From Candidatus Cloacimonadales bacterium (GTDB lineage: Bacteria; Cloacimonadota; Cloacimonadia; Cloacimonadales; JAFGVF01): a stretch of DNA of 64,000 nucleotides. The translations under genes were made by a program, and so were the position numbers. Below the pieces are notes generated by a model, which did no database searches, had not been told where the DNA came from, and was given only the letters and a program-made list of their open reading frames with translations. The DNA lies in assembly GCA_963678315.1 (NCBI GenBank), contig OY782781.1, positions 1,344,001 to 1,408,000 of the forward strand, read 5' to 3'. Below are positions 1-64,000 of the stretch, in pieces (the first letter of the stretch is position 1; each line of letters begins with the position of its first letter).

Positions 1-8
1 TGGAAGTA

Positions 9-2477
9 CTATTTTAGTTTTAGAACTTTATAGGATTTATTTTGTGAAGGAGTAACCATTTTAAAGAAATAAATACCATTAGCTGTCTTATTACCTTTTG
101 AATCATTTCCATTCCATTCAAACTTATGATTACCTGCTGAGAATGTCTCTCTTTTAACTACTTGACCCAATATATTATACACAGTTACACTTGCTTTTTC
201 TCCGTCTTTAACTTTAAGGTCAGCTTGAGTATTTCCTGCAAATGGTGAAGGATAAGGGTTACCTAGAACTGTTTCGGTAGGCAATTGTGGACTATCTTGT
301 CCTGCTTGAACTTGAACCATGAATGCTTGACTAAGTTCAACTTCATTGCTTAGCTCTCTTGTTTCTAACCAGTAATAATATCTTCCTTCATAAACCTCAT
401 CATCAATAAATGAATATTCTGTAGTTTGAGAAGTGTTGTTTGCTCCAATAATTGAACTGTTAACCCTAACTGAATTTGCTATGTTATCTGTTTCAGATCT
501 AAGAATATTGAAACCTAAAAGATTAGATTCTGATTCTGTAATCCAGTTAATTGAAACATATTCATCTGAATAAGCTATAGCAGTAAAAGAAGCAAGAGTC
601 ACTGGAAGTGTTTCAAAGTCTTCAAGACCTGGACTATTTAGAACTTGTGGTGAGCTGTCCCCATCCATAGCAAGATTATCATCTTCAGAAGTTGCACTAT
701 TGTTTTCAACCACAGTGTTAGTAATGATTGGAGATGAGTTCTCTAGATATATACCAGCTCCTTGGTCATGTGGCGAAGAACCATCAGCATTACCATCGAC
801 TATATGAAGGCCATCAAAGACAGTAATAGCTGATATGTTTTGTGAGAATAATACATGATAACTATTATCATCAGTCAATGCTGGTTGACCTATATCACCT
901 GTTAAAATAACTAAATATTCCTCACTATTTCTGCTCTCTAAACTACTATGACTTGCTGTTGTAGCTTCTTGTGGGAAACCTCCATAGATTTTAACATCAC
1001 TATCTACAATAAATGATAAAGCTCTGTTATCAGCCTCATATCCATCAATATACTGAGTTGGGTAATAAGTTCCTTCAGCTATCCATACTTGTTCTGCTCC
1101 AGAATCAAGAGCTCCCTGTAACCAGGAAGTTGCATTCTCCCAAGAAGAACCATCACCAGATCCTTCAGCACTACTCTTAACGTAGATTATTCCATTAGCA
1201 TCTGGATTTAAAGCTACTTGATAAAAATGTTCATAAGGTCCTAAGTCTACAGAACCTTCTATAATTCTTGGATTTCCCAATATATCTTCACTAAAGGCGA
1301 GAGGAGAGTTAATATAACTATTGTTACCAGAATTTAAGCATGGAGAATTTTCCATTAATCGCCAATCACCAGCCTCCGGGTTAAAGAAGTTAGGACCTGT
1401 CAGTGCGTCGTTAGTTGCTGAAAGGCTTATGTTGTTGTAAGAACTAGATCCTGCTTCGATTGCGCAATAGCTAGTTGAGATAGAAGTTCCTCCTGTTTGA
1501 TTGCTTGAAGAATATCGTTTATTACCCCATATAATAGTGTTATAAACTTTAGTTCTACTTGAACTAGTACCGTAGCATCCAATACCACCACCTGTTCCAT
1601 TAGTTTTGTTATTTGCTATAACTGTATTTATAATGTAATGTCCTGGTGAAGACCAAGAACAACAAACACCACCTCCTCGAGCTGATGTTTTGGGAGCATA
1701 ATTATCAGTTACAATTGAGTTTATTAAGTAACCTCCATTATGAAGTTTTACTCCTCCACCATCTCCGTTATCAGTGCCACCTTCAGCGTAATTTCTGGAT
1801 ACTACACAATCTAATAGAACACCACCAGAGAAAGTAATTGCTCCCCCTGCATTTAAGGCTCTATTATATATGATTCTACAATTCTGTAAATATGCTTTAT
1901 TATTAGTTAAATGAGCTCCCCCTCCATCGTGATAAGGCTTACCTGAAACTTTTGTATTCCCATTTCCACCACTAATAGTAAATCCATCTAAATGAGTTGT
2001 TGTATAAACATTATAGAAATAGACCACATTATAGGAATTATCTGTATTCTTTACTTGAGATGAAGACCATGTTTCCCATTTAGAATAATCATCATCATTA
2101 TTCAAGTCTCCACTAAGAATAGATTCATTAACCTGACCAATCCAATAGTTACTTCTTTCATCTATTGATGTTTCATTGCCTGCAAATCCTCCATAAACAT
2201 CAATGCCAGATCTAATGATAAATGTTTTTGTTCTATTTTGGACTAAGCTACTAGTATAGCCTTTGGGATTATAACTTGTTGGCATATATTTACCTTTTGC
2301 TACCCACACATCATCACCACTTGAGGCTTGGTCAATAGCATCTTGAACTTCATTAAAAGCAGTCGCCCATGTTAAACCATCGCTGTTATCACCAGTTTTT
2401 GAAACATAATAAATCGATGCAAATAGATTTACTGTTGTTAAAATAACCAAAGCTATTAAGATACTAACTTTCTTCAT
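9..2477 (-). CDS. Secreted right-handed beta-helix (pectin-lyase-like, choice-of-anchor Q type) protein with C-terminal FlgD-Ig/T9SS-type sorting domain
   Basis: Signal peptide MKKVSILIALVILTTVNLFA; AAAGGAG RBS before ATG 2477; two copies of a YV..DG.SW..A...GTY.P...YGGF...L.GD module; 'DILGNPRI..GSVDLGPYE'; 'LPVTLASFTA' and 'NPYPSPF...VYNILGQVV...WNG.D..G...ANGIYF' tail. Confidence 0.8.
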   Translation of the reverse strand: MKKVSILIALVILTTVNLFASIYYVSKTGDNSDGLTWATAFNEVQDAIDQASSGDDVWVAKGKYMPTSYNPKGYTSSLVQNRTKTFIIRSGIDVYGGFAGNETSIDERSNYWIGQVNESILSGDLNNDDDYSKWETWSSSQVKNTDNSYNVVYFYNVYTTTHLDGFTISGGNGNTKVSGKPYHDGGGAHLTNNKAYLQNCRIIYNRALNAGGAITFSGGVLLDCVVSRNYAEGGTDNGDGGGVKLHNGGYLINSIVTDNYAPKTSARGGGVCCSWSSPGHYIINTVIANNKTNGTGGGIGCYGTSSSRTKVYNTIIWGNKRYSSSNQTGGTSISTSYCAIEAGSSSYNNISLSATNDALTGPNFFNPEAGDWRLMENSPCLNSGNNSYINSPLAFSEDILGNPRIIEGSVDLGPYEHFYQVALNPDANGIIYVKSSAEGSGDGSSWENATSWLQGALDSGAEQVWIAEGTYYPTQYIDGYEADNRALSFIVDSDVKIYGGFPQEATTASHSSLESRNSEEYLVILTGDIGQPALTDDNSYHVLFSQNISAITVFDGLHIVDGNADGSSPHDQGAGIYLENSSPIITNTVVENNSATSEDDNLAMDGDSSPQVLNSPGLEDFETLPVTLASFTAIAYSDEYVSINWITESESNLLGFNILRSETDNIANSVRVNSSIIGANNTSQTTEYSFIDDEVYEGRYYYWLETRELSNEVELSQAFMVQVQAGQDSPQLPTETVLGNPYPSPFAGNTQADLKVKDGEKASVTVYNILGQVVKRETFSAGNHKFEWNGNDSKGNKTANGIYFFKMVTPSQNKSYKVLKLK

Positions 2478-2679
2478 AAGTTCTCCTTTGTTCATTAAAG
2501 TCATTAATTATTTTAGTAACTTCATCAATTTCTCTTATTGAGAAAAAGAAGTTAACAATTTCCCCATCATTTTTTGTAATGGTTGTTACCCATTGCTTGT
2601 GAAACCATGCTGGGTAACTTACAAGTATCGCTGATTCAAGCTCTTTGGCAAAATATTCTAAATTATTATTTTTATTCAT
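2464..2679 (-). CDS. Possible small (71 aa) hypothetical protein, near-leaderless, upstream of the secreted protein
   Basis: ATG lies about 3 nt downstream of the start predicted from the sigma-54 promoter; stop overlaps the next gene start by 14 nt; protein-like composition; no RBS and no recognised homology. Confidence 0.4.
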   Translation of the reverse strand: MNKNNNLEYFAKELESAILVSYPAWFHKQWVTTITKNDGEIVNFFFSIREIDEVTKIINDFNEQRRTYEES

Positions 2680-2692
2680 ACAATGATACTAC

Positions 2693-2708
2693 TGCAATGT
2701 TTGTTCCA
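2693..2708 (-). promoter_or_regulatory. Sigma-54 (-24/-12) promoter
   Basis: Minus strand reads TGGAAC-AAACA-TTGCA: exact GG-N10-GC spacing, one mismatch to TGGCAC-N5-TTGCW; adjacent to a divergent GAFTGA activator. Confidence 0.7.
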
Positions 2709-2772
2709 TTTTTAGTATGTCTTGTTAATACATTAACTAACAATAATTTAACATGTGAATGCTTCTATTTCT

Positions 2773-2833
2773 TATCGAATTACGATATAACTTTATCCCG
2801 TTATTGGGATTGTATTTCTTTCGTTTTCGGGAT
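2773..2833. promoter_or_regulatory. Candidate upstream activator sites for the sigma-54 activator
   Basis: Palindromes TATCG-N5-CGATA (2773-2787) and ATCCC-N6-GGGAT (2795-2810) plus a degenerate copy (2818-2833), about 90-150 bp upstream of the predicted start. Confidence 0.45.
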
Positions 2834-2893
2834 AGCTGATACTTTTGACTTGACATTAATCATTTGCTAAAGAGTATTTTGTTAGGAGTTAAT

Positions 2894-5152
2894 ATGTCAG
2901 TAACTAAACAACTAATTAATAAAGACGTTAAAGAGTTTTTTGAAAGAATATTATTAGAGAAGAATGACGGTAGTGGAAATGAACAGTTAATGAATCTTAT
3001 CGAAGATTTATATAGGCAGTTTTCTCAATTCAATAAATTTAACTACAAACCATCAAAAAGTTCATGTATTTATTTTATTGAGACAGCCTTAATTGAATCT
3101 AAGATGACAACTCTTTGTCCTTCTGCTTCTCACTTGATAAGAATAAAAACAGTAGGCAACTATTTGAGTGATTATGACAAGGTGCTTGAAATATTTGTTG
3201 GCTATTTCATTCAGTCAATCTTCTATTTTAAAGATCAAACTGAAGACTTTATCAAAGAAATATTACATTTTATAGATAGTCATGATATAAGAACTTCACT
3301 TGCATACGCTTATAGTCAGATAATGATGTATTATTCCTCCAAGAGAGAATTTGAGAAAGCAAGTCTAATCAATCACCGTTTTTCAAGCTATATATCTATA
3401 GACAATTCAGAAGATTCCATGGCATATTATTATCTAGCGCTGGGTAAATTCAATTTTGCTAAGAAGAACATGTATCAAACTATTTACTACTTAAAGAAAG
3501 TATTCAAAAATAAGTCTATAAAGACAAAGAACAAGTCTGTTATTTATAGGGCATATTATGTAATGGCAATAGCTTATGCATCTAACTCAATGTTAGATTC
3601 AGCAATAAAGTACATAGATAAGTGTTTAGAAGAAGAATGTCCATTAGATAGAGTACAGATAAAGCTCATGAAAGCAAGAATGCTTGGTCAGAACAAAGAA
3701 TATACAAAGGCAATTACATTGATTGATGAGCTTTACTTAAACACTCCTACTCAAGAGTTGCAGAATAGGCTGACCCAAGAGAAATTTATGATTGCAATTA
3801 TGAATAAGCAGAATGATGATGCACATGACATTTATTGTGCTAATAAAGTCTCAATTGAGCAAAACGTTCCAGACTTATTCTTGTATTCATATTACCTTGA
3901 ACAATCATTAATAGATAAAATTGATATAGAAGCTGTCAAGGATAAGATAAGTAATGAGTTAGCAAGCAAGAAAGATTATTGTTTAGAGTATGTTTCATTG
4001 TTGGTTGAGTATTATCTTAAGATAAAAGACACTAATTCTGCTAATTATTATTTTGAGATGTTTCGTAAATACAACAGTACTTTCAAAAGAGAGAAAAGTT
4101 CTTCTCAACTAGAGTATTTTGAAGAGTTAGCAAATTCTTATGAAGCACTATCTAATCAAGATATTATAAAGAAAGAACTCCATTATGAGAAGCTTTCTTC
4201 TGAGTTAGAACAGTCTATTATTGGCAAATCTCTAGTAATCAATAAAATAAAGAAGGAAAGTTCTAATGTTGCTAAAGCTAGCTTTAGCAATGTATTGTTA
4301 CAAGGTGAAACAGGTGTTGGTAAAGAGTTGCTTGCTAAATATATCCACTATGCAAGTAACAGGAATAAACATAATTTCTGTGAGTTAAATCTTGCTTCAA
4401 TAACACCTAATCTTATAGAATCTGAGTTGTTCGGTTATAAAAAAGGTGCTTTTACAGGGGCTCATAAAGATAAATTAGGTCTTCTAAATATTGCAGATAA
4501 TGGAACTTTATTTCTTGATGAAGTATCAGAAATTCCTCTTGATTTACAAGCAAAGCTTCTGAAAGTTCTAGAAGAAAAAGAATTTTATCCTTTAGGTTCA
4601 ACAGTATCCACTAAATCAGATTTCCGGATTATAAGTGCTTCAAACAAGAATTTACTTGAATTAGTAAATCAAAATAAATTTAGATTAGATCTATACTATA
4701 GACTTTGCAACTATGAAATTAATATTCCTCCATTGCGTGAAAGAGCTAAGGATATACTTCTAATCGCAGAACATTTTCTTGAATATTACTGTAGTAAGCT
4801 TAACATTGATAAACCTATTTTTGATGAAGAAGCAAATGCTCTTCTAATGGGATATTCTTACCCTGGTAATGTGCGAGAATTAAAGAATATAATGCAACGT
4901 ATTTCCATTTCACTGATTAATAACGAGGATATTCACTATATTTTGAAATGCTACTTTGGTTTAAACAATACTAATAATCAAGAATCCATGACAAAAGAGC
5001 TAAAGCTTGACGAAGTAATCAAGAATGCTGTCATTGATGCCTTAAAGCAAACTAATGGAGTACAGAGTCAAGCTGCTAAACTACTAGGTATTACTGCTAA
5101 TTCAATAGCAAGAAGAATTCACAAATATAAATTATATGACTACTGCAAATAG
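2894..5152 (+). CDS. Sigma-54-dependent transcriptional activator (bEBP) with TPR-like N-terminus and Fis-type HTH
   Basis: GETGVGKE Walker A, ESELFG, GAFTGA, LFLDE Walker B, FRLDLYYRL, YPGNVREL, C-terminal AAKLLGI HTH; AGGAG RBS before ATG 2894. Confidence 0.92.
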   Translation: MSVTKQLINKDVKEFFERILLEKNDGSGNEQLMNLIEDLYRQFSQFNKFNYKPSKSSCIYFIETALIESKMTTLCPSASHLIRIKTVGNYLSDYDKVLEIFVGYFIQSIFYFKDQTEDFIKEILHFIDSHDIRTSLAYAYSQIMMYYSSKREFEKASLINHRFSSYISIDNSEDSMAYYYLALGKFNFAKKNMYQTIYYLKKVFKNKSIKTKNKSVIYRAYYVMAIAYASNSMLDSAIKYIDKCLEEECPLDRVQIKLMKARMLGQNKEYTKAITLIDELYLNTPTQELQNRLTQEKFMIAIMNKQNDDAHDIYCANKVSIEQNVPDLFLYSYYLEQSLIDKIDIEAVKDKISNELASKKDYCLEYVSLLVEYYLKIKDTNSANYYFEMFRKYNSTFKREKSSSQLEYFEELANSYEALSNQDIIKKELHYEKLSSELEQSIIGKSLVINKIKKESSNVAKASFSNVLLQGETGVGKELLAKYIHYASNRNKHNFCELNLASITPNLIESELFGYKKGAFTGAHKDKLGLLNIADNGTLFLDEVSEIPLDLQAKLLKVLEEKEFYPLGSTVSTKSDFRIISASNKNLLELVNQNKFRLDLYYRLCNYEINIPPLRERAKDILLIAEHFLEYYCSKLNIDKPIFDEEANALLMGYSYPGNVRELKNIMQRISISLINNEDIHYILKCYFGLNNTNNQESMTKELKLDEVIKNAVIDALKQTNGVQSQAAKLLGITANSIARRIHKYKLYDYCK

Positions 5153-5160
5153 AATCTACA

Positions 5161-5440
5161 TACTTTGGACACAAGCTTCTAGCTTGTATCTGAGACATTT
5201 TTCCAAACGTCTCTACAGTTGGATTGCAAGCAACAGTATTCGCCTGTCACAGTCCCTGCTTGCGAAAGTGTTTGGGATTGTAAGCTTCCCAGCTTACGAA
5301 TCTATTTTGCGTAAGCATGAACTTTGTTCAACCTATCGGTGGATGCTTACACTCCCTTTTCTGAGACGTTTTCAAACGTCTTTACTTTGGTACACAAGCT
5401 TCTAGCTTGTATCTGAGATGTTTTTCCAAACGTCTCTACT
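5161..5440. repeat. Cluster of REP-like palindromes, including a ~57-bp direct repeat
   Basis: tactttgg(t)acacaagcttctagcttgtatctgaga...ccaaacgtctctac at 5161 and 5384; GGATTG(T/C)AAGC...GCTTRCGAA units and an inverted ...GGATGCTTACACTCC unit, shared with the arrays at 31.55 kb and 55.2 kb. Confidence 0.85.
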
Positions 5441-5591
5441 GTTGCTTGCACCCCAAAACCTTTTCTGTAGATACACACGGACGTGTGTATATGAAGTTCA
5501 TGAAAATGAACGAATAAAAATCATTTGATAAACGATGAAATACTTTTTATCATCGAGACGAATGTCCGTTCGTCTCTATAAGATATTGTCC

Positions 5592-5862
5592 AGTCCTAAA
5601 TAATTTGACTGTTTTTCGTGTTATTCGTGCTTTTCGTGGTAAACTTCTCTGTTTGCAGATAAAGCTTAGCCTTTATGTCGCCCTTTCAGGGCTTTTTTTA
5701 TTTTTTAACTATTACATGGAGGGCAAGCCTCCATGCTTAGTATATGCCACCCCTTCGGGGTTTTTATGGATATCCTAATAGCTCCTCACTCCTAACTCCT
5801 AACTTCTAACTTAAGTGCCACCTTGAAAAAATGGCTTTTTTTCAATGAGGCCATTAAGGGAG
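5592..5862 (-). repeat. Composite multi-hairpin dispersed repeat (inverted copy of the element at 18536-19090)
   Basis: Reverse complement aligns module by module with the 18.5-19.0 kb element. Confidence 0.85.
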
Positions 5863-6141
5863 CAGTTACTGGCAATACAACGTTACTAGCTGACAAAGAG
5901 GAATAATTTTGTCAAATCAGAATAATATAAGCATTCCTGTAAAAAGCATGAGTTAATTTCTAGTAAAGATATTACTTGACCCCTATTAAGTAATTTTAGA
6001 AATTGTTGTTAGCTACAAGTTTTAGTTTATTTACAATCAGTTATACATTTTTTTTGCTACTCTTAAAGGTTTCTAGCACTTGACTTTAGTTAGTGATTTT
6101 AACAGCAGAATATCTGCAATAATAAAGTTAAAGGTGGTAGT

Positions 6142-6870
6142 ATGAAACGCTTATTTGTTCTTTTATTTGTTGTGTTAACTTGTTCAATGTTTGCTCAAAA
6201 TGTACAGGTTCATTATGATTTTGGCGATGGTGATGAAGGTGAAAAAGGTAACAGAGAACATTTTACAACTACAGTAGAAATGCTTAAGTTTGACCAGTGG
6301 GGTTCAACTTTTGCTTTTATCGACTTCGATTACAATGATAATGCAGAGAAGCAAAGTGCTTCTGGAGCTTATTGGGAAATCACAAGAATGTTCAACATTC
6401 CTAAAGTTAATGGTCTACAATTAGGTCTTCAATACAATGATGGTCTAGGTTTAGCATATACAGAAACTTATGATAACGTTAGTTCAGGTTTCGGTAATGT
6501 ATGGCTTGCAGGTATTCAATATCCAATAGATTTAAAAGTAGTTACCTTGTACACAAGCTTATGGGTAAGAGAAGCTGAAGGTCAAGATACAAACTTCCAA
6601 GCAACAGTAGTTTGGACTAAAAAGTTCCTTGAAGATCAAATTGTTTTTACAGGTTTCTTGGATTTCTGGGGACAAGACAATGCTGATTGGGATGAAGATG
6701 GAACAGATTCACAATATGTATTACTTACAGAACCACAAATCTGGTGGGATATGCCTTGGGTTGATCAATTATCAATTGGTACTGAAGTTGAAATCAGCAA
6801 AAACTTTATATATGGTGCAAATGATGATTTAAAAGTATGCCCAACACTTGGCATGAAATGGGAATTCTAG
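6142..6870 (+). CDS. Outer-membrane beta-barrel, DUF5020/Tsx-like nucleoside channel
   Basis: Signal peptide; QNVQVHYDFG, TTTVEM.KFDQWGSTF.F.DFDY, LLTEPQIW; terminal aromatic residues (KWEF); first gene before a nucleoside ABC operon. Confidence 0.75.
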   Translation: MKRLFVLLFVVLTCSMFAQNVQVHYDFGDGDEGEKGNREHFTTTVEMLKFDQWGSTFAFIDFDYNDNAEKQSASGAYWEITRMFNIPKVNGLQLGLQYNDGLGLAYTETYDNVSSGFGNVWLAGIQYPIDLKVVTLYTSLWVREAEGQDTNFQATVVWTKKFLEDQIVFTGFLDFWGQDNADWDEDGTDSQYVLLTEPQIWWDMPWVDQLSIGTEVEISKNFIYGANDDLKVCPTLGMKWEF

Positions 6871-6905
6871 AAAATAATAATAATTAAAGAATAAAGAGGA
6901 TTTAA

Positions 6906-7985
6906 ATGAAAAGACTTACTTGTCTCATTTTAATTGTGGTAGTTGCTATTTTAATGCTTGCTTGCGGTGCTGAAAAGAAGGCTGATAACAATAAGCTTAA
7001 AGTTGGTTTCGTGTATGTTGGTCCTATCGGAGATGGTGGCTGGACCTATGCTCATAATGAAGGAAGATTAGCCATTGAGAAGATGGATATAGTAGAAAAG
7101 ACTATTTTTTCAGAAAGTGTTGCTGAAAGTGCTGATGCTGAAAGTACAATTAGAAAAATGGCTAATGCTGATTGTGATATTATCTTCACTACCTCTTATG
7201 GTTTCATGGATTACACAGTAAACGCAGCTAAAGACTATCCAGAAAAAACATTTATGCATTGTTCTGGATATAAGACTACAGATAATGTAAGTGCATATTT
7301 TGGTAAAATGTATCAAGCTAGATATTTAGCTGGTATCTCAGCTGGAAAAATGACTGAAAATAATTTAATCGGATATGTTGCTCCTTACGAAAATCCTGAA
7401 TGTATTAGAATAGCAAATGCTTTCTATTTAGGGGCTAAGAGCGTTAATCCAGATGTAAAAATGAAATTAGTTTATGTTAACAGCTGGTATGATCCTGCAA
7501 AAGAAAAAGAATATACCTTATCTCTTATTGATGCAGGTTGTGATTTAATTGCTCAACATGCTGATTCTGCTGCTCCACAACAAGCTGCTGAAGAAAGAGG
7601 CGTATGGTGTATTGGATACAACACTGATATGAGAGATTTTGCTCCAAAAATGAATATTACTTCAACAGTATGGGATTGGAGTGGTTTCTACACAGATGTT
7701 GTTGAAAAAGTACATGAAGGTACATGGGAATCAGGCAAATATAATCCTGGAATAGAATCAGGTATCGTTGGATTAGCTCCATTTAATGAAGCTGTACCAA
7801 AAGAAATTGTAGAACTAGTAGAAGCAAAGAAATTAGAAATCATTGAAGGTAAATTAAAAGTATTTGCTGGTCCTATTAATGATTCTCAAGGTCAACTCAA
7901 GGTTAATGAAGGTGCTGTTGCTACTAGTGATGAACTTTCAACGATGGATTGGTATGTCGAAGGAATAATGGCTGACAAGAAATAA
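6906..7985 (+). CDS. BMP-family ABC substrate-binding lipoprotein (purine nucleoside type)
   Basis: Lipobox MLAC; KVGFVYVGPIGDGGWTYAH, IIFTTSYGFMD, SWYDPAKE. Confidence 0.9.
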   Translation: MKRLTCLILIVVVAILMLACGAEKKADNNKLKVGFVYVGPIGDGGWTYAHNEGRLAIEKMDIVEKTIFSESVAESADAESTIRKMANADCDIIFTTSYGFMDYTVNAAKDYPEKTFMHCSGYKTTDNVSAYFGKMYQARYLAGISAGKMTENNLIGYVAPYENPECIRIANAFYLGAKSVNPDVKMKLVYVNSWYDPAKEKEYTLSLIDAGCDLIAQHADSAAPQQAAEERGVWCIGYNTDMRDFAPKMNITSTVWDWSGFYTDVVEKVHEGTWESGKYNPGIESGIVGLAPFNEAVPKEIVELVEAKKLEIIEGKLKVFAGPINDSQGQLKVNEGAVATSDELSTMDWYVEGIMADKK

Positions 7986-8000
7986 ATATCTATAACTTTT

Positions 8001-8028
8001 AGGGAGTGCTTTATGCATTCCCTTTTTT
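8001..8028 (+). terminator. Intrinsic terminator or stabilising hairpin after the BMP gene
   Basis: agggagtgc-tttat-gcattccct followed by a T-run. Confidence 0.7.
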
Positions 8029-8071
8029 ATATTTTCTCAAACATTAATCCCAATTTGGGTTTATCAAGGTA

Positions 8072-9637
8072 ATGAGGTTTGTTTTGAAAAACAAGAGCGA
8101 TTTAATCGTTGAGATGAAAGGAATAAATAAGAGCTTTTTTGGGAATAAAGCTAATGAAGATGTTAATTTCACATTGAAGAAAGGTGAAATACACGCCCTT
8201 CTAGGTGAGAACGGGACAGGGAAGACAACTTTAATGAACATTCTTACTGGAGTATATGAGCCAGATTCTGGTGATATCTTCTACAAAGGGGAAAAGGTTC
8301 ATTATAAGTATCCAGGTCAAGCTTTGGAAATGGGAATAGGCATGGTGCACCAAAGATTCAGTTTAGTAGGTAATCTAACAGTTTTGGAGAATATTATTCT
8401 AGGAAATCCCAAAAATAGTATGTACTTGAATAAGAAGAAAATCTCTAAACAGATTGAAAAATATGTTCAAGAATATAAATTCCAAGTTGAACTAGATGCC
8501 TTAGTAGAAGGACTTCCTATTGGTTTGAAGCAAAAAGCTGAAATACTTAAAATGTTACTTAGAGATGTTGACGTTCTTATCGTTGATGAACCAACTACAG
8601 TTCTTACAAAACAGGAAACAGATAATCTTCTTGTAAATCTTCAGAAAATTGCTGAAGCAGGTAAATCTGTTGTATTTATATCCCATAAGATGAAGGTAGT
8701 TAGACGAATAGCTGACAGAGTAACAGTCCTAAGAAAAGGTAAACTTATTGGAACAGTGAAACCTGAAGAGGTTACTCCTGAAGAATTATCTATGATGATG
8801 GTGGGTAAGCAAGTTGGTCAAGTTCTGAAGAGAAACAAAGAAGTTGAGCAAAGTAAGATTCTTGCAGTAGAAGGCTTGCACGTTCACTCTGATAAGAAAC
8901 TATTAGCAGTAGATTCTCTATCCTTTGAACTCAATCGAGGAGAAATCTTAGGTATAGCAGGTGTTTCTGGAAACGGACAGACTGAACTATCTGAAGCTAT
9001 CTTCGGAACAAGAGAAATCAGAGATGGTAAGATTTGGTTTAAAGAAAAGGTGATAAACAAGCTTTCAGTTAAAGAGAAAATTGCTATGGGAATAAGCTAT
9101 GTGCCTTCTGATAGAATTCATGTTGGAGTGGCAGGTCAAAGGCCTATATGGGAAAATATTGGCATGAAGATATTCAGATACAAAGAATATAATTCATTAC
9201 TAGGATTGAATAGTAAAAAAATGAAGAAATATGCTGAAGAAATAGTAGAAAAGTATAATATTCATCAACCTGGTATTGAGTTCCCTTCATTGTTACTGTC
9301 TGGTGGGAATTTGCAGAAAGTTATTATTGGTAGAGAAATAGAAGCTGAAAGTGATTTATATATCTTTGAATATCCAACAAGAGGACTAGACGTTGGAGCA
9401 ACTGAGTTTGTTAGAAATACTATCTTAGAACTTAGAAACAATGGGAAAGCTGTAATCCTTATATCTGGTGATTTAGATGAGATATTTATGCTGTCAGATA
9501 GAATTGCAGTAATGCACTCAGGTCACTTTGTTTCAACTTTCCCAAATGGAAAATATGATGTAACTCAAATAGGATTAATGATGAGTGGAACATTAGAACA
9601 TGAACTAGCAATTTATAATAGGAGTACAGATGTATAG
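8072..9637 (+). CDS. Sugar/nucleoside ABC transporter ATP-binding protein (two ABC domains)
   Basis: GENGTGKTT, IVDEPT, FISHK, LSGGNLQK, PTRGLDVGA. Confidence 0.92.
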   Translation: MRFVLKNKSDLIVEMKGINKSFFGNKANEDVNFTLKKGEIHALLGENGTGKTTLMNILTGVYEPDSGDIFYKGEKVHYKYPGQALEMGIGMVHQRFSLVGNLTVLENIILGNPKNSMYLNKKKISKQIEKYVQEYKFQVELDALVEGLPIGLKQKAEILKMLLRDVDVLIVDEPTTVLTKQETDNLLVNLQKIAEAGKSVVFISHKMKVVRRIADRVTVLRKGKLIGTVKPEEVTPEELSMMMVGKQVGQVLKRNKEVEQSKILAVEGLHVHSDKKLLAVDSLSFELNRGEILGIAGVSGNGQTELSEAIFGTREIRDGKIWFKEKVINKLSVKEKIAMGISYVPSDRIHVGVAGQRPIWENIGMKIFRYKEYNSLLGLNSKKMKKYAEEIVEKYNIHQPGIEFPSLLLSGGNLQKVIIGREIEAESDLYIFEYPTRGLDVGATEFVRNTILELRNNGKAVILISGDLDEIFMLSDRIAVMHSGHFVSTFPNGKYDVTQIGLMMSGTLEHELAIYNRSTDV

Positions 9638-10682
9638 AGTGATTTTAGAACAGAAAGAAAGGGTTTCTAAGAATAGAGAACTTCTTTATAATCTAATTGC
9701 AATTCTAGTTGCTTTACTTCTTTCTGGAATTGTGCTTGCCTTTTATGGATTCAATCCATTTACTTCCATAGGTGGAATGTTTAAAACTACATTTGGCTCT
9801 GCTTTTGGATTTAGTGATACAATAATAAAAACTATACCTCTAATCTTTACTGGACTATCAGTAGCTATAGCTCTTAATAGTAAGGTGTGGAATGTTGGAG
9901 CTGAAGGTCAACTATATATAGGTGCTTTGTTTGCTACTTGCTTTGCCTTGTACTTACCGACCTTTCCAAAGATCGTTGAAATTCCTCTCATATTGCTTGC
10001 AAGTATGATTGGTGGTGCTTTATGGGCATTCTTCCCAGCCTTCCTTAAGATGAAGTTTAAGATGAATGAAGTTATATCCACTCTTCTATTAAATTATGTT
10101 GCAATTAGTATCGTTGAGTACTTTGTTTATGGTCCTATGAAAAGACAAGATAACTTTCCTTACTCTGAAGATATTCCCCAAGAAGCTATGTTCAGTAAGA
10201 TAGGTTTTCAGAATGTTCATATAGGTATCATAATTGCTCTCTTACTGGTGGTAATACTATACTATGTACTAAAACATACTCGCTTTGGTTATGAACTAAG
10301 AATAATCGGGTCAAGCATAAAAGCTGCTAATTATGCAGGTATTAACTATGATAGAATGATGCTATTTGTCTTCTTGCTAAGTGGTGCTTTTGCAGGTCTA
10401 GCTGGGGCAAATCAAATATCTGGTATTGAACATAAATTACATTCCCATATCTCTTCTGACTTGGGGTATACTGGTATTATTGTTGCTTGGTTAGCAAGAT
10501 CAAATCCATTTATAATCGTTGCTTTTGCTTTCTTTATGAGCTCACTAATTATTGGTTCAGAAGCGCTAGAGTTTGAAGGTGTTCCGGTAGCTATCGGAAA
10601 AGTAATGCAATCGTTGATTCTCTTCTGTATTCTTGGAAGTGAGTTGTTTAAGAACTATAAAATTAAGGTGAAAAGAGGTTAA
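9630..10682 (+). CDS. Nucleoside ABC transporter permease
   Basis: WNVGAEGQLYIG, NEVISTLLLNY, GYTGIIVAWL; multiple TM segments. Confidence 0.9.
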   Translation: MYRVILEQKERVSKNRELLYNLIAILVALLLSGIVLAFYGFNPFTSIGGMFKTTFGSAFGFSDTIIKTIPLIFTGLSVAIALNSKVWNVGAEGQLYIGALFATCFALYLPTFPKIVEIPLILLASMIGGALWAFFPAFLKMKFKMNEVISTLLLNYVAISIVEYFVYGPMKRQDNFPYSEDIPQEAMFSKIGFQNVHIGIIIALLLVVILYYVLKHTRFGYELRIIGSSIKAANYAGINYDRMMLFVFLLSGAFAGLAGANQISGIEHKLHSHISSDLGYTGIIVAWLARSNPFIIVAFAFFMSSLIIGSEALEFEGVPVAIGKVMQSLILFCILGSELFKNYKIKVKRG

Positions 10683-10683
10683 T

Positions 10684-11628
10684 ATGAGCACTTATGAAAT
10701 TATAGTAACCTTGTTTGTTTCTGCTATAAAAAGTGGAACTATTGTTATCTTCGCGACAGTAGGGGAAATCTACACTGAACGCTCAGGCATTCTTAACTTG
10801 GGTGTAGAGGGTATGATGCTTTTAGGAGCATTAGCAGGCTTTGCAACAGCAGTAATGACTCAGAATATCTTTATAGCCTTCCTTGTTGCTGGAATAGTCG
10901 GTGGACTTGTTTCCTTGATTCATGCCTTTGTGACTATCACTTTGAGAGCTAATCAAGTAGTTTCTGGTTTAGCCATAACAATGTTTGGTGCAGGTCTATC
11001 TTCTTTGCTTGGTGGTGGCTTTGTTAAGATGATTCTTCCTGAATCTGTAAAAGCTTGGACATTACCGATTAATATTCCTCTTCTTAGTAAAATACCCTTC
11101 TTGGGGCAAGTCCTCTTTCAACACAATATCTTTGTTTACTTTGCTTTCTTAGTACCAATACTAGGTTGGTTTATACTCAATAAGACTAAATGGGGATTGG
11201 CAATAAGAGCAACTGGAGAAGAACCCTTAGCCTCTGAAATAATGGGCATAAAAGTAACAAAAGTAAGATACTTATCAACAATGGTTGGTGGAATTCTCTG
11301 TGGTATTTCAGGTGCTTATCTCTCTGTTGTATATTCTTCACTTTGGGGCGATGGAATGACTGCAGGAAAAGGTTGGATTACTATTGCACTTGTTATATTT
11401 GCTAATTGGAGACCTCTACTTGTCTTTGCTGGTGCTTACCTTTTTGGTGGTATGGAAGCTATTATTCCAAGACTGCAAGCATTTGGCGTGGAACTATCTC
11501 CACAGCTACTGAAAGCTGTTCCTTATGTGATGACTATCATCTTCTTATTAGTCATTCAAATGAGAGGAACTCGTTCTAATATGCCTAAGAATATGGGTAA
11601 TGCCTACTTCAGAGAAGGAAGGGATTAA
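10684..11628 (+). CDS. Nucleoside ABC transporter permease
   Basis: ERSGILNLGVEGMML, ANQVVSGLA, GMTAGKGWI. Confidence 0.9.
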   Translation: MSTYEIIVTLFVSAIKSGTIVIFATVGEIYTERSGILNLGVEGMMLLGALAGFATAVMTQNIFIAFLVAGIVGGLVSLIHAFVTITLRANQVVSGLAITMFGAGLSSLLGGGFVKMILPESVKAWTLPINIPLLSKIPFLGQVLFQHNIFVYFAFLVPILGWFILNKTKWGLAIRATGEEPLASEIMGIKVTKVRYLSTMVGGILCGISGAYLSVVYSSLWGDGMTAGKGWITIALVIFANWRPLLVFAGAYLFGGMEAIIPRLQAFGVELSPQLLKAVPYVMTIIFLLVIQMRGTRSNMPKNMGNAYFREGRD

Positions 11629-11657
11629 TAATTACCATAAAATACAATTATAAAACT

Positions 11658-11686
11658 AAAGAGAGTGGAATAAGCCACTCTCTTTT
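11658..11686. terminator. Bidirectional terminator between convergent genes
   Basis: aaagagagtgg-aataag-ccactctctttt. Confidence 0.75.
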
Positions 11687-11926
11687 CAGACTTTTACAAA
11701 AGGCTTAATGGCGAATGTGCTTGTTGGTAAAAATAAGTGTATTGCATTTTGAGATTCGACATAGCTTAGCTAAATCTTTAGCACTCGAAGTATTATAATA
11801 CGTCTTCGACTAAAGTTTTAACTAATCTATTGTCGATTTATTTTTGTAAAAATAAAGCAAAAACATAGAGCCTTGACTTTATCAAGACTCTCTTTTCATT
11901 ATCTATGATTAACTCCACAACTAAAA

Positions 11927-13771
11927 TTAGTTGTTAGAGAAATACCTTTTTCTGTTGCTAAGTAGCATTAAGCTCTTCAGCTCTATCTCATTCTTAGCAT
12001 TCAACCAACCATCTTGGAAATCATCTTCATACACTAAGGAAGCAATAGAAGCAATGTTGCGTAAGTGTTTTATTCTTCTATCCTGAGTACCTCCTAGAAT
12101 AAAGACAGACTTTACACTATGCTCTTTCTCAGTGAACTTTATTCCATGTTTATTCCTAATAATTATTAGGAAGGACTTGTCTTCTCCATCAATCACAATA
12201 TGAGGGATTGCTAGAAAGTCTGATATAGCGAAGTTAGTTTCATTTTGAGCATTAACGAATTTCTGCAAGAGGATCTCAGCTTTCATATCAGTCTTTTCAA
12301 CAAGTGTAGCCACTATAGAAGAAATCATTTCTTCATAGCTAACAGCTTGTTCCATATCAACAATTGTGGCTGACTTAATCAACTTGTCAAAATTATCTTG
12401 TTCAATACTATCTCTATTTATGATTACTTCTCTTAGTTCATCTTCAAGAAGATTTCCTGTTAGCTTGCTATCAACAACTCTTTTCATTAAGTGCAAGAAA
12501 GCATATTCTTTATCCTTAGCTTTACGTCCGTAAATGAAGTAGATTATCATACTAATCACTAGCAAGGATAAACTTATTTCCACAGCTTGCATTCCTATAT
12601 CTGCAATAATTAGGACAAAGGAGATTATAGTAACAATCTGTAACCAAGGATAGAATGGTGTCTTGAAACTTGGTTTGTAATTAACAATTCTGCTTTCCCT
12701 GAATATAACTACTGCAATATTGGTAAGCACATACGATGTAAGAACCACTGTAGAAGCTGCTTTAACTAACATTTCTAAAGGAAGTAATAATGAAACGTAG
12801 ATAAATATACCTGTTAGGATGATAGCTAAAGAAGGAGTTTTAAACTTCTTATTAATCTTAGATATTGAACTAGGAAGTAACTTTTCTCTGCTAAGAGCTA
12901 ATGGGTAGCGAGAAGCTGCCATAATTCCTGCATTGGCTGTTGTAACAAATGCTATTAAAGAAGCAATACTTATAGCCCAGAATCCAGGCTTACCCATGAA
13001 AGTCTTAGCAGAATCAGCTACTGGAGTCAATGACCCACTGAATATCTCAGCCGGCAAAGTTCCTGTGATTATATAGGTCATAACAGTATATATTAAGGTT
13101 ACTACTACTATAGAAGCGATAATTCCAAGAGGTATATTCCTTTTGGGATTGTGTATTTCTTCTGATACATTCACGACTTGAAGTAGTCCCCCATAAGCGA
13201 TAAATACAAATCCAGCAGTTATAATAATTGTGTTTAATCCAGATGAAAATACGTTATTTATTCTAGAACTATCTACATTTGGAAGCCCGTAAACAATATA
13301 TGTAAGCATAAGTAGGAGTAAGCCAATAACCAATATATTCTGGAATGTAACAGCTTCTTTAACTCCAAAGATGTTAATAATCACAAAGATAGTACATAAT
13401 ACTAAGCCCGATATCAATGGACTTATACCAAAGAAGAGAAAGACTATCTCCGATATACCAAATATAGCGAAGGCACTTTTTAGAGATAGTGTAAACCAGC
13501 CAAGGAAGCCTGATATTGTTCCTAGCATTGGTCCAAAGGTTTTATTAATGAAGTAGAAATCACCACCCGATTTAGGCATAGCTGTTGCTAATTCGATAAC
13601 ACTAAGTACGCCCAAAAGTGCTAATATTCCAGCAAGTAAATATGCTAAGAATATTGAAGAACCTGACATTTTAAAAGCTAATCCAGGTAGAATAAATATA
13701 CCTGAACTTATCATTGCTCCAGTTGCAATACTGAAAACTCCAAAGAATCTAATATCTTTTTTTAGTTCCAT
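11927..13771 (-). CDS. APC-family amino acid permease fused to a PTS EIIA-like domain
   Basis: GAMISSGIFILPG, ELATAMPKSGG, EEIHNPKRNIP; C-terminal LAIPH EIIA motif. Confidence 0.88.
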   Translation of the reverse strand: MELKKDIRFFGVFSIATGAMISSGIFILPGLAFKMSGSSIFLAYLLAGILALLGVLSVIELATAMPKSGGDFYFINKTFGPMLGTISGFLGWFTLSLKSAFAIFGISEIVFLFFGISPLISGLVLCTIFVIINIFGVKEAVTFQNILVIGLLLLMLTYIVYGLPNVDSSRINNVFSSGLNTIIITAGFVFIAYGGLLQVVNVSEEIHNPKRNIPLGIIASIVVVTLIYTVMTYIITGTLPAEIFSGSLTPVADSAKTFMGKPGFWAISIASLIAFVTTANAGIMAASRYPLALSREKLLPSSISKINKKFKTPSLAIILTGIFIYVSLLLPLEMLVKAASTVVLTSYVLTNIAVVIFRESRIVNYKPSFKTPFYPWLQIVTIISFVLIIADIGMQAVEISLSLLVISMIIYFIYGRKAKDKEYAFLHLMKRVVDSKLTGNLLEDELREVIINRDSIEQDNFDKLIKSATIVDMEQAVSYEEMISSIVATLVEKTDMKAEILLQKFVNAQNETNFAISDFLAIPHIVIDGEDKSFLIIIRNKHGIKFTEKEHSVKSVFILGGTQDRRIKHLRNIASIASLVYEDDFQDGWLNAKNEIELKSLMLLSNRKRYFSNN

Positions 13772-13941
13772 ATCTTTACCCTTTTTATTTTACAATATGA
13801 CTAGAAATAAGTTTGTGGCAAATGAAATATAAGGTTATTAACAAAATTACATGATATTAGTAGTAAATATTAGATGAGTATTGACATTATATTAGGATAT
13901 ATATTTAATACATCAAGAATAAAATATTGATTGAGGAAGAT

Positions 13942-15054
13942 ATGAATTATATAATCACAGGTAATACATACAATAGCAAATTTATAGATGAAATAGCTAA
14001 GAATGATGATGTAATTGCAATGAGTGGGGAAGAGCTTGAAAAGAGTGATATCCGATTTAAAAAAGAGGACAAGGTTTATGTTCCTTCAGAAACATCATTA
14101 AGTATAGTAATGGACAGGATTGAAGATAAAGACTATGTTGAAGGCATAAATAAGCTTAAGAATAAATACTTCTGTAGAGAGGTTATTCAACCAATGTACC
14201 CAGACTTTTACTTTGCTAAAGCTACTATAGATCAAATCCCTAAGCTTGACTTAATTGGTAAAAAGGTTGTGATAAAACCATTAAAAGGTTTCTTCGGTAC
14301 AGGTGTCCGTTTTGCTAATGAATCTACTGATTTAACAGAATTAGCTAAAGATATGCAAAAGGAAGTAGAAGAGAATGCTAAATTCTTCCCTGAATCTATC
14401 CTCACCAAGAATGAATACATTATAGAGGAAGAGATTACTGGTGATGAATACGCTGTAGATATGTTCTTCAACAAAGATGGGGAAGTTTGCATCACTAATA
14501 TATATTATCATCCAGAACCAATGATAGCTGATTATTTCCATCTAATGTACTATACTAATGAAAGTATATTTAATGATTATCTCGCTACATTTACAGATTT
14601 CTTTAACAACTTGAATAAAATCATGAAGCTAAAGTCTTTCCCTATTCATGCTGAATTCAAGAAGCAAGATGGTATCATGGTTCCTATTGAACTAAATCCA
14701 ATGAGATATGGTGGTTTTGGTTTATCCGATTTAACTTATAACTCATTCCACTACAAACCAATTTCTGGATATTTCTATGATAATAAAGCTGATTGGACTA
14801 AGATTTGGGCTGAAAGAAAGGACAAGAACTTCGCTTGGATTTTAGGTTATAATGGTAACAGCATCAATGTTAATGAATCTCAACCTATGCATGATGAATA
14901 CATTGAATATTTGAAAGAATACTGCTCCATTATTGACTATGTTGAACTTAATCACCTAGAAAACCCTGTTTTCTCTTTAGCTTATGTTGTGAATAATGAT
15001 TTAAATAGGAAGAAAGAACTTCTAAGTACTGATTTTAATAGATTCTTTAGATAG
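13942..15054 (+). CDS. ATP-grasp domain protein
   Basis: KNKY..R, VIKPLKGFFGTGV, IIEEEITGDEYAVD, HAEF, IELNP.RYGG; GAGGA RBS before ATG 13942. Confidence 0.85.
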   Translation: MNYIITGNTYNSKFIDEIAKNDDVIAMSGEELEKSDIRFKKEDKVYVPSETSLSIVMDRIEDKDYVEGINKLKNKYFCREVIQPMYPDFYFAKATIDQIPKLDLIGKKVVIKPLKGFFGTGVRFANESTDLTELAKDMQKEVEENAKFFPESILTKNEYIIEEEITGDEYAVDMFFNKDGEVCITNIYYHPEPMIADYFHLMYYTNESIFNDYLATFTDFFNNLNKIMKLKSFPIHAEFKKQDGIMVPIELNPMRYGGFGLSDLTYNSFHYKPISGYFYDNKADWTKIWAERKDKNFAWILGYNGNSINVNESQPMHDEYIEYLKEYCSIIDYVELNHLENPVFSLAYVVNNDLNRKKELLSTDFNRFFR

Positions 15055-15101
15055 TAGTTTTATAGAGAATGATTTTAGAGCTTGGGTATATCCTGAGCTC
15101 T

Positions 15102-15761
15102 TTATTCGTTTTTTAGCAAGGTAAATTTATCCCCTGAATTATATATTCTCAAATCATATTCTTGATAGGTCTCTTTTTTCTTAAATAGATAGAATTGTCC
15201 TTTACCAGAACACTTATAGTTAACTTGGTCAGTAATCTTTATGGCGATATCATCATCAATCCCAAATGCATAGTTTACTTTATTCTTCTTAGCTTTCTTT
15301 AATAGTTCATTGAATCTATTAAGCTCAGAGAAATGAGGTTTTAGGACAATATCTTCTAGTATTCCATAATTAGTAGCTAGAATTGCCCCAGCTGAAATTC
15401 CTGCATAAGCCACACCATTAAGGAACTTACTTCTAATTATATCTTTGATTTTATCATTATAGTATATTTTTTGGTATGAATGCATGTGACCACCCCACAC
15501 AAGAATTCTACTTGCTTGGCATAGAACTTCAATGTCTTTATCTGCAATTTTGTAAGTATCTCTCTCAGGTGATATCAAGTGAATCTGCTCAACTTTTAAT
15601 TCTGGAGCAAAGGTCAGTATTCTATTAGCAACAGTCTCTTCCATATCTTTATGTTGAATTAGTACTGCTAACGTTATATAATTATCATCGCTAGCTAAGA
15701 AGTCGTGAAACATCTTTGCGGTATATGTATTTAACTGACTAAATAAGTAGATATAAGTCAT
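15102..15761 (-). CDS. Peptidase S51 / cyanophycinase-like (type 1 glutamine amidotransferase fold)
   Basis: VWGGH, AGISAGA nucleophile elbow, PHF, GIDD. Confidence 0.75.
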   Translation of the reverse strand: MTYIYLFSQLNTYTAKMFHDFLASDDNYITLAVLIQHKDMEETVANRILTFAPELKVEQIHLISPERDTYKIADKDIEVLCQASRILVWGGHMHSYQKIYYNDKIKDIIRSKFLNGVAYAGISAGAILATNYGILEDIVLKPHFSELNRFNELLKKAKKNKVNYAFGIDDDIAIKITDQVNYKCSGKGQFYLFKKKETYQEYDLRIYNSGDKFTLLKNE

Positions 15762-15772
15762 TATAATCCTTG

Positions 15773-16699
15773 TTAATTTTGTTTTGCAGTTTGAGTAATA
15801 ACTTGCTCTTTATCTTTTCTGCTCAAGAGATAACCGGCTAAAGTTATCAAAGATCCTCCGATAATCAAAGTTCTATTAATGGGAAGATTGAGGAATAAAG
15901 CTTCATTAACTGTAGTAAATAAAACTGTAAAAGTAAAGAGAATACTTGCTGTTGAAGCACTAATGCCAGTTAAAGCAAAGTTCCATAACAAATATGAAAT
16001 TCCAGATTGAAAAATCCCCATTTCCAAGAACCAGAATATTTCTGAACTTGTTGTTGGAATTCTTCCTTGAATGAAAAAGTAGATTGGACTCATCATCACT
16101 GATGATATTAAGAATATCCAAAATAGCAGTTTTATAACTGTGTAGGGATTGCTCTTGTTATCCTTTAATAAATCAGCTGAAAAGTAAATATAACCACCAA
16201 AGGTAATCCCTGTTAGAATACCTAAAACAATACCTAACTGGTATCCATCTCCAAGCTCAGGGAAAGAGCCTTTACCAAATACTATGGTAACTAAACCAAT
16301 CATAGCAATAATTAAGGATATTACCTGTATTTTTGTTGGTAAAAGCTTATCTTTTAAGAAGACTGCAATTAGAACAAACACAGGGGCTAGATTTTCAAGA
16401 ATCATCACTAATGTACCATGCAAGTACTTTAATGTTATATGATATAATAATGAATTAGCACATATTCCTATCAGACTGACTATCATAATTTTCTTGAAGT
16501 TTTTCTTTAACAGATTAAATCCATAGTCCTTTTTTGGAAGAAGAAATAAGGCAAATATGATTGTTCCTATCCAGAATCTTGATACAGCTACATAGCTCAT
16601 GTCAATTCCTTGAACAGCTAAATAGCGACCAGCTGGACCGTGTATTCCCCAAGAAAACAATGCTAAGAAAGCATATATCAGAGCTTTATTTCTAGACAT
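15773..16699 (-). CDS. EamA/DMT family transporter
   Basis: About 10 TM segments in two EamA repeats; FSWG...R and SYLLWN patterns. Confidence 0.85.
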   Translation of the reverse strand: MSRNKALIYAFLALFSWGIHGPAGRYLAVQGIDMSYVAVSRFWIGTIIFALFLLPKKDYGFNLLKKNFKKIMIVSLIGICANSLLYHITLKYLHGTLVMILENLAPVFVLIAVFLKDKLLPTKIQVISLIIAMIGLVTIVFGKGSFPELGDGYQLGIVLGILTGITFGGYIYFSADLLKDNKSNPYTVIKLLFWIFLISSVMMSPIYFFIQGRIPTTSSEIFWFLEMGIFQSGISYLLWNFALTGISASTASILFTFTVLFTTVNEALFLNLPINRTLIIGGSLITLAGYLLSRKDKEQVITQTAKQN

Positions 16700-16701
16700 A
16701 T

Positions 16702-17889
16702 TTATGTATGAATTAAAATTAAAGGAACAAGCATTTCTTGTGCGTTCAGCCCTGCATGCATAGCCTTGAACTGATGTACATAATTGTTTGTAGAATACCT
16801 AGTATGAATGGAACTAGAACCAATAGCAATGACAAAATAATTACCTAGAGTATCTTCTAGTCTAGAATGAGGTATGCCTCTTCCAAGAAGTTCTTGCTCA
16901 AAGAATTCTTCTCTTGTAAGAAGAAGAAACTGATCTTTTTTATCTTCGAAAAAGCTTAAGAATTCTTCCTTTTTATGGTCTTTCACAAAACATGATATAA
17001 ATCTTGGTTCTGGGAAAGTGGGTAGTATTAGACTATCCCAAAGTTCAGGAACATCATTTGATACAATCTGATTATTAGTGTTCAAAAGACCGTGGTCAGC
17101 TGTTACCATTATCAAGCTTTTAGTACCTTGAAGAGATTGCTTTAATCTTTCAACTTTATTCTGGATGTCTTCAATAATCTTTGTTATCTCAGGATCATCA
17201 ACACCCAGTTTATGCATAGATTTATCAGGTTCTCCAGTATAACAGTAAAACAATTTCTTGCTGTCATTAGCTTTAACAGCTTGAGCAACATATTCTAACC
17301 CTTCACCAAACTCTTCATAAGGACTAACTATAGCAGTATCGCTGGCCATACGAGTATACTTAGAGTTAGTAAGTTTACTAGAAGTAACGTAATGTTGTTC
17401 AACTTCTGGAGCACTTTTATGTATCTTCTTAAAGATTGAATCAAAATGCATAATATCATGTATTTCTGTATAATTGCATGGAAGCATATTCCCTGATGTT
17501 GAGTCCATTAATGGTAAGAAATCAATCATTTTAAAGTAATCCTTAAAATAAATAGTCCAACCAATAATTCCATGCTCTAGTGGAGAAACACCGGATAGAA
17601 ATGAAGATATTGCAGCTGAAGTTGTGCTCGGAAAGACAGAAGTTAATGTCCTTTTTTGATTACTTCTGAATAAAGAATCTTCTGCTAAGTGCTTCTTAAG
17701 AATTTCACTTCCCATACCATCGACAACTAGAAAAACAATATTATCAAACTGTCTGAAATATTCTTTACTTAGCTCTGGTAAGGGTTTATAAGATTGCTCA
17801 TACCCAAATAAATCTAACAATGAAGCAGTAATATTTAGAATACTGTTATCATAGTCTGGGTATACTATTTTATTATTAATGTTACACAT
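16702..17889 (-). CDS. Alkaline phosphatase superfamily / type I phosphodiesterase-nucleotide pyrophosphatase
   Basis: LVVDGMG, SVFPSTT, D..MH..G, VTADHG, H.GL..EMLVPL. Confidence 0.85.
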   Translation of the reverse strand: MCNINNKIVYPDYDNSILNITASLLDLFGYEQSYKPLPELSKEYFRQFDNIVFLVVDGMGSEILKKHLAEDSLFRSNQKRTLTSVFPSTTSAAISSFLSGVSPLEHGIIGWTIYFKDYFKMIDFLPLMDSTSGNMLPCNYTEIHDIMHFDSIFKKIHKSAPEVEQHYVTSSKLTNSKYTRMASDTAIVSPYEEFGEGLEYVAQAVKANDSKKLFYCYTGEPDKSMHKLGVDDPEITKIIEDIQNKVERLKQSLQGTKSLIMVTADHGLLNTNNQIVSNDVPELWDSLILPTFPEPRFISCFVKDHKKEEFLSFFEDKKDQFLLLTREEFFEQELLGRGIPHSRLEDTLGNYFVIAIGSSSIHTRYSTNNYVHQFKAMHAGLNAQEMLVPLILIHT

Positions 17890-18021
17890 AAATCTCGGTT
17901 CTCCTTAAAAATATAAAATAATATCTAACATATATTAGTCAAATTTTATCTAAAATAAATTTAAATTGACATTTGCAAGTATTCAAACATATTAGATAAA
18001 AAACTAAAGTTTGGAGGAATA

Positions 18022-18522
18022 ATGACCAAAGTTATATTCGAAACATCACACGGCAACTTCTCAATTGAGATGTATGAAGCTAAAGCTCCTACAACCGTAG
18101 AGAACTTTCTTAATTATGTGAAAAGTGGATTCTATAATGGAATAATTTTTCATAGAATTATCGATGGATTTATGGTGCAAGCAGGTGGCTATGATTCTGA
18201 ATGGAATTATAAAGAAAGTGATTCTACTATCAAAAATGAAGCTGATAATATGCTTAGCAATGAAATAGGCACTATTGCCATGGCAAGAACTAATGATCCT
18301 CATTCTGCATCATCACAGTTCTTTATCAATGTGGCTAATAATACTTTTTTAAACTACCAAAATAAAAGCAATTGGGGCTATTGTGTTTTTGGAAAAGTTG
18401 TTGAGGGAATGGAAGTAGTTAACAAAATCAAAGAAGTTGATACTTTTGTAAATCCTATGACTAGAATGCAAGATTGGCCAAAAGATAACGTTGTAATAGA
18501 GAAAGCTTACATAGCTGAATAA
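18022..18522 (+). CDS. ppiB: Cyclophilin-type peptidyl-prolyl cis-trans isomerase
   Basis: FHRIIDGFMVQAGG, GTIAMART.DPHSASSQFFIN, YCVFGKV. Confidence 0.93.
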   Translation: MTKVIFETSHGNFSIEMYEAKAPTTVENFLNYVKSGFYNGIIFHRIIDGFMVQAGGYDSEWNYKESDSTIKNEADNMLSNEIGTIAMARTNDPHSASSQFFINVANNTFLNYQNKSNWGYCVFGKVVEGMEVVNKIKEVDTFVNPMTRMQDWPKDNVVIEKAYIAE

Positions 18523-18535
18523 GTAGCTTGCTATA

Positions 18536-19090
18536 CTTCTTCCTTACTGGCCTCTTTGAAAAAAGTTCGATTTTTCAAGGTGGCAAGTAAGGACGGAGTG
18601 ATGGAGTTAGGAGTTAGGAGTGAGGAGTGAGGAGTGAGGAGTTTTGTGTTTAGTCCCCAAGGGACGTCATATATTAGCATGGGGTCTTGTACCCCATGTA
18701 GTAGTTAAAAAATTAAATAGCCCTGGAAGGGCGACATAAAGGGTATGTCTATCTGCAAATAGGGAGATTTACCACGAAAAACACGAAGAACACGAAAATC
18801 AATCACATTATATAGACTATACATCCATAAAAACCCCGAAGGGGTGACATATACTAAGCATGGGGTCTTGTACCCCATGTAGTAGTTAAAAAATTAAATA
18901 GCCCTGGAAGGGCGACATAAAGGGTATGTCTATCTGCAAATAGGGAGATTTACCACGAAAAACACGAAGAACACGAAAATCAATCACATTATATAGACTA
19001 TACATCCATAAAAACCCTGAAGGAGTGGCATATACTTAGCATGGGCTACTATATCCCATGTATATAAGAATAAAATTAAGCCCTGAAAGC
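18536..19090 (+). repeat. Composite multi-hairpin repeat with a 181-bp tandem duplication
   Basis: agcatggg.. recurs at 18676, 18857 and 19038 (period 181); hairpins CATGGGGT-N5-ACCCCATG, GCCCT-GGA-AGGGC, ACCCC-GAA-GGGGT; GGAGT(T/G)A heptamer run at 18603-18641; ACACGAA triplet. Confidence 0.9.
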
Positions 19091-19165
19091 AACGACTTGC
19101 ACAAAAAAAAAGAGTATTGATTTGCATCAATACTCCATAATTTATAACTAAATACTTAACTAATT

Positions 19166-19630
19166 CTAGTCAGCGTAGAAGAAGATAGGTGCATCATTTT
19201 TACCATTGTTGATATCACCAAAGAAGTTTTCATTCATTTCAATTTCGAATGTTTCACTATTTGCGTATTGAGCAGTGATTTTAACTTTGTTGTCGTCAGT
19301 AACTTTGAATTTAGCGTAGTTGTAAATATAACCACCATAGTTAATAAGTTTAGATTGTGAAAAAACAACAAATGCTTTAGGGTTACCAACAGACATTGGT
19401 GCAAAATATTCCCATACATCAGCTCTCATTCCACCAATAGCGTTAGGTGCTTTTGCTTTAATTTCGTTGTTTGAGATTAATTGGCATTTACCATATTCTG
19501 CTACAACTTTAACATCTCTTCCTTCACGTAAGGCATCCATAATATCATCGAAACTTTTTAACTGTGTTGGTTTTGCAACTAAAACAACTAAAGACATAAT
19601 AAAAACAATCGATATAATAAACTTTTTCAT
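19166..19630 (-). CDS. VirK-family periplasmic protein
   Basis: Signal peptide; L.SFDDIM.AL..G..V.VV..Y..C followed by A.GG, resembling VirK/YbjX-type proteins. Confidence 0.6.
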   Translation of the reverse strand: MKKFIISIVFIMSLVVLVAKPTQLKSFDDIMDALREGRDVKVVAEYGKCQLISNNEIKAKAPNAIGGMRADVWEYFAPMSVGNPKAFVVFSQSKLINYGGYIYNYAKFKVTDDNKVKITAQYANSETFEIEMNENFFGDINNGKNDAPIFFYAD

Positions 19631-19788
19631 TTATTCCTCCAATAGATTAATAAAGCAATAGAATATTAACACTGTTAATATGTCAATAGTTTTGTTGACT
19701 TTGTTTGATTTAGATTAGTAAAACCTGAATAAGATGGTGGAGATTTTAAGTCTTAGTCTTCTATTTTTCTATTACATAAAATAGTAAA

Positions 19789-20193
19789 TTAACTTCCAAA
19801 GATAATATTTATCTCTCTTATTGCACTTTCTTCAGAGTCAGAGGCATGAACAGCATTGTGTGATAAAGAGTCTGCAAATATGGCTCTTATAGTGCCAGCT
19901 TCTCTTTCGTTAGGATCAGTAGCCCCAATCAACTGTCTAAGTTTTGGAACTGCTTCCGAACTGTGATGAAGTTTAAGAGCGAAAGTACTATCAGAAGTCA
20001 TGAAGTCAACCAATCCCTTAAAGAAAGGCTTACCTATGTGTTCTTGGTAGAATTTATTGATAAGAGCTTGGTCGAATTTAAAAACTTTAATTGCTTTAAT
20101 TGTGAAGCCGGCCTTTTCAACCATAGAGATGATTTCTCCTACATTCTTATTTCTAACTGAATTTGGTTTAATGAGCATAAGAGTTTCTTGCAT
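19789..20193 (-). CDS. ndk: Nucleoside diphosphate kinase
   Basis: TLMLIKP, FY.EH.GKPFF, IGATDP...GTIR, NAVHASDS. Confidence 0.96.
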   Translation of the reverse strand: MQETLMLIKPNSVRNKNVGEIISMVEKAGFTIKAIKVFKFDQALINKFYQEHIGKPFFKGLVDFMTSDSTFALKLHHSSEAVPKLRQLIGATDPNEREAGTIRAIFADSLSHNAVHASDSEESAIREINIIFGS

Positions 20194-20278
20194 TGTAGTC
20201 CTCCAATATTAATTCATAAACAATATAATGAGTTTTGGGCAAAAGAAAAGGGCTGATTTCTCAGCCCTTCATAATGTA

Positions 20279-20602
20279 TTATTGTTCTAAAAAGTCCATT
20301 GCTGCGACTTTGATAGAAACATCTCTATCTAAGATTTCAGACATCTTAACTTTATGTTCCAAGACATCTTTCCAAATGTCGAGAACTTCATTTTGCTTAA
20401 ATTCTTTACCAGAGTAATCTTTAAGCATATCTACGTAGAAAGTATCACGATCTTTCTCAATTAAGACGATAATATATTTAAAACCAGTGCTTTTAACATC
20501 ATAGTCTTTATATCTTACATCTATTACACCATACCCTAACTTCAATAAACTATCAAAATTGATATCGAAATTCAGAATTTTTTCTGTCATTTTACCATCC
20601 AT
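20279..20602 (-). CDS. Small protein with DUF4032-like C-terminus
   Basis: W..VLEHK..MSE...RDV....AA.DF pattern. Confidence 0.6.
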   Translation of the reverse strand: MDGKMTEKILNFDINFDSLLKLGYGVIDVRYKDYDVKSTGFKYIIVLIEKDRDTFYVDMLKDYSGKEFKQNEVLDIWKDVLEHKVKMSEILDRDVSIKVAAMDFLEQ

Positions 20603-20611
20603 AATAATTAA

Positions 20612-21973
20612 TTACTCAAGAATCAACCAATCATAATCGATTGTATGGAATGATTTCAAGTAACTTTCTTTCAGTTTTTTATGTTCAACAACTTTAGCAA
20701 CAGCTTCGTCAGCTTGTTCAATTTTACTTAAAGCTGCTAATCTTTTATTAACTTCAGCTTGTAAAGCAATCAACTTTTCCCAATCATTAGTTTTACTTTT
20801 GATTTCAGTTTTAAGTTTTGCTTTACCATTTTTAGCATTGTCATGTTTCATAATATCTGATTCAATACTAGATTCAATAACTGTTACTTTGTTAGCAAGA
20901 AGAGTTTTGAGGTTAGTATAATAATCAATATAAGTATCAACTTCATGTCTTTTATATTTTTCAGCTACGTACATTTCAAATTCTACAAGAGAAGTTTTAG
21001 TTTTTTCACCTAATTCAGGAATAGCTAAATCATATGTGTCAGGTTTCATCAATGCTTTAAATTCATTTTCTACACTGTTAAGAGTTTCTTCTTTTGAAGT
21101 AAGAGTCTCAATGCTTCTATCAAGTAATTTACGACCCAATTCAGAATATTCTTTCTTTTGACCAACAGTATAAATCTCATCTTGCATGTCATAAATGATT
21201 TGTGCACCTTCACTATCTTCACCGAAGTTAGGAGTAGTTGTTGCAACAATCATAGAGTCTGCAGTTAACTGATAATTGAAGAAATTACCTTTAACAAGAT
21301 CAACATCAACAAGATTAATATTGTTGAATGTTTTCATTTGTTTGCTGTTAAGAGTGAACATTCCTTCGCTACTATTTAAACCTTTTACAAGTTGAATAGT
21401 ATCAATAATATCATTAGTGAAAGTTTCTTGAACACCAGGTCTTAAGAATAAATTATAATTATTCTCAACAAGTTGATAATATTCATTGAATTTATCATTT
21501 TGTATATATTCAGCAAGTTCAGGAAGTTTTTCATAATCATAAGATAAAGAAATTAGCTCAACATTTTGCAAATACTGGTCAAACTTTTGTAAATAAGCTC
21601 TTTTAATAAGAGGTCTTACTTGGGTCTTATAGAAAAGGATGAAGTCCTTTTTCTTTGAGATGTTATCAAAGTAGTTAGTAAGGAATCTCTTCTCTAAATT
21701 AACGTACTTGTAGAAGTTATTGGTTTTAATAGCATAGTTTAAATCAGCATTTTGAAAAGCTTCTACATCGCTAACTTTTAAAGTATCGATTGCATAAACT
21801 TGGTCAAATGCTTTTAAAATGCTATTTACATTATCTTTCATTTCTCTAATTTTAGGTTGTACTTTATTAGCTTCACTGAATGGAACTGCAAATACAACAA
21901 TGATACCAACGATCATTACGATCATCAGGTATTCTACTAAAGAAAAGCTATGATCTTTTGTTTCTTTAGCCAT
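20612..21973 (-). CDS. Large type IV pilin/pseudopilin-like protein
   Basis: N-terminal KDHS|FSLVEYLMIVMIVGIIVVFAVP class III signal-like motif (E at +5); GGAGG RBS. Confidence 0.65.
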   Translation of the reverse strand: MAKETKDHSFSLVEYLMIVMIVGIIVVFAVPFSEANKVQPKIREMKDNVNSILKAFDQVYAIDTLKVSDVEAFQNADLNYAIKTNNFYKYVNLEKRFLTNYFDNISKKKDFILFYKTQVRPLIKRAYLQKFDQYLQNVELISLSYDYEKLPELAEYIQNDKFNEYYQLVENNYNLFLRPGVQETFTNDIIDTIQLVKGLNSSEGMFTLNSKQMKTFNNINLVDVDLVKGNFFNYQLTADSMIVATTTPNFGEDSEGAQIIYDMQDEIYTVGQKKEYSELGRKLLDRSIETLTSKEETLNSVENEFKALMKPDTYDLAIPELGEKTKTSLVEFEMYVAEKYKRHEVDTYIDYYTNLKTLLANKVTVIESSIESDIMKHDNAKNGKAKLKTEIKSKTNDWEKLIALQAEVNKRLAALSKIEQADEAVAKVVEHKKLKESYLKSFHTIDYDWLILE

Positions 21974-22184
21974 TTTTCCTCCAAAAGAATTTTCATATTA
22001 ATCAAAATCACCATATACACACATTTTGTCAAAGACTTTTTTGTTCAATAATGAATAAGCAGTTTATTTTAGTAAAAGTATCTACTAACTTGAAATTGAT
22101 TGTCAATTTATTTATGGACAAATATGAAAAAAGATTTTGTTTGTAGCTGAATTATATTTGAAATAATAATGTTTTGGAGTTTAA

Positions 22185-23096
22185 GTGAATTATCAAGAAC
22201 TAATCGAAAGCTGCTATGCTTTTATAAAAGGAATAGAACCAGTAGGTAAGGTCGCTTCATATATACCTGAATTGAGTAAGACCGATCCAAATATGTTTGG
22301 AGTCCATTTGCTAACAACATCAAATGAGAATTTCTACTTAGGTTATAATGAAATAGATTTTTCAGTACAGAGTATTGTAAAAGTGCTTGCCTTAACTTAT
22401 GCTCTTGAGATAGAACAAGAAAATGTGTGGAAGAGAGTTAATATGGAACCTTCAGGCAATCCTTTCAACTCGGTTGTGCAATTAGAGTACGAGTGTGGTG
22501 TTCCTCGTAATCCATTCATTAATGCAGGAGCTATAGTTATTTGTGATATATTGTATAGTCATCTCAACAATCCTGCGAAAGACTTTTTAAAATTCGTTAA
22601 GAAGTTATGTCAGAATAATAATATTTCTTACAATGCTAAGATTGCTAAATCAGAAAAGAAACATGGCTATAGAAACTATGCACTTGCTAACTTCATGAAG
22701 TCATTTGGCAATATTAAGAATGATATTGACGAAGTTATGGATTTTTACTTCTTGATATGCTCATTAGAACTTAGCTGTAAAGATTTAGCCAACTCATTCA
22801 TATTATTTGCAAACAGCGGAAAGCTTTTATCTGGCGAGAGAATAATCTCCAAAAGCAAATCTAAGCGGATAAATGCAATTATGCAGACCTGTGGCTTTTA
22901 CGATGAAGCAGGCTTATTCTCATATCGTGTGGGTTTACCTGGTAAAAGTGGGGTAGGAGGTGGAATTATTGCAGTTCATCCTGGATTATATTCTATTGCA
23001 GTTTGGAGTCCTAGGTTGAATGATAAAGGAAATTCTTATCTTGGACTTAAGTTCTTAGAAGAGTTCACAACTCTTTCAGGTGCTTCAATATTCTAG
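22185..23096 (+). CDS. glsA: Glutaminase
   Basis: GKVASYIPEL, FSVQSIVK, EPSGNPFNS, NPFINAGA, CGFYD, PGKSGVGGG. Confidence 0.96.
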   Translation: MNYQELIESCYAFIKGIEPVGKVASYIPELSKTDPNMFGVHLLTTSNENFYLGYNEIDFSVQSIVKVLALTYALEIEQENVWKRVNMEPSGNPFNSVVQLEYECGVPRNPFINAGAIVICDILYSHLNNPAKDFLKFVKKLCQNNNISYNAKIAKSEKKHGYRNYALANFMKSFGNIKNDIDEVMDFYFLICSLELSCKDLANSFILFANSGKLLSGERIISKSKSKRINAIMQTCGFYDEAGLFSYRVGLPGKSGVGGGIIAVHPGLYSIAVWSPRLNDKGNSYLGLKFLEEFTTLSGASIF

Positions 23097-23168
23097 ATTA
23101 GAGTAAATCATAATTTGTTTATATAAAATAATTAAATATTATATCAAAAAAAGTTAGATGGAGTTAAA

Positions 23169-23747
23169 ATGAAACTAAAATTAATCTTGATTGGTTTAGG
23201 ACTGGTATTGGGGGCAGTATATTTATCTGCATGTTGTGGTTCAACAAAATGTTCAACACCACACCATAAACACAGCTTTTATGAACACAGTGCAACATCA
23301 ATTGATGGTAAAGAAATCTCTATGGAAGAATATAAAGGAAAAGTAGTCTTAGTTGTAAATACAGCAAGTAACTGTGGTTTTACTTCTCAATATGAAGGAT
23401 TACAAGAATTGTATTCTAAGTATAAAGATAAAGGACTAGTAATATTAGGTTTCCCATGCAATCAATTTGCAGGTCAAGAACCTGGAACAAATGAAGAGAT
23501 AGTTCAATTCTGTCAAAAAAACTATGGAGTTGAATTCCCAATGTTTAGTAAAATAGATGTTAATGGAGAATATACACATCCTCTTTATATCTATCTTAAA
23601 GATGAAAAGTCTGGAGTTGGTGGTAAGTCTATCAAATGGAACTTTACAAAGTTTCTAGTTGATAGAGAAGGTCATGTTGTAGAAAGATTTGGTACAGCAA
23701 AGACACCAGAAAGTATAGAAAAGAATATATTAGAACTTCTAAACTAA
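23169..23747 (+). CDS. Cys-type glutathione peroxidase with lipoprotein-like signal
   Basis: [36 protein letters not shown] lipobox. Confidence 0.93.
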
Positions 23748-23759
23748 ATGTACATAGAC

Positions 23760-23801
23760 AAAAGCAAGATAGTTTATTGAATACTCTATCTTGCTTTTTT
23801 T
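23760..23801. terminator. Bidirectional terminator
   Basis: aaaagcaagatag-N-ctatcttgctttt between convergent genes. Confidence 0.75.
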
Positions 23802-23839
23802 ATCTATTTGAATTATTCTAAATTTACCTAAAGCCTTAT

Positions 23840-26149
23840 CTAGGTTAAATGCTTATGGATAATTTGTTCAATATCGGACACTCTTACAGGTTTAGTTAAG
23901 AAACCATTCATTCCGCAAATAGTTGCTTTTTCCTTAAATTCATCAAGTACATTTCCAGTAACAGCAATTATTGTTGATTTAATTCCTCTATTTCGAATAA
24001 CTTTTGTTAGTTCGAAGCCTGACATTTCTGGCATTTGAATATCCATAAATATTAAATCATAATCTCTTTTATCTAGTAATTTAAGGCATTCTCGCCAATG
24101 ACTAGCAATATCTGCTCTAAGCTCAAATCTTTCTAGTATTCTACAAAGTACCTTTTGGTTTATTTTGTTATCTTCAACAATGAGTATTTTTGAATTTAAC
24201 TTAACAAATAAATCTTGTATATCAGATGAGCTTTCTTCATTATTTACTTTATTAGATAACTTTTTATGTTTAGAAAGCTTAAATCTAACATCGAAATAGA
24301 AGTGTGAACCAGAATTGTTATTTTTGGGATATGGAGACTGAACAATAATTTCAGAACCCATTAAATGTACTAGTTTTTGGCTAATAGATAAACCTAATCC
24401 TGTTCCTTCAATCTTCTTGGTTAAACTATCATCTACTTGTTCAAAGGCATTAAAAATTGAAGCCAGCTTCTTCTCTGGAACACCAATACCTGTATCAATG
24501 AATGAAAATCTAACTGCAATGGACTTCTTTTCTATTTTACGTGTTTTAACTATAAATTCAACTTTGCCTTCTCTAGTGTATTTTATGCTATTGCCCAAAA
24601 TATTGTAAGTAATTTTTTGCAGTGCACCTTCATCAGCAGTTATATAGATGTTTTTATCCAACTTAAAATCAGTGGTAAACTTGAGTTTTTTATGCTGTGC
24701 TTTAAATCTAAACAACTTACTGATTTTTGAACAGAAGTCGTAAAGGTTGAATTCAGTTTCATGAAGCTTTACCGAATCATTATATAACTTAGAAAAGTCT
24801 AGAAGCTCATTTATTAATTGATATAAAAGGTTTGCAGAAGAAGAGATAGTCTCTGTATATTCTTGCTGGAGTGGAGTTAAATTAGTTTCATTCAACATTT
24901 CACTAATAGATAAAATACCATTAAGTGGTGTTCTAAAGTCATGTGATACGTTGGCTATGAATATATCCTTAGCTTTATTAGCACGTTCACTTTTATCTCT
25001 TTCTATTACTATTTCTTTAGTATAATCTCTTCTTTGTGACTGAGTAGCAAGAAATTCATTAAACCACTTTTGTAGATCACCAATTTCATCATCACTTACG
25101 ACTTTAAAAGGCTCAGGCTCTTTGTCGTCATTATCAATAAAATTCTTATACTTGTCTTTTATAAGTGAAATTGGTTTTAATAATCTTTTGGAAAAAAGAC
25201 TAAACATACCAAAAGATGTTAGGATTAGAATCAAAACATAGCCAAGAGTAAGAAGAAGCATGTCGAAGTGATTTTCTCTAATATATTTCTCATCAACTAT
25301 CACAAGTACTTTGAAGTAATCACTCCTTATATTTGATTCAATAGCTAGTCCATCAAAATCATTACTGTTTATATACTTATTTATGTTGTAAATATTGACT
25401 TGTCTGTTTTCATCTTTGGATTTAGGGTCTAAGTCTGAGTAATTTTTATAGATTATGTTATCATACTTATCTAATACTAAAGTCCTATATTTAGAAATAT
25501 ATCCATTAGAAAAAATATTATTATATCTATCTAATGAAAGCTGGATAATGATTTTTCCCATAAGATAATAGTCTTTCTCATTTTTATCAAAATTATATAC
25601 ATTGGATATTATCGAAAGACAATCTGTCTTGCTGTCTTCAATAGAACGATTTTTCCCTATCCATATCTTTTGATTAATTCCTTTTGTATTGTAAAACTTA
25701 AGATGTTCTTCAGGAATTTCGATATCTCGGACACTAGATCTTGGATTGAAGTAATAACTGTTTCCGTTTAGTGAAACTATACTTATTGACATTAGATTAG
25801 GTAAATTGTAGATTGATGATAGTTTTGTAGATATCTCAGACCTGTGCAACATTGTATTATAGTTGTTTGATGGTTTATCTATTTCTAGTAAAAGAGATTT
25901 TACTTCTTGCGAATTAGAAAATTCGGTAACAAGGTCTTCAATATTTGATAGGTTACAATTTAGATTAGATACCTTCTCGTCAAGTGTTGATTGTACTAAG
26001 TTAGAAAGGTCATTTCTTACTGACTCCTCACTGAAATAAAAGACAGCAATACTTACAATAATTGAAGGAATTATTGCTAGAAGTAAAAAGTATCCAAAAA
26101 ATCTAGTGTATAATTTAGTCTTGAATAGTTTCTTTAGTAATAATTTCAT
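23840..26149 (-). CDS. Hybrid sensor histidine kinase/response regulator (periplasmic sensor, HAMP, HisKA, HATPase, REC)
   Basis: Two TM segments, DEIGDL HAMP, SHDFRTPLNG, NSIKYT, DTGIG, GTGLGL, LIVEDN...FMDIQMPEMSG...KP. Confidence 0.93.
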   Translation of the reverse strand: MKLLLKKLFKTKLYTRFFGYFLLLAIIPSIIVSIAVFYFSEESVRNDLSNLVQSTLDEKVSNLNCNLSNIEDLVTEFSNSQEVKSLLLEIDKPSNNYNTMLHRSEISTKLSSIYNLPNLMSISIVSLNGNSYYFNPRSSVRDIEIPEEHLKFYNTKGINQKIWIGKNRSIEDSKTDCLSIISNVYNFDKNEKDYYLMGKIIIQLSLDRYNNIFSNGYISKYRTLVLDKYDNIIYKNYSDLDPKSKDENRQVNIYNINKYINSNDFDGLAIESNIRSDYFKVLVIVDEKYIRENHFDMLLLTLGYVLILILTSFGMFSLFSKRLLKPISLIKDKYKNFIDNDDKEPEPFKVVSDDEIGDLQKWFNEFLATQSQRRDYTKEIVIERDKSERANKAKDIFIANVSHDFRTPLNGILSISEMLNETNLTPLQQEYTETISSSANLLYQLINELLDFSKLYNDSVKLHETEFNLYDFCSKISKLFRFKAQHKKLKFTTDFKLDKNIYITADEGALQKITYNILGNSIKYTREGKVEFIVKTRKIEKKSIAVRFSFIDTGIGVPEKKLASIFNAFEQVDDSLTKKIEGTGLGLSISQKLVHLMGSEIIVQSPYPKNNNSGSHFYFDVRFKLSKHKKLSNKVNNEESSSDIQDLFVKLNSKILIVEDNKINQKVLCRILERFELRADIASHWRECLKLLDKRDYDLIFMDIQMPEMSGFELTKVIRNRGIKSTIIAVTGNVLDEFKEKATICGMNGFLTKPVRVSDIEQIIHKHLT

Positions 26150-27080
26150 ATTTTACGTTTCTGCTTTTTGCTTCTCGATTTAGGATAAGATTATGTAACT
26201 CTTGCAAGCTTTGGTAACCCATTTGATATTGATTTTGGTAAACTGTAGCTGACATAGGACCATCTCTAAGTAAAGGCTTAATATCATCTATGGCATCAAA
26301 ACCGATAACTTTAACATTATTGATATTGTTTTCTTCGAGATATTCACTTATTCCAAGAGCCATCATGTCATTAGCTGAGATAATTACATCAATTTTAGCA
26401 TAATGATGAAAAATATCATCAATAAGATCTTTAGCTTCTTTTAACATCCAATTTGCGGACTGGCTATGTATTATTTTTACATTACTTAATTCATTACATG
26501 CCCTCAGATAGCCTTGCTTTCTTTCTTTATTGGTATTGCTATTAATAATTCCTTCGATAATTACAACATTTGTGGGTGATTTTATATCTTTTAAGACTGT
26601 CTTTGCAACATCATAAGCTGCTGCTTCATTATCGATTGTAATATAGGCAATATCACAAACATTATATTTTTCACATAATATCTCATCAAATCTGCTATCA
26701 ACACAGACAATCTTGATTCCTTTCTTTTGAGCTTTTCTTATTAAAGGAATTAGGGTGTAAACATCAATAGGGGATACAATAATACCCTCAACTTCTTCAT
26801 TGATAAGCTTCTTAACTGCAATGACTTGTGACGAACTAGCCGTATCAATGTTTCCATATTGAATTAACAGCTCATAATTCATTTTTTCAGCTGCATCACG
26901 AACGCCTTTTTCTAGTTCAATAAAGAAGGGGCTTGTAATTGTTTTTAAAACCAAACCAACTTTTGGAAGTTTTTTGTCTTCAATCAAATCAGCCTTTTTC
27001 TTATTAGGAAGTATAAGAATGAAAATAGTTATAAAAACTAACGTTACAATAGCGACAAATAATAATCTGTTTTTTTTCAT
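26115..27080 (-). CDS. RbsB-like periplasmic sugar-binding protein
   Basis: LKTITSPFF, GIIVSP, DN, ER..GY, ANW, ANDMMALG, IGFDA. Confidence 0.88.
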   Translation of the reverse strand: MKKNRLLFVAIVTLVFITIFILILPNKKKADLIEDKKLPKVGLVLKTITSPFFIELEKGVRDAAEKMNYELLIQYGNIDTASSSQVIAVKKLINEEVEGIIVSPIDVYTLIPLIRKAQKKGIKIVCVDSRFDEILCEKYNVCDIAYITIDNEAAAYDVAKTVLKDIKSPTNVVIIEGIINSNTNKERKQGYLRACNELSNVKIIHSQSANWMLKEAKDLIDDIFHHYAKIDVIISANDMMALGISEYLEENNINNVKVIGFDAIDDIKPLLRDGPMSATVYQNQYQMGYQSLQELHNLILNREAKSRNVKYEIITKETIQD

Positions 27081-27327
27081 TCATAACTCCTATTCTTTAA
27101 CTCTTTACAAATTTATACATGATTGACAAAGCTTGTCAAACAAAAAAATAAAAAAGTTCCCTTTATATGTCTAATCTCATGAAATAGTAAAATTCTTTAT
27201 AATAATTAGTTAAGTTAATAGAATGACCATCAGTATAAATTTATTACAAAACAAAGTAAGAAAACTATTGACAGAATAACAGGATTGTTTAAAAAAGTAC
27301 TACCTTTAAGGATAAGTAAGCCAAGCT

Positions 27328-27404
27328 GGGGGTGTAGTTCAGTTGGTTAGAACGTCTGCCTGTCACGCAGAAGGTCGCGAGTTCGAGTCCCGTCACTCCC
27401 GCCA
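27328..27404 (+). tRNA. tRNA-Asp(GTC)
   Basis: Cloverleaf: GGGGGTG/CACTCCC acceptor, TCTGC-CT-GTC-AC-GCAGA anticodon arm, GTTCGA T-loop, encoded CCA; TTGACA at 27268. Confidence 0.97.
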
Positions 27405-27519
27405 GTTTATTTATCCTTAGAGGTTTTTTTTATGCATTTTTTTTTCAACATTTTAAGCCGAACTAAGGCAGAGTATTCCCAGTAAATCCATTTTCTTTCC
27501 AGAGGTAATTAATTTAAAC

Positions 27520-27870
27520 GAACGGCTGTTTGTCTCTACAATAACTCCTCATGCTACACGCTTTTAGGCGTATGCCATACGCCCCTACAAGTCCACTCCT
27601 CACTTTCACTCCTAACTGCCTATGTGCTCTTGCCCCACCTGCATAAAAAGGCAATTTAATGCAGGAGGCTAGTGGGAATAAGTTAAACCCAAATAAAGCA
27701 CTAGGATTTAAAAAATAGCACTATATTATTCCTGTGAGGGCGTAGCTTTAGCGAAGACTCATGGCAAGAATAACTTCCATAATCTCAACTAGAATATATA
27801 TTATTCAAGCTTCGATTCTGTAAGATATTTTGCTGAAAGACCGTGTCCGGCTTAGACGGAATCTGCACTA
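27520..27870. repeat. Mixed cluster of REP-like palindromes
   Basis: GGCGTATG-C-CATACGCC-CCTAC (GTAG-type on the minus strand); CCTGCAT..ATGCAGG hairpin shared with 41480-41520; gtagctttagcgaagac; micro-cassette at 27839-27860. Confidence 0.7.
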
Positions 27871-27926
27871 TTTTCATAAAGCCTAATGCATCATCTAGGT
27901 TGAATTTTTAAGATGTTGGTAAATAT

Positions 27927-28364
27927 TTAGAGGGTCTTTTTCTCTTCAAAAACTAGAAGGGTTTCTGTTTTATTGATATATTTAAAAGAGGTTAAATGTT
28001 CAATCAAGAATTGCTGTAGTTCTTTATTATCTTTGGTATAAACTTTTATCATATAATCGTATTGACCTGAAATATGATAGAGCTCGGTTACTTGAGGAAG
28101 TTGAATTACATGAGTTATAAAGTTATCGATTATTTCTCTGTTATGTTTTGATAATGATATCTGAATTAATGCTGTAGTAGTAAAGCCTAGTTCATTGTAG
28201 TTTAGGTTTGCAGAATAGCCTGTAATAATATTCTTGTCCTCTAATTTCTTTACCCTTTCTAAGGTTGAAGAAGGGGTTAACCCAATCAACTCAGACAACT
28301 TTTTGTTACTTATTCTTCCATTATTCTTTAGAATTTCAATAATCTTTAAATCTATATTATCCAT
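27927..28364 (-). CDS. Lrp/AsnC family transcriptional regulator
   Basis: MDNIDLKII..L..NGRIS..LS..IGL...ST.ERVKKLE..II.GY; HISGQYDY; AAGGAG RBS before ATG 28364. Confidence 0.93.
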   Translation of the reverse strand: MDNIDLKIIEILKNNGRISNKKLSELIGLTPSSTLERVKKLEDKNIITGYSANLNYNELGFTTTALIQISLSKHNREIIDNFITHVIQLPQVTELYHISGQYDYMIKVYTKDNKELQQFLIEHLTSFKYINKTETLLVFEEKKTL

Positions 28365-28533
28365 TAAAATCTCCTTTTGTCCGTATATAATTCCTAGCAT
28401 TAGAAAATATGTCAAATAATATTTGCCAAATAATTTTAAATATAATATTTTGTTCGGGTATTAAGTTACCGAAGAAAGTAATAACAAATACTTATAAAAA
28501 CCTATAAAATATATTAGATTCAAAGGAGTCAAT

Positions 28534-29085
28534 ATGGTAGAAATCAGATGGCACGGTCGTGGTGGACAGGGTGGATTCACTGTTTCACGATTACTTGGCA
28601 TGGCTACTTCTTTATATAATGGAAAACATGCGATTGCATTTCCTGCATTCGGACCAGAAAGAAGAGGTGCTCCAGTTCTTGCATTTACAAAGATAGATGA
28701 CAAGAAGATTGATGATAGAAGTGAAGTTGAATATTGTGATTACGTTGTAGTCATGGATGAAACTCTAATTGGTAACCTAACAGCTTCTGGTTTGAAAGAA
28801 GAAACTTTCATTATTATCAATACAACAAATCCTGAGAAGTATGTAAATTCTTTCTTAAAAAGTAATAGAATATTCTATTTAGATGCAACCCAAATAGCCT
28901 TGGATGTCTTAAAAAGACCTATTACAAATACCACAATGCTAGGAGCGTTAATCAAAGTATCTAATATTACAGACCTTGAATCATGTAAAAAGAGTATTGA
29001 TAATGAGTTAAAGCCAGCAATAGCAGAAAAGAACAAACTTGTTATTGAACGTGCTTTTGATCAAGTTAAAGAGTACAGAGGTTAA
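28534..29085 (+). CDS. porC: 2-oxoacid:ferredoxin oxidoreductase gamma subunit
   Basis: EIRWHGRGGQG, FGPERRGAPV. Confidence 0.92.
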   Translation: MVEIRWHGRGGQGGFTVSRLLGMATSLYNGKHAIAFPAFGPERRGAPVLAFTKIDDKKIDDRSEVEYCDYVVVMDETLIGNLTASGLKEETFIIINTTNPEKYVNSFLKSNRIFYLDATQIALDVLKRPITNTTMLGALIKVSNITDLESCKKSIDNELKPAIAEKNKLVIERAFDQVKEYRG

Positions 29086-29435
29086 TGATGAAAAAGACAA
29101 AAGATTTATTATCAAAAGATGGTTCAAGACCAGTACATCAAGTTTTTAACAAAAGAGAACATATATCAGAATATCCAACAGGTCCAGGATTTATAGCTGG
29201 TCATTTAGCAGAAGTTAATGCAGGTTGGAGAGTATTCAGACCAATTATAGATGAAGAAAAATGTATCGGTTGCTACAAATGTTATATGGTTTGTCCTGAT
29301 GGAGTAATATTCAAAAAAGGGCAAAAGAGCGTAGCTGTTGATTATGATTATTGTAAAGGATGTGGAGTTTGTGCTCATGAGTGTCCAGTTGATGCAATAA
29401 AAATGGAAAAAGAAAATCATGGAGAGGAAGAGTAA
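29085..29435 (+). CDS. porD: 2-oxoacid:ferredoxin oxidoreductase delta subunit (2x[4Fe-4S])
   Basis: GWRVFRP, CIGCYKCYMVCP, DYDYCKGCGVCAHECP. Confidence 0.92.
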   Translation: MMKKTKDLLSKDGSRPVHQVFNKREHISEYPTGPGFIAGHLAEVNAGWRVFRPIIDEEKCIGCYKCYMVCPDGVIFKKGQKSVAVDYDYCKGCGVCAHECPVDAIKMEKENHGEEE

Positions 29436-30637
29436 TGAAGTTAGATAATTCCAAAAAACTATTTGTTTCTGGTGATGAAGCAGTTGCTTTAGGTGTTAGA
29501 TTAGCTAAACCTCATGTGATTTCTGCTTATCCTATCACTCCTCAAACTATTGTTGTTGAAAGACTTTCAGAGATGGTGGAAGATGGTTCTTCTTCAGCTG
29601 AGTTTATGCATGTAGAATCAGAGCACTCAGCTTTATCTTCTGCAATGGGTGCATCAGCTGTTGGAGCAAGAGCCTTTACAGCTACCTCATCTCAAGGACT
29701 TCTTTATATGGCAGAAGTACTTAGCTACTGTTCAGGTGGAAGATATCCTGTAGTTATGATGAATGCTAATCGTGCCTTAGCTCTACCTTGGTCTATCTTT
29801 GGTGATCAATCAGATTCATTACTTCTCTTAGGTTCTGGTTGGATTCAATGCTATGTTGAAGATGCTCAAGAAGCATTAGATATGATGATTCAAGCTTACA
29901 AAATTGCTGAAGATCCAAAAGTCTTAACACCTTTCATGGTTAATTTAGATGGCTTCGTTCTTACTCATACTTATGAATTAGTTGATATTCCTAGACAAGA
30001 AGAAGTTGATGCCTTCTTACCTCCTTTCGAGACACCAAACAAGATGAGTTTAGAAAATCCTATGAACTTAGGTTTCTCAACTTCACCAGCTGACAACTTA
30101 GAATTTAAGTTCCAACAACACCAAGCTATGATAGATGCTTTACCAGTTATAGAAAAAGTTGACCAAGAGTTTGGAGATAAGTTTGGTAGATATTATGGTG
30201 GGGTTCTTGAAACATATAATACTGATGATGCAGATCATATAATGATTACTGCTGGTTCTATCACTGGAACAACAAGAGTTGTTGTAGATACTTTAAGAGC
30301 CGAAGGTAAGAAAGTTGGTTTGATTAAGCTTAGATACTTAAGACCAATGCCTGAAGAAGCGATAGTAGAAGCAATCGGTGATGCTAAATCTATTGGTGTG
30401 ATTGATAAAGATATCTCATTTGGTCACGAAGGTACAATCTTTACAAATGTAAATTCTGCTCTTGCAAAAGCAAATGTTAGACTTAAAAAGCATAACTTTA
30501 TTTGTGGTATGGGTGGACGTAATATTGCGAAGAATGATATAAAAGAAATGTTCTCATGTTTAGAGGATTCAGTTGCTGGAAAAGATGTTCCTAGCGTTAA
30601 ATTCATCAATTTAAATACTTCGATTGAAGAAAGATAG
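29435..30637 (+). CDS. porA: 2-oxoacid:ferredoxin oxidoreductase alpha subunit
   Basis: AYPITPQT, VESEHSA, TATSSQGL, DGFVLTH. Confidence 0.93.
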   Translation: MKLDNSKKLFVSGDEAVALGVRLAKPHVISAYPITPQTIVVERLSEMVEDGSSSAEFMHVESEHSALSSAMGASAVGARAFTATSSQGLLYMAEVLSYCSGGRYPVVMMNANRALALPWSIFGDQSDSLLLLGSGWIQCYVEDAQEALDMMIQAYKIAEDPKVLTPFMVNLDGFVLTHTYELVDIPRQEEVDAFLPPFETPNKMSLENPMNLGFSTSPADNLEFKFQQHQAMIDALPVIEKVDQEFGDKFGRYYGGVLETYNTDDADHIMITAGSITGTTRVVVDTLRAEGKKVGLIKLRYLRPMPEEAIVEAIGDAKSIGVIDKDISFGHEGTIFTNVNSALAKANVRLKKHNFICGMGGRNIAKNDIKEMFSCLEDSVAGKDVPSVKFINLNTSIEER

Positions 30638-30645
30638 GAGAGATT

Positions 30646-31545
30646 ATGCAAAATTTAGAAAAGATAACTCCAAGAAATATTACAGATAAAGAACTCTTCT
30701 ATGGTCACAAAGCTTGTGCCGGTTGTGGTTGCGCATTAGCCGTTAGATTAGCATTAAAAGTTATTGGCGATGGTGCTTTTTCTATTCTTCCTGCTGGTTG
30801 TATGTCAGCTGTAGGATTTATCTATCCTCAAATGGCTTTCGTTAATAATGCTATGATTTCTACCTTTCCTGGTGCTTCTTCTTTAGCTTCAGGTGTTGCA
30901 GTTGGTAATAAAGCTCTTGGTAGAAAGGGTACAAAGGCTGTTGTTTTTGCTGGTGATGGTGGTACAGCAGATATCGGTCTGCAAGCACTTTCAGGAACAA
31001 TTGATAGAAACGATGATGTCCTTTATATTTGTTATGATAATGAAGCTTATATGAACACAGGTATTCAAAAAAGTGGCTTAACTCCTTATGGATCCAAGAC
31101 TACAACTACTCCTGCTGGTTCTAATATTGGTGGTTGTGAAACTCATAAGAAACATCTCTTTGAAATAATTGCGGCTCACGATATTCAATATGCTGCAACT
31201 GCTTCTATTGGTTATTACCAAGACTATATTAATAAAGTGCAAAAAGCTATGTCTGTTAAAGGTACTTCTTTCATTCAAGTTGCTGCAAGCTGTCCTACAG
31301 GTTGGGGAACACCTACAGAGACTTCAGTTGAGATAATGAAAGATTCAGTTGATTGTGGTCTATGGTACTTAGCAGAATATGAAAATGGTAAATTCACTCT
31401 TAACAGAGACCCTAAAGAATTTAAAGATGTAGCATCTCATTTAAAGAGTCAAGGAAGATTCAAACACCTTACCGATTCAGATATTGAAGAAATTGTTAAA
31501 CACAGAGATCTTCAATGGGAAAGAATGAGAGCAAACTGGAAGTAA
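30646..31545 (+). CDS. porB: 2-oxoacid:ferredoxin oxidoreductase beta subunit (TPP-binding)
   Basis: HKACAGCG, GDGGTADIG, YDNEAYMNTG.Q.S..TP, CPTGW. Confidence 0.93.
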   Translation: MQNLEKITPRNITDKELFYGHKACAGCGCALAVRLALKVIGDGAFSILPAGCMSAVGFIYPQMAFVNNAMISTFPGASSLASGVAVGNKALGRKGTKAVVFAGDGGTADIGLQALSGTIDRNDDVLYICYDNEAYMNTGIQKSGLTPYGSKTTTTPAGSNIGGCETHKKHLFEIIAAHDIQYAATASIGYYQDYINKVQKAMSVKGTSFIQVAASCPTGWGTPTETSVEIMKDSVDCGLWYLAEYENGKFTLNRDPKEFKDVASHLKSQGRFKHLTDSDIEEIVKHRDLQWERMRANWK

Positions 31546-31552
31546 ACTTACC

Positions 31553-31865
31553 GGGATTGTAGCCATCCTTGGCTACGAAAGAGAGATACTGGGATTGTAG
31601 CCATCCTTGGCTACGAAAGTGATTAGCGTAAGCATGAACACAGTTCAGCCCTAAAGGGCGGATGCTTACACTCCAGAAAATAAACAGGATTGTAGCCATC
31701 AGTCAAGCCTGACACGGTCCTTGGTAACGAAAGAGAAATACTGGGATTGTAGCCATCCTTGGCTACGAAAGTGATTAGCGTAAGCATGAACACAGTTCAG
31801 CCCTAAAGGGCGGATGCTTACACTCCAGAAAATAAACAGGATTGTAGCCATCCTTGGCTACGAAA
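31553..31865. repeat. REP/BIME-like array
   Basis: GGATTGTAGCC-ATCCTT-GGCTACGAAA at 31554, 31592, 31687 (with insert), 31744 and 31839; two inverted GCGTAAGCA...TGCTTACACTCC units; 152-bp higher-order period. Confidence 0.9.
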
Positions 31866-31874
31866 TGATATAAA

Positions 31875-31903
31875 AAAGCCTAGGTTAAAATGACCTAGGC
31901 TTT
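31875..31903. terminator. Bidirectional terminator between porB and gcvPB
   Basis: aaagcctaggtta-aaa-tgacctaggcttt. Confidence 0.8.
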
Positions 31904-31926
31904 AATTCTATATAAACAATTAGTAA

Positions 31927-33378
31927 TTATTGTTCAAATTTAACATCAAGAACTTTTACAGCTCTAACATCATCAACTCTGCGAACAGGAGTATTGAATG
32001 GTGCATGGTGTAAAGATTCAGGATCTGCTTCAATTTCATTAGCAATTTCAATCATAGCATCTACGAATAGATTCAATGACTGTAATGATTCTGTCTCGGT
32101 AGGTTCAATCATTAAAGCTTCAGAAATGATAAGTGGGAAATAGATAGTTGGAGCATGGAAACCTTTATCAAGAAGTCGTTTAGCGATATCTAAAGTTGAT
32201 ACACCATATTGCTTCTTTTGTTTAGTTCCATCAGCAACAAATTCATGCATACAATATTGGTCAGCATGAGCTATGTTATAGTAATCTTTTAATCTAGCTT
32301 GAAGGTAGTTAGCATTGATAATAGCATTTTCACCAACAGATCTGATACCTTCAGGTCCTAACATTTTGATGTAAGTATAAGCTCTAACATTAACTGCAAA
32401 GTTACCGTAGAAAGTGTGAACACTACCGATAGATGTTTCTTGGTGTGAATAATCTAAGAAATAAGTATCATCTTTCAATGAAACCATAGGAGCAGGAAGG
32501 AACTTAACTAATTTCTCTACAACACCAACAGCACCAGAACCAGGTCCGCCACCACCGTGAGGAGTTGAGAATGTTTTGTGTAAGTTATAGTGCATAACAT
32601 CAAAGCCAATTTTACCAGGCTGTACAATACCTAGTAATGCATTAAAGTTTGCACCATCCATATACATTAAACCGTCAACACCATGAATAATATTAGCTAT
32701 TTCTTCAACTTGATTCTCGAAAAGACCAAGTGTATTAGGATTAGTTAACATGAATCCAGCAGTGTTTTCATCTACCATTTCTTTAAGCTTTTCAACATCA
32801 ACTTTGCCATCAGGAGTTGACTTAAGTTCTTTAACTTCGAAGCCAGCTAAAGTACATGAAGCAGGATTAGTTCCGTGAGCAGAGTCAGGCATAATGATAA
32901 CATTTTTATGTTCATTACCATTGAACTTATGGTAAGCACTGATTATTTTTAAACCAACAAATTCACCTTGAGCACCAGCAACAGGTTGTAAAGTAGCATT
33001 AGCCATACCAGATATTTCTGCAAGGTCATGCTGTAATTCGTACATTAACTGAAGAGCACCTTGAACTGTTGATTGAGGTTGTAAAGGATGTAAGTTAGCA
33101 ATACCTGATTGTCTAGCTACAACTTCATTAACTTTAGGATTATACTTCATTGTACATGATCCTAGAGGGTAAAGACCCTTTTCGATGAAGTGGTTTTTGC
33201 TTCCTAATTCTATATAGTGTCTCATAACATCAAGTTCTGATGCTTGAGGTAATTTAGCGTCTTCTGATCTAGCAAACTTTGCAGGAAGAATATCATTTAA
33301 TTCAATATCAACATCAATTTTTGGAAGTGTGTAACCTTTTCTTCCTTGAGAACTCTTTTCAAATATTGTAGTAGACAT
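31927..33378 (-). CDS. gcvPB: Glycine dehydrogenase (decarboxylating) subunit 2
   Basis: YPLGSCTMKYNP, SAHGTNPAS, NLHKTFSTPHGGGGPG. Confidence 0.96.
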   Translation of the reverse strand: MSTTIFEKSSQGRKGYTLPKIDVDIELNDILPAKFARSEDAKLPQASELDVMRHYIELGSKNHFIEKGLYPLGSCTMKYNPKVNEVVARQSGIANLHPLQPQSTVQGALQLMYELQHDLAEISGMANATLQPVAGAQGEFVGLKIISAYHKFNGNEHKNVIIMPDSAHGTNPASCTLAGFEVKELKSTPDGKVDVEKLKEMVDENTAGFMLTNPNTLGLFENQVEEIANIIHGVDGLMYMDGANFNALLGIVQPGKIGFDVMHYNLHKTFSTPHGGGGPGSGAVGVVEKLVKFLPAPMVSLKDDTYFLDYSHQETSIGSVHTFYGNFAVNVRAYTYIKMLGPEGIRSVGENAIINANYLQARLKDYYNIAHADQYCMHEFVADGTKQKKQYGVSTLDIAKRLLDKGFHAPTIYFPLIISEALMIEPTETESLQSLNLFVDAMIEIANEIEADPESLHHAPFNTPVRRVDDVRAVKVLDVKFEQ

Positions 33379-34718
33379 TATTTCACCTCCGCAAGTACTT
33401 GAATGAATCTATCTAATTCTGCTTTAGATTTCTTTTCTGTAACAGCAATCATTAATTGATTATCATAGCCAAACATTTTCATATCTACACCAGCATAGAT
33501 GTCACTATTGAGTGCTTTTTCAATAACTTCGCTTGCTGGAATAGGAGTGTTAACAACAAATTCCTTGAAGAAAGTTTGATTTGGATATGCTAATGAAAAA
33601 CCATCAAGTTTAGCGATGTTTTGTGCTAAGTAATGAGCTTTTTTCATTGATTGACTTGCCACATCTTTTAAACCTTCTTTACCCATTAATGCCATATAAA
33701 CTGTAGCTGCTAATGTGCAAAGTGATTGGTTTGAACAGATATTTGAAGTAGCTTTAACACGTCTGATGTGTTGTTCTCTAGCTTGAAGTGTTAGTGAATA
33801 TGCTCTGTTGCCAGCTTCATCTAAAGTACCACCAACAATTCTTCCTGGCATGATTCTTGCCATAGCTAGTTTGGTAGCGAAGAAACCGAATAAAGGTCCA
33901 CCATAATTAGTGTTGTTACCAAGAGCTTGACCTTCACCAACTACAATATCAGCACCAAATTCAGCAGGTGATTGAGTTATTGCTAAAGCGATAGGGTCAA
34001 CTGAAACAATATAAAGAGCTCTTTTAGTAGAATGAACAAGCTTTTCGATTGCTTGAGCATCTTCAAAGTTACCAAAGAAGTTTGGAGTTTGAATTAATAC
34101 ACAAGCTAAATCATCAGTAATTTTGCTCTCTAAATCAGCCATGTCAATCACACCATCTTTAGCTTCAACATATTGAATTTCAATGTCAATTCCTTCAGTA
34201 TATTTTGCAATAACATCTTTGAAGTTATGGTGAATTGTGCCTGCTACAAGAGCTTTATTATTTCTAGTTTTTCTTACAGCCATTAAAATAGCTTCGGCAC
34301 AAGCAGATGCACCATCATACATACTAGCGTTTGCTATTTCCATACCTGTAAGTTGGCAAATCATTGATTGATATTCATAGATAAATTGTAATGTACCTTG
34401 ACTTACCTCTGCTTGGTAAGGAGTATATGCAGTATAGAATTCAGGTCTAGATACTATTGTATCTACAGCACTTGGAATAAAGTGGTCATAAACCCCAGCA
34501 CCAAGATATGAATCTGCATTTTGAGTACATTTGTTAGAATTAACTAGTCTATTAACTTTCTTCATAATATCTAGTTCAGAATATGCATCTTCTAGATTTA
34601 GCTTGTCTTTTAAGACAAACTTTTCTGGAATAGCAGAGATTAAATCATTAAACGATTCAACACCAATAACCTTGAGCATCTCTTTGCGTTCTTGCTCAGT
34701 TGTTGAAATGTAAGGCAT
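33378..34718 (-). CDS. gcvPA: Glycine dehydrogenase (decarboxylating) subunit 1
   Basis: EFYTAYTPYQAEVSQG, NASMYDG, REQHIRR.KATSNICSNQ. Confidence 0.96.
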   Translation of the reverse strand: MPYISTTEQERKEMLKVIGVESFNDLISAIPEKFVLKDKLNLEDAYSELDIMKKVNRLVNSNKCTQNADSYLGAGVYDHFIPSAVDTIVSRPEFYTAYTPYQAEVSQGTLQFIYEYQSMICQLTGMEIANASMYDGASACAEAILMAVRKTRNNKALVAGTIHHNFKDVIAKYTEGIDIEIQYVEAKDGVIDMADLESKITDDLACVLIQTPNFFGNFEDAQAIEKLVHSTKRALYIVSVDPIALAITQSPAEFGADIVVGEGQALGNNTNYGGPLFGFFATKLAMARIMPGRIVGGTLDEAGNRAYSLTLQAREQHIRRVKATSNICSNQSLCTLAATVYMALMGKEGLKDVASQSMKKAHYLAQNIAKLDGFSLAYPNQTFFKEFVVNTPIPASEVIEKALNSDIYAGVDMKMFGYDNQLMIAVTEKKSKAELDRFIQVLAEVK

Positions 34719-34883
34719 ATTAACTCCTTATTCATTATATTTTTTGTATTTGTTCTGTAGCAATGAGATTGGAATTAATTATTCTGTCAATAAAAAGAAA
34801 TAGTATTTTCTATAGTCCTGTAAATGAATATGTTAGACTTGTAAGATTTTTGTTGATTACCAATGTTAACATGAGTTGTTAAT

Positions 34884-36524
34884 CTATTGGCTATTATTTT
34901 CACGAATTAGTGGTAACTCAAGATAGAAAGTTGAGCCCTCTCCTAGTTTAGATTCAAGATGTAACTTTCCAGCTAAAGCTTCTGATAAAGACTTGGCAAT
35001 AGTAAGTCCTAAGCCAGTTCCATTATACTTTCTAGATGTAGCAGAATCAATCTGTGTAAAACTCATGAAAAGATAGTTGAAATCTTTTTCAGCAATTCCA
35101 ATACCAGTATCCTTAACATAAATGGTAAGCTTGTTATCCTTAATGTAAGATCCAAGAGTAATTTCACCTGATTCAGTAAACTTAAGAGCATTATCAATTA
35201 AGTGCTCTAGGATTTTATCTAGTTTCTGCAAATCTGTTACAATAATTGATTGCTCATCAATATTGAAATCTTTTACCTTATTAATATTAGGATTTTTAGT
35301 ATCAAGAAGTTTAAATTTATTTTCTAAGTAAATCTTTAGTTCAATTTCTTGGTTTCTAATTATTTGAGATTTAGTTTGAATCTGGCTAGCTTCAATAATG
35401 TTATTAACAATTCGAAGAAGTTTTTTACTTGATTGAACAATTATTCCATGATATTCTTTATATTCATCCTCATTAATATTAGGATTCTTGATTAGTTCTG
35501 AGAAACCAATAATTGCATGAAGGGGTGTTCTTAGCTCATGTGTGACAGAACGGAAAAAGTTATCCTTAAATTTATTTATCTCTTCAAGTTTTTCATTATC
35601 TGATAGTAGTTCTTCGTTACTCTTTTCAGCTTCTTGAACCTTTTGAGTTAGCTCAAGTGATTCTTTTTTATACTTCTCTTTAAGTATTTTTTGGATCAGA
35701 ATTATTATCACTGCTAAAAGTAATATTACTAAGACAAGTGCAAGGTAATTGAATACATTAGCATTCTGGTTATCGATTTCTATGTATTTTCTAAATGTTT
35801 TATAATAAACAGATCTTTTATCTTTTTTAAATTGCTTTATTTTTGAATCAAATACTCCCCTTAAGTATGGAGTAAAATCCGAATCCTTATTAAAAGCATA
35901 CTTAAGATTTACTGGCTGGAACCAAAGAGAAGAAGCTTTTATATCATGATCTTTAGCATACATATTTCCATAATCTTTACTGCAGATAGCAAAATCTACT
36001 TTTTTGTCATTTAGAGCATGTAACATTGCTCGATAACTATCAAATTCAACAAAGGAAGAGGTTAGACCTAACTTGTTTTTAATATCAGCAATTCCTCCAT
36101 CCTGGTTGTAGTTCATGCTCTCCTTTAAAACACCTATTAACTTATCGTTCAAATCATGAAGGTCTTCAAATGAATCATCTTTATGGAGATATACAACCGA
36201 CCAGGTTGGCATTACAGATTCTTCACCAAGAACAAGAACTTTGCGACGTTCCTCTGTCTCAGCAACATCTACCAGCATGTCTATTTGACCATTAATCAAC
36301 ATTTGATAACAGCTATTCCAATCTTTATGAATCCAATTTATTTGAAGATCTTCCTGAATTGCTATTTCGTTGGTAATATCAGCCCAGAATCCAGCAGCTT
36401 TATTAGTTGTTTTATCAAAGAATATTTTGGGAGGATTGTCATAATAGCCAATATTCACTACTTCATAGCAATAGACTGATATTGTTAAAAGTAGTATAGA
36501 TATTGTTATAATTATTTTATGCAT
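34884..36524 (-). CDS. Sensor histidine kinase with N-terminal family-3 solute-binding domain
   Basis: Signal peptide, Y.NPP...G...D..EIA SBP pattern, TM, THELRTPL, NALKFT, DTGIGI, GTGLGL. Confidence 0.9.
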   Translation of the reverse strand: MHKIIITISILLLTISVYCYEVVNIGYYDNPPKIFFDKTTNKAAGFWADITNEIAIQEDLQINWIHKDWNSCYQMLINGQIDMLVDVAETEERRKVLVLGEESVMPTWSVVYLHKDDSFEDLHDLNDKLIGVLKESMNYNQDGGIADIKNKLGLTSSFVEFDSYRAMLHALNDKKVDFAICSKDYGNMYAKDHDIKASSLWFQPVNLKYAFNKDSDFTPYLRGVFDSKIKQFKKDKRSVYYKTFRKYIEIDNQNANVFNYLALVLVILLLAVIIILIQKILKEKYKKESLELTQKVQEAEKSNEELLSDNEKLEEINKFKDNFFRSVTHELRTPLHAIIGFSELIKNPNINEDEYKEYHGIIVQSSKKLLRIVNNIIEASQIQTKSQIIRNQEIELKIYLENKFKLLDTKNPNINKVKDFNIDEQSIIVTDLQKLDKILEHLIDNALKFTESGEITLGSYIKDNKLTIYVKDTGIGIAEKDFNYLFMSFTQIDSATSRKYNGTGLGLTIAKSLSEALAGKLHLESKLGEGSTFYLELPLIRENNSQ

Positions 36525-36648
36525 AAGTCCTCCAAGAATTTATGAACTAGTTTATAATAAGTTTTAATTTGATTTAAAGGTCAAGAAATATTTTAAAAAG
36601 AAAAAAGGACTGCAATGATTACAGTCCTTATATCAAATTATTTTATAC

Positions 36649-36819
36649 TTATTCTGAAATTGCACTAACAGGGCAAGTAGAGATGCAAGCACCACAATCG
36701 ATACATGTAGCTTCATCCACAACTGCTTTGTCGTCAACCATTGAAAGTGCTTGAACTGGGCATACGTCAACACATGCTGAACAACCAATACAAGTTCCTT
36801 TGTCTATTTTTACTGCCAT
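36649..36819 (-). CDS. 2x[4Fe-4S] ferredoxin, 56 aa (not in the ORF track)
   Basis: Hand translation MAVKIDKGTCIGCSACVDVCPVQALSMVDDKAVVDEATCIDCGACISTCPVSAISE*; two CxxCxxCxxxCP motifs; GGAGG RBS; terminator hairpin at 36605-36629. Confidence 0.96.
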   Translation of the reverse strand: MAVKIDKGTCIGCSACVDVCPVQALSMVDDKAVVDEATCIDCGACISTCPVSAISE

Positions 36820-36888
36820 AATTGGCCTCCTAAAGAATATTTGATTTTATAATTATCAATTTACATCTTATGTCAAGAAAAAAAAGTA

Positions 36889-37917
36889 CTATTTATATAA
36901 GGGCAAACTAACTTTAGAACCTTCTCTTGCTGACATGTAGAGAGCTTGAATTATCTCTAAAGACTTTCTTCCACACCTACCATCAGTTGAAGGTTCGCAT
37001 TTACCAGAAAGTACATCAATAACATTTTGGTAATAAGGAATATGACCAAAACCGTAGATGTTTGGTGGATTATAATTTGATTCTTCAATTAACTTATCAT
37101 CATCATCATAATCTTCGAAATCCCATTTTTCAACTTTATTAATAGCAACTCCACCTATTTTTACTGTACCTTTTTCTCCTAGAATAGTTATAGATCCTTC
37201 GAAGTTCTTAGGGTAAGTAAGCATGGTAACGTTCATGGTTCCGATAACCCCATTTCTAAACTTAATGATTACAGAACCTGTATCTTCGGCTTCAATGTTT
37301 CTTTCCATAGTAGAAGTCTCTGCCATAACAGAATCAACATTACCAATTAACCAATATAGGGCATCAACATAGTGAGATGCTTGGTTCATAAAAGCACCGC
37401 CATCAAATTCCCATGTACCACGCCATTTAGCCATATCGTAGTAGTGCTGAGGTCTTGTCCAAAATACATTAGATTGAACCATATAGATTTTACCAAATCT
37501 ATTTTTATCCACAGCTTTTTTCAATAATTGCATTGTTGAATTTAGTCTGTTTTGTTTTACTACAAAGAGGTGAACTTTATATTCATCACATGCCTTAATA
37601 AGTGCATCTGCATCATTTATGTTGATTGCCATAGGCTTTTCAGTAATGACATGGATATTGTGTTTCGCAACTTCAATGCCTATTTGTGGGTGAATACCGC
37701 TTGGTGTACAAATTGAAACAGCATCTAGTTCTTCTTTATCTAACATTTCTTTGTAATCAGTATAGTATGATTTTAGATTATATTTTTCACAAGCTTCTTT
37801 AGCTCTATCTTCTAATATATCGCAACATGTTACGAATTCTGCATTTTCAATCTCTTTTATAGATTCGAAATGATTCTTTGAAATTCTTCCACAACCAATT
37901 AGTCCTAACTTAATCAT
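36889..37917 (-). CDS. Gfo/Idh/MocA oxidoreductase, WbpB/WlbA-like UDP-GlcNAcA 3-dehydrogenase
   Basis: IGCGRIS, ICTPSGIH, EKPMA, VVKQNRLN, WTRPQ.YY...WRGTW..DGG..MNQASH. Confidence 0.85.
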   Translation of the reverse strand: MIKLGLIGCGRISKNHFESIKEIENAEFVTCCDILEDRAKEACEKYNLKSYYTDYKEMLDKEELDAVSICTPSGIHPQIGIEVAKHNIHVITEKPMAININDADALIKACDEYKVHLFVVKQNRLNSTMQLLKKAVDKNRFGKIYMVQSNVFWTRPQHYYDMAKWRGTWEFDGGAFMNQASHYVDALYWLIGNVDSVMAETSTMERNIEAEDTGSVIIKFRNGVIGTMNVTMLTYPKNFEGSITILGEKGTVKIGGVAINKVEKWDFEDYDDDDKLIEESNYNPPNIYGFGHIPYYQNVIDVLSGKCEPSTDGRCGRKSLEIIQALYMSAREGSKVSLPLYK

Positions 37918-38193
37918 TTAAGCTCCCTGTTGAAGATTATTTTATTATACTAGTACATTAAAAAAGCTCCTTATTGTCAATAAGAAAATGTATTGTTTAG
38001 AATTATTTTTACTATTAAGGAAAAGTTTTTATTGAAATGCAAACTACTTGCCTAGATATAACTAATTATTATCAAATAGCTTAGTTATTAAGTATCTAAT
38101 AAGATTTCTTAATATTATCTTAAAAAACAAAATATTTTCTTGACATAAAAGACCTGCTAAGGATTTTAAGCATACGCTGTGAATTCAGTGACT

Positions 38194-38268
38194 GGTCCAG
38201 TAACTCAGTGGTAGAGTATCTGCCTTTTAAGCAGAGAGTCGATGGTTCGAGCCCATCCTGGATCACCA
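38194..38268 (+). tRNA. tRNA-Lys(TTT)
   Basis: GGTCCAG/CTGGATC acceptor; TCTGC-CT-TTT-AA-GCAGA; encoded CCA. Confidence 0.96.
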
Positions 38269-38272
38269 TTTT

Positions 38273-38347
38273 GACCCCTTCGTCTAGTGGTTAGGACTCA
38301 AGATTTTCATTCTTGCAACAGGAGTTCGATTCTCCTAGGGGTCGCCA
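38273..38347 (+). tRNA. tRNA-Glu(TTC)
   Basis: GACCCCT/AGGGGTC acceptor; CAAGA-TT-TTC-AT-TCTTG; encoded CCA. Confidence 0.96.
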
Positions 38348-38354
38348 CCTTTAG

Positions 38355-38430
38355 GTCTCCATCGTCTAGTGGCCTAGGACTCTGGATTCTCATTCCAGCA
38401 ACAGGGGTTCAATTCCCCTTGGAGATGCCA
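38355..38430 (+). tRNA. tRNA-Glu(CTC)
   Basis: GTCTCCA/TGGAGAT acceptor; CTGGA-TT-CTC-AT-TCCAG; encoded CCA. Confidence 0.95.
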
Positions 38431-38453
38431 GTGTAAAAGTAAAAAATATATAT

Positions 38454-38528
38454 GACCCCTTCGTCTAGTGGTTAGGACTCAAGATTTTCATTCTTGCAAC
38501 AGGAGTTCGATTCTCCTAGGGGTCGCCA
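38454..38528 (+). tRNA. tRNA-Glu(TTC), second identical copy
   Basis: Same sequence as 38273-38347; followed by hairpin aaaaagcttatc..ggtaagcttttt. Confidence 0.96.
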
Positions 38529-38588
38529 AAAAAGCTTATCAGCGAGGTAAGCTTTTTTAGACCGTTAATCTATTCTAAAGATAGATTT

Positions 38589-38664
38589 GGACCTATAGCT
38601 CAGTTGGTAGAGCCTTCGGCTCATAACCGAACGGTCGGGGGTTCGACTCCCTCTGGGTCCACCA
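38589..38664 (+). tRNA. tRNA with CAT anticodon, probably tRNA-Ile2 (lysidine type)
   Basis: GGACCTA/TGGGTCC acceptor; TTCGG-CT-CAT-AA-CCGAA; lacks initiator features (C1 mismatch, GGG/CCC anticodon stem); resembles known Ile2 sequences. Confidence 0.9.
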
Positions 38665-38696
38665 TTTTTTAACCTGCTTTCGAGCAGGTTTTTTTT

Positions 38697-38949
38697 GTTG
38701 GTAAGAAGTAAAGATACGACTTAATCGGTAGAGTCTTCGGCTCATATCCGGCAGTTGCCGGACGGGGGTTCGACTCCCTCTGGGTCCACCATTTTTTAGC
38801 CTGCTTTCGAGCAGGTTTTTTTTTGTTGGTAAGAAGTAAAGATACGACTTAATCGGTAGAGTCTTCGGCTCATATCCGGCAGCTGCCGGACTGGGGTTCG
38901 ACTCCCTCTGGGTCCACCATTTTTTAGCCTGCTTTCGAGCAGGTTTTTT
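38697..38949 (+). repeat. Two tandem 128-bp tRNA-derived units (pseudo-tRNA plus terminator)
   Basis: Units start at 38697 and 38825; each keeps the D-arm, CAT loop, T-arm, 3' acceptor strand, CCA and the cctgct-ttcg-agcagg terminator, but lacks the 5' acceptor strand. Confidence 0.9.
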
Positions 38950-38970
38950 GTATATAAACTTAGGAGTATT

Positions 38971-39192
38971 ATGGATTCTTTAGATAAAGCTTTACCTGTC
39001 CTTATTGGGCTGGTTATACTTATTAACCTCGTAAAAATTCTCAAACTTAAGAGTAATTTCTTTATAAAAATATCTTCTATTGCTCTTATTGGACTATCAA
39101 TCTATTTATTTAATATGCTTATAGTGCTAGTTATAATGCTAGTCTTAAGAGTAACACTTCATTTCATTTCAAAGAGAGCACTGACTGATTAA
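38971..39192 (+). CDS. Small membrane protein (73 aa)
   Basis: AGGAG RBS; two to three hydrophobic segments. Confidence 0.55.
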   Translation: MDSLDKALPVLIGLVILINLVKILKLKSNFFIKISSIALIGLSIYLFNMLIVLVIMLVLRVTLHFISKRALTD

Positions 39193-39244
39193 TCCATAAA
39201 AAGGTAAGCTACATAAAACCTACCTTGAAATCAGTTAATATTAT

Positions 39245-41308
39245 TTATCGAACACCGTATTGAAAGTCACTATTTTCTAAGCTCAATTTCTCACAGATTA
39301 GTTTTGTATAGTTTAACAATGAGTTGGCACTTAAATTAGACTCCAGATAAAGTTGATTAGCTATAACCTCGTATGCAACTCTGCAATCAGAAGCTTTATT
39401 GGATATAATTCGAGATTTCGAACCTTCAAAGTCAGAGTCGTAAGCCAAATTAAGTATTCTTTGTTTATCTAGAATAAGTAATGATTCTACAGTTTGGGTG
39501 AAGAATTCCCTCCAGCTTTTCACACTGATTCTTTCTCCCAAAATGTCAATATATACAGGTTGTAAGCCTGTTACATTAATTTCATCATTTAATGATAGAT
39601 TATCTTTATTTTCGGAAACAGACTCAAGTTTAGACATGTCTATTGCTGGATATTTCCATATTTTAATTGCTATTTCTGAAAGATAGTTTGATCTAGAAGA
39701 AATTGTCTTATCATTCCAATCATCAATCTCGTGAAAGTTACTGTTGAGTTTAAGTCTACTTTTTTGAAAAATCTCTTTTTTTTCAATGAATGGTTTATTG
39801 CTGAGGTTTCCATTATATGCAGTCATAGTTAGATTTCCGAGTCTGTGCAAGTTGATGTCGTGAATAACACTATAATTTTTACCCAATGTAGCTTTCCATT
39901 GAGAAGATAATGTTTGCGGCATAATATGTTCTACAGTCAAATCATTTATGTTCACTTTTTCCTTATTGTCAAAATTTTCTAATTCTTCTAAAAGGTAATT
40001 TCTATGTTTAAAAGAGTATATATTTCGTTGAGTAAGTGCAAGTTTAAATTCAGTATCTGTTGGATAAGCAGAACTTGATTTTTTTTGAGATAATACAGCT
40101 TGTAATTTTTCGCTATATTTATCATCAAGAGTATTCTTATTTACTTCAGAATCAAGATTTGAGAATATTTTATTTAATGCATTGGTTGGAAGCTCGCAGA
40201 TTAACCTTCTAAAAGCATACGAAATTATTACTTCTAGAATTTGCTTAAAGTCGTCCAATTCTATCATATTTTTATCAAAATAGTAATATACTTTTAATAA
40301 ATAGGGATATGAAACTGTTATTTTAAGCTTGGACATTTTTCGTAATAGAAGGTCAATTGTTTTCATTCCAGTATTACAAAATACAATTTTTGAATATAAG
40401 CTTGAATAATATTTAAGATTATCTAATATAGATGCAATATCATCGTTATTATTTTTCACAAATGATTTAAATTCATTATATACATCACTTTTCTTTGGTA
40501 TTTTTTTGTTTTCCATTATTAAGAAGTCACGTATAAAGTCGGATATTTTATCATTAGTTAAATTCTTTTCGATAATGAACCAGTATTTTTCATACAAATC
40601 TTCTTGTTCCTCTGGTTCCTTATCCATTAGAATAAAATTGCGTATTAAGTCTGCCTGTGTTAAATTAACACCTGTAGAATTTATACTTTCAAAAATTAAC
40701 TGAGGATCATCTTCTCCTCTTTTTAAGCTGATATATACTATCATCAATTTGTGAGCTGAATCAAAAATATCTTTAGGTTTTGCCTTACATGAACTAATTC
40801 TACTATAAAAGTACTTATAGTTGACAATAATGTTTGAACTGCTGTCAATATGATCAAGATTGTTAGACATTATTTGCTTAAATACAATGTCATCTTCTTT
40901 CATTGGTTTCAGCCTTAACTTATTCTGTTCATTTTGATATTTGTTTATTAGATAATAATCATAAATTTTATTTCTCAAAGACTGGTTCTCATCATCTTGA
41001 AAGTTATTTTTATCAATATAATCACATAAAGCTTTAAGTAGTAAAATAATTGTAGTAATTCTTTGTTGTCCATCGATAATTACATACTCTCTTAAATCAA
41101 CCATATCAACATCACTATTTGATACATAAACAATTGAACCAATAAAATGAGTTTTTTTATTTCTATCTTCGTTTAGTGCAAGAATATCATTAAATAGTTG
41201 CTCACAATTGCTTTGTTTCCAATCATAGTTTCTTTGAAAAACCGGAATAATTAGTCTTTTATCTTCTCCAGAAATGAATCTCAATAAATGAAACTGTCGT
41301 GCTTCCAT
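39245..41308 (-). CDS. GmrSD-like type IV restriction endonuclease (DUF262 + DUF1524 HNH) with extra C-terminal domain
   Basis: IPVFQRNYDW, HFIGSIV, IIDGQQRITT, IFESINSTG..L...DL (DUF262); TVEHIMPQ...HRLGNLT...N..LSN (DUF1524). Confidence 0.9.
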   Translation of the reverse strand: MEARQFHLLRFISGEDKRLIIPVFQRNYDWKQSNCEQLFNDILALNEDRNKKTHFIGSIVYVSNSDVDMVDLREYVIIDGQQRITTIILLLKALCDYIDKNNFQDDENQSLRNKIYDYYLINKYQNEQNKLRLKPMKEDDIVFKQIMSNNLDHIDSSSNIIVNYKYFYSRISSCKAKPKDIFDSAHKLMIVYISLKRGEDDPQLIFESINSTGVNLTQADLIRNFILMDKEPEEQEDLYEKYWFIIEKNLTNDKISDFIRDFLIMENKKIPKKSDVYNEFKSFVKNNNDDIASILDNLKYYSSLYSKIVFCNTGMKTIDLLLRKMSKLKITVSYPYLLKVYYYFDKNMIELDDFKQILEVIISYAFRRLICELPTNALNKIFSNLDSEVNKNTLDDKYSEKLQAVLSQKKSSSAYPTDTEFKLALTQRNIYSFKHRNYLLEELENFDNKEKVNINDLTVEHIMPQTLSSQWKATLGKNYSVIHDINLHRLGNLTMTAYNGNLSNKPFIEKKEIFQKSRLKLNSNFHEIDDWNDKTISSRSNYLSEIAIKIWKYPAIDMSKLESVSENKDNLSLNDEINVTGLQPVYIDILGERISVKSWREFFTQTVESLLILDKQRILNLAYDSDFEGSKSRIISNKASDCRVAYEVIANQLYLESNLSANSLLNYTKLICEKLSLENSDFQYGVR

Positions 41309-41773
41309 ATAACCTCCTCAATTATCAAAACATGAATTGTTGTAAGAATAGTACATGTTAAATATATGTCAACTTAATATAATTATACGTTAAGCTATGT
41401 GTAATTTTAAATAGATTTATTCATGTATTTTTATCTTAAATTTGGAATGCTTTTATTAGTTGTCTAGTGGCAATACTTACTAGCCTCCTGCATTAAATTG
41501 CGATTTAATGCAGGAGGTTTCTTAGGAAAGAGTGAAAATTGTAAGTAGAGACGAGGTTACTAGGCTAATTTTATATTACTCTTTTTTAAATCATTTAAAC
41601 CCAAAAAGAGCATCATCTGTGATAAAGAGAATAGTCCAAAAAACTAGGAGCCTAAAAAAACTTGATTGAGAGAAATATCAGCTTGCTTGCGTAAATATTA
41701 TTATGCAAATTAGAAGTAAACATGTTGTTTTATAGAAGATGAAAATTATTAGCCGATCTCAATTATTAATTCA

Positions 41774-41836
41774 AATCCCAAAATATACCTTAATTTTGGG
41801 ATTGTAGTCCCAAAAATATACCATAAATTTGGGATT
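41774..41836. repeat. Tandem pair of short inverted repeats
   Basis: aatcccaaaat-atacctta-attttgggatt followed by gtcccaaaaat-ataccataa-atttgggatt. Confidence 0.65.
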
Positions 41837-41960
41837 AAAAATCCTAAAAGTTACTTTTATTGCTTGATTATCCAAGAATACCTATTAACCCGATAAAACA
41901 AAGAGCTCTGTATAAAACAAAGCTCTTAATTTATTCTTTTTATTCTTTAGGTTAGTTTAG

Positions 41961-44204
41961 TTATAAGTCTTTGGAAGGCTTCTTAAATTTTAGAGAAATG
42001 TAGAAGGCTAAGAACATTGCTACAGAAATTGAAATCCACATTATCGAGCTAGCTGGATGGATAGCAAAAGTTGTAATTTGGTAGAAGAGAGTTGCTACTA
42101 CCCAGGCTAGAATCGTTAAATAAGCTACTGCAAAGATAGTCCATTTAAGGTTTGTTTCACGGTAAATTGCACCAATAGCAGCCACACAAGGAGCGTAAAT
42201 AAGAATAAAGAGCAGATAGGCATAAGCTGCAAATTTATCGTTATTAAAGCCTTGTTGAACATAAGCAACAAGTGATGAATCTTCCTCTTCTTCATCTCCC
42301 GCATCAATCCAACCAAATCCAGCAGGGATTGCTACAAAGGAATCTTTGATTCCACCCCAAAAGTCAAATTCTTCTTCAACTTCATCTTGGTCTTTACCCC
42401 AATTCGGGTCACGTTGTTTGTAAAGAGCATCCATTGTCCCGATTACAGCTTCTTTAGCAAAGATACCAGTAAATAGACCAACAGTAGCAGGCCAGTTGTC
42501 ATCTGTAAGACCAATTGGTTTAAAGATTGGAGTTGTTTTTTTGCCAAGCCAAGTAAGAACTGATTTAGATGAATCGTTGTTGCCAAAGCTTCCGTCAGTA
42601 CCTATTGAGTTAGCGAAAGAAACTAAAATAACAATAGTAAAGATTACTTTCCCAGCCTTAATGAGGAATGATTTTAGTTTGTTCCAAGTATGAAGCATAA
42701 CACCATTGAGGGTTGGAACATGGTAAGAAGGGAGCTCCATAACGAAAGTAGCAGGTTGACCTTTCAAAATTGTTGATTTGAATAAGAAACCTGATAAGAT
42801 AGCTAATATTATACCAGATAGATAAATAGAAAATAATACTAAGCCTGCTGATTTAGAGAAGAAGGCTGTAATCAGTAGAGAATAGACAGGTAGTCTAGCT
42901 CCGCACGACATAAATGGATTCATCAGGATTGTTAGCATACGATCTCTATTGTTCTCTAGTGTACGAGTTGCCATGATAGCAGGAACTGTACAGCCGAAAC
43001 CAACTAGCATAGGTATAAAAGCCTTTCCTGGAAGTCCAATAGTTTTCATGAATCTATCCATTATAAAGGCTGCACGAGCCATATAACCAGAATCTTCAAG
43101 AATCGATAATGCTAAGAAAATGAAGAATATTGGTGGGATAAAAGTTGATAAGGTCTGTAGCCCACCACCAAAACCATCTGCAAGAATAGTAACAAGCCAA
43201 TCAGGAGAATTAAATTTTCCTAATAGATTAGTAAGTCCATCAACGAAAATTGTGCCTGTAAGTCCATCAAAGAAGTCAATAAAAGGTGCACCAACATTAA
43301 TTGTTAGATAGAAAACACCCATCATTACAGCTAAGAAAATTGGGATACCTAAGAATTTGTTAATAACTATCTTATCAATAAAGTCAGTAACAGTTTCTCT
43401 GGTAACAGTTTTAACTTTTAATACTTCTTTGACAATTCCTCTGATAAAACCATAGCGACCGTCTGCGATGACAACATCAATAGGGTCACCTGTGTGTTTT
43501 TCAACTCTATGAATTGCTTCATGAAGTTCATTTTTAATATTAAGTTCAGGAATCTCAGAGAGAAGCTCTTCTTCTTCAAACAACTTAACAGCGAGCCAAT
43601 GTGAGTTTAAACCTTTAGATTGTGAATAATTAGCTACTTTTTCATCTATAGATATAATTTCTTTGTGAAAGTAGGGGTCATAAGGGATATCAATAGTAGA
43701 GATGTGTTTCTTATTGATTGCTTTAATAATCTCTTTCTTTAGAGTATCGATTCCTTCTTTTTTGTTGGCACTTGTTGGGATTATTGGGCAATCCAAGTAT
43801 TTCTTGAGTTTGGCAACATCCAGCTCCATTTGGCGAGATGGGAGGGTATCCATCATATTGAGGGCTATAATAACAGGAACATTCATTTCAAGAAGTTGCA
43901 CTGTTAGGTATAGGTTTCTTTGTAGATTTGAAGCATCTAGAACTTGAACAACCAAGTCTGCATCTCTGCTGAGAATGTACTCACGAGATACTCTTTCATC
44001 TTCAGAAAAAGCAGAAAAAGAGTAGATACCAGGTAAATCAACAACATCAATTGAGTGTTGATTATCAGAGTATGTTCCTACTTTTTTCTCTACTGTAACT
44101 CCAGGCCAATTACCGATAGTTTGTTTTGCACCGGTAAGAGCATTAAAAACTGTTGTTTTACCACTATTAGGGTTACCTGCTAGAGCAATAGTGAAGTTTT
44201 TCAT
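41961..44204 (-). CDS. feoB: Ferrous iron transporter B
   Basis: GNPNSGKTT, GNWPGVTVE, DLPGIYS, LEDSGYMARAAF, GFGC.VPA, FMSC.ARLP. Confidence 0.96.
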   Translation of the reverse strand: MKNFTIALAGNPNSGKTTVFNALTGAKQTIGNWPGVTVEKKVGTYSDNQHSIDVVDLPGIYSFSAFSEDERVSREYILSRDADLVVQVLDASNLQRNLYLTVQLLEMNVPVIIALNMMDTLPSRQMELDVAKLKKYLDCPIIPTSANKKEGIDTLKKEIIKAINKKHISTIDIPYDPYFHKEIISIDEKVANYSQSKGLNSHWLAVKLFEEEELLSEIPELNIKNELHEAIHRVEKHTGDPIDVVIADGRYGFIRGIVKEVLKVKTVTRETVTDFIDKIVINKFLGIPIFLAVMMGVFYLTINVGAPFIDFFDGLTGTIFVDGLTNLLGKFNSPDWLVTILADGFGGGLQTLSTFIPPIFFIFLALSILEDSGYMARAAFIMDRFMKTIGLPGKAFIPMLVGFGCTVPAIMATRTLENNRDRMLTILMNPFMSCGARLPVYSLLITAFFSKSAGLVLFSIYLSGIILAILSGFLFKSTILKGQPATFVMELPSYHVPTLNGVMLHTWNKLKSFLIKAGKVIFTIVILVSFANSIGTDGSFGNNDSSKSVLTWLGKKTTPIFKPIGLTDDNWPATVGLFTGIFAKEAVIGTMDALYKQRDPNWGKDQDEVEEEFDFWGGIKDSFVAIPAGFGWIDAGDEEEEDSSLVAYVQQGFNNDKFAAYAYLLFILIYAPCVAAIGAIYRETNLKWTIFAVAYLTILAWVVATLFYQITTFAIHPASSIMWISISVAMFLAFYISLKFKKPSKDL

Positions 44205-44244
44205 GTTAGCTCCTAAACTTTATATAATTATTTTTGTGCATAAA

Positions 44245-44292
44245 GTTATGAAGTGCTAACATTGTCAAGTTTTATGTTAGTAAATTCTAACA
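44245..44292. promoter_or_regulatory. Two candidate operator boxes around the feoB promoter
   Basis: TGTTAG-N6-CTAACA (44275-44292) and GTTAT-N6-CTAAC (44245-44260) flank a minus-strand TTGACA (44263-44268). Confidence 0.5.
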
Positions 44293-44361
44293 GCATACTA
44301 GTATTCTGAATTTGATTGGTGATAAAAGATCTTGGTAAAATATTGATTTATAGTGTAATAT

Positions 44362-44607
44362 CTAATCTTGAAGTTTCTTGCTTTCTGTGAAAATTAATTT
44401 ATATAATTTTTCTATGAATTCAAAAGAAAGCTTATATTCCTTAGCAAGTTTAGTTAAATAATCTAATACTTCTTTCTCTCTAGATAAGTCTTCAGCTTGC
44501 TTTTTGAACTGTCTAGTTTGCTTTGCTAGATTAAATCTTTTTGCTAGTAGGTTAATGATTTCTTGGTCAATCTTCTCTATGTCTTTTCTAATTGTTTCTA
44601 AGTTCAA
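44362..44607 (-). CDS. Chorismate mutase type II (AroQ class), stand-alone
   Basis: L..IRKDIEKID.EI..LL.KR...K...D..RE...ESKKLQ; probable TTG start at 44607 after GGAG. Confidence 0.85.
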   Translation of the reverse strand: MNLETIRKDIEKIDQEIINLLAKRFNLAKQTRQFKKQAEDLSREKEVLDYLTKLAKEYKLSFEFIEKLYKLIFTESKKLQD

Positions 44608-45592
44608 AGTGTTTAATCTCCATAAGTCTTTGTAAATAAAGGTCAGCAATCACAAAATAAGACAAAGCTTCAACAATAGGTGGAACTCTAAGAGCAAAAC
44701 AAGCATCATGTCTACCTTGAATTTCAAGAGTATCCATTTGATTAGTAGCAAAATTAAATGTACTTTGAGCTAATGAAATACTGGCTGTTGCTTTGATTCC
44801 TATGGTAAATATGATAGGATTTCCGTTAGTTAAACCTCCTACAATACCTGAAGAATTGTTACTTGCAGTCTTTCCAGTAGAGTCAATAATAGGGTCATTA
44901 AAGTCAGAGCCTTTAGCTGTGCTTGGATCTATTGCATTTGAAAATGATAAGCCTTTAACTCCTGGAATTGAGAATAGGGCATGGGCTAAGAGAGATTCAA
45001 CCGAATCAAAAAAAGGAGAGCCGAGCCCGATAGGAAGATTATCTATTTTGCAAACAAGCTTTGCTCCCAGAGAATCACCTCTTTCAATAGCTTGCTCAAG
45101 TATTTTAGAGTAATCTTTTTTACCACCAATAGATTCTATATGGCATTGAGCTGAAACATCTGTTAAGACAAGCTTTGCAAGATAACCTGCTAGAATTAGT
45201 CCCAAGGTTAATCTCCCGGAAAAATGTCCACCACCTTTAAGGTCATTAAAGGTAAAGTATTTTCTATCAGCTACAAAATCAGAGTGGTTTGGTCTAGGAA
45301 TATCTCTAAATAAAGTATAATCTTTAGAGTGTGTGTTCGTATTGGTAAAAGATACAAGGATAGGTGCACCTGTAGTAATATCATGTTTAACACCTGACTT
45401 GAATTGAGGAATGTCTGCTTCTAAGCGATTTGTAGTTCCTCTTTTACCAGCTTTTCTTCTAGCAATAAAAGATTCTAGTTCATTTCTATCAATCTGTAAC
45501 CCAGGAGGAAATCCATCCAAAAGGACTCCTACTTCAGGTCCATGCGATTCTCCAAATATTTCTATCTTCAGTAGTTTTCCGAAACTATTCAT
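44588..45592 (-). CDS. aroC: Chorismate synthase
   Basis: FGESHG, PRP.H.D, GGGHFSGR, N..GI.GGLTNG, GRHD.C. Confidence 0.95.
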   Translation of the reverse strand: MNSFGKLLKIEIFGESHGPEVGVLLDGFPPGLQIDRNELESFIARRKAGKRGTTNRLEADIPQFKSGVKHDITTGAPILVSFTNTNTHSKDYTLFRDIPRPNHSDFVADRKYFTFNDLKGGGHFSGRLTLGLILAGYLAKLVLTDVSAQCHIESIGGKKDYSKILEQAIERGDSLGAKLVCKIDNLPIGLGSPFFDSVESLLAHALFSIPGVKGLSFSNAIDPSTAKGSDFNDPIIDSTGKTASNNSSGIVGGLTNGNPIIFTIGIKATASISLAQSTFNFATNQMDTLEIQGRHDACFALRVPPIVEALSYFVIADLYLQRLMEIKHFELRNN

Positions 45593-46817
45593 TAGCTAGT
45601 CCTAACCTATTATAAATGTCTATAAATTCTGGGAATGATTTATTTATACATTGATAGTTATTAATGTCAATCTTATTCTTGGAAATTGAATTAAGTACTA
45701 GGGCAGACATTGCTATTCTATGGTCATTGAATGTCTCTACTAATCCACCTTCAATGATAGTGGGATAGATAGTTAAAGTATTATCATCATCAGATAGGCA
45801 ATAAGATACATTTAATGTCTTGAACATCTCGATAATGCTCTTTAATCTGTTAGATTCCTTAGAGAAAAGTCTTTTACATCCTGTTAAAACAGATTGATTT
45901 TTACAGGAGATAGCTAAGGCTGATAGAATAGGGGCAAGGTCAGGATTATGGGTTAAATCAAAGTTGATATTATTAAGTTTGCTTGAAGAGACATGTATAG
46001 AGTTTGCCTTAAGCTCAATGTTTCCACCAGCTTCTTTCAATATATCAACAATTACTCTATCTGGAGCTGCTTTATTATCCTGAATATTGTTTATTTCAAT
46101 ATCGCCATTAAGTAAACCCAAAGCAATAATATAGCTCATTGATGACCAGTCTGATTCTGGAGTAAGTTCAAAAACTTTGTATTCTTGATTTCCAGGAATT
46201 GTTATCTTCATTTCATGCTCATCAAAAACATACTTAATCTTTGCTTTGTGTAAGTAATCCAGACTTAGTAAAAGATATGGCTTACTGACTAAATTATGAA
46301 TATTAATTGTCCTAGTTTGATTTAGATTAGCTAGAAGAAAGAGAAGACCTGACAGTAGTTGGGAAGACTGAGAAGCATCAATATCTAAAATATCTGGAAG
46401 TTGTTTGCTTTTTATTGTTGTTGGTAAATAATCACTAGAAGAAGAATAGCCAAGTGCATGACAGAAAGGTGTTATATCAAGATTTCTGGATAGAAGTGTC
46501 TTTTCACCGCTTATGGTATACTCATTACTATATAAACTTGCTAATGATACCATTATTCTTGCTAAAAAGCCTGATTCTCCACAGTATAATTCTTTGCACT
46601 TATTTGGAGTGAAGGAAATAACTCTTAGAGTGTTTTTGCTAAGATCAATCTTGTAGCCTATGCTTGTAAAAAGTGTGATAGCTGAGAGAACATCATCACA
46701 CAGTGAAACATTATTTATTGTAACAGGCTTATTATTGCTGAGAATAGCGCAGATGATGGCTCTTAAGGAAGAACTTTTAGAGGCTGGAGCATCTATTCTT
46801 CCAACAAAGCTAATCAT
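45585..46817 (-). CDS. aroA: EPSP synthase
   Basis: PASKS, CGESG, SSQLLSGLL, S.PY, KES.R, DHRIAM, KSFP.F. Confidence 0.92.
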   Translation of the reverse strand: MISFVGRIDAPASKSSSLRAIICAILSNNKPVTINNVSLCDDVLSAITLFTSIGYKIDLSKNTLRVISFTPNKCKELYCGESGFLARIMVSLASLYSNEYTISGEKTLLSRNLDITPFCHALGYSSSSDYLPTTIKSKQLPDILDIDASQSSQLLSGLLFLLANLNQTRTINIHNLVSKPYLLLSLDYLHKAKIKYVFDEHEMKITIPGNQEYKVFELTPESDWSSMSYIIALGLLNGDIEINNIQDNKAAPDRVIVDILKEAGGNIELKANSIHVSSSKLNNINFDLTHNPDLAPILSALAISCKNQSVLTGCKRLFSKESNRLKSIIEMFKTLNVSYCLSDDDNTLTIYPTIIEGGLVETFNDHRIAMSALVLNSISKNKIDINNYQCINKSFPEFIDIYNRLGLANE

Positions 46818-47817
46818 TGGATAAAATCTCTTTCAAATCGCTAAATAAGATTTCTTTAATGCAAGGCTTTCCAATATCTTCTAATAGAATAAAGCTGAGA
46901 GTGTCAGCTTGAACTTTCTTGTCATTAATAATAGAGTTATAGATAACTTGCCAAGGAAGTTGCTTGTCTTTTAAAGAATTAAACTTGTTTAGGATTAGGG
47001 ATATACTATTATATGTTTCTTTAGATAATATCTCAAGTTTAAGGGATATATCAAGAGCATATTGCATTCCCCAAAGAACAGCAAGTCCATGACTACATTT
47101 CAAGTGCATCTCAATAGTATGGCCTAAGGTGTGTCCAAAGTTGAGGATTCTTCTTTGTCCATTATCACAAACATCATTCTTAACAAAGTTATATTTGATA
47201 TAATGAGATTCTTTGATGAGAGCAGAGAGTTCTCTAATGTCTTCTAGAAGAGTCTTGGAAGAGAAATAATCAGCAACTTTATAGAAATATTCTTGCGAGT
47301 AGATAAGTCCATGTTTTAGCATTTCAGCAATACCATTGACGACTTGATCATGGGGGAGACTTGCTAAGAAGTTAAGGTCATAATTAACTTGTATAGGTTG
47401 TTTGAAAGTCCCAAATTGGTTTTTAAAACACTGGGAGTTGACTCCATTCTTGCCTCCAAGTGAGGCATCTACCATGCAGAGAAGACTTGTAGGGAAAAAG
47501 GCGACATCTATTCCTCGTTTGTAGAGTGAAGCAACTAAGCCTGCTACATCAGTTACCAGACCGCCACCAATGGCAATCAAAAGGCACTTCTTTGATAGAT
47601 TCTTCCTTAACATATATTCTAGAATATTTTCTACAGAGAACATAGTTTTATATTCTTCTCCTGGAGCTAAGGCAAGATATTCAAAGTGCTTGAAGATTTG
47701 CTCAAAGTAGAGCTTTTCAAGGTTTGTATCAGTTAATAAAAAGATTTCTCTATCAGCAAGCTTAGAGATTAAAGTAAAAGTATCTTGAAAACTTGTAAAT
47801 TCAGTAGGATTTAGCAT
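46810..47817 (-). CDS. aroB: 3-dehydroquinate synthase
   Basis: GEEYK, GGG.VTD.AG.VAS.Y.RG, DAS.GGKNGVN, LNFGHTLGH. Confidence 0.95.
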   Translation of the reverse strand: MLNPTEFTSFQDTFTLISKLADREIFLLTDTNLEKLYFEQIFKHFEYLALAPGEEYKTMFSVENILEYMLRKNLSKKCLLIAIGGGLVTDVAGLVASLYKRGIDVAFFPTSLLCMVDASLGGKNGVNSQCFKNQFGTFKQPIQVNYDLNFLASLPHDQVVNGIAEMLKHGLIYSQEYFYKVADYFSSKTLLEDIRELSALIKESHYIKYNFVKNDVCDNGQRRILNFGHTLGHTIEMHLKCSHGLAVLWGMQYALDISLKLEILSKETYNSISLILNKFNSLKDKQLPWQVIYNSIINDKKVQADTLSFILLEDIGKPCIKEILFSDLKEILSND

Positions 47818-47822
47818 TGTTC

Positions 47823-48620
47823 TTACTTCTTAAAAAAGTCTATGATTGCTTTTAATTCAGACATCAAACTTTGAAACTCATTGAAATCAAGCTGTTGCTT
47901 AGGGTCGCTCAATGCTTCAACTGGATGAGGATGTACTTCAAGCATTAGGCCATCAGCTCCAGCAGCTATACTTGCCTTGCACATAGCAGGGATAAGCTCT
48001 TTACGTCCGGTAGCATGAGTAGGATCAACAATAACAGGTAGGCCAGTCAGCTCTTTCATGATTGGGACTGCGCTCAGGTCGAGAGTATTTCTTGTATAGG
48101 TCTCGAAAGTACGGATTCCACGTTCGCATAAAATAATCTTTTCATTACCTTCTTTGAATATATACTCAGCACTATGAACCCATTCTTCTATGGTTGCTTG
48201 AAAACCTCTTTTAAGAATAACAGGCTTATCTAACTGTCCTACTTCTTTTAATAATGGGAAGTTATGCATACTTCTTGAACCTATCTGAATTACATCAATG
48301 AAGTCTATGTTTGCTTCAATTAATCTGGGGTCTAGAATCTCAGTTACTACAGGAATATTAAACTTTTTCCTAACCTGATGAAGAATTTCAATTGCTTGAC
48401 CTTGCAGACCTTGAAAAGAGTAGGGTGAGGTTCTAGGTTTAAAGGAACCTCCTCGAAACAAACTTGCTCCCATACTTTTGATAGCAGCACAAGTCTCTTC
48501 AGCCATTGTTAAATTCTCTATACTACACGGTCCTGCGATAACAATGAAGTCTTTACCAACTTCATGATTCCCAATTCTAAATCCTGTTTTCCTGTTTTTT
48601 AAAACTTGAACTTTATCCAT
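47823..48620 (-). CDS. aroF: DAHP synthase type I-beta without N-terminal regulatory domain
   Basis: IAGPCSIE, RGGSFKPRTSPYSFQG, ILCERGIRTFE, DPTH. Confidence 0.94.
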   Translation of the reverse strand: MDKVQVLKNRKTGFRIGNHEVGKDFIVIAGPCSIENLTMAEETCAAIKSMGASLFRGGSFKPRTSPYSFQGLQGQAIEILHQVRKKFNIPVVTEILDPRLIEANIDFIDVIQIGSRSMHNFPLLKEVGQLDKPVILKRGFQATIEEWVHSAEYIFKEGNEKIILCERGIRTFETYTRNTLDLSAVPIMKELTGLPVIVDPTHATGRKELIPAMCKASIAAGADGLMLEVHPHPVEALSDPKQQLDFNEFQSLMSELKAIIDFFKK

Positions 48621-49974
48621 TATTAATACTTCTTATAAATATATTTAACTGTGTTTTTGCTTGATATTTCCAAAAAGTCCTTCCAGAAATATACTTGCTA
48701 TTATCGACATACGATTCTAAGGCTACTTCCTGTTTTGAATACGGTAAGTCAATTACATATTTGAAGTTATGGAGACCAGTAACTTCACAAAAATCTTCAC
48801 CGTTCATTCCTAAGGGAGAACAATTAATCAGTAAATCAAAATATCTGTGCTTGATATTTTGGTCAATGATTTCTATAGAAGGGAAGTCTTCAGAAAGAGG
48901 AATTAGTTTTTTAACATTTCTAGATGTTATGGAAATTTGCCATTGAGAAAACACTTGAATAGCTAGTTTAGCCATGTTGCCTGAGCCATAAATTAATACA
49001 CTCTTGATAGAACTTTGGGATAGTGTCTCTTTAATTTTTATGAATGCTTCCAGATCAGTATTATAGAACTTTCTTGCTTGATAATCCATTAAATTAGCTA
49101 TTTTATGCTCATTATATAGACTTGGAAGAAAGCTTTTGTGAGGCATTGTTATAGAAAAACCGTAACACTTTTGCTTGAGTATTGGATGATTCTCAATAAA
49201 AGAAAAGAAGTTAGCTATATCATTCTTTTCTAATGGAATAGGTAAATAAACAGCTTCAATATTATGTTCTTTAAAGTAGTGATTATAGAAGTTTAAGCCT
49301 ATTGAATTGAAAACTTGCTTTTCTCCAATAATTCCTCCCCATTTCCAGTCAGAAGTAATTTCATTAAGTTGATATTGCTCAACATCTGAACTTGTAATCT
49401 GACCCTCAACAGTTTCCATGCCATCTTGTACCACATAAGTTGAGTGACAAGTCAAGTGCTTGAATAATATTCTTAGGAACTTACTATATTTACCCATAAT
49501 TATAAACATTAGTTTAGGATTAATAGACTTATTAAAATCAAAGAATTCTTTTATTTCTAAGAAAGAGTTTAATTGTTGAGCAAGCTTTAGATAGTTGGCC
49601 TGATGTATATAGCTATTTATTAGCTTCTTTTTGATATAAAAATCTGAATATCGGAAGTAGTTGTGAAATGAGAGAATCAACCTATTAGGGAAGATATCTA
49701 GTTGCTGAGGAGATCTTAATTCATGAATCTCAATATCATACCAAACATAATCATATTCAAAGTATTCTGAGAACTTATTGATTTTATCATTAATGGATCT
49801 AGTGGATTCACCACCTTCATCAACACACCTTTCAGTCAAAATCACCTTATATCTGCTTAGGGTAGGAACTGCTTCATACAAAGATTCATCTAAGTCTGTT
49901 CTAAGTTCTACCCAATGGGCCCAAATAGGTATTTTATATAGCTGTTCATATTCAGAAATAGAATAGATTAACAT
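48613..49974 (-). CDS. Divergent type I dehydroquinase-shikimate dehydrogenase fusion (AroD-AroE)
   Basis: VELRTD, T.R..EGG, SFH, LKLA, MG (DHQase I); SITMPHK, YNTD, GSGNMA, INCSPLGM, DL.Y, QA..Q (SDH). Confidence 0.8.
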   Translation of the reverse strand: MLIYSISEYEQLYKIPIWAHWVELRTDLDESLYEAVPTLSRYKVILTERCVDEGGESTRSINDKINKFSEYFEYDYVWYDIEIHELRSPQQLDIFPNRLILSFHNYFRYSDFYIKKKLINSYIHQANYLKLAQQLNSFLEIKEFFDFNKSINPKLMFIIMGKYSKFLRILFKHLTCHSTYVVQDGMETVEGQITSSDVEQYQLNEITSDWKWGGIIGEKQVFNSIGLNFYNHYFKEHNIEAVYLPIPLEKNDIANFFSFIENHPILKQKCYGFSITMPHKSFLPSLYNEHKIANLMDYQARKFYNTDLEAFIKIKETLSQSSIKSVLIYGSGNMAKLAIQVFSQWQISITSRNVKKLIPLSEDFPSIEIIDQNIKHRYFDLLINCSPLGMNGEDFCEVTGLHNFKYVIDLPYSKQEVALESYVDNSKYISGRTFWKYQAKTQLNIFIRSINNG

Positions 49975-50183
49975 TGTTCCACCTTTTTTTTATTCCATTA
50001 ATAAATTATAATATATACATTTAGCGTCAAGCATGAATTTATCAATCTTTTAATACTTGACATAAGTAAAGTATTTTACTGATTTTAGTAAACTAAATGC
50101 TTATAATAAAAATAAGTGAAAAATAGTTTGACAAGAGTTATATCATATACATATTTAATACATAAATAGAAGGTTTGGTTTGT

Positions 50184-51665
50184 ATGAAAAACATTAAGCA
50201 GTATTTATTGGAGATTGAAGAGGCTGAGAATAGTCAACAGAGAATTGCAAAGAAGATTGATCGACTTAATAATCAATTGGTCGAACAAATACTCAGAAAT
50301 AGCAATATCTCTTACAATTCTGCAATAACAAACTTCATTAAGAGAGCTACTAAAGTCCAAAAAGTAGGTTATTGGATTCATGATACTAGGAAAAAACTTT
50401 TCATGGGAACCAAGAATTGCTATGCTTTTTTTGAAGCTGACGAAAGTAAACAGTATTTATCTGAAGAAGAATTCTTTGGCTTGATTCATAAAGATGATGT
50501 GGATGAAATATATAGATCTTATACTGAAGCTTTGGAAAAAGGAATTGAAAGTGGCTCATCATATAGAATTAAAACCTTCAAAGCACAAATTAAATATGTA
50601 CTATCACATTTTACTCCTAAATATGATTCCAAAGGCAACTTGTATCAAGTTAACGGTGTGTTATTTGAGCTTCTTGATGATAGTGAAAACTATATATTCT
50701 CTCAATTCTTCTCTGATAAATCAATAAACAATAATATTGGTGTTGGTTTTTGGGAGTTTAATCCAGATAAAGAATTAGAAGTTTGGTCAAAGGGTTTGCT
50801 TAATATTATTGGTGCTGAGAATGATGTTACCGAGCCTGTCAATGATAGAGTATTTGATTATATATATAGAGAAGATAAGGAATTTGTTAGCAATCTAATA
50901 AAGAAGAATAATGATTCATGTAAAGATTACCAACTAACTTTTAGAATCAATACACTGGATAGTAAGATTAAGACAGTTTTTTCTCAGGTAAAGAATATCT
51001 TAGATTCTGAAGGCAATTTGATTAAAAGAATAGGTACAGTTTTTGATATCTCAGAAATCTATAAATACGATAACCGAAACAATATTAATAAAGCAAAGTA
51101 CTATAATATCTTGAATAGCATTGATGCATATTTCTTATTAGGTTCTTATGATGGTGATATTCATCTTGATTATGTCTCTCCACAACTACAAGAATCTCAA
51201 TTAATAAATACTGATCATGACGATACAACTTTGGATAAGTTATTTAGCAAAGTAGATGTCACTGAGAAGTTTGACTTAGTACAGATAAACCGTGAGACTT
51301 TCGATAATAAGAAAGATAAGAATATTCAGATTACTTTTGAGAATAATGGTAAACATATTGAAGCTGTTGAGTTTGTTAGAATATTAAATAGTGATGAAAC
51401 AGACAAGAATAAATCAGTTAAATTTATTATGCAGTTTATTGTTATAAGGGGTGTTAATAAGGATATTGATTTAGTAAAGGCACCATTTTGCGAAGACTTC
51501 CAGTGTGTTTTAGATGAGTTGAAGTTAGAAATCAACAAGATGGATGAACTTTCTAATCTATTGCAGAGCTTTGAAAGTATATCTTCTGCAGAAAAACAGC
51601 TTACTTCAGATATAATAGAAAGCACTAAAGAAGTTAAACTCTTAATGGAAAAGTTAAACTCTTAA
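50184..51665 (+). CDS. Multi-PAS cytoplasmic protein with degenerate HisKA-like tail
   Basis: Two VG.W...IH..D / YRI...G..DI PAS-PAC repeats; no HATPase domain. Confidence 0.75.
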   Translation: MKNIKQYLLEIEEAENSQQRIAKKIDRLNNQLVEQILRNSNISYNSAITNFIKRATKVQKVGYWIHDTRKKLFMGTKNCYAFFEADESKQYLSEEEFFGLIHKDDVDEIYRSYTEALEKGIESGSSYRIKTFKAQIKYVLSHFTPKYDSKGNLYQVNGVLFELLDDSENYIFSQFFSDKSINNNIGVGFWEFNPDKELEVWSKGLLNIIGAENDVTEPVNDRVFDYIYREDKEFVSNLIKKNNDSCKDYQLTFRINTLDSKIKTVFSQVKNILDSEGNLIKRIGTVFDISEIYKYDNRNNINKAKYYNILNSIDAYFLLGSYDGDIHLDYVSPQLQESQLINTDHDDTTLDKLFSKVDVTEKFDLVQINRETFDNKKDKNIQITFENNGKHIEAVEFVRILNSDETDKNKSVKFIMQFIVIRGVNKDIDLVKAPFCEDFQCVLDELKLEINKMDELSNLLQSFESISSAEKQLTSDIIESTKEVKLLMEKLNS

Positions 51666-51897
51666 TTTTATTTCTTAGCCGGCATAAATTTATCCATTAC
51701 TAACTATTTTTTTGCATCCACTGCTATTGGTATGCCTGGCAGTTGCTTAATTAAAGGCAATCGTTCTCAATAAAAAAAGCAGAGCCTTGTTAGTATAAAG
51801 GCAGACTATAGCAATCCTTGCAAATTATTTCACATTGTTAAATATCTCATCTTCATTATATTATAGTTAATAATCAATAATTAGGTTGGTGAGTATT

Positions 51898-54800
51898 ATG
51901 GCAAAGAAGTCTTTTCTTATTGTTTTAATTGTTTCAATGTTTGCTTCTCTTATGGCAAGTTCAATTCAAATCAATCTTGATAAAAATACACTTGGGTTAG
52001 AGATTCGTCCTCTTGAGAAAGCTACTTTGCCCAATATTAATGTAATCAAGTTAAAGCTTGTCATTCCACCACAAACAATTGTCGGTGATTTGAAGATTAT
52101 CAATCAAGAAGTTATCAAGCAAAGCAAGTTTATTCCAATTTATGAAGGAGAAAAAACCTTTACTGAATCCTCAGGCAATAGTTTAGATTATATAGCAAGT
52201 AAGCAAGCTAGAATAGGGGAGTGGCAAGCAAGCTATCATTATAAAAATGGGATTAAATTAGCAATAGTAACCATTAATCATCAGTCATATAAGCAAAGTG
52301 AAAAGCTTTTAACAAGTATTGAAAGTGGGCTTATTGAAATTCAACTTACTGCAAGTAATGAAGCATATAAAGATAATTATCTGATTTCTCCCAACATAGA
52401 AGGTGTAGTTGGGAAAGACTTGATAATCTTCCCTGAAAGTGAAGATATTTATCGAGACTTATACAATAGCCGTCCTTCATTTGCAAGAAACTCTTTGAAT
52501 GAAAACAATGCCAAGATGTTAATTTTTTCTCCAACTGAACTTGTATCAACTTGGTCTAGTTATAAAACTTTTAAAGAATCTCAAGGTCTTTCTACGACTG
52601 TTATTGATTTAGATGATGTTTATGCAATTTATTCAGGTAGGGATAATGCTGAAAAGTTAAGGAACTGTATTATCGATTTCTATGATGATATCGTAGCAGA
52701 AGAAAACAGGTTAGAATATGTTTTAATCGGTGGCGATTATGGATCTGCTCCTACCCGCATTTTAAGGATTAATGCTTATTATAACAGTTCTTTACATTCT
52801 GATAATATTTACTCTGACCAATATTTTGCAGGCTTAGATGGTGACTGGGATAATGATGGAGATAACATCTTTGGAGAAGGGGATATTAGTCTAGATAGTG
52901 ATGCTACTGGCTCCTTAGGAGATGAAGCAGATTTACTTTCAGAAGTAGCAGTTGGAAGAATTCCTGTTGAAACAGAGCAAGAGTTGTTGAATTGGATAGC
53001 TAAGCAAGAAGATTATAGCTTATTGAATGTGGAAGATAATTTCTATGAAAAAGCTTTGATGATAGGAGAACATTTAGGAGGGTCTACTTATGGAGGACTA
53101 GCTATGGATGAAGTTGCAGGTATAATGGATAATTATGCTATCGAAACTCTTTATCAATTAGAGGGTGATTATACAAGTGCCAATGTAATAAATAACTTTA
53201 ATTCAGGATATTCTATTATCAATCATTTAGGGCATGGAGGTTATTCCCATATATTTAACATAACTTTAGAAATCATAGATAATGATTTAACTAACACTGA
53301 TTATCCTCTCATCTATTCACAGGGCTGTCACTCTGCCAAGATTAACTACAATGATTCTATTGCTGAACTGCTTATAATTGATGAGCATGGAGCTTTTGCT
53401 TATATTGGAAATACTTCTTACGGATTTTATTCTTCTTTTCAAAATCAAGGAACTTCTCAGCTTTTCCATAGAGAATTCTATGATGGACTAGCTAACGAAA
53501 ACATAGATATAATAGGACGAACATTTAATGATAGTAAAGAAGATTTAATTAGCATAGTTGAGCAAACAGGAACAAAGAGGTTTATTTATTATGATAACAT
53601 TCTGCTTGCTGACCCTTCTGTTGAAATAATTCAACAGGCTCAAAGTGTTGAAATTGAACAGATTGCTCTAAATCAGATTTCTTTAGATTATTCTAGTCTG
53701 CCTGATTCTTCTGCTGAAAATGTCGATAACTTCTTAATATATGAGCGTGACGATAATTCAATGATATATCCAGTTGAGACTATTAGTCTTGAGGGCTCTA
53801 ATGCAATCATCACAACTTCAGTTCAATTACCTAATGGTATCCCTTTAGAAATGAGTATTACTAATGTAAGCAACATATTAAATCCGACTATTAAGAAGAT
53901 TAATCCTCTCTACACAATTAAAGAACTTAGCATTACCAAACCAACAATATGGAGCCAAGAGGAAAGTCCTATTTACTTATATAATAATCTAGTTGTTTTT
54001 AGTGAATTAGTGGTAGAAGCTGGAGTTGAGGTTAGAATTAACAAAGATAAGAGTATTTATGCTATCTATGGTGGCTATGTAGATTTCCAAGGAGCTAGTG
54101 ATTCACGAATTGTCTTTACTAGCTATTCAAATGACACTTCTGAAGATGATACTTGGACTGAGATATATTTAGATTTACAAGGCGATAATGATAGTTATAT
54201 TGCTTATACTGATATCAAGAATTGTAATGATGCCTTATGGATTGATTCCTTATCGACAGTTACTATTTCTGATCTTAGAATAACTAATGCTAAGAATCGA
54301 GGATTATATTCCTATTATGGCGATATTACGGCTGATTACTTACTTGTCAACCAATGTGGAGGACAAGGCAGTGGTGGTGTAATTCTCAATGGTGGAGATT
54401 ATAGCTTTAATCATGCTTCAATTGCTTATAACGAAAATGTAGATTTTTCAGCTGAAAATGTTGCAAACCTGTCTATCTCAAATAGCATAATTTATGACAC
54501 ATATAATATTGATGCCAATTCTTCTTCCATCAGCTATTCGCTGTTCCCGGATTTACTTTCAGGTCCAGGAAACATATCTGGAAATCCTTTGCTAGCTTCT
54601 GAAAGTGATCTAAGTCCAAGCTTAGATTCCCCTGTGATAAATGCTGGTGATTATCTTGCAGACAATGATCCTGATGATACAATAAGAGATATAGGTTATC
54701 ATTATTACCATTATCCAAACAACTTCACCCTAGAAATTAATGAAAGTTCTAGACCAAAGACTCTTCAGTTAAGCAACAGCTCAATCGGTAACTATGATTC

Positions 54801-55197
54801 TGTTGAATGGGATTTAGATAACGATGGAGTCTGGGAATCTTCTGGAGATTCTGTCGAATTTGCAATTGGTTCAGAAGGAACTTTCTCTTATAAAATGCGA
54901 CTGAACAAAGATAGTTGGACTCAATCAATTGAAAAGGAAGATATTGTTTCAAGTTCTTTTAACAGGATATATTCTGATATAGAAACAACAATTACTATTG
55001 ATAATGAGAATCTCTATCTTGATTGGCAAGAGAATACAGATAGGGATTATTTTCTTATCTATAAAGGAATTGATACTCATGACTTTGAACTACTTTCTAT
55101 TGAGCAAGGTCTCAGTTTTCAAGAAGACCTTCCTCTAGATAATAAGGTCTTTTATCATGTGATAGCTGTTGAGCAAGACCTGCAAGTTAATGAGTAG
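51898..55197 (+). CDS. Secreted peptidase C25 (gingipain-like) with beta-helix and PKD-like domains
   Basis: Signal peptide; YVLIGGD, SD.YF..LDG, VGRIP, INHLGHG (His), YSQGC (Cys), IGNT.YG; WDLDNDG PKD-like motif. Confidence 0.88.
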   Translation: MAKKSFLIVLIVSMFASLMASSIQINLDKNTLGLEIRPLEKATLPNINVIKLKLVIPPQTIVGDLKIINQEVIKQSKFIPIYEGEKTFTESSGNSLDYIASKQARIGEWQASYHYKNGIKLAIVTINHQSYKQSEKLLTSIESGLIEIQLTASNEAYKDNYLISPNIEGVVGKDLIIFPESEDIYRDLYNSRPSFARNSLNENNAKMLIFSPTELVSTWSSYKTFKESQGLSTTVIDLDDVYAIYSGRDNAEKLRNCIIDFYDDIVAEENRLEYVLIGGDYGSAPTRILRINAYYNSSLHSDNIYSDQYFAGLDGDWDNDGDNIFGEGDISLDSDATGSLGDEADLLSEVAVGRIPVETEQELLNWIAKQEDYSLLNVEDNFYEKALMIGEHLGGSTYGGLAMDEVAGIMDNYAIETLYQLEGDYTSANVINNFNSGYSIINHLGHGGYSHIFNITLEIIDNDLTNTDYPLIYSQGCHSAKINYNDSIAELLIIDEHGAFAYIGNTSYGFYSSFQNQGTSQLFHREFYDGLANENIDIIGRTFNDSKEDLISIVEQTGTKRFIYYDNILLADPSVEIIQQAQSVEIEQIALNQISLDYSSLPDSSAENVDNFLIYERDDNSMIYPVETISLEGSNAIITTSVQLPNGIPLEMSITNVSNILNPTIKKINPLYTIKELSITKPTIWSQEESPIYLYNNLVVFSELVVEAGVEVRINKDKSIYAIYGGYVDFQGASDSRIVFTSYSNDTSEDDTWTEIYLDLQGDNDSYIAYTDIKNCNDALWIDSLSTVTISDLRITNAKNRGLYSYYGDITADYLLVNQCGGQGSGGVILNGGDYSFNHASIAYNENVDFSAENVANLSISNSIIYDTYNIDANSSSISYSLFPDLLSGPGNISGNPLLASESDLSPSLDSPVINAGDYLADNDPDDTIRDIGYHYYHYPNNFTLEINESSRPKTLQLSNSSIGNYDSVEWDLDNDGVWESSGDSVEFAIGSEGTFSYKMRLNKDSWTQSIEKEDIVSSSFNRIYSDIETTITIDNENLYLDWQENTDRDYFLIYKGIDTHDFELLSIEQGLSFQEDLPLDNKVFYHVIAVEQDLQVNE

Positions 55198-55210
55198 TGA
55201 AGGTTTATTG

Positions 55211-55702
55211 GGTACGTAAGCAACAGTCTTCGCCTGTCACAGTCCCTGCTTGCGAAGTGTTTTTTGTGTAAGCAGGGATGCTTACACTCCATTTTCGGAT
55301 TGTAAGCTTCCAGCTTGCGAAAGGTTGCTTTTTGGATTGTAAGCTTCCAGCTTACGAAAGGTTGCTTTTTGGATTGTAAGCTTCCAGCTTGCGAAATGTT
55401 TTTTGTGTAAGCAGGGATGCTTACACTCCATATTCGGATTGTAAGCTTCCAGCTTACGAAAGGTTGCTTTTTGGATTGTAAGCTTCCAGCTTACGAAAGG
55501 TTGCTTTTCGGATTGTAAGCTTCCAGCTTGCGAAGTGTTTTTTGTGTAAGCAGGGATGCTTACACTCCATATTCGGATTGTAAGCTTCCAGCTTACGAAA
55601 GGTTGCTTTTTGGATTGTAAGCTTCCAGCTTACGAAGTGTTTTTTGTGTAAGCAGGGATGCTTACACTCCATATTCGGATTGTAAGCTTCCAGCTTACGA
55701 AA
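55211..55702. repeat. REP/BIME-like patterned tandem array
   Basis: Nine GGATTGTAAGC-TTCCA-GCTTRCGAA units at 55297, 55334, 55371, 55436, 55473, 55510, 55575, 55612, 55677 (spacings 37,37,65,37,37,65,37,65) plus four inverted GTGTAAGCA-GGGA-TGCTTACACTCC units. Confidence 0.93.
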
Positions 55703-55717
55703 ATTCTTTACTTCTAT

Positions 55718-57004
55718 CTAAAATCTTGTATTGTCAACGAAAGTAAAGTTATCAATCAGCATTGTAGGGATAGCAGACCAAGTTGAAATTGCGTCTTCTT
55801 TTCCTAGAGCTAAGATTCTTCTTGTTGTTTCGTGAGGAATTTCATTCCAACGGAAGTTATTAACTGATTTCTGGATTTTACCATCTTTAAAGTAAAGGAC
55901 TCCATCTCTAGTGAGACCGGTTAATTCACCACTCTTACCATCGATGACTCTGATATACCAGAAACGATTTATGATTAGACCTTCATCAACCATTTGCATC
56001 ATTTGATCTTCTGTTTTATCTCCACCAGCAATAATCACATTGAAAGGCCTATTGACTACAGGTAGATTTTTATCTTGAGCATAGAATCTTGAAGTAGTAA
56101 GATTCATAAGCTTTCCATCTTTCACCCAATCTGTATTAGAATTTATCATACCTTCTTCTGTAAAAGTTTGTCTAAGTATTCTATCATCTTCAAGTGAAGA
56201 ATACATATTGAAGTTTTTACCAAAGAATTCTTTACCCATTTGTCCAGCAAAAGGAGTCATACCTAAATCAGCACCTCTTCTTTCCATAAACCAGCTCATG
56301 AAAGAATAAAGATCAAGCACAGCTTGAGGTCTAAGGATTACAGCTATTTTTTGTGGTTCCATACTTTCTGGATTATCTAATGAGTCAAACTGACTATTCA
56401 ACTGAGCAATTAGAGCTTCTAAATCATATTGATCTTTTCTTATTACAGAACGAGAAACTCTAGTCTCTTTTCTATCACGTTTCATAGTCATTGAGTGTTC
56501 AAAGAAAGATATTTTTTCTTGTCCGTAGAAGCCATTCTTTGTAGTAATGATTGTGCTAACTGTTTCTCTAGTAAGCATACCAGAAACTACAGCGTTGTGT
56601 TTCATAGCATTTTCAATACAAGTTTTAACAATTTCAGCAGTTTCTTCAATATCTATCTTAGCAACTTCTTCATCATAATTATCATAGCTTGGGACAACCT
56701 TTTTACCTTCAGTAGCAAGAAGTTCAGGGTCATCAACACTATTCATGGCGATAGTCTTTGCCAGAGCAATTCTTTCATCTATATAATCTGAATCTAGTTG
56801 TTCAATAGACACCGATCCCTTTTTCTTACCATAGATTAGGGATAGATTAATCTTATATTTTGAACCAGACATATTTTGAGTGATTCTATTTTGGGCAAAG
56901 CGAGTATCAAGAACATTTTCCACATTTGCAGCGATAGCAAAATCATCTGCATCATTATTCTTTTTGATATATTCAATAGCTTCTTTAATTTGTTCTAGTA
57001 TCAT
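55718..57004 (-). CDS. TldD/PmbA family protein (PmbA/TldE-like partner)
   Basis: TRFAQN.I.QN, VIL.PQAV, RFWYIR, TGLTRDG, V.NFRWNE; overlaps tldD. Confidence 0.88.
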   Translation of the reverse strand: MILEQIKEAIEYIKKNNDADDFAIAANVENVLDTRFAQNRITQNMSGSKYKINLSLIYGKKKGSVSIEQLDSDYIDERIALAKTIAMNSVDDPELLATEGKKVVPSYDNYDEEVAKIDIEETAEIVKTCIENAMKHNAVVSGMLTRETVSTIITTKNGFYGQEKISFFEHSMTMKRDRKETRVSRSVIRKDQYDLEALIAQLNSQFDSLDNPESMEPQKIAVILRPQAVLDLYSFMSWFMERRGADLGMTPFAGQMGKEFFGKNFNMYSSLEDDRILRQTFTEEGMINSNTDWVKDGKLMNLTTSRFYAQDKNLPVVNRPFNVIIAGGDKTEDQMMQMVDEGLIINRFWYIRVIDGKSGELTGLTRDGVLYFKDGKIQKSVNNFRWNEIPHETTRRILALGKEDAISTWSAIPTMLIDNFTFVDNTRF

Positions 57005-58443
57005 TTTGAACCTCCTACAGTGATATTTCTAAAGAGGGTTGGTGAGGCACCGTGAGTCATTCTTCCTGTTTGAGAAGGTTGTCCTTTACCACAATTATTC
57101 ACACCCCATGCTTTCCAGAAACGTTTATCTGCTATTGCTTCCACACTGTTCCAGAATTCTGGATTGTTTGATCTATAGAGAATTTTCTTGAGTGGTCTAA
57201 CTTTCTTACCATTCTTGATTTCCCAGAACATGTCTCCACCGAATTGGAAGTTAATTCTATGTTGGTCTATTGAGAATGAACCTTGTCCTTCAATCATAAC
57301 ACCCTCATCAACTCTTGAAACTAAGTCATTAGGAGAACAAGTCTCTTTTCCTGGTTCAAGATAAAGGTTTGGAATTCTGTTAATAGGCATATTGTAGTAG
57401 AAAGTAGCTCTATTACAGCCTCTACTTAGAGGAGCATCAATGAATGAAGCAGTGTCTCTGGTTGTTCCATACTCGTTAAGAATACCATCTTTTACAATTT
57501 GCCATTCTTGATTTGGTACACCATCATCATCATAACCTGCAGTAGCCATTCCACCAGCAAGCTTATTGTTAGCAGTAAAGTTAACAATCTCAGAACCATA
57601 TCTATACTTCTTTAGCTTTTCTGGGGTAGCGAAAGAGATACCTGCAAAGTCAGCTTCCCAACCTAGAACTCTATCTAATTCAGTTGGATGACCTACTGAT
57701 TCATGCATAGTCAAGGCTAAATGAGCAGGGTCAAGGATAAGATCTCTGCGTTTGTCTTCTTTCAAAGTTTCCGCATTCAATTTCATGATAGCTTCTCTTG
57801 CTACTCTATCAGCATTCTCAAGAAGTTTTAAATCAAGAACATGCTCCCAACCAGCTGCTGTTGCACCAGGATTGAATGAACGAGATTGACTATCCTCAGC
57901 ATTAACTGCCACAGCTGTGTAAGTTGGATAAACATAAGTAGTATTTAAATGAAGGTTTGAACCATCTGTATTAATAATTATCTTATCATCATTTTGTGAG
58001 ATTATCATTGCTCTAGCTTGCTTAATATCTGCATAAGATAGAAGTGTTTTGTTGATTTCCATCAACATATCAATCTTTTCTTTTGGATTAACTGCAAATG
58101 GATCAATCTCTACTGGTGTATTATATGTATCAATATAACCCCTCTCTGGAGTTAGTCTTAATTGTGAATTTTTATTTATTTCAGCAGAAGCTTTAGCTAT
58201 ATTAAAAGCCCTTTTAACTGTCTCAATAACAGCATCTTTGGTAAATAATTTATTGTGGGCAAATCCCCAAGCACCATTCTTAAAGACTCTGATTCCATAT
58301 CCATAAATGTCATCATCGCCAAACTCTTTCAAACTCAAATCTCTTACAAATATGAATTCTCTCTTGGTTCTGTGAATACGAATGTCAGCAAAGTCTGCTC
58401 CTAACGATTGAGCATAGTCTATTGCTATCTTTCCTAGTTCCAT
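57001..58443 (-). CDS. tldD: TldD metalloprotease
   Basis: FADIR, GIRV..NGAWGFA, HESVGH..ELDR zinc motif, DDDG, CGKGQP. Confidence 0.92.
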   Translation of the reverse strand: MELGKIAIDYAQSLGADFADIRIHRTKREFIFVRDLSLKEFGDDDIYGYGIRVFKNGAWGFAHNKLFTKDAVIETVKRAFNIAKASAEINKNSQLRLTPERGYIDTYNTPVEIDPFAVNPKEKIDMLMEINKTLLSYADIKQARAMIISQNDDKIIINTDGSNLHLNTTYVYPTYTAVAVNAEDSQSRSFNPGATAAGWEHVLDLKLLENADRVAREAIMKLNAETLKEDKRRDLILDPAHLALTMHESVGHPTELDRVLGWEADFAGISFATPEKLKKYRYGSEIVNFTANNKLAGGMATAGYDDDGVPNQEWQIVKDGILNEYGTTRDTASFIDAPLSRGCNRATFYYNMPINRIPNLYLEPGKETCSPNDLVSRVDEGVMIEGQGSFSIDQHRINFQFGGDMFWEIKNGKKVRPLKKILYRSNNPEFWNSVEAIADKRFWKAWGVNNCGKGQPSQTGRMTHGASPTLFRNITVGGSK

Positions 58444-58552
58444 ATTTCCTCCACTTTATTTCTTTACTCAAAACCTAAGTATTTATTATATGATGTCAAG
58501 TATTAAATTATAATACTCTTGGTATAGTGTGACTTTCTTCTTGCAAGCATGC

Positions 58553-58892
58553 TGCTACAGAGACCTTCTGCCGAAAGTCTCTACATCCTTACTTGCCACC
58601 TTGAAAAAAAGCCGATTTTTCAAGGAGACCCAAAGGGATGAGTTAGAAGTGAGAAGTTAGAAGTTAGTGACATACTGGGATCGCCAGCCTCTGCGCTGGC
58701 TTCACTTAGAACGTAGTGATAAGTGAATTTGTAGAGACCTACGGATGTTTGTTTAAATTAAAAAAGATGGAAGATAATTGAGCTCCATTTTATCACCCAT
58801 GGTTAAAACCATGGGCTCTTTATTGATTTACCCTTACAGGGTATAAATACCTTTATGTCCCTTGGAGACATATCGCTTCAAAGCCCATGATT
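58553..58892. repeat. Mixed cluster of REP-like palindromes
   Basis: cttacttgccaccttgaaaaa..tttttcaag shared with 5815-5845 and 18555-18592; GAAGT(T/G)A heptamers; GCCAGC..GCTGGC; CCCATGG-ttaaaa-CCATGGG; GTAGAGAC motifs. Confidence 0.75.
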
Positions 58893-58900
58893 TAAATTTA

Positions 58901-61351
58901 TTAGTATCTCCATTTAGAGACTTTCTCTAAAACTCGGAAGTTCAAAATATCTTGAAAATCAGAAGCAATTTCTATTGGGTATTTCTTGAACATTTCAAGA
59001 GCCTTTTTATCAAGATTTATATGAAAAGTATTAGAGTCTTTATCAAATGTAAATAGATTGTTTTTGTTTTGAGAAAGAAACTTGATTGGATTTTTTATAG
59101 CTAATTTAGAAAAATCACTATCTTCCCATAACATAAAGTCTTTATTTGACTTATCAACTAATTCTTTGGCATATTCTTTATTAGAATAAAACTTCCTGAA
59201 TGATTTTGCAATATTACTAGTTGTAGTTTCAGGGTAAATTTTGTTAGCTTGAATAAAAGCATTTAAGGTCGGTATCTTGTATAATTTGGTTAGTGTTGTA
59301 TTGACTGCTTCTAATAGAAGAACTTTGACATTTGTATTTAGATAATTGTGTTGTGCTTCATTTAACATTCCGACTTTATCAAGAAAGTCAAACCATGAGC
59401 CAAAAACAGAGATGTAGCTTCTAATCGGAATCTCCGAACAAGAACTAAATTCTAGAATAGATGTTGGATTAGTCATCTCATCTTTTAAAGACATATAATG
59501 TTCAATTAACTTTTCTTCAAGAGGTAGATTCTGTTTTTTAACATGAGAGAAATAATCAATTAATTCTAAATCAAAATTTGTAATACAATTATCCGGTAAA
59601 TCAATCTTTCTATCAGTAGGTAATATGAAGTCGTTTTTATTAATTTCTTGAGGAGTTAGTCCACTCAGATAAGACAATTTATAATGACTATTTTTATAAT
59701 TTCCAACGAAGTCAATGACAGTAAGATAATCTTTATTTTCTGATATTCTTAAACCTCTACCTAACTGTTGCATGAATACAGCATAAGATTCTGTTGGTCT
59801 CAGGAAGAGAATAGTGTCTATTTGAGGAATGTCTATACCTTCATTAAACAAATCTACAACAAAAAGAATTTTAATTCTTCCATTTTTAAAATCATTAATA
59901 ATTTTACTTCTGTTTGGGCTTCCACTATGAAGAGCTTTTGCTTTAATCTTGTTTTTCAGAAAAGCATTTTCCATGAAATTTGCATGAGTAATTGAAGCAC
60001 AAAAACCAATACAGTAATCTTTTGCAAGTCTTCTATAATTCTTGATTATTGAGTTAGCTCTTTTCTCGACTGATAAGGATACTGTTAATTCTGAAATATC
60101 ATATTTGCCCGAACGCCAAGGTATGTTGTCATATTCTATCTCATCATGAATTCCATAATAAGTAAATGGTACTAACCATCCATTATTGATAGCTGTTTTA
60201 AAATTGCAATTAAAGATAACATTATAGTCGCAAAGTTTATATACGTCTTTGTTGTCCAGTCTATCAGGGGTTGCGGTTAATCCTAATAAAAACTTTGGGT
60301 TAAAGTAATCAAGAATATTTAGATAGTTTTTAGCTGTAGAGTGATGAAATTCATCAACAACGATATAATCAAAATGTTCTGGAGTAAAATAGTTATTTAA
60401 GTGTTCTCTTTTGCCTAATGAAGCAATTGAAGCAAACAAAATATCAACATTTACATCTTTATTAACCCCATCGAATGATCCTGTTGAAAGTTTAGGTCTT
60501 ACTTTTTTAAAGGTAGTCTCAGCTTGTTCTAGAATCTCCTTGCGATGTGCAACAAACAAGATTCTTTTGAATTCTTGTGAATCAAAGGCTGATAAAAATG
60601 TTTTGCCTAGACCGGTAGCCATGATGACCATACCCTTAGTAACTCCAATCTCTCTAGCTTGTTTCAATTCATACAGGGCTGGTAATTGGCATTTTATCGG
60701 TTCGAAAACATCTTTCTGAGAATAAGTGTTTTCTTCATCAGCCACAGCAATAGTTCCAAAGTCTTCAATAGTTGAAGGGTAATCTTTTTCTACTTTACTT
60801 AACGGATTTGGGGTTACAGTGTAATTGTCTTGTGGCTTCTTATAGTTGTTGAAATAATCTCTTAACCATTCATCATTTAATTCAAAACTGTAGTAATCGT
60901 GTAGTTTGTTGAAGTGCTCTAGGAAATCTTGTATAACATCGTTATTGTTATCAATTAGGCAATTCCATTCAACTCCATCTTCGAATGCTGATTTAGATAT
61001 ATTAGAAGAACCTATAATAAATTTAGTCTCATTAGTGTTTTTAAAATAGTAGCCTTTGGGGTGGAATGAAGATTTAAGCTTGGTTAAATCTATTATTCTA
61101 ATGCTGAAATTCTGTCCTTGTAAGGATTTTAGCATGAAGAGAGCATTTGGTTCTGTAATATTTAAATAGTTACTTGTAAGTATTGTTATTCTTGCACCAC
61201 GTTTGAGAGCTTTTTCTAATCCCCTAAAGATTAGTTTCAAACCAGAAGTTTTAATAAACGAAACACAAAATATAATCTCACTAGCTGTTAATATATTGAT
61301 ATTTAAAATGGGTAATAAAGTTTTATCTTCTTGGTTCGTTATTGCTCTCAT
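58901..61351 (-). CDS. PLD-nuclease/SF2 DEAD-box helicase fusion (SauUSI/NgoFVII-like restriction enzyme architecture)
   Basis: FHPKGY...IIGSSN.S..A..G.EWN (PLD); MATGLGKT, VAHR.EIL.Q, DEFHH, GLTATP.R.D, VDLFNEGIDIP, QQLGRGLR. Confidence 0.9.
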   Translation of the reverse strand: MRAITNQEDKTLLPILNINILTASEIIFCVSFIKTSGLKLIFRGLEKALKRGARITILTSNYLNITEPNALFMLKSLQGQNFSIRIIDLTKLKSSFHPKGYYFKNTNETKFIIGSSNISKSAFEDGVEWNCLIDNNNDVIQDFLEHFNKLHDYYSFELNDEWLRDYFNNYKKPQDNYTVTPNPLSKVEKDYPSTIEDFGTIAVADEENTYSQKDVFEPIKCQLPALYELKQAREIGVTKGMVIMATGLGKTFLSAFDSQEFKRILFVAHRKEILEQAETTFKKVRPKLSTGSFDGVNKDVNVDILFASIASLGKREHLNNYFTPEHFDYIVVDEFHHSTAKNYLNILDYFNPKFLLGLTATPDRLDNKDVYKLCDYNVIFNCNFKTAINNGWLVPFTYYGIHDEIEYDNIPWRSGKYDISELTVSLSVEKRANSIIKNYRRLAKDYCIGFCASITHANFMENAFLKNKIKAKALHSGSPNRSKIINDFKNGRIKILFVVDLFNEGIDIPQIDTILFLRPTESYAVFMQQLGRGLRISENKDYLTVIDFVGNYKNSHYKLSYLSGLTPQEINKNDFILPTDRKIDLPDNCITNFDLELIDYFSHVKKQNLPLEEKLIEHYMSLKDEMTNPTSILEFSSCSEIPIRSYISVFGSWFDFLDKVGMLNEAQHNYLNTNVKVLLLEAVNTTLTKLYKIPTLNAFIQANKIYPETTTSNIAKSFRKFYSNKEYAKELVDKSNKDFMLWEDSDFSKLAIKNPIKFLSQNKNNLFTFDKDSNTFHINLDKKALEMFKKYPIEIASDFQDILNFRVLEKVSKWRY

Positions 61352-61353
61352 TC

Positions 61354-61926
61354 CTATTTCCTAAGAATAACATTTAACCATTTTTCGTGTTCTCTTCCTG
61401 GACGTTTATCCTTTGATATTGCATATTCTACAAGAGAAAATCCTATACTCTTATATGCAGTTTTTTCAAATTTATCTTCTGTATAATCACAAAAGAATCT
61501 TCCATTTCTTTCTTCTTCATTATCTCCGTACTTTAGAGAAATAAAAAGAATACCATTGTCTTTTAGCGAAATATATAGTTTTTCTAAAGCTTCATTTATC
61601 TCAGAAAATGGTAAATGTAGTAAAGATGCACATGCCCATATTCCTGTAAACTGGTCTTTAAAAGTAATTTCATTAACTTTTATTGGTAAAACTTCTTTAC
61701 TAATAACTTTTGAAGCTAACTTTGCTAATTCTCTTGCTGGCTCAATAGCCACAATATCATATCCCTTGTTTAAGAAATATTTAGAGTCTCTTCCAGAGCC
61801 ACATCCTACATCTAGAATTGAACCTTTGGAAGGTATAACGTTCTCAAAAAGAGAGTATAATTCTTTCATATCAACTTCGATAGTATTATCAAAAAATTTA
61901 CGAGAGTTTATATTATAATAATTCAT
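61354..61926 (-). CDS. Class I SAM-dependent methyltransferase
   Basis: ILDVGCGSGRD, F.GIWACASLLH; stop lies 2 bp before the helicase start. Confidence 0.92.
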   Translation of the reverse strand: MNYYNINSRKFFDNTIEVDMKELYSLFENVIPSKGSILDVGCGSGRDSKYFLNKGYDIVAIEPARELAKLASKVISKEVLPIKVNEITFKDQFTGIWACASLLHLPFSEINEALEKLYISLKDNGILFISLKYGDNEEERNGRFFCDYTEDKFEKTAYKSIGFSLVEYAISKDKRPGREHEKWLNVILRK

Positions 61927-62074
61927 TGATTTCCTCTTGCATTAATTAGAATTATTTTAATTAAAAATGAAAAAAAGTCAAGTTTTTTCAAAAAGTGTGC
62001 CTAAAAGGGAAAAAGTGTGCCCATAGTAGTTATGAGAGGTTGAGAAACTTCTTAGAAAAATTATGGAGGACTTT

Positions 62075-62530
62075 ATGAAAGTCAAATTTAAGTATGGTAT
62101 TAAGTCATTTTCTGGAACACTTGATGGTCTTGTTTATTCAAATTATGAATCAAGAGATGTTGTAATAGGTAAATTATATTCTGATCAGACATTAACATCT
62201 CAGAATCATGCAATTGGAAACAGCATGAAGAACATTGCTTCTGTATATGCGCTAACAAATGATGCTTTTAAAGATGATTTAACTATTTATGCAGTTAAGC
62301 TTTATAATCAGCCTGAGTATTATGGTAAGTTAGCAGCAAACAAGTATTCAATGTTCTGCAAAGCAGTCTACAATATTTGTAACAACAATGATAGCGTTAA
62401 TATTTCTAGTTTTAGTGTTGATGACTTGTCAGTTGGGGGATTGATGACTAATGTAAAAGGACTTGTAGAGGCTGGTTATTTACCTGAAGTAGATGGTTAT
62501 GAAGATTTAACCAATAACGCATTTAATTAG
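62075..62530 (+). CDS. Hypothetical protein
   Basis: GGAGGA RBS, open frame of 151 aa, terminator hairpin at 62567-62594; no recognised family. Confidence 0.75.
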   Translation: MKVKFKYGIKSFSGTLDGLVYSNYESRDVVIGKLYSDQTLTSQNHAIGNSMKNIASVYALTNDAFKDDLTIYAVKLYNQPEYYGKLAANKYSMFCKAVYNICNNNDSVNISSFSVDDLSVGGLMTNVKGLVEAGYLPEVDGYEDLTNNAFN

Positions 62531-62666
62531 TAATTAGTTAGGGCAGAGTAGAGGTTCATTATCCAGAAGGCAGGCCGTATGGTCTGCCTTTTTTTAATTT
62601 TAATTAAATCCATTTCTTGACATCTAATTCTTTTTAAAATGCTATACATAAATAAAGGAGAATATT

Positions 62667-63014
62667 ATGTATTATGCAATGAAGATTTTAATAACTTCAG
62701 TATTAGTGGTGTTGATATCTGAGATATCGAAACGTTCTTCGGTAATTGCTGGGATACTAGCGTCAATACCATTGTTGTCCTTTCTTGCTATATTTTGGAT
62801 GTATTATGATAACAAGGATATTGGGCAGATTATAGACTTTTCTAAAGCGATATTTTGGTTAGTAATACCATCATTGTTATTCTTTGTCGCATTGCCAATA
62901 TTCTTAAAAAGAGGAATGAATTTTTACTTATCAATGATATTGTCAAGTGCCATAATGGTGGTTTTTTATTACCTAATGGTGTTAGTTCTTAAGAGATTTA
63001 ATATTACAATATAA
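62667..63014 (+). CDS. DUF3147-family membrane protein
   Basis: KILIT..LV..ISEISKRS...G.LASIPL.S.LA..W; FW.V.PSL.FF. Confidence 0.8.
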   Translation: MYYAMKILITSVLVVLISEISKRSSVIAGILASIPLLSFLAIFWMYYDNKDIGQIIDFSKAIFWLVIPSLLFFVALPIFLKRGMNFYLSMILSSAIMVVFYYLMVLVLKRFNITI

Positions 63015-63026
63015 ATGGAGAATAGA

Positions 63027-63377
63027 ATGGAAATCAAGAGATTTGAAGGCACAGGAAGAATGAGTAGAGTTGTTGAATGCAATGGAACAATTTATTTATG
63101 CGGTCAAACTTGTGGTGATGCTAATGCTGATATTCAAGAGCAAACAAGAGTAGTTCTACAGAAGATAGAAGATTTGTTAGAAAAGTACGGTTCTGACAAA
63201 AATCATATATTATCAACAACAATTTACTTAAGAGATATGAAAGACTTTGCTTCAATGAATGAAATATGGGATGCTTGGGTTGAGAATGGTAATGAGCCAG
63301 CAAGAGCATGTGTTGAAGCTAGAATGGCAAGAGAAACATTACTAGTTGAAATGTCAGTTGTTGCTGTAGTTAAATAA
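63027..63377 (+). CDS. RidA/YjgF family protein (YoaB-like)
   Basis: RMS..V, YL.GQ, F..MN.IWDAW...PARACV. Confidence 0.9.
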
Positions 63378-63378
63378 T

Positions 63379-64000
63379 ATGAAAGAAATAGATTTTAATC
63401 AAGTAGAAGAAAGTATCTATGACAATATAGGAAAGAGCTTGGTCATTCTTGCAGAAGAAGTTGAGGAACTTATAAAATCAGCAAGAAAAGAGGAGAGTAA
63501 TCCCTTAGCGAAAGAGATCCTACAAGATATTCTTAAGAATGGACAAGTCGCTAAAGAGCTAAATAGACCTTTATGTCAGGATACAGGGCTTGCTGTCTTT
63601 TTTGTTGAGATAGGAAAAGACTTATCGTCTATTGGAGAAATTGAAGCAACAATAAATAGGGCTGTTAAAAGAGCATATCAAGATTTTTATCTAAGAAAGT
63701 CAGTGGTTAAAGACCCTGTTTTCGATAGACAAAACACAGGTGATAATCTTCCAGCGATAATACATTATAGCTTTATTGATGGCGATAAGTTAAGAATTTC
63801 CTTCTCAGCAAAGGGTGGGGGATCTGAAAACATGTCAAGATTGGCAATGTTAAAACCATCAGATGGGCTTGCCGGAGTAAAAAGATTTGTGATTGAAACT
63901 GTAAAAATAGCAGGGGGAAATCCTTGTCCGCCAATAATAGTTGGAGTAGGGGTTGGGGGAAACTTTGAGACCTGTGCTCTGCTAGCAAAACAGTCTTTAT
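63379..64000 (+). CDS. Fe-S fumarate hydratase/tartrate dehydratase alpha subunit, partial at window edge (not in the ORF track)
   Basis: Hand translation MKEIDFNQVEES...RPLCQDTG...LRKSVV.DP...R.NTGDN.P...KGGGSEN...GNPCPP..VGVGVGG. Confidence 0.92.
   Translation, partial: MKEIDFNQVEESIYDNIGKSLVILAEEVEELIKSARKEESNPLAKEILQDILKNGQVAKELNRPLCQDTGLAVFFVEIGKDLSSIGEIEATINRAVKRAYQDFYLRKSVVKDPVFDRQNTGDNLPAIIHYSFIDGDKLRISFSAKGGGSENMSRLAMLKPSDGLAGVKRFVIETVKIAGGNPCPPIIVGVGVGGNFETCALLAKQSL

Follow-up and report, generated by a model that had tools for sequence, protein, structure and literature searches.

A sharp-ended module of about 20 nucleotides nested in REP-type repeats of an uncultured Cloacimonadota bacterium

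The stretch of DNA analysed here (64,000 nt, hereafter the window) contains pieces of a REP/BIME-type repeat system, and its host is an uncultured Cloacimonadota bacterium. Some of these repeats carry short additional sequences in their hairpin loops. The explanation that we favour, by a modest measure, is that the hosts are REP/BIME repeats with RAYT transposases, that one of the loop sequences (cassette B) is a loop extension of one REP, and that the other (cassette A, together with its relative cassette C) is a discrete module acquired independently by several unrelated host repeats. An earlier sequence-only reading had taken A and B alike for cassettes inserted at a fixed TC dinucleotide. 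Every cassette and hairpin sequence that it quoted is present where it was reported; its observation is partly confirmed and its interpretation partly supported, with sharp ends and filled/empty counterparts borne out for A, and no sign of separate insertion for B.

Two REP types make up the host system. The Y-type is a short GTAG-type hairpin of the form GGATT, 7-bp stem, TCCY loop, stem and GAAAG, while its partner, the Z-type, reads GGAGT-GTAAGCA-TCC...TGCTTAC and alternates with it in inverted orientation. The genome holds 205 hairpins with perfect arms, and the feet observed are GTAG, GTAA and GCAA. A strict Y pattern has 59 matches in this genome against none in 200 other genomes of the phylum. 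Wherever a Y and a Z unit are neighbours (68 pairs), the two are inverted, and the median gaps between them are 13-27 nt. In the window, a Y-type REP on the plus strand (GGATT-GCAAGCA...TGCTTGC-GAAAG; 5221..5268) carries cassette A at 5233-5252, next to its native loop TCCC (5253-5256). It is followed by an empty Y-type REP (GGATT-GTAAGCT-TCCC-AGCTTAC-GAA; 5275..5300, plus strand) and by a Z-type REP (GGAGT-GTAAGCA-TCC-B-TGCTTAC-GC; 5309..5355, minus strand), which is inverted relative to the neighbouring Y-REP and has cassette B within 5318-5343 on the minus strand, the cassette itself being placed at 5318-5340, with two mini-hairpins (ACC/GGT and TGAAC/GTTCA).

A mosaic array at 31554..31865 runs Y (empty), Y (empty), Z (B), Y (A-filled), Y (empty), Z (B), Y (empty), the Y units lying on the plus strand and the Z units on the minus strand, and its core is a tandem 152-bp unit. 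As had been noted before, a filled hairpin (31687) and an empty one (31839) occupy matching positions of this unit. The A copy of the array is a 19-nt version with a TCAG/CTGA stem (31699..31717, plus strand), flanked by the arm GTAGCCA (31692-31698) and the loop TCCT (31718-31721), with the 3' arm mutated to TGGTAAC. One Z-type REP of the array (31626..31674, minus strand) has a 28-nt loop containing the B version with a GCCC/GGGC stem inside 31635-31662, and a second, identical copy (31778-31826, minus strand) has B inside 31787-31814. Towards the end of the window, a REP with arms GTAAGCA...TGCTTGC (55211..55257, plus strand) carries cassette A at 55223-55242 and the loop TCCC at 55243-55246; near it lies an empty Z-type REP (GGAGT-GTAAGCA-TCCC-TGCTTAC-AC; 55266..55290, minus strand), one of only 6 copies of this subtype genome-wide that are without B. 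Empty hairpins are found at 31559-31576, 31597-31614, 31749-31766, 31844-31861 and 55268-55285. At gathering thresholds, Rfam identified only tRNAs in the window. A weak Acido-Lenti-1 match (16.7 bits vs 37) falls on a terminator-like hairpin at 31864-31899, outside the cassettes.

These hosts qualify as genuine REP-type hairpins, and they are linked to a RAYT-like Y1 transposase whose gene lies outside the window, as had been guessed. PF01797 (Y1_Tnp) has nine matches above its cut-off in the genome, each an open frame with HUH and Y motifs, and six of the nine genes are grouped within 22 kb. One RAYT-like gene (179 aa; genome position 1121495-1122034), located 222 kb upstream of the window, is bordered on both flanks by arrays of Y and Z hairpins, one of them A-filled. 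The remaining RAYT-like genes are each flanked by their own, different REP hairpin family, and the REP families of different RAYTs have the TCCY loop in common. For RAYT-like proteins of the 179-191-aa class, the best NCBIfam match is REP_Tyr_transpos, at 62-64 bits against a cut-off of 80. When origin and terminus are placed by GC skew alone, the Y-REPs follow the orientation of the replichores in 92 of 95 copies, or 36 of 42 loci, and the A-filled ones do so in 15 of 15 loci; such strong co-orientation with the inferred direction of replication is expected of repeats that are handled as single-stranded DNA. RAYT-like homologues occur in 40 of 201 genomes and have no evident link to cassette A. 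In relatives, 6 of 10 loci with REPs adjoining RAYT homologues show short CA-TCCY-TG loops, and no A anchor was found beside these homologues in 13 loci. The short TCCY loops beside the RAYT genes of relatives suggest that the filled forms are derived. The converse proposal, that the long forms are ancestral, fails at the family level, where short loops look ancestral.

Cassette A is a discrete module with sharp ends. It follows the pattern NNNG-7 nt-CNNN-CACRG and spans 19-21 nt, comprising a 4-bp stem, a 7-nt loop and a CACRG tail. The pattern lies far beyond chance, with 71 anchor matches in the 2.99-Mb genome and 0 for the reversed motif. The anchor does not require stem pairing, and the stem is fully complementary in 60 of the 71 copies, in five versions (TCAG 27, ACAG 20, ATCG 7, TCCG 5, CCCG 1). 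No copy lies in unique DNA of this genome; all are inside other repeats, and in some hosts both orientations occur.

The same pattern is present in 10 of 231 other Cloacimonadota genomes, where control matches number 0, and 16 of the 22 stretches bearing it in a one-genome-per-species scan are titled Cloacimonadota. Conservation of cassette A extends over three families of the phylum. One genus has it in frame, as an insert of 21 nt (7 residues) within T9SS sorting-domain coding sequence, the filled form reading CACAAAGCG-cassette-TCCT-CGTTTGTG and the empty paralogues CACAAACG-TCCT-CGTTTGTG; the coding sequence forms a hairpin at this point, and the insert occupies its loop. A search for orthologues of the cassette-bearing protein in five genomes of this genus returned paralogues only, so the 7-residue difference is one between paralogues and not between alleles. 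In metagenomes, where records of the window's own lineage may have been withheld, an 18-mer of cassette A gave 67 single matches, many of them in GC-rich DNA and none in a REP-like hairpin, and these were set aside as chance. It could be argued that cassette A serves a function, as a DNA hairpin bound by protein or as a small RNA stem-loop, and that it is selected and repeatedly recruited rather than selfish. This would fit the preservation of pairing through five compensating stem versions, the conserved loop and tail and the conservation across families, but we consider it improbable: the hairpins and cassettes have no Rfam match even at E up to 10, nor do 9 loci of other genomes, the module is translated inside a coding sequence and occurs in both orientations, and in this genome it is confined to other repeats.

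The junctions of cassette A are more variable than a fixed TC would allow. The dinucleotide that follows it is TC in 52, CC in 11, TA in 6 and TT in 2 of the 71 copies; TCC lies directly to the right in 47 of 71, and in REP-type hairpins the module always abuts the loop TCC. Its own first dinucleotide is TC in 38, AC in 23 and AT in 7. To the left, the adjoining base is A in 47, T in 13 and C in 11 copies, and the last two bases are CA (40), AC (11), AT (7), CT (6), AA (5) or GA (2). Because the left TC co-varies with its pairing partner, it belongs to the stem of the cassette, and TC...TC on both sides is found in only 22 of the 71 copies, all of this running against the fixed 2-nt core that had been proposed. 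In 18 of 39 distinct contexts the junction is enclosed by a perfect stem of at least 5 bp, vs 5.7% of random positions. That a site-specific system with a 2-nt TC core, whether IS110/IS621-like or of the RAYT CT type, writes both cassettes is very improbable. The constant loop TCC in REP-type hairpins and the TC...TC arrangement given by the TC-starting versions speak for such a system, but it is contradicted already by the flank counts, with CC, TA or TT on the right in 19 of 71 copies and a left TC that is part of the stem. Furthermore, cassette B lies beyond the TCC, on the other side of it from cassette A, and is inseparable from its host. Nor was an IS110-type enzyme found: PF01548 (DEDD_Tnp_IS110) has 0 matches in the genome, and the controls respond.

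At least six unrelated host repeats, which have no flanking homology among them, occur both with cassette A at an exact position and without it. In REP arms, the ratio of filled to empty copies is 3/31 for GTAAGCT and 1/14 for GTAAGCA; GTAGCCA is empty at about 36 sites, and for GGATT-GTAGCCA 8 copies are A-filled against 32 empty. The GCATTCA host has a ratio of 8/9. The long palindrome 'g' has a ratio of 3/2 and holds two cassette versions at an identical site, while in family f (10/25) all 10 filled copies have one common altered right arm. A further host is a 222-nt TIR element with 22 genome copies, consensus terminal inverted repeats TTTAACCCA...TGGGTTTAA and two insert slots. Slot 1 takes cassette A and is filled in 6 of 22 copies and empty in 16; slot 2 takes cassette C, a 31-nt relative of cassette A, and is filled in 9 and empty in 13. 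All four slot combinations occur, and there are contigs from public runs that skip exactly the 31 bases of cassette C. The site at 27839, formerly described as a REP hairpin, is in fact a copy of this element (27683..27904, minus strand) with both slots filled, bearing cassette A in its TCCG/CGGA stem version in slot 1 (27841..27860, minus strand) and cassette C (TGAG-TCTTCGC...-CTCA-CAGG) in slot 2 (27731..27761, minus strand). Longer elements with ends matching the cassettes had been suggested as something to look for; in a search for elements ending in cassette halves, cassette C was the only longer form, and no element with a gene turned up.

Which cassette version a copy carries correlates with its host family, and most cassette-A copies thus reflect composite amplification, not fresh insertion. 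Chimeric cassette copies exist as well (e.g., GTAGCCA/TCAG..CTGT/TGCTTGC), with breakpoints at the cassette edge or centre. Six public runs contain half or more of the window's sampled words, and their contigs break inside the arrays; no clean orthologous filled/empty site between strains was readable in these array-broken contigs, and the one informative sister-strain contig is without one whole 152-bp unit only. An alternative possibility, clearly less probable than the reading with which we opened but a serious one, is that there is no dedicated insertion at all: the cassettes would be repeat variants spread by homologous recombination, gene conversion or hairpin template switching, and the few transfers across repeat families would be rare illegitimate recombination. 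The tracking of host families by cassette versions, the 152-bp difference in the sister strain, the four slot combinations of the TIR element and the junction motif, which is not conserved, are all consistent with this, and plain recombination between cassettes suffices to explain the chimera breakpoints. What it accommodates poorly are the contexts, at least six, in which the same module ends appear without common flanking homology, the recurrence of the module in other families of the phylum and in other contexts including coding sequence, and the two versions that share one site of palindrome 'g'.

Cassette B is of another kind. It is a self-folding loop of 23-28 nt with two mini-hairpins that co-vary, the stem pairs being TGAAC/GTTCA in 58 and TGAAG/CTTCA in 13 copies, and ACC/GGT in 51 and GCC/GGC in 15. 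Its right-hand TC, once read as an insertion boundary, lies inside its own second mini-hairpin, where GTTCA pairs with TGAAC. About 100 of about 106 GGAGT-GTAAGCA hairpins carry B (70 parsed and 31 mostly mis-parsed) and 6 are empty, which all but confines it to one subtype; among the matches read as true B, only two copies are in another context. The B-bearing Z hairpin is always inverted beside the short-loop type, and the ends of B allow no exact placement against the empty form. The B pattern has 87 matches in this genome and single matches at noise level in 231 others, and no sign of separate insertion was found. Cassette B is accordingly read as a structured variant of the loop, one by which the partner REP is defined, and not as a separate element. 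In the favoured explanation it is a lineage-specific extension that gives the Z hairpin the shape of a three-way junction and is propagated solely with that REP.

Returning to cassette A as an independently acquired module, its exact positions in unrelated repeats and in genes of relatives indicate that it behaves like a very small insertion element. At least six unrelated host repeats of this genome, and different hosts elsewhere in the Cloacimonadota, would each have gained it on separate occasions; in REP-like hairpins it lies exactly between the 5' arm and the loop TCC. After each rare acquisition, the composite would multiply with its host repeat, and cassettes would be exchanged between copies. 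In acquisition, one of the nine Y1 transposases probably cleaved and transferred a single strand, in which case cassette A would work as a minimal non-autonomous insertion element. No Y1 clade tracks cassette A across genomes: homologues of the IS200-like gene (genome position 1107153-1107614) are present in 5 of the 10 genomes that bear the cassette and in 86 of the 221 that do not. The stronger proposal, that cassette A is a truly mobile mini-hairpin of about 20 nt, which a host Y1 enzyme (RAYT- or IS200-like) excises and reinserts in single-stranded form and which lands in hairpin loops, strikes us as unlikely. Under that proposal its landing sites would be REPs, TIR elements, palindromes and hairpins in coding sequence, and it would have spread through several Cloacimonadota families.

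At stake is how REP-type repeats diversify, and whether anything smaller than a REPIN moves alone. With nine Y1 genes, a common TCCY loop and a sharp-ended 20-nt module, this genome is a compact test case. If cassette A was moved by a Y1 enzyme, a minimal substrate of single-strand transposition could be defined with oligonucleotides; if it was not, it is still a clean example of recombination shuffling sub-repeat modules into mosaic arrays. A mobile element of about 20 nt, if real, would rank among the smallest transposable units known and would add to the SDR phenomenon a second case, independent of the first and one for which candidate enzymes are available. In practical terms, short-read assemblies break at the arrays, which also vary between near-identical strains.

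Of the known systems, the REP/BIME/REPIN repeats and RAYTs of E. coli and Pseudomonas (PMC3116915, PMC3479197, PMC6006769) resemble the present one in the GT[AG]G 5' foot, the many intergenic copies, the two subtypes in inverted pairs and mosaic arrays, the Y1 HUH gene flanked by its own REPs and the presence of several RAYT/REP pairs per genome. The system described here differs in its phylum, Cloacimonadota, in a TCCY loop common to the REPs of different RAYTs, in a partner REP with a 23-28-nt self-folding loop, in a 20-nt module that is also found in unrelated repeats, and in RAYT-like proteins that fall under the NCBIfam REP_Tyr_transpos cut-off. E. coli TnpA-REP, the only such enzyme known to cleave and rejoin its REP as single-stranded DNA, cuts beside REPs and can join the covalently held end to another strand with a 3'-OH (PMC3479197); the junction bases of cassette A do not match the C^T rule of that enzyme. 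IS200/IS605 elements and their miniature derivatives share Y1 single-strand handling, hairpin recognition, seamless insertion without target duplication and a replication strand bias. However, their two ends are different hairpins and their insertion point lies 3' of a fixed word of four or five nucleotides, whereas cassette A has a single 4-bp hairpin, with neither a fixed target word nor a linked gene. In-frame RPEs of Rickettsia and REPs inside tnpA-REP genes (PMC6006769) likewise show that a small palindromic repeat is tolerated in a protein loop, but the insert here is only 21 nt and lies in the loop of a hairpin in the coding sequence.

Cassette B has a nearer counterpart. In the available part of the account by Di Nocera et al. 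(2013, PMC3733652), short-loop forms of GTAG-REP families coexist with forms that have long self-complementary loops of up to 27 bp, and cassette B, with 6 empty against roughly 100 filled copies of its subtype, fits such loop variants. In the same part of that account these variants stay within their family, and it describes nothing like cassette A, which unrelated repeat families and coding sequence have in common (PMC3733652). Among the titles and abstract openings listed for RAYT/REPIN systems and for nested REPs, none showed, within the literature searched, REP-loop cassettes or Cloacimonadota REPs, and no listed RAYT/REPIN paper mentions Cloacimonadota. To call the system undescribed, as the sequence-only reading did, was nevertheless too strong as to its kind, since GTAG-REP loop variants (PMC3733652) and small nested repeats reportedly described in Nostoc precede it.

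The closest precedent for cassette A, compared by description only, is provided by the SDRs of Nostoc, which it resembles as a dispersed module in the range of about 20-27 nt that is nested at exact positions within other repeats and has a structure preserved by compensatory changes. Elhai and colleagues reportedly described in 2008 eight such elements of Nostocaceae, SDR1-8, of 21-27 nt, nested in other repeats and having a conserved structure with compensatory changes. According to later work, SDR5 inserts precisely inside HIP1, and SDR elements are confined to Nostocaceae (PMC5861425, PMC4390886). Identity with a cyanobacterial SDR was considered and rejected, as the genome is without a PF00124 reaction-centre gene and groups with Cloacimonadota. 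Cassette A differs from the SDRs in belonging to another phylum and in its hosts, which here are RAYT-linked REPs and a TIR element.

The host system of the cassettes belongs to the REP/BIME/REPIN-RAYT kind. The genome is a single contig of 2.99 Mb with a G+C content of 32.8%; it encodes T9SS sorting domains and, having no match to PF00124, is not cyanobacterial. Genome-wide, 205 perfectly paired hairpins have G[TC]A[AG]GC[ACT] arms, with loops of 3-4 nt (TCCC, TCCT, TCC or TCT) in 76 and longer loops, mostly of 24-32 nt, in 129. The filled/empty dimorphism described in the sequence-only reading is thus real and large, and the sequences quoted there were all found at their places in the window. 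Y-REPs are built as GGATT - arm - TCCY - arm - GAAAG with a mostly empty loop, and Z-REPs as GGAGT-GTAAGCA-TCC-[B]-TGCTTAC-GC, where B is one of the two loop inserts, cassettes A and B. Adjacent Y and Z units are inverted in 68 of 68 pairs, the arrangement known from BIMEs and REPINs (PMC6006769). A strict Y pattern has 59 matches in this genome and none in 200 other genomes of the phylum. With replichores placed by cumulative GC skew alone (minimum ~730 kb, maximum ~2000 kb), 92 of 95 Y-REP copies point the same way as their replichore, as do 36 of 42 loci; for A-filled Y-REPs it is 15 of 15 loci, and Z units run counter to the replichores in 39 of 58 loci. The arrays of the window concerned lie at 5.2, 31.6 and 55.2-55.7 kb. 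At window 5160-5220 and 5360-5445 are more array components that are met again next to cassette-bearing REPs in other parts of the genome: one hairpin reads GAGACGTTT-TTCC-AAACGTCTC and the other ACAAGCT-TCT-AGCTTGT. A terminator-like hairpin at window 31864-31899 (minus strand) weakly matches Rfam Acido-Lenti-1 (16.7 bits against a threshold of 37).

Cassette A, 19-20 nt in total, is built as NNNG - 7-nt loop - CNNN - CACRG, with TCTTCGC, TCAAAGC, TCTAAGC and others as loops. An anchor of loop and tail finds 71 copies in the genome versus none for the reversed motif; the stems, of five kinds, are fully paired in 60 of the 71, and four copies are TCAG/CTGT hybrids. The host contexts are diverse: 31 copies lie in Y-type REPs, 11 in a composite element of ~120 nt (family f), seven in a GCATTCA REP, seven in a 222-nt repeat with terminal inverted repeats (the TIR element), four behind a left half that comes from another RAYT's GCCGGC-type REP, three in a long palindrome (g) and eight in degenerate REP arms. 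None lies within a credible gene of the genome, and none of its 72 sorting-domain motifs carries an A-type insert. Most hosts have exact filled and empty counterparts, with three filled copies versus 31 empty sites for GTAAGCT, one versus 14 for GTAAGCA, and ten versus 25 for family f. GTAGCCA is empty at ~36 sites, and a separate inventory of GGATT-GTAGCCA gives eight A-filled versus 32 empty copies. For GCATTCA, eight copies are filled, with three additional bases in the loop, versus nine empty, and in one more a variant cassette lies the other way round. Of the copies of palindrome g, three are filled and two empty, the same site being occupied by two different cassette versions. Around the A junction, a perfect stem of at least 5 bp is present in 18 of the 39 distinct contexts, compared with 5.7% of positions taken at random; for other genomes the same measure, which admits no bulges, gives only 4 of 21.

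A fixed TC at both junctions, as had been proposed, does not describe these copies, as TC...TC bounds only 22 of the 71. The first two bases of A are TC in 38, AC in 23, AT in seven, CC in two and AG in one, and the two bases 3' of it are TC in 52, CC in 11, TA in six and TT in two. Since the first two bases pair and change jointly with bases after the cassette's loop, they belong to the cassette, and the frequent right-hand TC stems from the REP loop's TCC. A narrower rule holds in REP-type hairpins, where A directly follows the 5' arm and directly precedes the loop's TCC.

Nor is the host at window 27839 a REP hairpin; there A lies in the TIR element, at window 27683-27904 (minus strand). 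This element, with consensus ends TTTAACCCA...TGGGTTTAA, has 22 copies genome-wide, and reads of all four public runs cover it at a depth typical of repeats. Its first insert slot is A-filled in 6 of 22 copies and its second is filled in 9 of 22 by cassette C, a 31-nt relative of A; the slots are independent, with all four combinations seen (n = 4, 2, 5 and 11). Beside it, at window 27632-27665, lies a further dispersed hairpin family (…CCTGCATTAAA…TTTAATGCAGG…), found also at several other genome sites and recurrent in the hairpin screen. One tRNA gene (27328-27401) directly adjoins the TIR element, and five more are clustered at 38194-38661.

Cassette B is a different case. GGAGT-GTAAGCA hairpins comprise 70 B-filled copies as parsed, 31 classed as other, which on inspection are mostly B copies shortened by the arm finder, and only six empty ones, four of them in the window's array at ~55.3-55.7 kb. 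Beyond this host, a context-free search found only two copies. B consists of two mini-hairpins with compensating changes, which together with the REP arms form a three-way junction. Among 100 copies, the remainder being mostly mis-parsed by the regular expression, the first stem is TGAAC/GTTCA in 58 and TGAAG/CTTCA in 13, and the second is ACC/GGT in 51 and GCC/GGC in 15, with ACCC/GGGT and GCCC/GGGC rarer. Its ends are not exactly placeable by comparison with empty hairpins, whose loop is TCCC or TCT where the filled one is TCC plus 23 nt. In this genome a degenerate B pattern has 87 matches; elsewhere, one or two single-mismatch matches occur in 10 of 231 genomes, roughly as many as the reversed control gives. 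We take B to be a loop variant specific to this lineage, by which the Z partner is defined, and not a separately inserted cassette. This reading, and the placement of B on the opposite side of the loop's TCC from A, speak against the single writer suggested for both cassettes.

A 20-nt degenerate A pattern, with 23 copies in this genome, is present in 10 of 231 other genomes with no control matches. These ten are seven of the nine genomes of one genus in another family and three more; the window's own family has none (0 of 11 genomes). A four-variant A 20-mer, scanned over one genome per species, gave 22 stretches, by title 16 from Cloacimonadota, three from 'uncultured bacterium' and three singletons of other phyla, where chance alone is estimated to give a handful of matches. 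The contexts in other genomes are hairpin loops, intergenic DNA and coding sequence. In two genomes of the phylum (loci L098:1380-1724 in G136 and L107:1501-1845 in G159), the reverse complement of A encodes a 7-residue insert, AVSGSDG or AMSGSDG, between the first two conserved segments of a T9SS C-terminal sorting domain. The comparison is between paralogues, not alleles: filled ...FSVTQS-AVSGSDG-SSFVTLDIYN... and, without insert, ...FSVPQT-SSFVTLEIYN... At the DNA level, CACAAAGCG is followed by the reverse-complemented cassette and TCCT-CGTTTGTG in the filled form, and the empty form reads CACAAACG-TCCT-CGTTTGTG. The site forms a hairpin of 8 bp around a TCCT loop, and the 21 added bases stand before TCC, as in REPs.

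Across 201 genomes of the phylum, RAYT homologues are present in 40, the closest outside this genome being 52-54% identical. REPs built like those here, as GGA.. - 7-bp stem ending in CA - TCC[CT] - TG..., lie in 6 of 10 inspected flanks, their loops are short, and none of 13 RAYT-homologue loci of relatives holds the A anchor. Short loops, as the common state in relatives, are presumably older and the filled forms derived. The alternative that filled forms are ancestral long REPs is thereby answered for families, and this does not extend to single sites. Six public runs contain at least half of the window's sampled words, and their contigs end within arrays. In one run (X6), a contig joins 31585 straight to 31738, so that one 152-bp unit (window 31586-31737), with an A-filled hairpin inside, is absent. 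This shows that the array differs between strains, a sister strain having one unit fewer; it does not show cassette insertion.

Y1 (HUH) transposases are encoded by nine genes of the genome, three for IS200-like proteins (150-153 aa) and six for RAYT-like proteins (179-204 aa) with HxH and Y motifs, whose top NCBIfam match, REP_Tyr_transpos, scores under its cut-off. Six of them, two IS200-like and four RAYT-like, share a 22-kb stretch at contig positions 1104220-1126245, outside the window. Every Y1 gene has a hairpin family of its own on its flanks, which makes this group a cluster of REPtrons. The RAYT-like gene at 1121495-1122034, 222 kb upstream of the window, has Y/Z arrays on both flanks, one copy being A-filled. 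Two 343-aa reverse-transcriptase genes (PF00078), also outside the window at contig positions 1079753-1080382 and 2505986-2506615, each lie ~1-1.5 kb or less from cassette-bearing repeats, and RVT_1 has two more matches, each split over adjacent frames.

Structured and sharply bounded, cassette A is a discrete module that unrelated repeats and related genomes have in common. Composites multiply along with their hosts, as all ten filled family-f copies have one common altered right arm. Cassettes also recombine, giving chimeras such as GTAGCCA, TCAG..CTGT and TGCTTGC in succession, or GCCGGC-type left halves that continue through A into right halves with GCAAGCA. Each host probably gained its first cassette in a single-strand cut-and-join by a Y1 enzyme: TnpA-REP of E. 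coli requires a GTAG foot, cuts at C^T and forms a covalent end that can be transferred to another 3'-OH strand (PMC3479197). Against such a route, the A junction bases depart from the E. coli TnpA-REP rule, no Y1 clade tracks the cassette, and no IS110-family gene was found in the genome.

Of more interest is the breadth of hosts and lineages in which A occurs; the TC rule and a single writer are unsupported. Among the titles and abstract openings searched, no REP-loop cassettes or Cloacimonadota REPs were found. Cassette B resembles the pattern of GTAG-REPs of Proteobacteria, in whose families the coexistence of short and long self-pairing loops is already described (PMC3733652), and it is this precedent that underlies its reading as a loop variant. 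For cassette A, the nearest precedent is the small dispersed repeats (SDR) of Nostocaceae, elements restricted to that family, of which SDR5 is precisely inserted inside HIP1 (PMC5861425, PMC4390886).
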